Source: Myxococcota bacterium | Lineage (GTDB): Bacteria > Myxococcota_A > UBA796 > CAJQPC01 | Reading direction: 5' to 3' | Assembly: GCA_036229005.1 (NCBI GenBank) | Contig: JAZAMN010000027.1 | Span: 1 to 38,286 of the forward strand | DNA length: 38,286 bases | In this document: in pieces, positions 1 to 38,286 of the stretch | Layout: the number at the start of each line of letters is the position of its first letter | Numbering within the stretch: the first letter of the stretch is position 1 | Made by a program: the position numbers and the translations under genes | Notes under the pieces: model-generated | What the model saw: the letters and a program-made list of their open reading frames with translations, nothing else | Databases searched by the model: none | What the model was told of the DNA's origin: nothing

Positions 1-1
1 G

Positions 2-517
2 GACGACGGCACCGAGTACTACACCGAGGGCACCGACCCCCTGGACAGCGACAGCGACGACGACGGCCTGAGCGACGGCGCCGAGGTCCTGGACGAGGGC
101 ACCGACCCCCTGGACACCGACACCGACGACGACGGCCTGGACGACGGCGCTGAGGTCCTGGAGTGGTCCTCCGACCCGCTGGACGAGGACAGCGACGACG
201 ACGGCCTGCTGGACGGCGCCGAGGTCAACGAGCACGGCTCGGATCCGGTCAACGTGGACTCCGATGGCGACGGCGTCGAAGACGGTGCCGAGGTCAACGA
301 GCACGGCACGGACCCCGCCAACCCCGACACGGACGCCGGCGGCATCGACGATGGCACTGAGATCCTCAACGGGAACGATCCTCTGGATGCGCTGGACGAC
401 ACCGGCCGCTACGCCGGTGGCTGGGGCTGCTCCACCCTTCCCCTAAACCCTGCTGGAGTCTGGCCCGTTCTGATCACCCTGCTGCTGGGCGGGGCTGTCC
501 TGCGACGTCGCCGCTGA
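2..517 (+). CDS. C-terminal part (5' end outside window) of a thrombospondin type 3/Ca-binding repeat surface protein with MYXO-CTERM-like anchor
   Basis: Frame open from base 2 with DSDDDGLSDGAE...GTDP repeats; ends GGWGCS-hydrophobic helix-RRRR. Confidence 0.85.
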   Translation, partial: DDGTEYYTEGTDPLDSDSDDDGLSDGAEVLDEGTDPLDTDTDDDGLDDGAEVLEWSSDPLDEDSDDDGLLDGAEVNEHGSDPVNVDSDGDGVEDGAEVNEHGTDPANPDTDAGGIDDGTEILNGNDPLDALDDTGRYAGGWGCSTLPLNPAGVWPVLITLLLGGAVLRRRR

Positions 518-543
518 GACCATAAGATTCTGGAGACAAGCTG

Positions 544-2328
544 ATGTTGTTGCTGATGATGAGCCTGGTGCAGGCTCAGGATTTCACCAATGGCCAGGTA
601 CCGGAGGGGCTCAATGGCCAGCTCTTCCGTCCGAGCCTGGACGCCAAGAACACCCTGTGGGTCAACGACTCCCTGCGTGCACCCAGCGGGTACACCTTCG
701 GGAAGGCGATGATCCACTACGCCAACGATCCCGTCGTGTACCTGCGCGATGACGGCGAGCGCATGGAGCTGGTCTCCGGCATCTGGCAGCTCGACGTGAT
801 GGCCGGCTACACCCGCGGCCCCGTCCGGCTGGGCGTGCAGGTCCCCGTGTACCTGCGCACCAACGGCTCCTCCGGCGGCGAGACCGGCCTGGGTGACCTC
901 GGCCTGGACGTCAAGGTGAGCGCCCTGGATCGCACCGAGAAGCCCGTTGGGTTGGCCTTTGCTGGTCGCGTCTTCGTCCCCACCGCCACGGTCACCGCCC
1001 CCCTGGGCAACGACGGCTTGGGCTGGGAGGTCGAGGCCATCGTGGACAAGGAGCTGAGCGAGAAGTGGCTGCTGGCCGCCAACGTCGGCACCCGCGGGGT
1101 CCCCACCGTCGAGCTCGAGAACCTGACCTGGGACGACCAGGTCTTCGTCCGCGCTGGCGCTGGCTACACCATCCGCCCCAATGACCTGGGCCTCAGCCTG
1201 GATCTGGCCTCCCACTTCACCTACGGCGAGTTCTCCAACCCCGCGGCGCGCCCCATCGAGGGCATCGTCGGTGGTTGGTACCGCTTGGCGGGCAACTGGG
1301 TCCTGCGCGGTGGCGTCGGAACGGGCCTGAACTCGGCGGTGGGCAGCCCCCGCTTCCGCCTCATGGCCGGCATCGGCTGGGAGCCTAGCTGGGGCCCCAT
1401 CGACACCGACAACGACGGCGTCATGGACGATGTCGACCAGTGCGTCACCGATCCCGAGGATCTGGACGGCGTGATGGACAGCGACGGCTGCCCCGAGGCC
1501 ACTCGCGTGACCGTGCTGGTGGTGGACGCTGACGGCAACGAGGTCCCCGGCGGCACCTGGAGCGGCGCGGGCAACTCCGGAGCTTCCGGCGACGTCATGG
1601 AGATCTTCGGCGGCAGCGCTGCGATCTCCGCCAAGGCCGAGGGCTTCCTGGACGGGGCGGTCACCGCCGATGTCCCGGACGCCGAGTCCTTCACCGTCTC
1701 CGTCCCCCTCACCCCGGCCATGATCCCCGGCACCCTGCTGGTCAAGGCCATGGATGAGGCGGGCAACACCGTCGAGGACGCCGTCTGGAAGCACCGCAAG
1801 CTGGCCCCCCAGGGCCAGGCTGCTGGCGAGAGCCTGGATGTCGAGCCCGGCGAGTACGTGATCACCGTCGAGGCCCCCGGCTACGGCACCCAGCGCGCCG
1901 AGGTCGTGGTGGTCAAGGAGTCGGTCGCCGAGGTCGTGCTCACCCTCAAGCCCGCCAAGGTGGAGCTGGAGGCGGAGCGCATCACGATCAAGGACTCGGT
2001 CTACTTCGAGACCAACAAGGCCATCATCAAGTCCGAGAGCCACGAGCTCCTGGACGAGGTCGCGGCCATCCTGATCGCGCACCCCGAGCTGACCAAGATC
2101 CGCATCGAGGGCCACACGGACTCCCGTGGCGCCGCCGACTACAACAAGGATCTCTCCCAGCGCCGCGCCGAGGCCGTCCAGGACTACCTGGTGTCCAAGG
2201 GCGTCGAGGCGGGCCGCCTGGAGGCCGTCGGATACGGCGAGGAGAAGCCCCTGGACGAGCGGAACAACGCCGCCGCCTGGGAGAAGAACCGCCGGGTCGA
2301 CTTCTTCGTCGCTGAGCGCAGCGACTGA
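544..2328 (+). CDS. OmpA-family outer membrane protein (N-terminal beta-barrel, short TSP3 repeat, Ig/PEGA-like domains, C-terminal OmpA domain)
   Basis: GGAG RBS; signal peptide; DTDNDGVMDDVDQC...DGCP repeat; OmpA motifs IEGHTD, LSQRRAEAV, GYGE, NRRVDF. Confidence 0.9.
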   Translation: MLLLMMSLVQAQDFTNGQVPEGLNGQLFRPSLDAKNTLWVNDSLRAPSGYTFGKAMIHYANDPVVYLRDDGERMELVSGIWQLDVMAGYTRGPVRLGVQVPVYLRTNGSSGGETGLGDLGLDVKVSALDRTEKPVGLAFAGRVFVPTATVTAPLGNDGLGWEVEAIVDKELSEKWLLAANVGTRGVPTVELENLTWDDQVFVRAGAGYTIRPNDLGLSLDLASHFTYGEFSNPAARPIEGIVGGWYRLAGNWVLRGGVGTGLNSAVGSPRFRLMAGIGWEPSWGPIDTDNDGVMDDVDQCVTDPEDLDGVMDSDGCPEATRVTVLVVDADGNEVPGGTWSGAGNSGASGDVMEIFGGSAAISAKAEGFLDGAVTADVPDAESFTVSVPLTPAMIPGTLLVKAMDEAGNTVEDAVWKHRKLAPQGQAAGESLDVEPGEYVITVEAPGYGTQRAEVVVVKESVAEVVLTLKPAKVELEAERITIKDSVYFETNKAIIKSESHELLDEVAAILIAHPELTKIRIEGHTDSRGAADYNKDLSQRRAEAVQDYLVSKGVEAGRLEAVGYGEEKPLDERNNAAAWEKNRRVDFFVAERSD

Positions 2329-2491
2329 TCTCTGCGCAGGGGGCCCTCTGGGGGTCCCCGCACGATCCATCTCAGCAGGCCGCCAGAAGTTCGTCTCCTG
2401 GCGGCCTCTTTGCTTGCGGGGGACCGCCGGTCAGGGCACTGTCCCCCAGCCGGCCAGAGAGATCTGGTCGCGACAGTTCTTGGAGACAGAC

Positions 2492-5400
2492 ATGCGTCGC
2501 TTGACCGCTCTACTCGGGGCCACTGGCCTCTTCGCCATGCCCGCCATCGCCAGCGCTGCCTGCGGCGACGGGACCATCGACTCCGGGGAGACCTGCGATG
2601 ACGGGAACACCACCGACGGCGATGGCTGCGACGCGAGCTGTGCCACGGAGGCCGGCTACGAGTGCACCGAGGCCACCTTCGAGCTGGACTTCGAGGAGAC
2701 CCTCTCCAGCAGCAGCTCCGGACCCGTCTGGACTCTGAGCAGCGACAAGCGGACGGTGAGCCAGAGCCGGAACTCCGCCGCGGGTGTCTACATGTCCTCG
2801 CTGCCCGCCAGCGGCGTGACCATCGAGATGGACATCGCGGTCAACACGACCTCGGATGACGACTTCAACGGCTTCGTGATCGGCTACGAGACCGGCGAGT
2901 GGAGCTCCTCCTCTGCGGAGTGGCTTCTTTTTGACTGGAAGCAGTACACCTCGGGTGGTGGCAGCGCGGGGACCGCCCTCAGCTACATCGACGGCCCCGT
3001 CACGGACTCCACGCTCTGGTCCCACAGCGGCAACGTCAACGAGATCACCCGCGGCAGCGCCTACGGCAGCACCGGGTGGCGCGACAACCAGTCCTACACG
3101 ATCTCGGTCACCTACACGACCAGCCAGATCGACATCTATGTCGACGGGACGCTGGACTTCTCCGTCGTCCCCGCAGACGCCGGGCTGAGCTCCTTCCCCA
3201 CAGGCAACTTTGGCTTCTACACCCTCTCCCAGGCCTACAACGAGTTCAGCCTGGTGTCTCCGGATGAGGGCCTGAGCGTCTGCGCCGAGCTGGACAGCGA
3301 CGGCGACGGCCTGACCGACCCGGTCGAGATCGCCGCTGGCCTGGACGAGACCTCCACGGACACCGACGGCGACGGCATCGACGACCTCAGCGAGTACGGC
3401 GACCCCACCGGCTCGGGCACCGACACGGACAGCGACGGGGTCATCGACGCGGCCGACAGCGACGACGACGGCGACGGCATCGACACCGTCGACGAGATCT
3501 ACGGCACCGTGACCGCTCCGGAGGACCAGGACAGCGACGGTGACGGCACGCCCGACTACCTGGACGTGGATGACGACGGCGACGGAGTCAACACCGAGGA
3601 CGAGGTCTACGGCTCGACCACCGACCCCGCCACCCAGGACACCGACGGCGACGGCACCGCCGACTACCTGGACACCGACGACGACGGCGACGGCATCCTC
3701 AGCGCTGACGAGGTCTACGGCTCCGAGACCGACCCGGCCGCCCAGGACAGCGACAGCGACGGCGTCCCGGACATGGTGGACAGCGACGATGACGGCGACG
3801 GGGTGCTCACCTCCCTCGAAGACGTCGACGGCGACGGCGACCCCACCAACGATGACAGCGACGGCGACGGCACCTACGATTACCTCGACCTCGACGATGA
3901 TGGCGATGGTGTGGCCACGTCCGACGAGGACACCGGTGGAGACGGTGATCCCACCAATGACGACACGGACGGTGACCTCCTCCCCGACTACCTGGACAGC
4001 GACGACGACGGCGACGGCATCGGCACCGCAGACGAGGTTTATGGCTCGGTGACCGATCCGGCGGATCAGGACAGCGACAGCGACGGCATCGCCGACTACC
4101 TGGACAGCGACGACGACGGCGACGGCATCGCCACCAGCGCTGAGGACCTGAACGGCGACGGCGACCCGGGCAGCGACGATAGCGACAGCGACGGCACCGC
4201 CAACTACCTGGACAGCGACGACGACGGCGACGGCGTGGGCACCGCGGACGAGGACGTCGACGGCGACGGCGACTCCACCGACGACGACACGGACGGTGAC
4301 GGCATCGTCGACTACCTGGACGTGGACGACGACGGCGACGGCGTGAACACCGCGGACGAGGCCTACGGCTCGGTGACGGACCCGGCGGCCCAGGACAGCG
4401 ACAGCGACGGCACCGCCGACTACCTGGACACGGACGACGACGGGGACGGCATCGCCACCTCGGCCGAGGTCTACGGCGGCGTCACGGACCCCGCGTCCCA
4501 GGACTCCGACGGCGACGGCGTGGCCGACTACCTGGACACCGACGATGACGGCGACGGCATCGCCACCAGCGACGAGGACCTGGACGGCGACGGCGACCCA
4601 AGCGACGACGACAGCGACGGCGACGGGATCCCCAACAGCATCGACAGCGACGACGACGGCGACGGCGTGGCCACCGCGGACGAGGACATCGACGGTGACG
4701 GCGACTGGAGCTCCGACGACGCGGACGGCGACGGCATCCCCAACTACATCGACGCCGACGATGACGGGGACGGCGTAGCCACCGTGGACGAGGACCTGGA
4801 TGGCGACGGCGACTCCAGCGACGACGACACCGACGGCGACGGCACCCCCGACTACCTGGACAGCGACGACGACGGCGACGGCGTGCCCACCGCCGATGAG
4901 GACGGCGACGGCGACGGCGACCCCACCAGCGACGACAGCGACAGCGACGGCGTGGCCGACTACCTGGACAGCGACGACGACGGTGACGGCGTGCCCACCG
5001 CGGACGAGGTGTACGACGGCGAGACCGACCCCGTCGCGCAGGACTCCGACTCGGACGGCGTGGCCGACTACCTGGACAGCGACGACGACGGAGACGGCAT
5101 CGCCACCTCGGATGAGGACAGGGACGAGGACGGGGACCCGACCAACGACGACACCGATGGGGACACCACCCCGGACTACCTGGATGTCGATGACGACGGA
5201 GACGGCGTCGCGACCGCAGACGAGGACATCGACGGCGACGGCGACTCCAGCGACGACGACACGGACGGAGACGGCACCGCCGACTACCTGGACAGCGACG
5301 ACGACGGCGACGGCGTCGACACCGCGGACGAGGTCTACGGCTCGGTGACCGATCCCGAGGACCAGGACACCGACGGCGACGGCACGCCCGACTACCTGGA

Positions 5401-6862
5401 CAGCGACGACGACGGCGACGGCATCGCGACCACCGATGAGGACCTCGACGGCGACGGCGATCCCACCAGCGACGACTCCGACAGCGACGGCACCCCCGAC
5501 TACATCGACGCGGACGATGACGGCGACGGCATCGACACCGCGGACGAGGGCACCGACGGCGACGGCGACCCCCTCAACGACGACACCGACGGCGACGGCA
5601 TCCCGGACTACCTGGACAGCGACTCCGACGGTGACGGCGTGGACGACGCGGACGAGCTCACCGGCGGGACCGATCCCTTCGACGACGACTCCGACGGCGA
5701 CGGCCTCAGCGATGGCGAGGAGCTCGAGCTCGGCCTGGACCCCAACGACGCCTACGGTGACGCCGACGGCGATGGCCTCAGCGACTCGGACGAGGTCAGC
5801 ATCCACGGCACCGACCCCAACGTGGCTGACAGCGACGGCGACGGCCTGGGCGACGGCGACGAGGTCAACACCCACGCCACCGACCCCCTGGACGCCGACT
5901 CCGACCAAGACGGCCTGGACGACTACGAAGAGGTGGTCGACCACGGCACCGATCCGAACTCCGCGGACACGGACGAGGACGGGCTCAGCGACCTGGACGA
6001 GGTCGAGATCCACACCACGGACCCCACCGTGGCCGACACCGACAGCGACGGGCTGGACGACGGCGAGGAGGTCGAGGACTTCTTCACCGACCCCCTGGAC
6101 GAGGACACCGACGACGACGGCCTGCTGGACGGTCGCGAGATCGACGAGACCGGCACCGACCCCCTGGATGAGGACTCCGACGACGGCGGCCGCAGCGACG
6201 GGGAAGAGGTGGACATCGATGACACCGATCCCAACGACACCGCCGACGATCTCAGCGATCGCGACGACGACGGCGTGACCGACTGGGCCGAGGAGAACGA
6301 GACCTTCACCGACCCCGACGACGCGGACTCCGACGACGACGGCCTGCTGGACGGCGAGGAGGTCTACACCGCAGGCACCGACCCCAACGACTCCGACAGC
6401 GACGACGACGGCCTGCTGGACGGCGAGGAGCTCCAGGAGTGGGGCACCGACCCGCTGGTCGCCGACACCGACGAGGACGGCCTGGACGACGGCGCCGAGG
6501 TGCTGGATTGGGGCTCCGATCCCCTGGTCCAGGACACGGACGAGGATGGGCTGCTGGATGGCGCTGAGGTCTACGACCACAACTCCGATCCCACCTTGGC
6601 GGACACCGACTCGGACGGGCTGGATGATGGCGTCGAGGTCAACGAGTGGGGGACCGACCCCGCTGATCCCGACACCGACGACGGCGGCATCTCCGACGGC
6701 GACGAGGTCGAGCGCGGCACCGATCCCCTGGTGTCCAGCGACGACGTCGGCCACTACGGCGGCGGCTGGAGCTGCTCGACCACCTCGGGCGTCGGTGGGC
6801 TGCTGCCCGCCCTGCTCGGTGTGCTCCTGGGTGGCCTTGTCCTGAGGCGTCGGGAGGACTAA
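2492..6862 (+). CDS. Large secreted adhesin-like protein: myxobacterial Cys-rich repeat, thrombospondin C-terminal-like lectin domain, long TSP3 Ca-binding repeat array, MYXO-CTERM-like anchor
   Basis: ATG at 2492 after GGAG; signal MRRLTALLG; CGDG...CDDGN...DGCDASC; DDDFNGFVIGY and WKQ motifs; dozens of DxDxDG repeats; GGWSCST-TM-RRR tail. Confidence 0.85.
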   Translation: MRRLTALLGATGLFAMPAIASAACGDGTIDSGETCDDGNTTDGDGCDASCATEAGYECTEATFELDFEETLSSSSSGPVWTLSSDKRTVSQSRNSAAGVYMSSLPASGVTIEMDIAVNTTSDDDFNGFVIGYETGEWSSSSAEWLLFDWKQYTSGGGSAGTALSYIDGPVTDSTLWSHSGNVNEITRGSAYGSTGWRDNQSYTISVTYTTSQIDIYVDGTLDFSVVPADAGLSSFPTGNFGFYTLSQAYNEFSLVSPDEGLSVCAELDSDGDGLTDPVEIAAGLDETSTDTDGDGIDDLSEYGDPTGSGTDTDSDGVIDAADSDDDGDGIDTVDEIYGTVTAPEDQDSDGDGTPDYLDVDDDGDGVNTEDEVYGSTTDPATQDTDGDGTADYLDTDDDGDGILSADEVYGSETDPAAQDSDSDGVPDMVDSDDDGDGVLTSLEDVDGDGDPTNDDSDGDGTYDYLDLDDDGDGVATSDEDTGGDGDPTNDDTDGDLLPDYLDSDDDGDGIGTADEVYGSVTDPADQDSDSDGIADYLDSDDDGDGIATSAEDLNGDGDPGSDDSDSDGTANYLDSDDDGDGVGTADEDVDGDGDSTDDDTDGDGIVDYLDVDDDGDGVNTADEAYGSVTDPAAQDSDSDGTADYLDTDDDGDGIATSAEVYGGVTDPASQDSDGDGVADYLDTDDDGDGIATSDEDLDGDGDPSDDDSDGDGIPNSIDSDDDGDGVATADEDIDGDGDWSSDDADGDGIPNYIDADDDGDGVATVDEDLDGDGDSSDDDTDGDGTPDYLDSDDDGDGVPTADEDGDGDGDPTSDDSDSDGVADYLDSDDDGDGVPTADEVYDGETDPVAQDSDSDGVADYLDSDDDGDGIATSDEDRDEDGDPTNDDTDGDTTPDYLDVDDDGDGVATADEDIDGDGDSSDDDTDGDGTADYLDSDDDGDGVDTADEVYGSVTDPEDQDTDGDGTPDYLDSDDDGDGIATTDEDLDGDGDPTSDDSDSDGTPDYIDADDDGDGIDTADEGTDGDGDPLNDDTDGDGIPDYLDSDSDGDGVDDADELTGGTDPFDDDSDGDGLSDGEELELGLDPNDAYGDADGDGLSDSDEVSIHGTDPNVADSDGDGLGDGDEVNTHATDPLDADSDQDGLDDYEEVVDHGTDPNSADTDEDGLSDLDEVEIHTTDPTVADTDSDGLDDGEEVEDFFTDPLDEDTDDDGLLDGREIDETGTDPLDEDSDDGGRSDGEEVDIDDTDPNDTADDLSDRDDDGVTDWAEENETFTDPDDADSDDDGLLDGEEVYTAGTDPNDSDSDDDGLLDGEELQEWGTDPLVADTDEDGLDDGAEVLDWGSDPLVQDTDEDGLLDGAEVYDHNSDPTLADTDSDGLDDGVEVNEWGTDPADPDTDDGGISDGDEVERGTDPLVSSDDVGHYGGGWSCSTTSGVGGLLPALLGVLLGGLVLRRRED

Positions 6863-6871
6863 ACCCGGCCG

Positions 6872-7303
6872 ATGCACTGGTACATCATCGCCTTGGTCGT
6901 GGGCTTCTGCGTCGCGCTGCAGCCCACCGTGAACGCCGCCCTCCGAAATGAGGTGGGCGTCGCTCCGGTCTTGATCCTGGGCAGCGTGCTGGTGCTGATC
7001 GGGTCCATCGTGGTCGGGCTGCTCTGGCCCGAGCAGGCCCGCTGGGACAAGCTGGGCTCCGTGCGCCCGGACCTTTGGCTGGGCGCCATCTACGGCTTGA
7101 CCATCATCCTGGGCGGCATGCTGGCGGTCCCCAAGCTGGGGGCCGCGCCCGCTCTGGGGCTCATCCTGGTCGGGCAGCTCAGCTTCGGCCTGCTGATCGA
7201 CCACTTTGGGCTCTACGGCGTGCCGCGCACCCCCATCAGCGCCAGCCGCGTGCTCGGTGTGCTCGCGGTGTTGGGCGGCTTCCTGCTGATCCGGAGGGGC
7301 TGA
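6872..7303 (+). CDS. DMT family transporter (YdcZ/DUF606-like)
   Basis: 143 aa hydrophobic protein; LQPTVNAAL and GQL...LLIDHFGLYG motifs. Confidence 0.85.
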   Translation: MHWYIIALVVGFCVALQPTVNAALRNEVGVAPVLILGSVLVLIGSIVVGLLWPEQARWDKLGSVRPDLWLGAIYGLTIILGGMLAVPKLGAAPALGLILVGQLSFGLLIDHFGLYGVPRTPISASRVLGVLAVLGGFLLIRRG

Positions 7304-7305
7304 GC

Positions 7306-8430
7306 GTGGACAACCTGCTGATCCAAGGCGACAACCTGCTCGCGCTGCGGGCCCTGGAGCCCAAGCTGCGGGAGCGCTTCCGCTGCGTCTACATGGACCC
7401 GCCCTACAACACGGGCGACAGCAAGGGCCAGGGTGACTTCGTCTATGCCGACAAGCGCAAGGATTACCTGGGCTTCATCCGGTCCAGGGTTGAGGCTCTT
7501 CAGCCTCTGCTGCGCCCTGACGGCCACCTCTTCATCCAACTCGACGACAACGAGCTGGACTACGTGAAGGTCGCGCTGGACGAGGTGATGGGGCGGGAGC
7601 AGTTCATCGCCCGGATCACCATCGACGCGCGGGCGCCGTCGGCCTTCTCGACGGTCAACAAGGGCCTCTTCAAGGCCAGCGAGTACCTGCTCTGGTACTG
7701 CCGCGACCGCAGCGCGTTCCGGGCCAACAGCGTGCGGGTGCCTCGGGCCCCGGATCCCGCCTACCGCATGTGGCTACAGAACCCCCAGGCCCCCCCGGTG
7801 GATTGGCGCTTTGGCCGGCTGCGGGACGCTTGTCCCCAGGGGCGTAGCCTGGAGGACTTCCAGGTGAACAACGCCGAGCGGGTCGCGCGCCTGGCCAGCA
7901 TCTCCGACAAGAAGGCGGGCAAGGCCACCGTCGCCGCCAAGCGCGCCTCCAAGGCCGATCCAGAGCGGGTGTTGGTCGTCGAGCGCCCCGGTCGCGAGCC
8001 CCAGTACCTGCTGCGGGGTCAGCAGATCCTGTTCTACGGAAAGCAGGTGCAGGTGATCGACGGCGTGCGCTGCGCGTCCCGGCCGCTGACCAACGTCTGG
8101 ACCGACATCGCCTGGGAGGGCATCGCGCGGGAGGGCGGCGTGCGCCTCAAGCAGGGCAAGAAGCCCGAGCGGCTGCTGCGTCGGGTGCTGCAGCTCGCTA
8201 CCGACCCTGGGGACTGGGTGCTGGACCCCTTCTTGGGATCGGGGACCACCGCGGCGGTCGCCCACAAGATGGGTCGGCAGTGGGTGGGGATCGAGCGAGG
8301 CCCCGCGTTCGGGCTCGCCAAGGAGCGCCTGGAGCGCGTCGTGTCGGGAGAGGACAGCTCCGGAGTGAGCGGCCTCTGCGCCTGGAAGGGTGGGGGCGCG
8401 TTCCAGACCCTGCAGGACCCGGGCGCCTGA
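7306..8430 (+). CDS. Site-specific DNA methyltransferase, beta class (type III Mod-like), no Res partner in window
   Basis: GTG start; NLLIQGDNLLAL, catalytic DPPY, then KPERLL and LDPFLGSGTTAAVAHKMGR; WKGGG tail. Confidence 0.88.
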   Translation: MDNLLIQGDNLLALRALEPKLRERFRCVYMDPPYNTGDSKGQGDFVYADKRKDYLGFIRSRVEALQPLLRPDGHLFIQLDDNELDYVKVALDEVMGREQFIARITIDARAPSAFSTVNKGLFKASEYLLWYCRDRSAFRANSVRVPRAPDPAYRMWLQNPQAPPVDWRFGRLRDACPQGRSLEDFQVNNAERVARLASISDKKAGKATVAAKRASKADPERVLVVERPGREPQYLLRGQQILFYGKQVQVIDGVRCASRPLTNVWTDIAWEGIAREGGVRLKQGKKPERLLRRVLQLATDPGDWVLDPFLGSGTTAAVAHKMGRQWVGIERGPAFGLAKERLERVVSGEDSSGVSGLCAWKGGGAFQTLQDPGA

Positions 8431-8460
8431 TCCGATCCCCGGGGCACAACGGAGCGCCCC

Positions 8461-9093
8461 ATGGCCACCAACACCGCCCTCGCCCTTCCCGAAGAGGACA
8501 TGGGCATCGTCGACCTGCTGGACCCGGAGGTCGAGTACACGCCGCCGCCGGAGCCGCCTGCACCCCGCCTGGAGGTGATCGTCAACGACAACCCCAGGGT
8601 GCGCGGGGGCTACGGGAAGCTGCGCGAGGTGGATCTGCGCATCTACGACGGGGACCCCACCGCCGGGCTCCTGGAGGAGTCCTCCTCCTGGGCAGACGCG
8701 ACCATCAGCGAGGACACGCTGGACCAGGAGGGCGTGCTGGTGGACGGCGCCGATGGCGCCTTGCCCGAGGCCCACGGCCCCCGGGATCTGGAGGAGCACC
8801 AGCAGGCGGTCGCCGGCCACCCTCAGGACGCACTGCAGGCCTACTTCCTGGAGGGGATCCCCCGGGAGGAGCTGGACGCTGCCGCCGTGGCCGCTGCCGC
8901 GATCCTCAAGACCCGGCACGAGCTCTTCCTGCTGGAGTCCCAGCGCTGGGTGCCCGAGTCGCTGGGGACCTTCCGGGAGAGCAGCCTGGGGACCCTGCTG
9001 GGGGCCATGCCTCCCGCGGAGCTGACGAACCTCTACGGTGCCTGGCGGGCCGCGATGCGCAGCCTGTCCGAGTACTTCGACTCGGCCGACTGA
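8461..9093 (+). CDS. Hypothetical acidic protein
   Basis: GGAG RBS, host-like codon usage, fills the intergenic gap; no family recognised. Confidence 0.7.
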   Translation: MATNTALALPEEDMGIVDLLDPEVEYTPPPEPPAPRLEVIVNDNPRVRGGYGKLREVDLRIYDGDPTAGLLEESSSWADATISEDTLDQEGVLVDGADGALPEAHGPRDLEEHQQAVAGHPQDALQAYFLEGIPREELDAAAVAAAAILKTRHELFLLESQRWVPESLGTFRESSLGTLLGAMPPAELTNLYGAWRAAMRSLSEYFDSAD

Positions 9094-9132
9094 GCGCGGC
9101 GGCAGCCACGCTCACACAGGGGGGGGCCAATC

Positions 9133-9987
9133 TCAGCCGCGAGCGCTCGCGCGGGCCTCGCTCACGACCGCGCGGGCCTCATCCAGCCACAGCGCCATGT
9201 CCGGTCCGTCCATGTTGGCCTGGAGCTCGGAGATCCGCTCCAGCCAAGGCTGCTGGCGCTCTGGCGGCGGGTCCAGCATCACGAGCTCCGCGGTCGCGGA
9301 CGCGGTGGCGATCACGCGGGACATGTGTCCGGTGGAGACGCGCTCACAGCGGATCGAGGGGTCCGGGGCTGCGTGCCCGATGCAGATCTCGGCCAGCTCT
9401 TCGGGCAGCCCCCACTCCCAGGCCAGCCAGGCGCCCAGGCGGCCCTCGGCTTCGGCGCCCTGGGCCTCTTCGGCTTGGGCGAAGGGGACGGGGTTGCCGA
9501 GCTGGTATTCCCAGATCGAGGCGGCCATCTTGGGGTCCATCCGCCAACGGATGAGCTGGCCGCTGGCGTGCATCATGCCGGCGAAGCGCGCCCAGCCAAG
9601 GGGTTGGGTGGCGAGCTGCCGGCGGGAGAGGCTCGCGGCCCGGTTCGCCGTCGCCATCGAGTGGGTCGCCCACTGCTTGAGGGCCGCTGTGGGGATCGGG
9701 CCTGCGCAGTTCATGACCGACAGAGCCAGGACCATGTGGCGCACCTCGGCCAAGCCCATGAGTGCAACCGCGTACATCACGCTCTTTACGGGCCGCCCAG
9801 CCGAAACCAGGGGGCTGTTCGCCATGCGAACCAGGCGGGCTGACAGAGCCGGGTCAGTCTCAATGATGGCGCTCACTTCCCGCAAGGAGATATCTGGATT
9901 TGCAAGCGCTTCATTGAGCTTCGCCGCGACATGGGGGAGTCGCGGCAGCTCGGTGAGCACATCTTCGCGTTGTTTTGCCAAGCTCAC
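9133..9987 (-). CDS. HDOD domain protein
   Basis: LPRLP, IIETDPALSARLVRMANS, AVALMG; HD site degenerate (GMMHASG). Confidence 0.88.
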   Translation of the reverse strand: MSLAKQREDVLTELPRLPHVAAKLNEALANPDISLREVSAIIETDPALSARLVRMANSPLVSAGRPVKSVMYAVALMGLAEVRHMVLALSVMNCAGPIPTAALKQWATHSMATANRAASLSRRQLATQPLGWARFAGMMHASGQLIRWRMDPKMAASIWEYQLGNPVPFAQAEEAQGAEAEGRLGAWLAWEWGLPEELAEICIGHAAPDPSIRCERVSTGHMSRVIATASATAELVMLDPPPERQQPWLERISELQANMDGPDMALWLDEARAVVSEARASARG

Positions 9988-10111
9988 GACAGGCTCCAGT
10001 TGACTGGATCATCGGAACTGAACTCAAGAACCTGAGCAAAGTCCCCGTCCTGTTATGCAGCGCGGAGCAGACGCCTGTCGCAAACTCGCCTTTCCTGGAG
10101 GGCCCCCCAAG

Positions 10112-10723
10112 ATGTCGATTGTGCATGTCGTGGACGATGATCCGACGATCCGGACCTTTCTGCAGAAGCTCCTTGAAGGCAAGGGCTTCGAGGTCCTCGT
10201 CCACGAGTCCGCCGAGAGCCTGCTGGAGTCTGCTCGCAGCGGGAGCCGGGGCGTCGTCCTCCTGGACGTCCACATGCCTGGCGGGCTGAGCGGCTTGCAG
10301 CTCCTGGACAAGCACCGACCCGATCCCATCTGGATGCCGGTGATGATCCTCACGGGCCACGCCAACGTGGACATGGCCGTGCAGGCCATGCGCGCTGGCG
10401 CGGACGACATGCTCGAGAAGCCCGTCGTGCCCGAGCAGCTCTTCAAGCGCCTGGCCCCCCTGATGGAGGACGAGGAGCGGCGCCACAACCTGCGCGGCGA
10501 GCGCCTGGAGATGAAGGAGTGCATCGCCCAGCTCACCCCCCGGGAGACCGAGGTGATGGCTCTGCTCTTCAAGGGCCTCACCAACAAGGACATCGGCTTG
10601 GCCCTGGGGATCTCCCCCCGCACCGCCGAGGTCCACCGCGGCCGCGTGCTCAACAAGACCATGTCCGACGGCGTGACCGATCTCGTGCGTCAGCTCATGC
10701 GCTTGGGCCTCGCCCCCGAATAG
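10112..10723 (+). CDS. FixJ/LuxR-family response regulator
   Basis: GGAGG RBS; VVDDD, LLDVHMP, LTGH, EKP receiver motifs; LTPRE...NKDIG...[13 protein letters not shown]. Confidence 0.92.
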
Positions 10724-10817
10724 AGGGCGTCCAGGTAAGGCCCGAGTGAGGGGCTCCGACCAGCTCTGGCGGGGGGCATACAGCCTGATAGGGGAGGGGG
10801 GCCACAGGAGTCTCCCG

Positions 10818-13800
10818 ATGTCCCCCGCTGCGCCCTACGTGCCCCAGAACCACGTCCGCCTCGTCACGGCTGCGTCGCTCTTTGATGGCCACGACGCCGC
10901 CATCAACATCATGCGGCGCATCCTCCAGGCCTCCGGGGCCGAGGTGATCCACCTGGGCCACAACCGCTCGGTGCAGGAGATCGTGGACTGCGCGATCCAG
11001 GAGGACGCCCAGGGCATCGCGATCACCTCCTACCAGGGCGGCCACGTCGAGTACTTCAAGTACATGGTCGACCTGCTGGCCCAGCGCGGCGCGGACATCA
11101 AGGTCTTTGGCGGCGGCGGCGGCACCATTCTGCCCACCGAGATCCAGGAGCTCCACGACTACGGCGTCGCGCGGATCTACAGCCCCGACGACGGCCGCTC
11201 CATGGGCCTGCAGGGCATGATCAACGATCTGCTCTCCCAGTGCGACTTCGCCACCCGCACCCCCGATTCCCTGTCCCCCGCGCTGGCCGGCCTGCAGGAG
11301 CGGGACCCCCAGAAGCTGGGCGCGCTGATCTCCATCGCCGAGAACCTCCCTGCGGCCCGCGAGCAGCTCCGCGCTGAGCTCGCCGCCCACGACAGCCAGG
11401 CCCCCGTGCTGGGCATCACCGGCACCGGCGGCGCCGGCAAGTCCTCCCTGGTCGACGAGCTGATCCGCCGCTTCCTGCTCAACTTCCCCGACAAGCACCT
11501 GGCCGTGCTGTCCATCGACCCCTCCAAGCGGCGCTCCGGCGGCGCGCTGCTGGGCGATCGCATCCGCATGAACGCCGTGGACACCCCCCGCGTCTACATG
11601 CGCTCGCTGGCCACCCGCCAGGCCAACCTGTCCATCTCCGAGCACGTCCAGGACAGCATCTCCATCTGCAAGGCCGCCGGCTTCGACCTGGTGATCGTGG
11701 AGACCTCCGGCATCGGCCAGTCCGACACCCAGATCGTCGATCACGCGGATCTGACCCTCTACGTGATGACCAGCGAGTACGGCGCCGCCACCCAGCTCGA
11801 GAAGATCGACATGCTCGACTTCGCCGACGTGGTCGCCATCAACAAGTTCGACAAGCGCGGCTCCGAAGACGCCCTGCGCGACGTGCGCAAGCAGCTCCGG
11901 CGCAACCGCATGCAGTTCCACGGGCCCGACAGCGAGCTCCCGGTCTACGGCACGATCGCCAGCCAGTTCGCGGATCCCGGGGTCGACAGACTGTTCTCCT
12001 CGCTGATGGGGCAGATCGCCGACAAGACTGGGGCGCCGTTGGGTGTCCAAGCGGTGCAGGCTGGTGACTCCAAGCGCCGTCACCTCCTCCCCCCTGAGCG
12101 GACCCGCTATCTGGCCGAGATCTGTGACACGGTCGACGCCTACAAGGCCCACCAGGACCGGCAGGTCTCCCTGGCGAGGACGCTCTATGCCCTCCACGGC
12201 ACCTTGCAGCACCTCCTGAGCCGGCAGCTCCCTGGATGCTTGCCAGAGCTCCCGTCCACCGGCGAGGAACTGTCGGGTGCAGCCGCCGAGCTGGCCGCCC
12301 AGTACCGTGAGCTGCGCGGCCGCATGGACCACCGCAGCCGCGCGCTGCTGGAGGAGTGGCCCCAGGTCCAGGAGCGCTACGCGGCGAAGGAGTTCGTGTT
12401 CCAGGTGCGCGGTCGCGAGCTGCGCCAGCCCCTGACCACCACGTCCCTGTCGGGGACCGAGCTGCCCCGCGTGACCCTGCCCCGCTACCAGGACTGGGGC
12501 GACATCCTGGCCTGGCGGATGCAGGAGAACCTGCCTGGCAGCTTCCCCTACACCGCCGGCGTGTTCCCCCTCAAGCGTCAGGGCGAGGACCCCGCCCGCA
12601 TGTTCGCAGGGGAGGGTGGCCCCGAGCGCACCAACCGGCGCTTCCACTACCTGTCCAAGGGCATGCCGGCCAAGCGCCTGAGCACGGCCTTTGACAGCGT
12701 GACGCTCTACGGCGAGGACCCCGACCACCGACCCGACATCTACGGCAAGGTGGGCAACTCGGGCGTGTCCATCGCGAACCTGGACGACGCCAAGAAGCTC
12801 TACTCGGGCTTTGACCTGGCGGACAAGAGCACCTCGGTGTCCATGACCATCAACGGGCCGGCGCCCATGGTGCTGGGCTTCTTCCTGAACGCCGCGATCG
12901 ACCAGGGCTGCGAGAAGTTCATCCGCCAGCAGGGAATGGAGGCCGAGATCGAGGCCAAGATCGCGGCGATCTACGCGGCCAAGGGCATCGAGCGGCCCCG
13001 CTACCAGGGGGAGCTCCCGGAAGGCAACGACGGCCTGGGCCTGATGCTGCTGGGGGTCTGCGGCCACGAGGTGCTGGACGCTGAGACCTACGAGCGCATC
13101 AAGGCCGAGACCCTGACGCGGGTGCGCGGGACCGTGCAGGCCGACATCCTCAAGGAGGACCAGGCCCAGAACACCTGCATCTTCTCCACCGAGTTCGCTC
13201 TACGGATGATGGGGGACATCCAGCAGTACTTCATCGACCACGGGGTGCGGAACTTCTACTCGGTGTCCATCAGCGGGTACCACATCGCCGAGGCTGGAGC
13301 GAACCCCATCAGCCAGCTCGCCTTCACCCTGGCCAACGGCTTCACCTTCGTGGAGTACTACCTGAGCCGGGGCATGGACGTGGACGCCTTCGCGCCCAAC
13401 CTGAGCTTCTTCTTCTCCAACGGCATGGACCCCGAGTACGCGGTGCTGGGCCGCGTCGCGCGCCGGATCTGGGCCAAGGCCATGCGCGAGAAGTACGGGG
13501 CGAACGCCCGCTCTCAGAAGCTCAAGTACCACATCCAGACCAGCGGCCGGTCGCTGCACGCGCAGGAGATCGCCTTCAACGACATCCGGACCACGCTGCA
13601 GGCGCTGTACGCGCTCAACGACAACTGCAACAGCCTGCACACCAACGCGTACGACGAGGCCATCACCACCCCGACCGAGGAGTCGGTGCGGCGGGCCCTG
13701 GCCATCCAGCTCATCATCAACAAGGAGCTGGGGCTGTCCAAGAACGAGAACCCCATCCAGGGCAGCTTCGCGGTGGAGTGGCTGACCGACGCGGTCGAGG

Positions 13801-14225
13801 CCGCCGTGCTCGAGGAGTTCCGGCGCATCTCGGACCGCGGGGGCGTGCTGGGCGCGATGGAGCGCATGTACCAGCGCTCCAAGATCCAGGAGGAGAGCCT
13901 GTACTACGAGGGGCTCAAGCACTCCGGGGAGCTGCCGGTCGTGGGCGTGAACACCTTCTTGGACGAGAAGGGCTCGCCGACCATCATCCCCAGCGAGGTC
14001 ATCCGCGCGACGACCGACGAGAAGGACTACGCGATCCGCTCCCGGGATGCCTTCCAGGCGCGGAACCAGCAGGCCGCCGAGCAGGCGCTGGCGGAGCTCC
14101 AGCGGGTGGCGTTGGCCGGTGAGAACACCTTCGACGCGCTGATGGCGGCCACCCAGGTGTGCACGCTGGGGCAGCTCTCCAGCGCGCTGTATCAGGTGGG
14201 TGGGCAGTATCGGCGGAATATGTAA
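10818..14225 (+). CDS. icmF: Fused isobutyryl-CoA mutase/MeaI GTPase
   Basis: B12-binding [13 protein letters not shown], GTPase [12 protein letters not shown] and NKFD, mutase barrel [18 protein letters not shown]-terminal GGQYRRNM. Confidence 0.95.
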
Positions 14226-14470
14226 CGTCGATTCACAGAACCGGACCGACCGGTCCGGTTCTTGAATCTGACGGGCGTCGATTCGCGGTACGGCGCCAAC
14301 GGCGTCGTGCCCGAATCTGACGAGTGTCGATTCACAGAACCGGACCGACCGGTCCGGTTCTTGAATCTGACGAGCGTCGATTCGCGGTACGTCGCGAACG
14401 GCGTCCTGCGCGAATCTGACGGACGTCGAGTCGCGGTACGTCGCCAACGGCGTCCTGCACGAATCTGACG
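14226..14470. repeat. Array of five CGTC-tagged palindromic (REP/BIME-like) units in order A-B-A-B-B
   Basis: 47-48 bp units (C/T)GTCGA(T/G)TC...GAATCTGACG at 14226, 14276, 14325, 14375, 14424 with 2-nt linkers; type A core AGAACCGGACCG-AC-CGGTCCGGTTCT is a perfect inverted repeat. Confidence 0.9.
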
Positions 14471-14475
14471 GGCCG

Positions 14476-14515
14476 CCTGGGGCGCCGGAGCACCAGCTCC
14501 GGTCACCTCACCAGG
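14476..14515. terminator. GC-rich hairpin between convergent genes, possible terminator
   Basis: CCGGAGC-ACCA-GCTCCGG stem (14485-14502) enclosed by CCTGG/CCAGG; no clear U-tract. Confidence 0.35.
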
Positions 14516-14530
14516 AGTGTTGAGGGGTTG

Positions 14531-16462
14531 CTATTCGCACCCCTCCTCATCACAAGAGAAGCTCACGTCGTCCCCGTAGTCGTAGGAGTCGCTGAGGATC
14601 TCGATGTCGCTGGGGCTGTTGTCGTCGCCGCCAGCCTCGGTGCCGAAATCGCAGGTGGTCGACGTGAAGCTGGCCTGGCTGCCGTCGGTGGAGAAGCGCA
14701 CAGCCCCACCTCGCTGGTCGGCCTCGTTCCCTACAAAGCCCGCGCTCACCGAGGAGCTGGTGGCGGTGCAGGTGACGGTGGATCCACCATTCAGCCACAG
14801 GCCCCCTCCACGGTTGGCGACGTTGTCGTGGACCAGCACGTCCTGGAGGCTGAGCACGCGGCTGTCCGCGACGTCGTAGGTGTCGGAGAAGCCGATGACC
14901 TCGAAGGCGCCGCCGTCCTCGTCTGCCTCGTTGTAGCCGACCGTGCCGTCGACCAGCTCGAGAGAGCCCTCGGTCAGGTAGACCGCGCCGCCGTCCTCCC
15001 AGGCCCAGCCCTCGCTGAGCTCGAAGTCGCTGAGGCTCAGGCTGCACTCGTCGCTGAGGTAGACCAGGCCGCCCTGGACGGTGGCGATGCCGTCGTTGAT
15101 CACGACGTCGCTGCCGCTGATGTCGGCCATCGCGTCACAGCGGATGCCGCCGCCCTTGCGGGCCTTGCCGCGCTGCAGGGTCACGCCGTCCAGGGTGACC
15201 ACCACGTTGTCGCGGTTGACGTGCAGGTTGGAGCCGCGCTTGCCGGCGTCCAGGACCGTGGTCTCGGAGCCGTTGCCGACGATGTCCAGGTCGTAGGAGG
15301 TCTTGATGGTGACGTACCAGGTGCCGCCGCAGACCTCCAGGGTGCCGTGCTCCTTGGGCTTCCAGCTCGCGGGGGCCTTGTCGGCGCCGGCCGCGAAGTT
15401 GGTGGTCAGGTCGGTGAGGGTGCCGCTCTTGTCGCCCAGGAAGCCGACCGTGCCCTCTTCGGAGGTGCTGCTGTCGCAGTCGTTGTCCAGCCCGTCGCAG
15501 GTCTCGGGGGCGCCGGGGTAGATGTTCTTGTTGTAGTCGATGCAGTCGCTGTCATCGAGGACGTAGCCGCTGGGCTGCTCGCAGCTATAGTCGATCACCG
15601 TCGAGTCGCCGTAGCCGTCGCCGTCGTAGTCCACCCACCAGACGGTGTCGGGGTTGTAGAAGGCGTCCTGGTCGTCGCAGTCCTCGCCGTCCTTGACGTA
15701 CTCGCTGCCCGGGGTCTGGCAGGAGAGCATCTCGGTGGCCGGGTCGCCGTAGCCGTCGCCGTCCGCGTCGACGTACCAGCTCTCGCGGTCCACCGCGTCC
15801 TCTCCGTCGACCACGCCGTCACAGTTGTTGTCGACGTGGTCGCAGACCTCGTCCATGCCGGGGTTGATCTCGGGGTAGAGATCCTTGCAGTCGCCGGCCT
15901 GGGAGGTGTAGCCCTCGGGCGCCACGCAGGCCTCGACGACGTTGGTGCTGTTGCCGTAGCCGTCCAGATCCTGGTCCTGGTAGAAGAGCTGCACGTCGCT
16001 GCTGCCGTTGTCGAGCTGGCCGTCGCAGTCGTTGTCGACGCCGTCGCAGATCTCCTCGGCCGCGGGGTTGCGGGCCGGATCGTGATCGGCGCAGTCTTCG
16101 TCGATCCCGTAGCCGTCGCCGTCCAGATCATCGTCGATGGTGCTGGGATCGCAGTCGTCGTCCTTGCCGTTGTAGACGACCTCGGTGCGGCCAGGGTTCA
16201 CCTTGCTGTCCTGATCGTCGCAGTCGTCGGCCAGCAAGAAGCCGTCGCTGTCCAGATCGTCGTCCAGAGTGCGGGCGTCGCAGTCGTTGTCGACGCCGTC
16301 GTAGACGATCTCCTCGACGTTCGGATTCACCTCGGGGTCGGCGTCGTTGCAGTCTTCCCCCTCGGTGAAGCCGTCGCCATCTGCGTCGACGGCGACCGGA
16401 GCGGTGTCCTCGACGATGGGTTCTTTGTCGCACGCCAGTGCGAGCAGAAGCAGCATGGACAT
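14531..16462 (-). CDS. Lipoprotein with MopE-type putative metal-binding repeats and C-terminal beta-helix (Pmp/pectin lyase-like) domain
   Basis: Lipobox LALAC; repeated DxDGDG...DCxD...NP...E.CDG.DNDCDG; C-terminal GGAVY/GGAF/GGGLW repeats. Confidence 0.85.
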   Translation of the reverse strand: MSMLLLLALACDKEPIVEDTAPVAVDADGDGFTEGEDCNDADPEVNPNVEEIVYDGVDNDCDARTLDDDLDSDGFLLADDCDDQDSKVNPGRTEVVYNGKDDDCDPSTIDDDLDGDGYGIDEDCADHDPARNPAAEEICDGVDNDCDGQLDNGSSDVQLFYQDQDLDGYGNSTNVVEACVAPEGYTSQAGDCKDLYPEINPGMDEVCDHVDNNCDGVVDGEDAVDRESWYVDADGDGYGDPATEMLSCQTPGSEYVKDGEDCDDQDAFYNPDTVWWVDYDGDGYGDSTVIDYSCEQPSGYVLDDSDCIDYNKNIYPGAPETCDGLDNDCDSSTSEEGTVGFLGDKSGTLTDLTTNFAAGADKAPASWKPKEHGTLEVCGGTWYVTIKTSYDLDIVGNGSETTVLDAGKRGSNLHVNRDNVVVTLDGVTLQRGKARKGGGIRCDAMADISGSDVVINDGIATVQGGLVYLSDECSLSLSDFELSEGWAWEDGGAVYLTEGSLELVDGTVGYNEADEDGGAFEVIGFSDTYDVADSRVLSLQDVLVHDNVANRGGGLWLNGGSTVTCTATSSSVSAGFVGNEADQRGGAVRFSTDGSQASFTSTTCDFGTEAGGDDNSPSDIEILSDSYDYGDDVSFSCDEEGCE

Positions 16463-16556
16463 AAGGGGCCTCCCTGACTTTTGTCCTCTCTTTTACCTCA
16501 GCGCGCTGCGCTCTGCTGAGAGATGAGAGGGGATCGGGACCCCTGACCTCCGGATC

Positions 16557-17456
16557 TCAGAGGTCGGCGATGTCCTGGAGGATCCACGGGCCGTTCTGGA
16601 CCACCGAGGGCTTGGGCAGCACAATCGTCTCGTTGGACAGCCGGATGGCGCTGCCGCTGCTGTCGGTCGACAGGGTGACCCAGCTCCCGGACATGAACGC
16701 TTCGTAGACGAACCCGTAGTTGTACTCCCCGGCGGTGGACGACAGGCGGCCGGTGCTGCTGTGGCTCCAGCCGTAGTAGCCGCCGTACACATAGGGGGCC
16801 CAGTCGGCGTCCCAGTTCTGTCCGTCGGCCTCGACGGCGGTCTGGAGGTCGGACTCCAGGGCGCTGAGGGGGCCGATGCCTACGCCCCAGCGCATGTCCT
16901 CCAGGTAGCCACCGGGGGTGCTGTCGCCCCAGACGCTGGCGTCCATGCCGGCGCAGTCGGTGCCCAGCTCGCTGAGGCTGACCTCCTGGCTGTAGAGCAT
17001 GTCGCCCTGGCCCATGTCGTCGGCGCCCAGCTCGGTGATCCCGCCCACCCAGCTACAGGCGTAGCTGGTGTCGCCGCTGGTGAAGTATTCGGCCTCGTAG
17101 AAGACGATGTTGACGTAGGCCTGGGACCTGCCGCTGTTGCCGTCGTCCCAGCCCACGTAGTTGCCGTCGAAGCCGGTCGTGAGGGCCAGGCTCCAGTAGT
17201 CGGGCTCGAAGGTGACCGGGTCGGCGTCGGCGTCGCTGTCGGAGTCCGCGTCGCTGTCGGCGTCGGAGTCCGCGTCGCTGTCGGAATCGGAGTCCGAGTC
17301 GGCGTCGCTGTCCGAGTCGGAGTCGGCGTCCGCGTCGGTGTCGGCGTCTCCGTCGACAAGCCAGGTGTCCTCGCTGGTGGAGCGGTCTCCAAAGGAGCAG
17401 GCCAGGGCCAGCGAGGCGAAGGTGGTGAGGACGAAGCTGAGGGGTAGACGGCGCAT
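16557..17456 (-). CDS. Secreted lipoprotein with DADAD/SD low-complexity linker (paralog 1)
   Basis: ATG at 17456 after GGAG; lipobox LALAC; DADADSDSDS tract; C-terminal domain shares YEA.YF..GD..Y.C.W.G with neighbour. Confidence 0.8.
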   Translation of the reverse strand: MRRLPLSFVLTTFASLALACSFGDRSTSEDTWLVDGDADTDADADSDSDSDADSDSDSDSDADSDADSDADSDSDADADPVTFEPDYWSLALTTGFDGNYVGWDDGNSGRSQAYVNIVFYEAEYFTSGDTSYACSWVGGITELGADDMGQGDMLYSQEVSLSELGTDCAGMDASVWGDSTPGGYLEDMRWGVGIGPLSALESDLQTAVEADGQNWDADWAPYVYGGYYGWSHSSTGRLSSTAGEYNYGFVYEAFMSGSWVTLSTDSSGSAIRLSNETIVLPKPSVVQNGPWILQDIADL

Positions 17457-17524
17457 GCTCTTCTCCCGAGGGGGCTCCACGGGTACCCCCGGACAGAGGG
17501 GGCCGCAAGCCCCCCCTGGGAGAC

Positions 17525-18430
17525 CTACTCGCCGGTGAAGTTGGTGGTGTAGGGGAGGTACCAGGCGAGGCCCTGGAGGAAGGCGGCGCCCGGGAGCTTG
17601 GTGGCGGTCCCCAGGGTGAGCTGCACGGCGTAGCCGTCGGAGTCCTCAACAAGGCTCATGTCGCTGGGCTTGACCTCGAAGCCCATGGCGTAGCCGTAGT
17701 CGGAGACGCTCTCGGAGTCGGCGAAGCTGGTGCTCGCGCTGTCGGTGAAGCCCAGGTAGTAGGAGAAGGTGTAGGGCTCGAAGTCGGTCTCCCAGTCGTA
17801 GCCGGCGGAGTTCACGGCGCTCTCCAGGGAGGGACCCACGTTGTCGCCCAGGGGCCCCCAGCCCAGACCCCAGCGGATGCTCTCGAAGGCCTTGCTCGGG
17901 GTGGTGGAGCCCCAGCGGGTGCTGTCGAAGCCGGTGCAGTCCGTCGAGGCCTCGGCGAACTCGAGCTCCGAGCCGTACCAGAGGTCGGACAGGCCGAGAT
18001 CGTCGGTGCCGACCTCGTAGATGTAGCCGTTCCAGGTGCAGGAGTAGCGGTCGTCGCCGGCGTCGAAGTAGGCGGCCTCGTAGATGGTGATGGAGACCCA
18101 GGGGGCGGTGGTGCTGCCGTCGGTGCCGGTCCAGGAGACCAGGGCGCCGTCCTGGTAGCCGCTGTAGAAGGCGAACCCGGCCGCGTAGTCGTCGAAGTCG
18201 GCGTCCGCGTCGGAGTCGGAGTCGCTGTCCGAGTCGGAGTCTGCGTCGGAGTCGCTGTCGGCGTCCGAGTCGGCGTCGGAGTCGCTGTCCGTGTCGGAGT
18301 CGGCGTCCGCGTCGGCGTCCGCGTCGGTCTCGTCGACCAGCCAGGTGTCATCAGCGGTCTCGCCGCCAGCGCAGGCGAGGCTGAGGACGATGGAGGTTCC
18401 AAGGACAAAGGGAAGGGCAAAGCGGCGCAT
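17525..18430 (-). CDS. Secreted lipoprotein with DADAD/SD low-complexity linker (paralog 2)
   Basis: ATG at 18430 after GGAG; lipobox LSLAC; DADADSDTDS tract; homologous to 16557-17456. Confidence 0.8.
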   Translation of the reverse strand: MRRFALPFVLGTSIVLSLACAGGETADDTWLVDETDADADADADSDTDSDSDADSDADSDSDADSDSDSDSDSDADADFDDYAAGFAFYSGYQDGALVSWTGTDGSTTAPWVSITIYEAAYFDAGDDRYSCTWNGYIYEVGTDDLGLSDLWYGSELEFAEASTDCTGFDSTRWGSTTPSKAFESIRWGLGWGPLGDNVGPSLESAVNSAGYDWETDFEPYTFSYYLGFTDSASTSFADSESVSDYGYAMGFEVKPSDMSLVEDSDGYAVQLTLGTATKLPGAAFLQGLAWYLPYTTNFTGE

Positions 18431-18545
18431 TCGGTCTCCAGACGCTGTCAGGGGAGTACCTCGAATTGTCAGCGCTGCGCAACACGAATGCGGCGACATT
18501 GCTTAGAGAGCCCCACAGGCGCGACAATGGCCCCTGGAGGTCCCT

Positions 18546-19841
18546 CTGCCCCGCGAAGATCAGCGAATCGGCCCCTTCCGTCTCATCAGCCTTCTGGAGG
18601 AGGGCGCGGGGGTGTCCCTGTGGTCGGCGCGGCGGGACGACGGGACGCAGAAGGAGCCCCGTCTGGCGACCCTGCGCGTCGCGGACTCCCTGGGCGACAA
18701 GGAGGCCACCGAAGCTCTGCGCGCTGAGTACGAGGCCCTGCGCGTTGTGGACGACCCCCGCGTGCCAAAGCCGCTGGGCTTCTACGCGGGGCAGGGGGCT
18801 CTGGCCATGGCGCAGCGCCCCGGGATGTCCCTCAAGGTCGTGCTGCTGGAGGTGCAGGAGGGGACCATCGCGCTCTCGCCAGCCACGGTGTTGGACCTGG
18901 CGCTGGAGATCGCCCACGCGGTGCGGGCGGTGCACGCCGTCCTGCTGGAGGGGGACCAGCGGATCGCCCACGGTCACCTCGGGCCGGGACGGATCTGGCT
19001 GACAACGGACGGCGAAGTCCAGGTCCTGGGGGTGGGGGCCCGCCTGGAGAGCGCCCAGAGCACCCTCCCTCCCGAACGCCTGGAGGGCGCCCCGCCCAGC
19101 ACCCTGGGGGACCAGTGGCAGCAAGCCGCCATGCTCTTTGAGATGGTCACGCTGGAGCCGCTGTTCGCCGCCGAGCCGCGCCCGTCGGTCTCCGAGCGCC
19201 TGGAGGGCCTGGACCACGCCTACCCTGCGCTGGCCCGTGTCCTGCACCGCGCTCTGGCCGATGCCCCCGAGGACCGCTACCCCGTCGATCGCGAGTGGAT
19301 CCGCGCACTGCACGCCCTGCTCCGGGACAGCGTCGGGGTCTCGGAGCGCCGCGAGCTGCTCCCCAAGCTGCTGGCCAAGCGCAAGGCGCGCCGCGGTCCT
19401 TCGCCGTCCTCGCAGCTCCCCCCCGAGCCTCAGGGGCCGCCCCCCGGTGACCCCGAGCTGGTCGTGCCGCCGCCGCGCTCCACCGCCCCGCGCCTCAAGG
19501 TCGTGGAGGGCGGGAACGAGCCCACCGAGGACACCGGACCGCCCCCCGGACTGCGCCTGTCCCCGCCCGCCGCCGAGCTCCCCAACCCCCAGCGCCAGGC
19601 CCGCGCCGAGACCCGCGACTGGAAGGAGTTCGTGCCCCCCCTGGAGGACGAGCCGGACCCCACGCTGGTCCCCGAAGAGGACGACCCGGTCGTCGCCGCC
19701 CTGGCCGAGCCCGAGAAGCCGCCCCTGGTGCTCCCGGAAGAGGAGGGCAAGGGCCGCGAGCCCATCGAGATCCTGGCCATCGGGGCCATCGCCGCCCTGG
19801 TCGTGGCCGTCGTCTTCCTGCTCCTGGGGAACCTGGTTTGA
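18546..19841 (+). CDS. Membrane-anchored Ser/Thr kinase-like protein, probably a pseudokinase; probable CTG start
   Basis: IGPFRLISLLEEG subdomain I lies upstream of the GTG at 18612; HGHLGP replaces HRDLKP; no DFG; Pro-rich linker; C-terminal TM helix. Confidence 0.72.
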   Translation: MPREDQRIGPFRLISLLEEGAGVSLWSARRDDGTQKEPRLATLRVADSLGDKEATEALRAEYEALRVVDDPRVPKPLGFYAGQGALAMAQRPGMSLKVVLLEVQEGTIALSPATVLDLALEIAHAVRAVHAVLLEGDQRIAHGHLGPGRIWLTTDGEVQVLGVGARLESAQSTLPPERLEGAPPSTLGDQWQQAAMLFEMVTLEPLFAAEPRPSVSERLEGLDHAYPALARVLHRALADAPEDRYPVDREWIRALHALLRDSVGVSERRELLPKLLAKRKARRGPSPSSQLPPEPQGPPPGDPELVVPPPRSTAPRLKVVEGGNEPTEDTGPPPGLRLSPPAAELPNPQRQARAETRDWKEFVPPLEDEPDPTLVPEEDDPVVAALAEPEKPPLVLPEEEGKGREPIEILAIGAIAALVVAVVFLLLGNLV

Positions 19842-20845
19842 GCCTCCGCTGCCTGCCGCTGCGCAGCCCCACGCTGCCCCCCGCGACCCACACCAACTGC
19901 TACCTGCTGGGCCCCGACGATGCCCTGGTGGTCGTGGATCCCGCCTCACCCTATGCTCACGAGCAGGCCCGCCTGCAGGCCGAGATCGAGGCCACCGGGC
20001 AGGTCGCGGCCATCCTGCTCACCCACCACCACCACGACCACATCGGCGGGGTGGAGGCGCTGCGATCCTGGTGCTCGGCGCCTGTGTTGGCCCACCCCCT
20101 GACCGCCGACCGCGTGCCCTTCGCCGTGGATCGGCAGGTCAGCGAAGGCGAGGTCATCGGGGGCTTCACCCTGCTCCACACCCCCGGCCACGCCACCGGG
20201 CACCTGGTGCTCTGGAACCCCAAGACCCGCGATCTGGTCGCCGGAGACATGGTCGCGGGAGAGGGCACCATCGTGCTCGAGCCCCCCGAGGGCGACCTGG
20301 AGGACTACCTGCAGAGCCTGGAGCGCCTGGGCCGCCTGGGCGCCGAGCGCGTCCACCCCGCCCACGGCCCCGTGCTCGACTCCGGCGTCTTTCCCCACTA
20401 CATCGAGCACCGCAACGCGCGCTCGCAGCAGATCCGCCAGGCCCTCAGCGCCACCCCGCAGTCCCCCATGGACCTGGTCACGCTGGTCTACGGCGACACC
20501 ATCCCCCGGGCCGTCTACCCCCTGGCCGCCCGGCAGGTGCTCTGTCACCTCCAGTGGCTGGAGGGGCGCCGGCAGGCCCGCGAGCTGGACGAAGGCTGGG
20601 TGCACGTCCCGCCCCGCAACCGGGGGGTGCGCGAGGACTTCGACGACATGCTGGGAAGCGCCGCCACCGACCTGCGGGGCCTGCTGGGTCGCCGCAACCT
20701 GGAGGCCGTCGGCAGCGGCGCGCGCAAGGTCGCCGAGGGCCTCTCCGCGGTGGCCGGCGAGCTCTTCGACGTCGCGCTGGATCAGTCCGCCCGGCGGCGC
20801 ACCCGGCTCAGGGAGAAGGCCAGCCAGGACGACAGCGAGAGCTGA
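19838..20845 (+). CDS. MBL-fold metallo-hydrolase (LACTB2-like) with extra helical C-terminal extension
   Basis: THHHHDHIGG, HTPGHATGH, AGD, PAHG motifs; AARQVLCHL winged-helix-like tail. Confidence 0.88.
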   Translation: MSLRCLPLRSPTLPPATHTNCYLLGPDDALVVVDPASPYAHEQARLQAEIEATGQVAAILLTHHHHDHIGGVEALRSWCSAPVLAHPLTADRVPFAVDRQVSEGEVIGGFTLLHTPGHATGHLVLWNPKTRDLVAGDMVAGEGTIVLEPPEGDLEDYLQSLERLGRLGAERVHPAHGPVLDSGVFPHYIEHRNARSQQIRQALSATPQSPMDLVTLVYGDTIPRAVYPLAARQVLCHLQWLEGRRQARELDEGWVHVPPRNRGVREDFDDMLGSAATDLRGLLGRRNLEAVGSGARKVAEGLSAVAGELFDVALDQSARRRTRLREKASQDDSES

Positions 20846-22029
20846 AGGACCAGGGCCATGGACTTGGCCTCCTGCATCCACCAGCGCAGGGCGCCCGCGT
20901 CCTTCGCCAGGGCCTTCCAGCTCGCGATGGGCCAGCAGGCCACGACCAGCGCCGGCAGCAGCAGCGCGACCCAGCCTCGGTGCAGCCTGCCCTCCCACAG
21001 CGCCACGCTCAGGGCCACCCAGGCCGGCAGGGCCCAGACCACGTGGTGCTCGTAGGTGTAGACCGGGGTCAGGGCCATCAGGATGAAGAGGGCCGAGGTG
21101 CCCAGGAGCGCGGGCAGGGGATCCCGCACCTTCCGGGTGGCTGCGAACACGCACACCACGAGGATCAGGACCGACAGCGAGGTCACGCGGTGCGCGATCG
21201 GCGAGAGGGCATCGGGCGCGGGCCAGAGCTGGGCCCACAGGTTGGCGATGGAGTGGTTGCCGAAGAGGCTGATCGGCACGGTCAGCCCGCCGTACCCACC
21301 GCTCGAGAAGCTGGGGAGCACGTCCATGTAGAAGTGGAGCTGCTGCTCCCAGCCCAGCACCGGGAGGGTGGCCACGGACAGCAGGATCGCGGCCCCGACG
21401 GCGCCTGCGGCTGCTCTCCACTGTCCTCGCAGGAGCCACCAGGCCACCAGGAGTCCGGGGGACATCTTGAGCATGGCGGCGAGCCCCACCAGCGCGCCAG
21501 CGGACACCTGCCAGCCGCTCTCCTCCCGCGACAGCGACAGGTGCATCCCCCACAGAGTCAGCGCGAGCACGGGGAGGTTCATCTGCCCCATCAGGTGGTT
21601 GTTGGGGATGGGGGAGAAGGCGGCCAGCAGCACGCCCATCGCGACCAGCGCGCCCGGTCGGGGCAGCCAGCGGTAGAGGGCCAGTCCGGCCGCGAGCAGA
21701 GCCAGGGCGTCCAGCCAGAACCACAGCTTGTACGCGGACTCCAGGCTCAGCGGGCGGGTCCACTGCATCGCGAGCAGGAAAGGCGGCGGGTAGAAGAAGG
21801 GGTGAACCGACTTGCGGGTCTTCTCCTGCCTGGCGAGCTGCCCCAGGACCTTGGCGTCGTAGGGATCCAGGCCCTGCTCGGCGGCCTGTACGGCGTAGTG
21901 GTAGCTGGCGAAGTCGCGGCCGTGGCGCGCCGTGCGGGTCTGCTCCCAGGCGGGCATGAGGGCCGCGCCGTGGATCAGGGCGCCCAGGAGCAGGGCGAGC
22001 CAGGGGAGCCAGCGTTTGGAGGGGGACAC
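20782..22029 (-). CDS. GT-C glycosyltransferase, family 87/DUF2029-like
   Basis: RDFASYH, DPY, FFYPP, GQMN, LKMSP, NHS, EHH motifs; many TM segments. Confidence 0.85.
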   Translation of the reverse strand: MSPSKRWLPWLALLLGALIHGAALMPAWEQTRTARHGRDFASYHYAVQAAEQGLDPYDAKVLGQLARQEKTRKSVHPFFYPPPFLLAMQWTRPLSLESAYKLWFWLDALALLAAGLALYRWLPRPGALVAMGVLLAAFSPIPNNHLMGQMNLPVLALTLWGMHLSLSREESGWQVSAGALVGLAAMLKMSPGLLVAWWLLRGQWRAAAGAVGAAILLSVATLPVLGWEQQLHFYMDVLPSFSSGGYGGLTVPISLFGNHSIANLWAQLWPAPDALSPIAHRVTSLSVLILVVCVFAATRKVRDPLPALLGTSALFILMALTPVYTYEHHVVWALPAWVALSVALWEGRLHRGWVALLLPALVVACWPIASWKALAKDAGALRWWMQEAKSMALVLQLSLSSWLAFSLSRVRRRAD

Positions 22030-22065
22030 GGCCCGCTTCTAACCGGTGGATTGGGTGGAGCAGGC

Positions 22066-22305
22066 GCGCAACCCGGTGTGAGTGCACCAAGCCAGCGCAA
22101 CCCGGTGTGAGTGCACCAGCGCGCAACCCGGTGTGAGTGCACCAAGCCAGCGCGCAACCCGGTGTGAGTGCACCATGCAGGCGCCGATTGCGCTCCAGAA
22201 TCCCGCTTTCGCCGGCGTCGCGGTGCATTCGGTCGGGGTTGTGTCGCCGCCGGGTGCACTCGGTCGGGGTTGTGTCGCCGCCGGGTGCACTCGGTCGGGG
22301 TTGCG
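22066..22305. repeat. Bipartite REP-like array, GTTG variant: 4 direct plus 3 inverted units
   Basis: CGCAAC-N10-TGCACC at 22067, 22096, 22122, 22153; inverted GGTGCA-N10-GTTG(T/C)G at 22222, 22253, 22284 (31-bp period). Confidence 0.9.
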
Positions 22306-22311
22306 TCCGCC

Positions 22312-22665
22312 TCAGGTCCCCTCGGGTGCGCAGCGCAGCCACCACTGCAGGCGCATCAGGTCGTCCTCGTCCACGCCGCCGTTGGGGGGCATGGTCGGGC
22401 TGTCGCTGGTGGTGGTGTAGAGGATGCCGCCGGCGTTCGCCCAGACCTGGTCCACCGTGTCGAAGGTCACGTTCTCGGGGGCGCCGTAGCGCTCGGTCGC
22501 CGTGCTGGCGTGGCAGCCCTGGCAGTTGCCCACCATGAAGCCCTCCCCAAAGTTGTTCCAGCGGACCACCGGGGCGTCGGCGCAGAAGTCCTCCGCCCCC
22601 GTGTCCGTGGGGGTGCTGTCCACCGGGGCTTCCCGGCAGGACAGCGCCAGCAGGGCCCAGATCAA
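22312..22665 (-). CDS. Small c-type cytochrome lipoprotein
   Basis: Lipobox LALSC; heme motif CQGCH; MPP axial-ligand motif; TTG start overlapping upstream stop. Confidence 0.8.
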   Translation of the reverse strand: MIWALLALSCREAPVDSTPTDTGAEDFCADAPVVRWNNFGEGFMVGNCQGCHASTATERYGAPENVTFDTVDQVWANAGGILYTTTSDSPTMPPNGGVDEDDLMRLQWWLRCAPEGT

Positions 22666-23228
22666 CCCAGCAGCCCGCCGAGCACGCCGCCCAGGCCACC
22701 GCCTTCGCCCTTGTCGTCGTCATCCTTGTCCAGGGCCGCGGCCAGCATCGGGGCCACCGCCAGGATGGTCTGCAGGGTGCCGGGCTTCACGCGGGACTTG
22801 AGGAAGTTCAGGATCAGGGGCGCAACCAGCGCGGCCTTTCCCGGCTCCACGTCGAACTCGGAGAGCACAGCGACCACGGCCACGGTGTCCTTGGCTTCCT
22901 GACCACCCAGCGCGCCGGCCGCCGCGCCCAGCAGGCCGCCCATGCCGCCGCCGGACTGACCACCGCCGCCCAGCGCACCTGCAGCCGCGCCCAGCAGGCC
23001 GCCCATCCCGCCCTGGGAGGCCTCGCCGCCGCCGCCCAGCAGATCGCCCGCCTGGGACTTCCAGTCGCCCAGCTCCGGTACCGCCTCAGCGATCTCGGCG
23101 GCCTTCTGCTCGCCGCCCTCTTCGTCCTTGACCGCGTTCTGCACGCCGCCGATCACGGTGCCGGCCAGGGCCTGCGCCTGCTTCTCTTCGATGCCGAGCT
23201 GTCCGGCGAGCTGTCCGATGAGATCCAT
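22662..23228 (-). CDS. Gly-rich helical protein (DUF2780/DUF937-like)
   Basis: AGGAGG RBS; MDLIGQLAGQLGI...QA start; duplicated GGMGGLLGAAAGALGG; GGVLGGLLG tail. Confidence 0.6.
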   Translation of the reverse strand: MDLIGQLAGQLGIEEKQAQALAGTVIGGVQNAVKDEEGGEQKAAEIAEAVPELGDWKSQAGDLLGGGGEASQGGMGGLLGAAAGALGGGGQSGGGMGGLLGAAAGALGGQEAKDTVAVVAVLSEFDVEPGKAALVAPLILNFLKSRVKPGTLQTILAVAPMLAAALDKDDDDKGEGGGLGGVLGGLLG

Positions 23229-23363
23229 TGGGTCCTCCTTGGGGTCCACACCCCCCTAAGCGCGTCGAGGGACCGTCACTCTGACATGCCTGTGCACTCT
23301 CCAGGAGTCCGGCCGTCACGCACCCCCGCGCCGCGCTACCCTTGCAGCCTGGAGGTAGTACAC

Positions 23364-25706
23364 GTGAGCGGGATCTTTCTCGGGCAGGACGTCGACACGC
23401 AGGCCCCCTACACCCTGCGCCCCAAGGACCTTCGCACCCACGGCGTCGTCCTGGGCATGACCGGCTCCGGCAAGACCGGCCTGGCCCTGGTCCTGCTCGA
23501 AGAGCTCGTCCGCGAGGGCGTCCCCATCATCGCCCTGGACCCCAAGGGCGACCTGGGCAACCTCGCCCTGCTCTTCCCCCAGCTCCAGGCCAGCGACTTC
23601 GCCCCCTGGGCCGACGGCAAGGACCCCGCCCAGCTCGCCGAGCGCTGGCGCAGCGGCCTGGGCAAGTGGGGCCTCGGCCCCGAGGCCATCGATCAGCTCA
23701 AGTCCGGCATGGACCTGTCCCTGTTCACCCCCGGCTCCACCGCCGGTCAGCCCGTCAACGTGCTCGGCGCCCTGCGCCGCCCCCACCCCAACGTCCTGGA
23801 CGACCCCGAGGGCCGCCGCGGCCTCATCTCCGGCGTGGTCTCCGGCCTGCTGGGTCTGGTCGGTGTCTCCGCCGACCCCGTGCGCGACCCCGAGCACATC
23901 GTGCTCTCCCAGATCCTGGAGACCGCCTGGATCAATGGCCAGGACCTGGATCTCGAGGGCCTCATCCTCCAGCTCGTCGACCCGCCCTTCTCCAAGGTCG
24001 GCGTCTTCCCCCTGGACACCTTCTTCAAGCCCGACGACCGCATGAAGCTGGCCATGGCCTTCAACGGCGTCATCGCCAGCCCCAGCTTCGCCACCTGGAC
24101 CCAGGGCGCCGACCTGGACATCGACCGCATGCTGCGCACCGACGGCCCCACGCCGGTGAACGTCTTCGCGATGTCCCACCTGAGCGAGCCCGAGCGCCAG
24201 TTCTTCACCAGCCTGATCCTGGGCCGCATCCTGGCCTGGAGCCGCACCCAGCCCGGCACCGAGCGCCTGCGCGCCGTGCTCTTCTTCGACGAGGTCGCCG
24301 GCTACCTGCCCCCGCACCCCAAGAACCCGCCCAGCAAGGCCCCCATCCTGACCATGATGAAGCAGGCCCGCGCCATGGGCCTGGGCGTCGTGCTGGCCAC
24401 CCAGAACCCCGTCGACCTGGACTACAAGGCCCTCTCCAACGCCGGCATGTGGGCCGTCGGTCGCCTCCGCACCGAGCAGGACCGCAAGCGCGTGCTGGCC
24501 GGCATCCCGGGCGAAGGCCTCGACGACCGCGTCGCCGGCCTCAACAAGCGGGAGTTCCTGGTCGCGCTGGCCAAGGGAGGGCACAGTGTGGTCGGCTCTC
24601 GCCATGCCATGTGCTACCTCCGGGGACCCTTCACCCTCCAGGAGATCCGCACTCTGGGCGCCAGCGAGGACACGCTGAGCCGCACCTCGCCGGCGGACGG
24701 GAGTGTCGAGCAGGCCCCGGCCACCCCCCAGCCCCAGGCGGTGAGCCAACAAGCTGACGATGGCCTGCTGCCCGCTCCTCCCCCGGTGGACCTGCCCATG
24801 TTCACGCTGGACCCGCGGGTGGCCTTCGCCGAGCGCTTCGGTGGGGTGTTCTCCGAGGGCGCAAAGCCCGCGCGGGAGGACGGCAAGATCGAGTTTCAAC
24901 CTGCAGTCTACGCGGAGCTCTCCCTGCGTTTTGATGAGCGCACCGGGTTCGTGGAGGACAAGCACGAGCACCGCGTCTGGTTCCCGCTGGGGCAGCGCCT
25001 GTCGGCCCACTCCCACACCGTCGCGATCGAGGCCCGGGACCTGCTGAGCGACCCGCCGGACAACGGGCGCTTTGGCGCTCTGCCCGAGTGGCTGGACGAG
25101 GAGCGGGAGCTCAAGGCGCTGCAGAAGCAGGTCGAAGAGGACCTCTACCGGACGGAGACCACGGGCATGTTTGTTTGCCCGCCGCTCAAGCTCTACGGCA
25201 AGGCCGGCGAGTCGCGAGAGGACTTCCTGGCGCGCTGCGAGGCCGTGGTCGACGAGAACATCGACGCGAAGGTCGCCAAGCTGCGGGACAGCTACGAGAC
25301 CAAGGCCGACCGGCTGCAGGACCGCATCGCCAAGAAGGAGAGCGCGATCAACCGCCTGGAGCAGGACCTCAAGGCGCGGCAGGCGGCCGAGGTCGTGAAC
25401 GTGGGCGAGATGATCCTGGGGGCCTTCATGGGGCGGAGGAGGAGGACGGTCTCGGGTGCGATGAGCAGGAGGACCACAACGATGCGGGCCAAGGCCCGCG
25501 TGGGGGAGGCGCAGGACGATCTCGAGCGCATGATGTCCGAAGTCGAGGAGCTGCGTGTCGAGCTGGACGACAAGATCGCGGACATCGAGGACAGTGAGCG
25601 CAAGGACCTGCAGGCCATCGAAGCCCGTGAGGTACGCTTGGACAAGTCCGACATCCAGCTCCGGCGCTTCGCCGTGCTCTGGGTGCCGGTGACCCGGAGG
25701 ATCTGA
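23364..25706 (+). CDS. FtsK/HerA-superfamily ATPase (DUF87/DUF853-like) with C-terminal coiled coil
   Basis: GGAGG RBS then GTG; THGVVLGMTGSGKT Walker A, DPKGD, FFDE Walker B, QAR..G, ATQNP. Confidence 0.85.
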   Translation: MSGIFLGQDVDTQAPYTLRPKDLRTHGVVLGMTGSGKTGLALVLLEELVREGVPIIALDPKGDLGNLALLFPQLQASDFAPWADGKDPAQLAERWRSGLGKWGLGPEAIDQLKSGMDLSLFTPGSTAGQPVNVLGALRRPHPNVLDDPEGRRGLISGVVSGLLGLVGVSADPVRDPEHIVLSQILETAWINGQDLDLEGLILQLVDPPFSKVGVFPLDTFFKPDDRMKLAMAFNGVIASPSFATWTQGADLDIDRMLRTDGPTPVNVFAMSHLSEPERQFFTSLILGRILAWSRTQPGTERLRAVLFFDEVAGYLPPHPKNPPSKAPILTMMKQARAMGLGVVLATQNPVDLDYKALSNAGMWAVGRLRTEQDRKRVLAGIPGEGLDDRVAGLNKREFLVALAKGGHSVVGSRHAMCYLRGPFTLQEIRTLGASEDTLSRTSPADGSVEQAPATPQPQAVSQQADDGLLPAPPPVDLPMFTLDPRVAFAERFGGVFSEGAKPAREDGKIEFQPAVYAELSLRFDERTGFVEDKHEHRVWFPLGQRLSAHSHTVAIEARDLLSDPPDNGRFGALPEWLDEERELKALQKQVEEDLYRTETTGMFVCPPLKLYGKAGESREDFLARCEAVVDENIDAKVAKLRDSYETKADRLQDRIAKKESAINRLEQDLKARQAAEVVNVGEMILGAFMGRRRRTVSGAMSRRTTTMRAKARVGEAQDDLERMMSEVEELRVELDDKIADIEDSERKDLQAIEAREVRLDKSDIQLRRFAVLWVPVTRRI

Positions 25707-25708
25707 GG

Positions 25709-26371
25709 ATGTTTCTGCTCTTTGCCGCAACGGCGTTCGCCCAGGAGGACGCCGAGTGGGCCGCTTCCAAGAAGGTCATCTTCCTGGAGCGCAGCGTCTG
25801 GATCCACGCCCCCGCGGAGACCGTTCGGGCCACCGCCAGCGACCTGCACACCTGGCAGGAGTGGACCGCCTGGAACAACGAGGTGGACCCCGAGTGCACC
25901 TGGGAGTTCGTGGACGTCGACGGCGTCGTCGGCGACGAGATGAGCTGGGACGGCCCCGAGCTCAAGACCGGCCGGCAGGTGCTCACCGGGTATACAAACG
26001 GCGAGCTGGCCTTCGACACCTACTTTGGCAAGAACCCCGACCCCAGCAGCGGGCGCTTCCTCTTTGAGGAGGTCGAGGGGGGCACGCAGGTCACGTGGCA
26101 GATGCGCTTGGAGGCCAACCTATTCCTGCGGCTCTTCCGCAAGTCCATGGAACAGGCGCTGGGTCGCGACTTCGAGGAAGGGCTGGCCGGCCTCAAGGAG
26201 ATGACCGAGGCCCAGGCCGCCGCGGACCGGGCGGCGCTGGAGAAGGCCGCTGCGGAGGCGAAGGCCGCGGAGGAGGCTGCCGCCGCTGAGGCTGCCAAGG
26301 CGGCGGAGGAGGCTGCTGCGCAGGAGGCGGCTGAGGGTGCGGAAGGGGCGGTTGAGGACGCGGCGGAGTAG
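25709..26371 (+). CDS. Secreted SRPBCC/polyketide cyclase-like protein with Ala/Glu-rich tail
   Basis: Signal peptide; ERSVWIHAP, WQEWTAW, GGTQVTW, DFEEGLAGLK. Confidence 0.82.
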   Translation: MFLLFAATAFAQEDAEWAASKKVIFLERSVWIHAPAETVRATASDLHTWQEWTAWNNEVDPECTWEFVDVDGVVGDEMSWDGPELKTGRQVLTGYTNGELAFDTYFGKNPDPSSGRFLFEEVEGGTQVTWQMRLEANLFLRLFRKSMEQALGRDFEEGLAGLKEMTEAQAAADRAALEKAAAEAKAAEEAAAAEAAKAAEEAAAQEAAEGAEGAVEDAAE

Positions 26372-26392
26372 ACTCGGCTCCTGGAGGACCTT

Positions 26393-27679
26393 GTGAGCGA
26401 GGCTGTTCAAGCACTGAGGCTGTCGGGGTTCAGCATCGAGAACCTGGGGGGGATCGAGCACCTGGAGGTTGAGGGGCTGCCCGAGGCGAAGGGCGGGCAG
26501 TGGATCGTGGTGCTCGGGGACAATGGGTCGGGCAAGAGCTCGTTGTTGAGGGGCTTGGCGCTTTCCGCTTTGAGTTGGAACGGCGGCACGCCAGTTGGTC
26601 TTCTGGAGACCACGCCGCTCGCGCTGCGGCGGGAGGGCTCCCTGGCCAGGCTGTCGTTTGGGATTCGGTGGGACGTCTCCTCCCTCAAGGCCCAGAGAGA
26701 CGGCGTCTGGTCGACGGGTCCGAACGCTTCCCGGTCGGGATCCACTCATTTTCTGGCTGCGTATGGTGTGGCTCGGGGCGGAGCGCTGGCCGGACCAGAT
26801 CGAGCTGTAGACTTGGAGAATCCGTACGGGGCCGTCGCGACGCTGTTCGCACTTCCCAGTCAGCTTGTCCACGCCGAGACCTGGCTCGTTCAGGTGCGCT
26901 TTGAGGCCTTGGAGTCAGGGGACCCCCAGTTCTTCGACGCGGTGTCCTCGACGCTGCTGTCCCTGCTGCCAGGAGCCTCGAAGCTGGAGGTCAAGCGCGA
27001 GGGGGTGTGGATTGAGGGTGAGTTCGGTCGGGTCCCCCTCTCCGGCTTGAGTGACGGCTACATCACCACCCTGGGGTGGACCCTGGACCTGCTGGCCCGC
27101 TGGGAGAAGTGGGCACGAAGCAACGGTGTTCCGCTTGGCCAGAACTTCGCGAAGGAGATGACAGGACTCGTTCTGGTCGATGAACTGGACCTGCACCTGC
27201 ACCCTCGCTGGCAGCGAAACGTCATCGGCTCTCTGCGGAGAGCCTTCCCCAACCTGAGCTTTGTCTGCACCACCCACAACCCCCTCACGCTCCTGGGGGC
27301 GAAGCCGGGGGAGGTGTTTACCCTGGAGCAGGAGGAGGGTGGGCACGTCCTGATCCAGCGGGATCTGCCCAAGGGGATCCGGGCGGATCAGGTGCTGACT
27401 GGGCCTTGGTTTGGGCTGTCGTCAACACTGGACCGGGGGACGCTGCAGATGCTCGGGCGACATCGCAACCTCCTTGCGGATGGTGTTGCGCGCGATGACC
27501 CGGACCGTGTCGCGTTGGAGGGGCGAATCCGGAGCCGACTGGGCAGCTACGCCGAACTCAGTGAAGAGAGGCTTGCCCTGTCTGCTGTCCAACAGCTCTT
27601 CGAAGATGAGCCTGAGCTCAGCGCAGCAGACCGCATGCGAGCGCTTGATCTCCTCAACGAGCGCGTGGGGGAAGGGTGA
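26393..27679 (+). CDS. ABC/AAA ATPase, Septu PtuA-like
   Basis: GDNGSGKS Walker A, AYG..R, LSDGY signature, VLVDELDLHLHPRWQ, TTHNP. Confidence 0.85.
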   Translation: MSEAVQALRLSGFSIENLGGIEHLEVEGLPEAKGGQWIVVLGDNGSGKSSLLRGLALSALSWNGGTPVGLLETTPLALRREGSLARLSFGIRWDVSSLKAQRDGVWSTGPNASRSGSTHFLAAYGVARGGALAGPDRAVDLENPYGAVATLFALPSQLVHAETWLVQVRFEALESGDPQFFDAVSSTLLSLLPGASKLEVKREGVWIEGEFGRVPLSGLSDGYITTLGWTLDLLARWEKWARSNGVPLGQNFAKEMTGLVLVDELDLHLHPRWQRNVIGSLRRAFPNLSFVCTTHNPLTLLGAKPGEVFTLEQEEGGHVLIQRDLPKGIRADQVLTGPWFGLSSTLDRGTLQMLGRHRNLLADGVARDDPDRVALEGRIRSRLGSYAELSEERLALSAVQQLFEDEPELSAADRMRALDLLNERVGEG

Positions 27680-28542
27680 TTCGCCTCGGGGGGCGGCCGC
27701 CGGAGCCTGCGCAGTTCGCAGCGAAGGTTCGCCCGTTTGAGACCGCCGTTCAGGCTGCAGCGGCCTCTGGAGATTGGCCGGGATTCAGCGCGGTGTTCAA
27801 GAGCAAGCACAAGGCGAAGCCCAAGAACCTCGGCGGGGCCGTCTGGCAGGACTTCAAGGACCGATTCTATCGGGTCCAGCATGGACGCTGTGGATACTGT
27901 GACGCAGTCATCACTGGCTCGGACGGAGACGTCGAACACTACCGGCCCAAGGCCAAGGTACAGGAGCTGGGAAAGAAGGGGACCGAGTCCAGGGACGGTG
28001 TGAAGGTCTCTGGGCAAACGGCCAAGAAGAGCAGGAGCTTTGTTCCCGGCTACTGGTGGCTTGCGTTGACCTGGACGAACTACTTGTTCTCTTGCGAGGT
28101 CTGCAATCGCAAGTGGAAGAAGAACTTCTTCCACATCCAGGGGGGCCGAGCTGGGGCCCCTGCTCAGGGCTCAGAGGCTATCGAGACACCGCTTCTGATG
28201 ACCTGCTTCGATGGGCCTGACCCGATCCACCACCTTCGCTTCGACGACCTTGGACAGGTGGAGCCGCTGAACGGGAGTTCCTATGGTCGCCAGACGATCG
28301 ACCTCGTTGGACTGGATCGGGAGAGCCTTCGGGCAGCGAGGCAGGAGAAGGCTTTCAAAGCCCACCAGCTCTCGAAGCGTGTTCTCAATCGAGCCTTGTT
28401 GGAGGACTGGTCGGGCGTGAAAGAGTCCGCTCAGGATTTGTTGGACCTCGGTGAGGAGACCACGACCTTTGCCGGAGTGGTCCGCTGCATCGCTGCTGGA
28501 CACGGTCTGGCTTGGAACAAGGTGACCTTGCTGGCCCGCTAA
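27676..28542 (+). CDS. HNH endonuclease, PtuB/retron-effector-like
   Basis: GTGA overlap with the ATPase; RCGYCD, VEHYRPK, YWWLALTWTNYLFSCEVCN..K.N.F. Confidence 0.85.
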   Translation: MIRLGGRPPEPAQFAAKVRPFETAVQAAAASGDWPGFSAVFKSKHKAKPKNLGGAVWQDFKDRFYRVQHGRCGYCDAVITGSDGDVEHYRPKAKVQELGKKGTESRDGVKVSGQTAKKSRSFVPGYWWLALTWTNYLFSCEVCNRKWKKNFFHIQGGRAGAPAQGSEAIETPLLMTCFDGPDPIHHLRFDDLGQVEPLNGSSYGRQTIDLVGLDRESLRAARQEKAFKAHQLSKRVLNRALLEDWSGVKESAQDLLDLGEETTTFAGVVRCIAAGHGLAWNKVTLLAR

Positions 28543-29360
28543 GGCACATCCAACCGGGAAAACCGCCAAATCGCACCCGCCGTCACCACCACCAGCAGCA
28601 CCGCCAGCCCGTAGATCGGCTCCATCGGCCAGGCGGCCTCCTCGTAGCCGGCCCAGGCGTCGAAGGCGGAGCTGGGCATCCACTTGGCGACGGGCTCGGC
28701 CCACTCGACGCCCCAGATGGCGCCGGCGGCCTTGAGGCCCAGGTTGATCATGCGCTCGCCGATGAGGGTCAGGATGGTGCCCACGACCACACCAGCCACG
28801 CTGGGCGCGAAGGTGGAGACCAGCATGCCCAGGCCTATGAGGGCGGCGTCGCTGACCCAGCAGAGCAGGTAGCCCATGGACACGCCACGGATGGCCTCGT
28901 CGTGGCCCAGAAGTCCCCACCCGAGTCCGAGGGCCACGAGGTAGGAGAGGAGTAGGCAGGCGCCCGAGTAGATCCAGAGCGCGCTGAACTTGGCCATCAA
29001 CACGGACCCGCGGGAGACAGGGCGCAGGAGGAGCGAGCGCAGGGTGCGGCCAGACCACTCGCCGGCAAAGAGCTGGGCGGTGACCAGCAGCAGGATCATC
29101 GGCAGGATGAGCAGGTTGCGGCCGGTGAGGGTGTAGTCCAGGACGGTGTAGGCCTGGTCGGGGATCATCGACTGCATCATGGCGGCCTGCATGTCGACGT
29201 TGGCCGCGGGGTCCGGGGCGTCGGGCTGCATCCACCAGAGCGCCAGGCCCACCAGGATGGGGATCAGCAGGGACAGGCCCAGGCCGGCCCAGCCCGACAC
29301 GCGGGTGAGGACCTTGAGGAGCTCGGCGGCCACCATGCGGGGGAAGTGCTTGGGCATCAC
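28539..29360 (-). CDS. ABC-2 type transporter permease
   Basis: AELLK, AGEWSGRTLRSLLLRPVSR...MAKF motif; about 6 TM segments. Confidence 0.88.
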   Translation of the reverse strand: MMPKHFPRMVAAELLKVLTRVSGWAGLGLSLLIPILVGLALWWMQPDAPDPAANVDMQAAMMQSMIPDQAYTVLDYTLTGRNLLILPMILLLVTAQLFAGEWSGRTLRSLLLRPVSRGSVLMAKFSALWIYSGACLLLSYLVALGLGWGLLGHDEAIRGVSMGYLLCWVSDAALIGLGMLVSTFAPSVAGVVVGTILTLIGERMINLGLKAAGAIWGVEWAEPVAKWMPSSAFDAWAGYEEAAWPMEPIYGLAVLLVVVTAGAIWRFSRLDVP

Positions 29361-30298
29361 GCGACCTCGTCGGACTGGGTCAGGGAGAGGAACACGTCCT
29401 CGAGATCTCGGCCGGCGCCCAGGTAGGACACGGGCACGTCGGCCAGCACCAGGGCCTTGTTCAGGCCGGGGCCGTCCAGCTCGTCGAGCGCGACGATCAC
29501 GCCGTTCTCGCCCTCGCCCACCAGGGAGACGCCGGGCAGGTCCAGCAGCTTGGCGCGCAGCAGGTTCATGTCGGGGCTGCCGACCTCGATCTGGAGGCCG
29601 CCGGCGCCGTTGAGCAGCTCCTGCACGTCCCCCTCGGCCACCAAGCGGCCCTGCTGGATGATGCCGACGCGGGTGGCGACCGCCTCGACCTCCTTGAGGA
29701 TGTGGGAGGAGATGAAGATGGTCAGGCCGTCGTCCTTGGCCAGGGAGGCCACCAGGTCGCGCACGTCCTTCATGCCCTGGGGGTCCAGGCCGTTGGTGGG
29801 CTCGTCCAGCATCAGCAGCTTGGGGTCGCCCAGCAGGGCCCGGGCGATGCCCAGCCGCTGCTTCATGCCCAGCGAATAGCCGGAGACCTTGTCCTCGCCG
29901 CGCTTGCCCAGTCCGACCCGCTCCAGGGCAGACGGAATCCGGGAGTCAGGGACCCCCGCGTAGGCACACGCGATCACCAGATTCTGCCTCCCCGAGAGCC
30001 ACTCGTAGAAGCGCGGCGTCTCCACCAGCGCCCCGACGTGCTGCCGGCGCTTGACCGGGTCGGTCTCCCCGAAGATGGCGACCCGGCCGGCGTCTGCGCG
30101 GATGAGCCCCAGGATGCAGCGCATCGCGGTGGTCTTGCCGGCGCCGTTGGGCCCCAGGAAGCCGTAGACGGAGCCTTGGGTGACCTGCAGGTCCAGGTCG
30201 TCCACGGCCCAGCGCGCGCCGTAGCTGCGGCGCAGGTTGCTCACCTGGAGGGCGGGCACGTCGTTGGGCGGGGGTGCGGCCTTCTGGGCCAGGTCCAT
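29357..30298 (-). CDS. ABC transporter ATP-binding protein (BcrA-like)
   Basis: GPNGAGKT, YSLGMKQRLG, LDEPTNGLDP, SSH, LEDVFL. Confidence 0.93.
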   Translation of the reverse strand: MDLAQKAAPPPNDVPALQVSNLRRSYGARWAVDDLDLQVTQGSVYGFLGPNGAGKTTAMRCILGLIRADAGRVAIFGETDPVKRRQHVGALVETPRFYEWLSGRQNLVIACAYAGVPDSRIPSALERVGLGKRGEDKVSGYSLGMKQRLGIARALLGDPKLLMLDEPTNGLDPQGMKDVRDLVASLAKDDGLTIFISSHILKEVEAVATRVGIIQQGRLVAEGDVQELLNGAGGLQIEVGSPDMNLLRAKLLDLPGVSLVGEGENGVIVALDELDGPGLNKALVLADVPVSYLGAGRDLEDVFLSLTQSDEVA

Positions 30299-30420
30299 GG
30301 GGGCTCCGATCGTGGCAGGCCCCTATCCAATTGGAGCGCGGGCTGTCACCGGGGCTTTTCCCTGGTCTTGCGCGGAGGGGCCCTGGCTCGCGCTACTCTT
30401 GTCGCCCCAGGGAGGCCGCC

Positions 30421-31872
30421 ATGCCCATCGACAGACGACAGCTCCTCAAGACCGGCGCGGCAGCGGCGCTGGGCTCCGCGACCCTGGGGGGATGCCGCGA
30501 GGGCGAGGACACCGGGACCGCGCAGGGCGTCGGCCAGATCGACCACGTGATCGTGGTCATGATGGAGAACCGCAGCTTCGACCACTACCTGGGCGCGCTG
30601 ACCCTGGAGGAGGGCCGCGACGAGATCGACGGGCTCACCGGACTGGAGACCAACCCCTCGAACCTGGGCGAGGACGTCCCGGTCTTCAAGCTGGACATCT
30701 CCTGCCAGGAGGACCCGCCGCACTCCTGGGGCTCCAGCCACGCGCAGTACAACCAGGGCGCCAACGACGGCTTCGTCATCAAGCACGAAGGCAACCACGG
30801 CTACGAGGTCGGCTCGGAGGCCATGGGCTACTACGGCCGCGAGGCGCTCCCGATCCACTACGCGCTGGCCGACCACTACTGCGTGCCGGACCGCTTCTTC
30901 TGCTCGGTGATGTCGTCCACCTGGCCCAACCGCTTCTACGGCCACACGGGCAGCTCCAAGGGCATCCAGGGCAACGACACCCACCCCGACGGCTACGACC
31001 AGATGAGCGTCTACAAGGCCCTGGAAGAGGTGGGCGAGGACTGGCGCTACTACTACACCGACGTCCCCTTCATCGGCCTGCTGGAGGACCACTGGGACGG
31101 CGAGCGCATCGGCACCGTCGAGGAGTTCCTGATCGCCGCCCGCAACGGCTCCCTGCCCGCGTTCACCTGGATCGACCCGGGCTTCACCTACAACGACGAC
31201 CACCCACCCCACCACGTGGGCCTGGGGCAGATGTTCCTGGCCACCATCTACGAGGCCCTGGCCCAGTCCCCCGCCTGGGAGCGCACCCTGCTGGTCATCA
31301 CCTATGACGAGCACGGCGGCTTCTTCGACCACGTGCCCCCGCCCACCACGCCGGACGACTACCCCGAGTTCATCCAGATGGGCTTCCGCATCCCGGCGCT
31401 GATCGTGGGCCCCTGGGTCAAGCAGGGCGTGGATCCCACCGTCTACGACCACGCCTCGGTGCTCAAGTACGTGTGCGAGCGATTCGGGATCGAGCCCTGG
31501 AACACCCGCATCGCGGGCGTGAACTCCATCGCCGACGCTCTGGACCAGGAGCGCATGGCCCAGAACCTGCCTCTGGATCCCGTCGTGCTGCCCGCCTTCT
31601 CCGTCCCCGACGCCGAGGTCACCGAGGACTGCCACTACGAGGGCTTCCTGGAGGGCGAGCTCCCCGACAAGCAGATCACGCTGCCCCCCAAGGGCGCCCG
31701 ACAGGGGAGCGGCGTGACCGTCTCCAAGAAGGCCTTCTCCACCCCCGGTGGGCAGCCTGAGCTGGAGGCCTGGGTGGAGCAGAACATGCCCTGGGCCGAC
31801 CGCCGCCAGCAGGTCCCGGAGATCCACCAGCGCCTGCTGGCCACCGCCCGCGAGCTGGGGCTGATTCGCTGA
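30421..31872 (+). CDS. Tat-exported phosphoesterase/phospholipase C family protein
   Basis: GGAGG RBS; DRRQLLK twin-Arg signal; MMENRSFDHYLG, TWPNR, DDHPP, YDEHGGFFDHV. Confidence 0.92.
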   Translation: MPIDRRQLLKTGAAAALGSATLGGCREGEDTGTAQGVGQIDHVIVVMMENRSFDHYLGALTLEEGRDEIDGLTGLETNPSNLGEDVPVFKLDISCQEDPPHSWGSSHAQYNQGANDGFVIKHEGNHGYEVGSEAMGYYGREALPIHYALADHYCVPDRFFCSVMSSTWPNRFYGHTGSSKGIQGNDTHPDGYDQMSVYKALEEVGEDWRYYYTDVPFIGLLEDHWDGERIGTVEEFLIAARNGSLPAFTWIDPGFTYNDDHPPHHVGLGQMFLATIYEALAQSPAWERTLLVITYDEHGGFFDHVPPPTTPDDYPEFIQMGFRIPALIVGPWVKQGVDPTVYDHASVLKYVCERFGIEPWNTRIAGVNSIADALDQERMAQNLPLDPVVLPAFSVPDAEVTEDCHYEGFLEGELPDKQITLPPKGARQGSGVTVSKKAFSTPGGQPELEAWVEQNMPWADRRQQVPEIHQRLLATARELGLIR

Positions 31873-33179
31873 TTCCGCGTCTGACCCTGGCCCTGGCGCC
31901 GCGTCGGGAGCCCGACTGGCTCTCGCTCGCCGTCGCGCTGCTGGCCGCCTGCACTCTGGGCGCCCTGGCGTGGTCCCACCCCGGGCTGCGCTTCGTGGAC
32001 TTTGCGTTCTTCTCGGAGCGCGCCCTGTCTCTGCGCAGCGGCTACCACTGGATCCACCCGCTCTACCCCGTCGGCTATCCCTGGCTGCTCTCCGGGCTCC
32101 AGCTCCTCACCGGCGACGTGCTCGTGGCCGGCCGAATCATCTCCGTGGCCCTGGGCACCCTGGGCATCTGGGGCCTCTCCCGCTGGCTCTCCCCCTGGGC
32201 GGGCCTCGTCGTGCTCGGCCACCTGCAGTTCCTGCTCTGGGGCAGCACCGAGGGCACCGACATGGCCGCCACCGCCCTGGCCCTGACCGCCCTCTGGGCC
32301 GCCGACTCGGAGTGCCCTGTCGCCGCCGGACTGCTCGCCGGGGCCGCCTGCATGACCCGCTACACCGGCATAGCCGTCGTGCCCGTGGTGCTCTGGGTGG
32401 GCGGCTGGCGGGCCGCCCTCAGCTTCGGCGCCACCCTGCTCCCCCACATCAGCGTCGCGCTCTACCTGGACCTGCCCGTCCTGCCCGACCAGTCCCTGAA
32501 CATGAACATCGGCCAGGGCCGCGGCCCCCAGCTTGGCTTCTGGGCCGGCCTCTTGGCGGGGGCCCGCCGCGCCAGCGACCACCTGCTCCCTGCCTGGCCC
32601 TCGCTGCTGGGTGGCCTGGGCCTGCTGGTGGGCATCGCCCGCCGGGATCGGCGCGCCTGGATGCTCGCCGCCTACGCCGCCCTCCACTTCGCCGGCCTGT
32701 CCCTCGCCTTCGCCAACCCGCGCCTGGCCCTGCCCACGCTCCTGTCCCTGTGCGCCGGTGTGTACTGGCTGCTGCCGCGCCGCTGGCTCCTCCTCCTCCT
32801 CCCCTTCGTCCTGAGCTGGTCCCTGCCCAGCGCCTTTGGGCCCACGCCCGCCCAGTTCGAGCAGCTCGCCGAGATGCAGCGGGTCACCGAGGGGATGGAG
32901 GGGCGCTTTGCCGCCAGCACACCCTGGTTCACCGTCCGGCGTGGGGGGTGGATCTACAGCACTGTCCAGATCTGGGAGGCCGGCGAGGCCGGGCTGCTCA
33001 CCGAGGACAAGCTGGCCGACTGGATGGCCCGCGAGGGCATCCGCTACGTGGTGCTCGACAGCCGGGCGCACCGGGCGAAGGGCCTGCAGGGGCTGCTGGC
33101 GGGGCGGGGTGGCGCGCGCTTTGAGCTGGCGGGGCGGGGCAGGGGCTTTGTGGTGATGGCGCTGAAGGAGGCGCGGTGA
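31869..33179 (+). CDS. GT-C fold (ArnT/PMT-like) membrane glycosyltransferase; start uncertain (CTG 31869 or GTG 31995)
   Basis: YPVGYP, GTD and TRYTG motifs; multiple TM segments; an in-frame TM helix lies upstream of the GTG. Confidence 0.68.
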   Translation: MIPRLTLALAPRREPDWLSLAVALLAACTLGALAWSHPGLRFVDFAFFSERALSLRSGYHWIHPLYPVGYPWLLSGLQLLTGDVLVAGRIISVALGTLGIWGLSRWLSPWAGLVVLGHLQFLLWGSTEGTDMAATALALTALWAADSECPVAAGLLAGAACMTRYTGIAVVPVVLWVGGWRAALSFGATLLPHISVALYLDLPVLPDQSLNMNIGQGRGPQLGFWAGLLAGARRASDHLLPAWPSLLGGLGLLVGIARRDRRAWMLAAYAALHFAGLSLAFANPRLALPTLLSLCAGVYWLLPRRWLLLLLPFVLSWSLPSAFGPTPAQFEQLAEMQRVTEGMEGRFAASTPWFTVRRGGWIYSTVQIWEAGEAGLLTEDKLADWMAREGIRYVVLDSRAHRAKGLQGLLAGRGGARFELAGRGRGFVVMALKEAR

Positions 33180-33192
33180 TGGACTCGGGCGC

Positions 33193-33490
33193 GGCTACGG
33201 GGTGTGAGTGAGCGGGACCCTGCGGCTACGGGGTGTGAGTGAGCGGGACCCCGAGGCTACGGGGTCCGACTGAGCGGTCTTCTGAGGCTACCGCCCACCA
33301 GTGAGCGATCGGGCCACCGTTTTGGCGTGTTCGAGGGCGAATTGGGCCAGAAATGGCCGATTTGAGGCTGAATCGGGGGCTGCACGGGCTGGATCGGTGG
33401 CCGGATCGCTCACTGAGTATGCCTGGCCTCAGCGAGTCGCTCATTCAGGGGGCGTAGCCACCCCTGGGCGCTCATCCAGGGTGCGTAGCC
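33193..33490. repeat. Bipartite REP/REPIN-like array, GTAG variant: 4 direct plus 3 inverted 31-bp units
   Basis: GGCTAC-N10-TGAGCG at 33193, 33224, 33255, 33286; inverted CGCTCA-N10-(CTG/GTA)GCC at 33407, 33438, 33469; 21-bp inner inverted repeat 33299-33319/33395-33415 with one mismatch. Confidence 0.92.
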
Positions 33491-34149
33491 CCACCCTGGA
33501 GCCCTTCCTGGAGACTGGCCGCCCGCCATCCCGCCCCCAGCTCCTCCCGAGACAGCCCCGGCAGCCGCGGGAAGCTCCACACCGGCACATCCAGCAGCGC
33601 CCGCAGGTCCGCCAGGTTGGAGGCCCGGGAGAGGTCCTGGCCGGCGTCGGCCAGCAGGTCGTTGAGCACCACGCCGGCCACCTGCAGGCCACTGGCACGC
33701 ACCGCGTCGACGGTCAGCAGGGTGTGGTTCAGGACCCCCAGCCGGTTCGCGGCCACGACCAGAACCGGGAAGTCCAGGGCCTGGGCCAGCTCAGGCACGC
33801 CAAAGTCCCAGGAGATGGGCACGCGCCAGCCACCGACGCCCTCCACCAGCAGCTTGGGGGCCGAGCGGGCCTGGATCCACGCCAGGATCTGCTGGAGGTC
33901 GGCGTGCCTTCCGGTGTCCTCGCCGGCGCGGTGGGGGCTCACGGGGGGGACCCAGGAGATCGCGGTCTCGGCGATATGCCCACAAGCTCTGGCCAGCAGC
34001 TCAGCGTCCTCTCCCGCCGTGCCAGGTGTGACCCCGCTCGCGATGGGCTTGAGGGCCCGGGCGCCGGTGGCGGCGGCGATGGAGGCGGTGACGACGGACT
34101 TGCCGACTTCGGTGTCGGTGCCGGTGATGAAGAGGCGGTCGGGGAGCAT
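33472..34149 (-). CDS. bioD: Dethiobiotin synthase
   Basis: FITGTDTEVGKS, LKPIASG, SPH, VEGVGG, LGVLNHTLLT, GVVLN. Confidence 0.93.
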   Translation of the reverse strand: MLPDRLFITGTDTEVGKSVVTASIAAATGARALKPIASGVTPGTAGEDAELLARACGHIAETAISWVPPVSPHRAGEDTGRHADLQQILAWIQARSAPKLLVEGVGGWRVPISWDFGVPELAQALDFPVLVVAANRLGVLNHTLLTVDAVRASGLQVAGVVLNDLLADAGQDLSRASNLADLRALLDVPVWSFPRLPGLSREELGAGWRAASLQEGLQGGATHPG

Positions 34150-34179
34150 GGGGGAGGGCTATCCGGTTAGTCCGAGGGC

Positions 34180-35499
34180 ATGGCAGACATCCTCATCCTG
34201 GGCGCCGGCGTCTCCGGTCTCGCGGTCGCCGAGTGGCTGCGCGACGACCACAACGTGCAGGTCCTGGAGGCGGGGCCCGGGCCCGGGGGAAAGGTCAGCT
34301 CGGAGGTGGTGGATGGCTTCACCTTCGACCGGGCGGCCAACGGCTGGCTGGACAACGAGCCGGCGATGGAGCGCCTGCTGCTGCGGGCGGGGCTGTCCCA
34401 GCAGGTGGTGAAGGCGACCCCGGGGGGCACCCGCTACGTGGTGGTGAACGGGAAGATGACGGCGCTCCCGGCCAAGCCGCCGCAGATGCTGACCTCTCCG
34501 GTGCTGACGCTGGGGGGCAAGCTGCGCATGGCCTGGGACCTGTTCGCGCCGGGCTTTGACGGCGAGGAGTCGGTCGCGCAGTTCGTCCGACGGCGGCTGG
34601 GGCAGGAGGCCCTGGAGCGCCTGGTGCAGCCCATGGTGACGGGCATCTACGCGGGCGACGTGGAGAACATGAGCGTGCAGGGGGCCTTCCCCAAGCTCAA
34701 GGAGCTGGAGCGCCAGCACGGCTCGCTGCTGCGGGGGGCCATCGCGCGGCGGAGCGCGGAGACGGGGCCCTCGGGCACGCTGACCAGCCTGGTGGGCGGC
34801 GCGGGGGTGCTGACCCGGACCCTGGCGGAGCGGGCGACGGTGCACTGCAACCAGGCGGCGACGGGCCTGGAGCGGGTGGGGGAGCGCTGGCGGGTGCAGA
34901 CGGCGCAAGGCAGCCTGGACGCCGACGCGGTGGTGGTCGGGACGCCGGCCTATGTGGCCGCGGAGCTCACGGCGGGCCTGGACACCGAGCTGTCCCAGGC
35001 GCTGGGCGCCATCCCGTACGCGCCGGTGGCGGTGGTGGGCCAAGGATTGCCTCGCTCGGGCTGGGATCCGCCGGAGGGGTTCGGGGTCCTGGTGCCGGAG
35101 GTTGAGCGCATGGGCATCCTGGGCACCCTGTTCACCTCGTCCATCTTCCCCTCGCGCGCCCCGGAGGACGGGGTGACGCTGCGCACTCTGCTGGGCGGCG
35201 CTCTGCATCCGCGTCAGGCGCTGCTCGAGCCCGAGGCGCTGGTGGAGATCGCGCGGCGGGAGGTCGGGAAGCTGGTTGGAGAGCTGCCGCCCGCTCGGGT
35301 GATCCGGGTCTACCGCCATGAGCGGGCGATCCCTCAGTACACCCTGGGACACCCCGGCCGCGTCGAGGTCATCGAGGCCGCCGAGCAGCGGCACCGGGGC
35401 CTGGTGTTCGTGGGCAACCACCTGCGGGGGATCGGGGTGAAGGACTGCGCCCGGACCTCGGAGGGGGCGGTGCGCAAGCTGCAGGAAGCGCTGGACTGA
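34180..35499 (+). CDS. hemG: Protoporphyrinogen/coproporphyrinogen oxidase (HemY-type flavoprotein)
   Basis: GAGVSGL FAD motif, ESVAQFVRRRLG, GIYAGD, GFGVL, IPQY, GIGVKDC. Confidence 0.9.
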   Translation: MADILILGAGVSGLAVAEWLRDDHNVQVLEAGPGPGGKVSSEVVDGFTFDRAANGWLDNEPAMERLLLRAGLSQQVVKATPGGTRYVVVNGKMTALPAKPPQMLTSPVLTLGGKLRMAWDLFAPGFDGEESVAQFVRRRLGQEALERLVQPMVTGIYAGDVENMSVQGAFPKLKELERQHGSLLRGAIARRSAETGPSGTLTSLVGGAGVLTRTLAERATVHCNQAATGLERVGERWRVQTAQGSLDADAVVVGTPAYVAAELTAGLDTELSQALGAIPYAPVAVVGQGLPRSGWDPPEGFGVLVPEVERMGILGTLFTSSIFPSRAPEDGVTLRTLLGGALHPRQALLEPEALVEIARREVGKLVGELPPARVIRVYRHERAIPQYTLGHPGRVEVIEAAEQRHRGLVFVGNHLRGIGVKDCARTSEGAVRKLQEALD

Positions 35500-35628
35500 A
35501 AGGCGCTTTCTCTTGCGTCCCCGCGGGGGCCTGGGAAAGGTTGCAAGGGCTTGACTCCGCAACGGGGCCCATCGGGGCACCCAATGATGCGGGCTGCACC
35601 GAGCCCCCCACCCCAGACTGGAGCCCCC

Positions 35629-37215
35629 GTGCTGCTGATCCTCTCGCTGCTGGCCTGCACCAAGGACACCCCGGAGACCCCGGACGACACCGGGACGGAG
35701 CGCCTGACCTGCGCAGACGGGCTCTACCAGCGGGAGTTCGTGGCCCCTGCGGAGCCCGGGATGCTGCGCCGGGACGCGGCCGGGGACTTCACGCTGCCGC
35801 TGGCGAATGGGGAGAGCTGGACCTTCTCGGAGCACTTTGACGGCTGCGACGTGATGGTGTGGGTCCCGCACAGCCTCAAGAACTTCAGCGGGGACCGGAT
35901 CTGGGAGGACGGGGTGGCCGACCTGGTCGACCAGTCGCCGGCCAACGCCATCTACGTGTTCTACGTGGAGGGGATCTACGCGGACTCCGCGGTCGAGCAC
36001 TACGAGGCGCAGCAGGCCCGCGTGGACGAGTACCTGGCCACCCTGGACGAGGAGCAGGCCGCCTGGTGGTCCGAGCGCCTGCTGGTGGTCGCGGGCACCA
36101 CGCGGGAGGGCTGGACAGGGCCGGCCGCGGTGGCCACGGGGACCTTCGACAACGGCATGGCGATCGACCGGCTGCAGCAGCTTCGCGGGGTGGGCAGCTA
36201 CGCGGATGTGCGGGATCTGAACAACTCGGTGGGCTGGTACGACTCCCGCCTGGAGCGCGCCCGCCACGAGGTCGAGTACCTGAACTGGGAGGCCCAGCGC
36301 GCCCAGGAGATGGAGGAGACCGAGAAGTTCGCGACCCGCGTGGACTTCTGGCAGGGCGACATCATCGAGGAGTACGAGGACATCACCGTCACGCTGCCCT
36401 CGGCCGATGAGATGTCCGGCTTCGACACCCTGGAGATCGAGGTGCTCATGGAGTGCCCCGACAGCGAGGCCATCGAGCAGAACAACTGCGGCGCCTGGGA
36501 CTACCTGGCGTACATGTGGGTCCTGGCGCCCGACGGCGAGACCTGGTGGGAGGTCTCCCGCTTCATCACCACCTACCACCGCGAGTCGCACTGGGTGGTC
36601 GACGGCACGCACGCGCTGCCCTGGCTGGCCGAGGGCGGTGAGCACACCTTCCGCTTCCAGTGGGCGCCGAGCTGGAACACCCAGCCCACGGCGGTCACCG
36701 CCAGCCTGCGCCTGAGCAACCAGGGCAAGGGCTACAAGCCGGTCAAGACCACCCCCCTGTTCACCGGCGGGGACTTCACCGCTGGCTACACCGACGACTA
36801 CGAGCCCATCGAGGTCGAGGTCTCAAGCGACGCCGCCCACGTCGAGCTGGTCACCATCCTGACCGGCCACGGCATGGAGACCAACAACTGCGCGGAGTTC
36901 TGTGACCACCGCCACTTCTGGGACGTGGACGGAGCCGTCAGCGAGCAGAGCTTCACCGACGTGGTCGGCGACCAGGAGGGCTGCTCGGGCCGCGCCAGCG
37001 AGGGCGTCGTCCCCAACCAGGGCGGCACCTGGTGGTTCGGTCGCGGCGGCTGGTGCCCCGGCGAGAAGGTCGAGCCCTTTGTGGTCGACGCCACCGAGGC
37101 CGCCGCCGATGGCAGCGTGACCGTCGACTACTACTCCACCTACAAGGTGCAGCCCTCCATCCCCTCGGGCAGCGGCAACATCGAGCTGCGGAGCTGGCTG
37201 GTCGAGTATCAGTAG
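35629..37215 (+). CDS. Peptide-N-glycosidase F-like lipoprotein with N-terminal redoxin-like segment
   Basis: GTG after GGAG; lipobox LLAC; CGAWDY, RFITTY, TGHG, CAEFC, GTWWFGRGGWCPG. Confidence 0.82.
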   Translation: MLLILSLLACTKDTPETPDDTGTERLTCADGLYQREFVAPAEPGMLRRDAAGDFTLPLANGESWTFSEHFDGCDVMVWVPHSLKNFSGDRIWEDGVADLVDQSPANAIYVFYVEGIYADSAVEHYEAQQARVDEYLATLDEEQAAWWSERLLVVAGTTREGWTGPAAVATGTFDNGMAIDRLQQLRGVGSYADVRDLNNSVGWYDSRLERARHEVEYLNWEAQRAQEMEETEKFATRVDFWQGDIIEEYEDITVTLPSADEMSGFDTLEIEVLMECPDSEAIEQNNCGAWDYLAYMWVLAPDGETWWEVSRFITTYHRESHWVVDGTHALPWLAEGGEHTFRFQWAPSWNTQPTAVTASLRLSNQGKGYKPVKTTPLFTGGDFTAGYTDDYEPIEVEVSSDAAHVELVTILTGHGMETNNCAEFCDHRHFWDVDGAVSEQSFTDVVGDQEGCSGRASEGVVPNQGGTWWFGRGGWCPGEKVEPFVVDATEAAADGSVTVDYYSTYKVQPSIPSGSGNIELRSWLVEYQ

Positions 37216-37985
37216 CGGGTCCAGAAGCCTCTACCTGCCGGGATCCCCGGAAAGCGGGGGTCGCCCAGGAGCAGGGCGGTGCGCTGGACGTGCTCGTCTG
37301 GCGGACCTTGGCGGCGCAGCGTGGCCGGGCTCGTGTCCAGCATGTCGGCCAGCTCGCCGGGTTTGGCGCAGATCAGGGCCTTCGCTGAGCGGAGCAGCAG
37401 ACTGCGGGCCGGTCCGCGTTGATCGAGCTGGTGGATGGGCATCCGGCAGTAGCCGGAGACGGCCGCCTGGAGCTCGTGCAGGGTAGGGTCGCGGCTCATC
37501 CCGCCGGGCAACTGGCTGCCCTCCAGGGAGACCGACTCGTCTTGGGAGGTGTAGGCGTGCAGCCGGTGGGGCTCGCGGTGCTTGGGGCGCACCGGGCTGT
37601 GGGCGAACCCCACCGCATCCCGGTAGGTGGACCAGGGCCAGGCCAGCGGGTCGTCCACCATCCCGGCGCGGCAGGGGTTCAGGTGGATGTAGCGGGTCTC
37701 GCGCCGCCGCTTCTGGTCATCGGCCGCCCAGCGCGACTCGGGCAGCTTCTCGATGCGTCTACCCTTGAGGCCCTGGGCGTGGTTCAGGCTGCGGCTGTGC
37801 GCCCGCAGGGCCTGGGCCAGCTCCAGGCGCAGATCCTTGTGGTGCTGCAGGTGCACGTGGTTGGGCATCAGACAGAGGGCCTCCATCCCCGCGCACGCGC
37901 GGGTGATGCGCTGCCACAGCGCGGCCGCGTCCTCCCAGGTGGAGATGAGGAGCCCGGCGTCAGCGCGGGCGACGATGTGGTACAT
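37209..37985 (-). CDS. REP-associated tyrosine transposase (RAYT/TnpA-REP, Y1 HUH) with C-terminal helical extension
   Basis: ATG at 37985 after GGGAG; MYHIVAR, LCLMPNHVHL (HUH), YIHLNPCRAGMV...WPWSTY. Confidence 0.85.
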   Translation of the reverse strand: MYHIVARADAGLLISTWEDAAALWQRITRACAGMEALCLMPNHVHLQHHKDLRLELAQALRAHSRSLNHAQGLKGRRIEKLPESRWAADDQKRRRETRYIHLNPCRAGMVDDPLAWPWSTYRDAVGFAHSPVRPKHREPHRLHAYTSQDESVSLEGSQLPGGMSRDPTLHELQAAVSGYCRMPIHQLDQRGPARSLLLRSAKALICAKPGELADMLDTSPATLRRQGPPDEHVQRTALLLGDPRFPGIPAGRGFWTRY

Positions 37986-38063
37986 GCTCGCTCCCTTTTC
38001 GGGGTGGGGGAGCAAAGCGCGTGCCGGCGCCAAGTGGCTGAAAGCACGTGTGGTGTCGGCTGG

Positions 38064-38106
38064 GGTGTCGGGTCTTCGACACCTGGACGGGCCCTTTCGA
38101 CGGGCC
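38064..38106. other. Two short hairpins upstream of the RAYT gene
   Basis: GGTGTCG-GGTCTT-CGACACC (38064-38083) and GGCCC-TTTCGAC-GGGCC (38090-38106). Confidence 0.45.
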
Positions 38107-38155
38107 AGCGGTGGTGAATGAGCGCGACCCGGTGGCTACGGCCTCCGAGTGAGCA
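38103..38155. repeat. Two units of the 31-bp GTAG-variant repeat, the second interrupted by IS110
   Basis: GGCCAG-N10-TGAGCG-N9-GGCTAC-N10-TGAGCA, same geometry as the 33193 array. Confidence 0.85.
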
Positions 38156-38286
38156 ACCGTCTTCTTCAAGTTGTTTGAACGGCCGGCGCAGTCGGCTGCG
38201 CAAGGTAGCTCCTCATCGTGCTGTTGAGGTGGATGAGGAGCTTCCGCATGCAGGCCACGATCGCGACCTTGGCTGGCTTTCCCTTG
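38152..38286 (-). mobile_element. Right end of an IS110-family insertion sequence (remainder outside window)
   Basis: Transposase 3' end followed by TTGAAGAAGACGGTTGCT, with the terminal CT shared with the repeat box. Confidence 0.78.
38166..38286 (-). CDS. IS110-family transposase, C-terminal fragment (absent from ORF track)
   Basis: Hand translation KGKPAKVAIVACMRKLLIHLNSTMRSYLAQPTAPAVQTT-stop matches the typical IS110 tail GKPxKVAIVAxMRKLL. Confidence 0.85.
   Translation of the reverse strand, partial: KGKPAKVAIVACMRKLLIHLNSTMRSYLAQPTAPAVQTT

Follow-up and report, generated by a model that had tools for sequence, protein, structure and literature searches.

A gene-less repeat element in phase with the DNA helix and a RAYT-like HUH enzyme that likely reads it as duplex DNA

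The 38,286-nt stretch of DNA analysed here (the window) holds a gene-less element made of 31-bp units set in phase with the DNA helix, and a gene for an HUH endonuclease with a related element beside it. We lean towards a reading in which the adjacent enzyme likely binds such elements as double-stranded DNA, likely copies them into new sites between genes and is predicted to be made together with DNA-uptake proteins. The features concerned are as follows.

31995..33179, + strand: left neighbour, membrane protein (weak NF046093), ending 13 bp before the element
33193..33307, + strand: left arm, four 31-bp units starting at 33193, 33224, 33255 and 33286
33308..33406, no strand: core, variable, with A/T and GGGCCC-like tracts in alternation at a 10.4-bp period
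33407..33490, - strand: right arm, three inverted units (33407-33428, 33438-33459, 33469-33490)
33472..34149, - strand: right neighbour, AAA_26 (dethiobiotin synthase-like), convergent
37209..37985, - strand: 258-aa Y1 HUH endonuclease gene; H43, H45, Y99-x-x-x-NP and a C-terminal DnaA-domain-IV-like helix-turn-helix
37311..37328, - strand: predicted recognition helix, codons 220-225, residues covarying with box B bases
37791..37793, - strand: Arg65 codon, in the long helix of the HUH domain, covarying with one box A base
38012..38025, - strand: match to the sigma54-type -24/-12 consensus, upstream of the RAYT-like gene
38066..38081, - strand: TGTCG-N6-CGACA palindrome, candidate activator site, common to comEC, comM, radC and a short ssb
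38103..38155, + strand: two units of the RAYT-like gene's own element (38103-38124, 38134-38155)
38155..38286, - strand: end of an IS110-type element, transposase C-terminus KPAKVAIVACMRKLL, inserted in box B

Each element is a mirror image, a core flanked by two inverted arms, and each 31-bp unit of the family in the window comprises box A (GGCTAC), eight variable bases, box B (ARTGAGCG) and nine variable bases. An earlier note on this DNA had described four forward units facing three reverse units at a 31-bp period, and the coordinates bear this out. In the right arm, box A of the unit at 33407-33428 is altered to GGCCAG, and the bioD-like gene takes its stop codon from the TGA of the outer box B (33472-33474). 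Six exact matches to GGCTAC-N10-TGAGCG fall in the window, compared to 0.01 expected, and a count of six was reached in 0/100 shuffles. The scan of the whole genome that the same note had called for revealed 223 exact matches at a spacer of 10, whereas every other spacer between 5 and 15 gave 0-11, and nearly all of the 223 were clustered in about 45 intergenic elements. Four further families have the same two-armed build, and this marine bacterium carries about 110 such elements in five sequence families; counting 14-mers was dominated by coding repeats. By crude ORF calls, no element lay inside a gene (0/112) and 57 of 100 resolved elements lay between convergent genes, compared to ~24% of neighbours. 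Considered as a mark of replication, the strand skew of the elements was weak: over 112 elements rho was 0.26 and signs agreed in 56%.

The spacing of the arms followed the turn of the helix. Across the core at 33308..33406 the inner box B anchors are 114 bp apart (11 turns). Genome-wide, inner arm-to-arm distances showed a 10.40-bp period (n=112, R 0.96), the same period was obtained from elements beside homologs (n=63, R 0.86), and the 33 distinct inner distances below 200 bp outscored 2000/2000 random sets. The cores themselves carried an A/T signal at 10.4 bp with an amplitude of 0.154 (41 cores) compared to a shuffled maximum of 0.020; the corresponding values for the cores of relatives were 0.086 and 0.015. 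Distance steps of 10.4 bp combined with in-phase A/T tracts suggest recognition on duplex DNA, and the enzyme therefore likely reads the repeats as double-stranded DNA, not as hairpins.

The earlier note had proposed REP-type recognition, in which variable segments paired around a fixed CGCTCA box would form a small hairpin on a GTAG foot, read on single-stranded DNA. The GGCTAC/TGAGCG family does contain GTAG, the protein is related to TnpA-REP, and the sequence of family 5 units permits a short stem. However, when 186 distinct units were folded as DNA on the GTAGCC strand, the mean energy (-2.78 kcal/mol) was weaker than that of units with N9 and N10 re-paired among them (-3.02, sd 0.08) or of base-shuffled units (-3.46 kcal/mol), and 2.92 of 7 pairs formed around the CGCTCA box versus 3.23 in controls. 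The hairpin examples that had been offered are chance cases in 70% GC DNA. At variable positions, moreover, the arms were less complementary within an element than between elements in 5/5 families, and both a hairpin per unit and a fold-back of the whole element were rejected, units folding worse than controls. GTAGC occurs on the reverse side of box A in just 2/67 other homolog-adjacent families, the protein has Ile78-Glu79 where E. coli TnpA-REP has Trp94-Gln95, and whole-turn spacing would serve no purpose on a single strand. We consider the hairpin model largely refuted and very improbable for these repeats. What does survive from that proposal is the idea that fixed boxes at fixed spacing outweigh the variable bases, which agrees with the spacer-10 enrichment, the phasing and the homolog-adjacent elements. 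Still harder to credit is a model in which transcripts of the arrays are processed into guide-like RNAs of 31 nt. TIGR- and CRISPR-type arrays yield processed RNA guides with unique spacers, and the alternation here of two fixed boxes with two variable segments recalls them, but the variable segments are G/C runs of low complexity, and adjacent units often carry copies of each other's (68-83%, families 2-5). Inverted arms, helical phase and residue-base covariation all indicate DNA, and an Rfam search gave no match.

Motifs, profile and fold all agree with the earlier assignment of the gene at 37209..37985 to Y1 HUH proteins related to RAYT. On its predicted structure, the 258-aa protein is a Y1 HUH domain joined to a DnaA-IV-like helix-turn-helix. 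Its best match by profile (E 1.2e-7) and by fold was E. coli TnpA-REP (4ER8), and H43, H45, Y99, N103 and P104 are kept in 66/66 sequences of the clade alignment. The DnaA DNA-binding domain 3pvp_B was matched by fold with a probability of 0.99 and an rmsd of 2.0 over 63 columns, at a weak E of 0.46; the predicted C-terminal helices span residues 209-215 and 220-224. The score for the RAYT equivalog NF047646 was 36.5 bits, below the curated cut-off of 80, and Pfam contained no family for the protein. At the positions of W94 and Q95 the clade has W in 44/66 and Q in 7/66.

The genome encodes five paralogs (49-69% identical), each adjoining a different repeat family, with complete two-armed elements on both sides of the paralog on contig C24 and on one side elsewhere. 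In other genomes a 30-33-bp paired-arm element lies beside 63/75 close homologs, compared to 1/78 distant homologs and 4/200 random genes, which upholds the earlier suggestion of a dispersed repeat tied to the RAYT-like clade. These 63 homologs have their own versions of the repeat, and neighbours carry different box codes. The GGCTAC/TGAGCG motif was at background (2-7) in 5/5 related genomes searched, and a profile search of 41 genomes returned no match in 24 and at most 19 matches per genome.

The bases in the boxes covaried with residues of the enzyme. Residues 225, 221 and 224 with box B and residue 65 with box A gave the four highest corrected-MI pairs, from an input in which the register of some units may be shifted by one. 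In box B, Arg225 occurred with G in 43/45 and non-Arg with non-G in 16/16, while Arg221 occurred with C in 12/13; in box A, Arg65 occurred with A/T in 47/48 and other residues with G/C in 14/14. In tree-independent pairs the base tracked the residue in 3.5/4, 4.7/5, 5.1/7 and 3/3, with cross-controls near 0, for residue-base pairs that were selected after the scan and none of which reaches p<0.05 on the tree by itself (3-7 pairs).

A rare sigma54-type promoter pattern is common to all five paralogs, comEC, comM, radC and an ssb. When 3997 sigma54-like sites were ranked with training restricted to other genomes, the top 14 included all 5 paralogs, radC, comEC, a comM-type ATPase and a short ssb; 3 of the 14 precede genes without an evident uptake link. 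Both promoter parts are kept upstream of 36/76 close homologs. The pattern was missing directly upstream of dprA, two comEA-type genes, comF and the other recA (5/5 tested). From these promoter sequences, we predict that the enzyme is made together with DNA-uptake proteins.

The two further units that had been noted upstream of the RAYT-like gene are present; overlooked was that they are parts of a full element, split by an insertion that we take to be of the IS110 family. The missing half (third unit and inverted units) lies at the end of contig C22, and in two other strains one contig runs without the IS into the third unit, with a 104-bp inner distance and three inverted units. Near-copies of elements sit at unrelated loci: between unrelated flanks, core identity was 92% for the C20 and C58 elements and 88% for the element at 33193..33490 and C58. 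Median core identity was 47%; the majority of copies are old and diverged, a pattern that also fits host-level upkeep. Target-site duplication, a feature of MITEs of DDE transposons, was not found (longest flanking direct repeat 3.96 versus 3.78 shuffled, n=110). No empty site was seen in two strains ~98% identical, where 4/4 elements examined were present, nor at bioD in the same-genus genomes G001 and G003, where the loci are not syntenic. Most joints listed in the strain comparisons had short sides and arose from repeats, and these were disregarded.

The repeats are likely non-autonomous elements copied by their cognate enzyme, possibly during competence. Each 31-bp unit would hold one monomer, which would touch the major groove of box B with its helix-turn-helix (residues 220-225) and, 15 bp further outward, box A with its HUH domain (Arg65). 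The contact with box A would probably be through the minor groove, because Arg65 pairs with A or T alike. Monomers would line one face of both arms, and curving of the bendable core could join the arms in one complex. The enzyme may then nick at the outer box A or close to it, where copy-to-copy homology stops, and join the nicked strand elsewhere without target duplication. Most speculatively, single-stranded DNA from uptake or recombination might be donor or target. HUH chemistry requires single-stranded DNA, and no conserved cut site was evident outside the boxes; together these count against the duplex-copying reading. The full scheme, an HUH transposase class combining phased duplex recognition, a two-site code, a looped complex, a sigma54 competence regulon and movement on or into transforming single-stranded DNA, is tentative, and we would put it at rather below even chances.

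Two host functions compete with copying. The enzyme might be kept by the host to control recombination or transformation, mainly nicking chromosomal or incoming kin DNA at phased boxes so as to steer or restrict its integration, with the spread of copies a side effect. The promoter pattern shared with comEC, comM, radC and ssb, its retention in homologs, the stability of elements between strains and the precedent of SsnA and its NTS repeats in Neisseria (PMC11893778) argue for this, but the profile matches, up to 19 per genome, differing neighbour codes and within-genus turnover resemble competing replicators, and many genomes have no match; we judge it unlikely. More doubtful again is that the elements are wrapping or nick-and-close sites relieving supercoiling. 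A bendable core, the excess between convergent genes and the absence from genes would suit such a role, yet convergent sites are also the least harmful places for insertion, and housekeeping needs no five or more private codes per genome and leaves the patchy presence unexplained.

For the duplex-binding, copying enzyme that we favour, the closest known system is TnpA-Y1 subclass 2.1 (PMC6006769), equivalent to RAYT group 1 (PMC5581495) and probably to TIRYT/TIRtrons (PMC3733652), as far as the consulted sections of these sources describe them. Like subclass 2.1, the protein has an NHVH motif, Y-x-x-x-NP, a serine motif after the tyrosine, a C-terminal DnaA-C-like helix-turn-helix and a similar length (median 238 aa), without REP hairpins; those sections report no REP-like sequences near subclass 2.1 genes and leave the helix-turn-helix target open (Quentin 2018, PMC6006769). 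TIRs, many of them containing GGGGWSAS, flank TIRYT genes on both sides, and some TIRs form dispersed dimers or clusters (Di Nocera 2013, PMC3733652). GGGGWSAS had 0 matches near 5/5 paralog genes, and the TIRtron layout of one TIR on each side was rejected, complete two-armed elements lying beside the gene. Unlike either group as so described, a whole two-armed element adjoins the gene here, its units are tandem and helix-phased, and its boxes covary with the recognition helix. A literature search found neither phased 31-bp arrays nor a competence link; a related family may stand among the TIR sequences in the figures and supplements of PMC3733652 and PMC6006769. The helix-turn-helix group is the largest RAYT group and, in the same sections, is described without a REP-type target and with its extra domain unexplained. 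The present system gives it a candidate target and predicted base-reading residues. If true, duplex geometry rather than hairpins can guide IS200-family enzymes, and mobile repeats in mostly uncultured bacteria may spread in step with natural transformation. Dozens of natural paralogs would offer a readable specificity code, which could aid the engineering of DNA nicking-joining enzymes.

DnaA boxes, iterons and AAV Rep sites are likewise direct repeats in phase, occupied by protein along one face of the duplex, and AAV Rep, itself an HUH domain, binds duplex repeats in tandem and nicks close to them. Unlike those single origins, the elements here are dispersed, and the protein lacks an ATPase or helicase part. 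Like SsnA and the NTS repeats, the system pairs a nuclease with its own dispersed repeat and a tie to transformation, but SsnA is a GIY-YIG enzyme that cuts single-stranded DNA and its transformation link has been tested, whereas ours is predicted from promoters (PMC11893778, as excerpted). In the corresponding parts of the REP literature (PMC3479197, PMC8266576, bioRxiv 10.1101/2021.07.10.451892), REPtrons, REPs, REPINs and BIMEs with TnpA-REP share an HUH gene that does not duplicate itself and lies next to one member of a dispersed intergenic family, as was found here, several paralogs with a family each, inverted pairs, favour from an IS110-type element and slow change between strains. REP enzymes cleave single-stranded DNA at CT. 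The palindromic hairpin unit, a general GTAG/GTGG foot and W94/Q95 are absent here; in their place stand an extra DNA-binding domain, 31-bp tandem units, whole-turn spacing and a periodic core.

The exact pattern GGCTAC-N10-TGAGCG (box A, spacer, box B) occurs six times in the window (0.01 expected), which is one full contig (C27) of a 6.4-Mb, 70% GC genome (G000) and whose DNA is also present in marine metagenome runs. The earlier note had placed four units facing three inverted units, and two more units, near a gene for a RAYT-related HUH endonuclease, and both groups were present:

26393-28542: ATPase and HNH pair like the PtuA/PtuB anti-phage genes, both below curated cut-offs
33193-33490: element of four units against three inverted units (sequence scan)
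34158-34162: strain-level insertion of 2643 letters in X2, a sequencing run of another strain
35551-37215: gene convergent with the HUH gene; its protein carries a peptide-N-glycosidase F C-terminal domain
37212-37985, minus strand: HUH gene (window gene)
38103-38155: two further units upstream of the window gene (sequence scan)
38155-38286: IS110-type end, in box B of the window family

The genome scan that the note had proposed revealed clear enrichment, with 223 exact matches at spacer 10 compared to 0-11 at each other spacer between 5 and 15. Tolerating up to two mismatches close to exact matches, we counted 47 multi-unit clusters, 45 of which were composed of a plus arm, a core and an inverted minus arm (including one family-2 element picked up by the loose pattern), and same-strand neighbours were spaced by 31 bp in 187/198 cases. 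By crude ORF calls, no element lay inside a gene (0/112) and 57 of 100 resolved elements lay between convergent genes, compared to a background of ~24%.

The window gene has four paralogs in the genome (49-69% identical), each adjoining its own distinct 31-bp two-box family; these families are dispersed as 13, 31, 5 and 20 clusters, with inverted arms in 67/69. The link of the window gene to its own family is masked in G000 by an insertion. An IS110-type end stands at the gene's own element, where the sequences of two other strains (runs X2 and X3) continue without any IS110-type element. In both runs one contig carries window 37842-38154 together with the end of contig C22, so that three units face three inverted ones at an inner distance of 104 bp immediately upstream of the gene. 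The inserted sequence, which we take to be of IS110 type, inserts into box B of the window family and was seen on the window and contigs C15, C22, C29, C48, C50, C58 and C71. One of its ends comes after GAGTGAGC at five places, two clearly within units, the other comes after cut elements at four contig ends, and GCT is common to the junctions. C22 also carries strain-level insertions (locus L237, 6438-6464) of 935 letters in X2 and 544 letters in X3.

Profile matches were obtained at 226 loci (209 once duplicates were dropped) and in 17/41 genomes, with 1-19 matches in each. Paired-arm elements, detected as two direct plus two inverted copies, adjoined 63/75 close homologs in other genomes, 6/51 middling and 1/78 distant homologs, compared to 4/200 random G000 genes. 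Box sequences vary between homologs, and the window family's own motif was at background level in 5/5 related genomes searched. Among the close homologs are proteins from Myxococcota, Deltaproteobacteria and Acidobacteria; the system is real and occurs widely in a clade made up mostly of uncultured bacteria. A clade lying farther out in the protein family has palindromic units with a 50-52-bp period (~five turns) at 8/51 loci (L041, L042, L051, L053, L126, L223, L226, L228).

Inner box B anchors were separated by 31, 41, 52, 62, 73, 83, 93, 104, 114, 125, 135, 146, 156 or 188 bp (+/-1), with a best-fitting period of 10.40 bp in G000 (n=112) as well as next to homologs (n=63); 0/2000 random sets reached the phasing score of the 33 distinct inner distances <200. 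The phase survives omission of a 31-bp unit, but this cannot produce the single-turn steps. Core identity between copies was low (mean 0.46), and core A/T tracts were locked to the element phase (amplitude 0.154 vs a shuffled maximum of 0.020; 0.086 vs 0.015 in cores of relatives). Phased A/T tracts are typical of DNA bending in one direction.

The structure of the window protein was predicted with confidence (pLDDT 97). Its top match by profile and fold was E. coli TnpA-REP, and its C-terminal helices matched the DnaA DNA-binding domain with high fold probability and a weak E-value. Catalytic residues were unchanged in 66/66 clade proteins; the E. coli foot-region Trp-Gln is Ile-Glu in the window protein, with Trp in 44/66 and Gln in 7/66 across the clade. 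The covariation set comprised 66 protein-repeat pairs: the 67 detected and the window row, whose repeat was the genome-wide consensus, minus two short proteins. Of the top four corrected associations, three pair positions of box B with residues 225, 221 and 224, all in the second helix of a predicted helix-turn-helix, and the fourth pairs a position of box A with HUH-domain residue 65. When the tree leaves out the covarying columns, these traits change 6-14 times and are concordant in nearly all supported independent pairs; no single residue-base pair reached p<0.05 on the tree, and the cross-control pairs listed showed no joint change. Arg usually contacts G in the major groove, which fits its association with G and also with C, where G is on the opposite strand; the indifference of Arg65 between A and T suggests a minor-groove contact. 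The residue-base code is testable.

Near-copies at unrelated loci had cores 92% (C20/C58) and 88% (window element/C58) alike, and the likeness stopped at outer box A or within ~10 bp. Target duplication was absent around the elements, in keeping with HUH enzymes. All four elements examined were kept in strains ~98% identical, with no empty site found at any of the four, indicating that element change is slow; strain differences fell at outer arm ends (30 bases absent at 33488 of the window element in X2, ~22 bases added to one C22 element). Since three related elements (C16:69373, C54:61269, C60:1589) have ~45 bp in common outside the outer box on one flank, copying may sometimes take flanking DNA along.

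All five HUH paralog genes are preceded by a sigma54-type match and by a TGTCG-N6-CGACA palindrome, as are 50/76 and 48/76 close homologs, respectively (in-gene controls 4 and 3), compared to 0/33 and 1/33 distant homologs. Among 3997 sigma54-like sites ranked by a matrix trained without G000, 14 had both parts: those of the five HUH genes, radC, comEC, a comM-type ATPase, a short ssb and five more, of which one precedes an integrase gene and one a degenerate HUH-like gene. Loci of note are:

C23:5807-6640: tyrosine integrase, preceded by the pattern
C57:36552-37361: degenerate HUH-like protein (weak HUH match), preceded by the pattern
C54:9650-11257: unknown 536-aa protein, preceded by the pattern
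C59:5118-6614: FAD oxidoreductase, preceded by the pattern
C11:253989-254777: second recA, directly behind the comM-type gene

The pattern was absent directly upstream of dprA, two comEA-type genes, comF and one recA. PMC12378983 names comEC, comM and radC as competence genes, and from these upstream sequences we predict co-regulation of the HUH genes with uptake genes.

We propose that monomers would align along both arms on a single face of the duplex, that the core would bend, and that the enzyme would nick close to outer box A and rejoin the strand at a new site; copies would persist mostly behind stop codons, and expression would be coupled to DNA uptake. This mechanism as a whole is modestly favoured. 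Recognition on duplex DNA, its firmest step, is highly probable; copying of the element by the enzyme, second in firmness, is probable; the link to competence, its weakest step, is tentative. The promoter pattern would also suit elements that control transformation (compare SsnA/NTS), an unlikely reading. Topology sites would fit the bendable core and the position between convergent genes; they seem improbable.

The earlier note had instead envisaged a RAYT reading a GTAG foot and, in each unit, a hairpin formed by variable segments around CGCTCA. That hairpin did not hold up: the mean folding energy of 186 distinct units on the GTAGCC strand (-2.78 kcal/mol) was weaker than that of units with variable segments re-paired among units (-3.02, sd 0.08) or bases shuffled (-3.46). 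Classical REP hairpin recognition, for which the TnpA-REP match might speak, is thus very improbable, and RNA guides from the arrays, suggested by fixed boxes interleaved with variable segments and at odds with helical phasing, are scarcely credible. Fold-back of the whole element was also rejected: left and right arms agreed less at variable columns within elements than between them in all five families (0.34 vs 0.41 in the window family), and the element is therefore not maintained as a fold-back. The variable bases are strand-skewed over the entire element in all five families, so that the arms mismatch there; this skew is weakly tied to local skew.

Several known systems are comparable. 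In its motifs and extra domain the window protein agrees with TnpA-Y1 subclass 2.1, whose description records no REP-like neighbours (PMC6006769); for this subclass/RAYT group, Bertels et al. report flanking words of modest frequency only (PMC5581495; bioRxiv 10.1101/2021.07.10.451892). TIRYT genes are flanked on both sides by TIRs, some of them forming dispersed families, according to Di Nocera et al. (PMC3733652), and TnpA-REP features comprise GTAG, a hairpin and CT cleavage (PMC3479197, PMC8266576). No description of phased 31-bp arrays was found among the works and text passages searched. The G000 system behaves like a REPIN-RAYT pair yet fails the REP tests, it fails those of a TIRtron, and its recognition mode is likely unlike that of its known relatives.

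Follow-up and report, generated by a model that had tools for sequence, protein, structure and literature searches.

What brings an IS110 element to rest at a single dinucleotide of a 31-bp tandem repeat, and is that position encoded in the element itself? This question is raised by the far edge of the window, by which we mean the whole stretch of DNA analyzed (38,286 nucleotides). The window is the entire contig C27 of a Myxococcota genome (6.4 Mb, 74 contigs, 70% GC), and the sequencing runs that contain it are marine. Because it comprises all of C27, the element runs past the contig end. Read on the minus strand, the 3' end of an IS110 recombinase gene (its final 39 codons plus the stop, 38166–38285, the remainder beyond the contig end; stop TGA at 38168–38166) is followed by a 12-nucleotide noncoding right end (38165–38154), the CT core dinucleotide that forms the recombination junction (38153–38152), and the pentamer CACTC (38151–38147). 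From the CT onward, this is the rest of an interrupted 31-bp array, of which a complete unit and, at the end, a CGCTCATTC box are left (38116–38153, minus strand). The initial annotation had located the insertion exactly at the CT of the conserved CGCTCA box, and the reading above agrees with it to the base. The G preceding the CT is common to donor and target, so the window locus alone would be compatible with GCT as the core; it is the relatives with different flanks that establish CT.

The interrupted array belongs to a large repeat family. A loose pattern retrieved 357 units in the genome (shuffle expectation, about 38), of which 336 fall within 59 multi-unit loci that make up 0.29% of the genome. 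By type, 46 of these loci carry the CGCTCA box and 13 carry CGCGCA, a box without the CT core. A second, uninterrupted locus of the same family lies in the window at 33193–33490 and is built of two inverted arms of 31-bp units. The strict repeat pattern was found in none of the five relatives searched (three of the same genus; 75–95% complete).

Downstream of the interrupted array, 166 nucleotides from the CT core, lies an intact gene on the minus strand (37209–37985; 258 amino acids from the ATG at 37985) for an HUH transposase. Its product carries NHVHL and YIHLNP motifs and matches NF047646 with an E value of 3.6e-9 and 36.6 bits, below the curated cut-off of 80, and we therefore call it RAYT-like only; it gave no match to Pfam Y1_Tnp. 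The gene has five paralogues in the genome. The window copy follows a CGCTCA-type array; on C52, a paralogue with 69% identity to it comes after an array of the CGCGCA type. The RAYT-like gene is a probable partner of the 31-bp repeat family. That the IS110 element sits next to it may be chance, this being 1 of 46 same-type loci for about five copies. Three RAYT-like paralogues, L081 (C52), L088 (C32), and L094 (C21), each adjoin a tandem-repeat variant of their own and have a C-terminal helix-turn-helix. On its other side, the end of the window gene overlaps a convergent gene (35551–37215) with a peptide-N-glycosidase F C-terminal domain (PF09113). Elsewhere in the window, a large protein (2126–6862) contains about 21 tandem 108-nucleotide repeats and further acidic repeats of 69 nucleotides, which are probably surface repeats that bind calcium. 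Acidic repeats of this kind also contain the contig breaks at C27, C55, C52, and C1.

We then considered where the other copies of the element lie. The same right end, identical over its 12 nucleotides, closes five contigs (C27, C29, C15, C48, and C50), and CT-CACTC comes next in all five. The flank is a full repeat unit at three of these ends and is something else at C48 and C50; at C50 it is the reverse strand of a gene, an 866-codon frame ending at that TGA. Four contig ends (C22, C58, C29, and C71) have a common left end, preceded in 4/4 cases by a repeat array ending in AGCG-CT. The far boundary thus abuts a repeat unit at the CT, as the initial annotation had predicted, and the empty allele described below agrees. 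Loose contig ends from other strains added four right flanks, two in repeat units and two resembling gene ends. Altogether, five of the nine distinct right flanks are units of the 31-bp repeat, and the remainder (C48, C50, and two in the public run X3, judged on the visible side) are mostly gene stop codons. Within the repeat, the junction position is fixed: in every case it is the CT of the CGCTCA box. The suggestion that other copies occupy the same box is borne out at all four left flanks and five right flanks; the other four right flanks are not repeat units on the visible side. One X3 insertion lies at a stop codon outside the repeat family; the corresponding site, unoccupied in the genome analyzed here, is where a 364-codon frame stops, adjacent to a different repeat family, and matches the left guide (see below) at 3/7 positions. 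For the other three of the four other-strain flanks, no empty counterpart was found in this genome.

A search of the assembly for a fifth left end found none. If the genome holds exactly five copies, at least one of the C48 and C50 right ends must therefore pair with a repeat-side left end. Pairing left and right ends by gene order in G001–G003 gave a weak C58–C29 link only, with C48 and C50 unlinked. The window right end likely pairs with the C22 left end, the one of the four whose flank comes closest to the empty allele.

Contigs of four public runs were compared with the window, and two of the runs (X2 and X3) yielded the unoccupied site, from strains in which the unit is empty and intact. 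In both, 8.1-kb contigs track the window to position 38154 and then continue into an intact unit with one CT. The letters at the empty site are GAAGCG-CT-CACTC in X2 and differ from this by one change in X3. One CT when empty and a CT at each end when filled indicate a core-only insertion with no longer target duplication. A contig of the element itself measures 1229, 1237, and 1227 nucleotides in X1, X2, and X3, respectively. Its depth, which is a rough guide only, compares with that of its surroundings as 34.9 versus about 4 in X1, 935 versus 150 in X3, and 225 versus about 1100 in X2.

The body of the element is absent from the assembly, in which our searches gave just two other IS110 families. 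In genome and metagenome contigs, the best matches were 34–48% identical, apart from a sister element in genome G125. This sister is full-length (1222 nucleotides), and its recombinase is 85% identical to a 61-residue C-terminal piece encoded on C48. The piece alone gave no Pfam match. The sister recombinase matches PF01548, the N-terminal DEDD RuvC domain (E value 1.8e-22), and the C-terminal domain PF02371 (7.5e-16), and it aligns with IS621 (PDB entry 8WT6; 2.5e-24) with the DEDD and serine positions in register. Because the recombinase body and donor loop are unassembled here, the active site and donor guides were read in the sister only. The noncoding left end spans at least 137 nucleotides here and about 245 in the sister, compared with 12 nucleotides for the right end.

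The left end folds as a long hairpin (z score −2.9), and alignment and consensus fold agree. An inner hairpin stands between two loops reading TGAAGCGCT, the putative left guide, and GAGTGAG, the putative right guide; this is the arrangement of the target loop in PMC11208160 and PMC11208158. An Rfam search returned no relevant family. Both predicted guides match the CT flanks, as had been anticipated for a bridge RNA target loop. The right guide, complementary to the CACTC of the window, is exact at 5/5 right ends in the assembly, and the left guide matches the four left flanks at 6, 6, 5, and 4 of 7 noncore bases. All three exact copies of the 13-mer that the guides predict, and 16 of 24 copies with at most one mismatch, lie in repeat loci. 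As for the donor loop, the contigs end where the left donor guide begins. Relatives in G125, G140, G080, and G002 have the same donor as the window element and contain guides for it, and the last 7 nucleotides of our right end (ACGGTTG, 38160–38154) match their left donor guide.

Guides and flanks also vary together among relatives. A model of five left ends gave 113 matches in 168 loci, four of which were the training sequences. Twenty-five of the 113 could be parsed, with 23 distinct guides, in a subset that favors close relatives; the remaining 88 weigh in neither direction. The right guide matched its own flank fully in 14 of 16 cases, with a mean of 4.88/5 against 1.89 when permuted (n = 16); the left guide reached 4.29/6 against 2.55 (n = 14). 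None of 2000 permutations attained the observed match for either guide.

Because the predicted guide RNA matches the repeat and insertion is at the core, the element is likely an RNA-guided, repeat-seeking one. We hold with good confidence that the 31-bp unit is interrupted at the CT by an IS110 element about 1.22 kb long and that the element's predicted bridge RNA likely guides insertion there. The proposal that the element is programmed against the repeat family is supported, but the targeting is not exclusive: with four of nine right flanks outside repeat units on the visible side, the element goes by a short motif in which that family is rich but which also occurs elsewhere. The right guide is obeyed strictly and the left one loosely, so that repeat boxes make the best sites, with GAG-TGA-G gene ends accounting for most of the others. 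By analogy with IS621, the element would circularize, joining ACGGTTG to TGTG across the CT; a noncoding RNA from the left end would pair with the target through its left and right guides; and the DEDD/serine recombinase would exchange strands at the CT.

The initial annotation also proposed TTGAAG (38169–38164, minus strand) as the −35 half of a circle-junction promoter. The motif does lie 12 nucleotides from the end when the CT is counted, and it overlaps the transposase stop codon. It agrees with TTGACA at 4/6 positions, as do 2% of hexamers in this genome, and the best −10 partner across the modeled circle junction scores 3/6 with a spacer of 18. Neither G125 nor G140 retains TTGA at this position. 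In several distant relatives, a TTGAC lies three bases farther out from the core. A promoter scan of the window, in which the junction itself is invisible, found none. With no good −10 at hand, the promoter idea finds little support.

Comparison with the sister indicates how the guides may have arisen. The left ends differ by 13 substitutions and 2 gaps in 137 nucleotides, and the right parts are identical at 175/201. Of the substitutions, five hit the guides, which total 16 positions, and the enclosing stem has none in its arms. The sister has GACTGAG as its right guide, and on the opposite strand its four right flanks read GAC-TGA-G, terminating frames of 442 to more than 490 codons; G461 and G128 show the same stop-codon flanks. 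G140 also carries the GACTGAG guide, on a contig too short for its site to be judged. Five of six GACTGAG-type right flanks are gene ends (rule: 100 codons, GC3 0.8), against a background, with this genome as proxy, of 39% of GACTGAG and 6.5% of TGAG sites. The 31-bp repeat pattern was not found in G125.

In the tree, where the window element is represented by 61 residues, it groups with G125 (100/97), with G461 next (93/92). The right guides of G125, G461, and G140 all read GACTGAG, and this placement makes GACTGAG the more parsimonious ancestral right guide. Such a guide would target the repeat poorly, because none of 28 occurrences of GCGCTCAGTC is in repeat loci. On the tree, a guide directed to stop-codon sites would have been shifted by one base change onto the commonest repeat box of the species. 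The left guide varies among outgroups, so the direction of its change is not fixed. Judged by these sequences, the element probably descends, by natural re-aiming, from one that inserted at gene stop codons; its kin are few and nonindependent, and selection against insertions within genes could account for part of the stop-codon pattern. Among other relatives, L048 (G080:C203) has the right guide TCTCCAG and is inserted in a heptamer tandem repeat of CTGGAGA units. L014, L016, and L025 (G002, same genus) have the same donor and the right guide GCTCGAG and sit in another repeat, with a recombinase that appears deleted or broken. L282 (G128:C31:24619–24880) is a short, apparently recombinase-less derivative with a donor loop and right end, located at a gene stop codon.

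The history of the guides also bears on the alternative that survives best, which we regard as unlikely. It supposes a stop-codon-type IS110 element whose right guide has drifted, so that any CT-CACTC is used with little help from the left guide, and the repeats collect insertions by being rich in the motif and harmless to interrupt. The four nonrepeat right flanks, with the ends of the 866-codon frame on C50 and the 364-codon frame at the X3 site, would suit such an element, as would the sister, which follows its own left guide at only 3–4 of 7 positions; moreover, CGCTCACTC falls within repeat loci 72 of 98 times regardless. The left side of the target argues otherwise. At 4/9 positions the left guide differs from that of the sister, and its present reading, GAAGCG, is that of the inner repeat units; AGCG is present in 4/4 left flanks, whereas only 66 of the 336 units contain AGCGCT.

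It is very improbable that the four left ends come from another IS and that the guide match concerns a different element. The two ends are never on one contig of this assembly, which has five right and four left ends, but G125 has both end types on one contig and one element, and the C22 left flank agrees with the empty allele at 29/31 positions, the best of the four (C71, 27); an intact unit on C54, compared by hand, likewise reaches 29/31. A misassembly at a repeat, conceivable in a metagenome-assembled genome with the junction 134 nucleotides from a contig end, is the least credible account and is already largely refuted, since nine ends obey the same junction logic and an independently assembled X1 contig (X1 may be the source sample) covers 37671–38176 with zero differences.

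The two other IS110 families in the genome were also inspected. The second (G000:C4:147340–148860; L001/L065), with ends on C64, C21, C19, C22, C5, and C42, lies between convergent gene ends. All four of its right flanks are stop codons of 181–916-codon frames (background 27%), a gene end is at most 7 nucleotides away in three of four left flanks, and segments of its left end match both flanks. The third (G000:C52:176000–177540; L002/L004), with ends on C13, C45, C66, C57, C7, and C16, occupies one fixed position in a different repeat family, with left-end segments that match the flanks and apparently a CC core.

A broader picture, toward which we incline only slightly, is that a Myxococcota IS110 lineage homes by guide RNA on stop codons (GAC-TGA-G) as a safe harbor, that about five guide changes re-aimed the window branch at a species-specific RAYT repeat, and that the three IS110 families here divide the noncoding safe sites among them (31-bp repeat, convergent stop codons, and second repeat family). 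The window element offers a clean natural case of a bridge RNA element: alleles with and without it both occur, and its near-identical sister is directed to a different class of site. The pair lends itself to asking how small a number of guide changes suffices to move an IS110 element between safe harbors and whether left and right guides weigh unequally.

Neither the bridge RNA mechanism nor REP targeting is new in itself; the point of interest here is the likely natural switch of target class. REP-targeting IS110 elements are long known (PMC1525189), guide-target agreement across orthologues is given in PMC11208160, natural redirection is published (PMC11187229), and 10.64898/2026.03.19.712850 and 10.64898/2026.08.31.748434 concern target structure and half-matches. 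In a partial search of the literature, neither this lineage nor homing on stop codons came up; the supplementary target tables of PMC11208160 may include cases.

Compared with known systems, the element resembles IS621 of Escherichia coli (Durrant et al. 2024, PMC11208160; Hiraizumi et al. 2024, PMC11208158) in that its left end is long and its right end short, and in its target loop (accompanied by a donor loop in relatives with the same donor), CT core, 9-nucleotide left guide, and REP target. Unlike IS621, which has a 4-nucleotide right guide, it has one of 7 nucleotides (longer ones are mentioned in PMC11208160), its target is a 31-bp tandem unit that has a RAYT-like gene beside it, the genome being marine and of Myxococcota type, and it has no clear junction promoter. 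The repeat and its neighbor recall REP/RAYT systems (NF047646), in which intergenic repeats with a GTAG motif adjoin an HUH transposase gene, but here the units are tandem, 31 bp long, and set in two inverted arms, and the protein falls under the family cut-off with no Y1_Tnp match. Like ISPpu9, ISPpu10, ISPa11, and ISRm19 (type 1 REP association; Tobes and Pareja 2006, PMC1525189), the element takes a fixed position in a species-specific repeat; the association is 100% for those elements, whereas repeat units make up 5/9 right and 4/4 left flanks here. Finally, the natural redirection of ISEc21 and ISMch6 (Siddiquee et al. 2024, PMC11187229) likewise involves close relatives in which few guide bases, and with them the target, have changed; in that case there is a single copy at a modified version of the same target, whereas here several copies are seen on both sides and the change leads from stop codons to a repeat.
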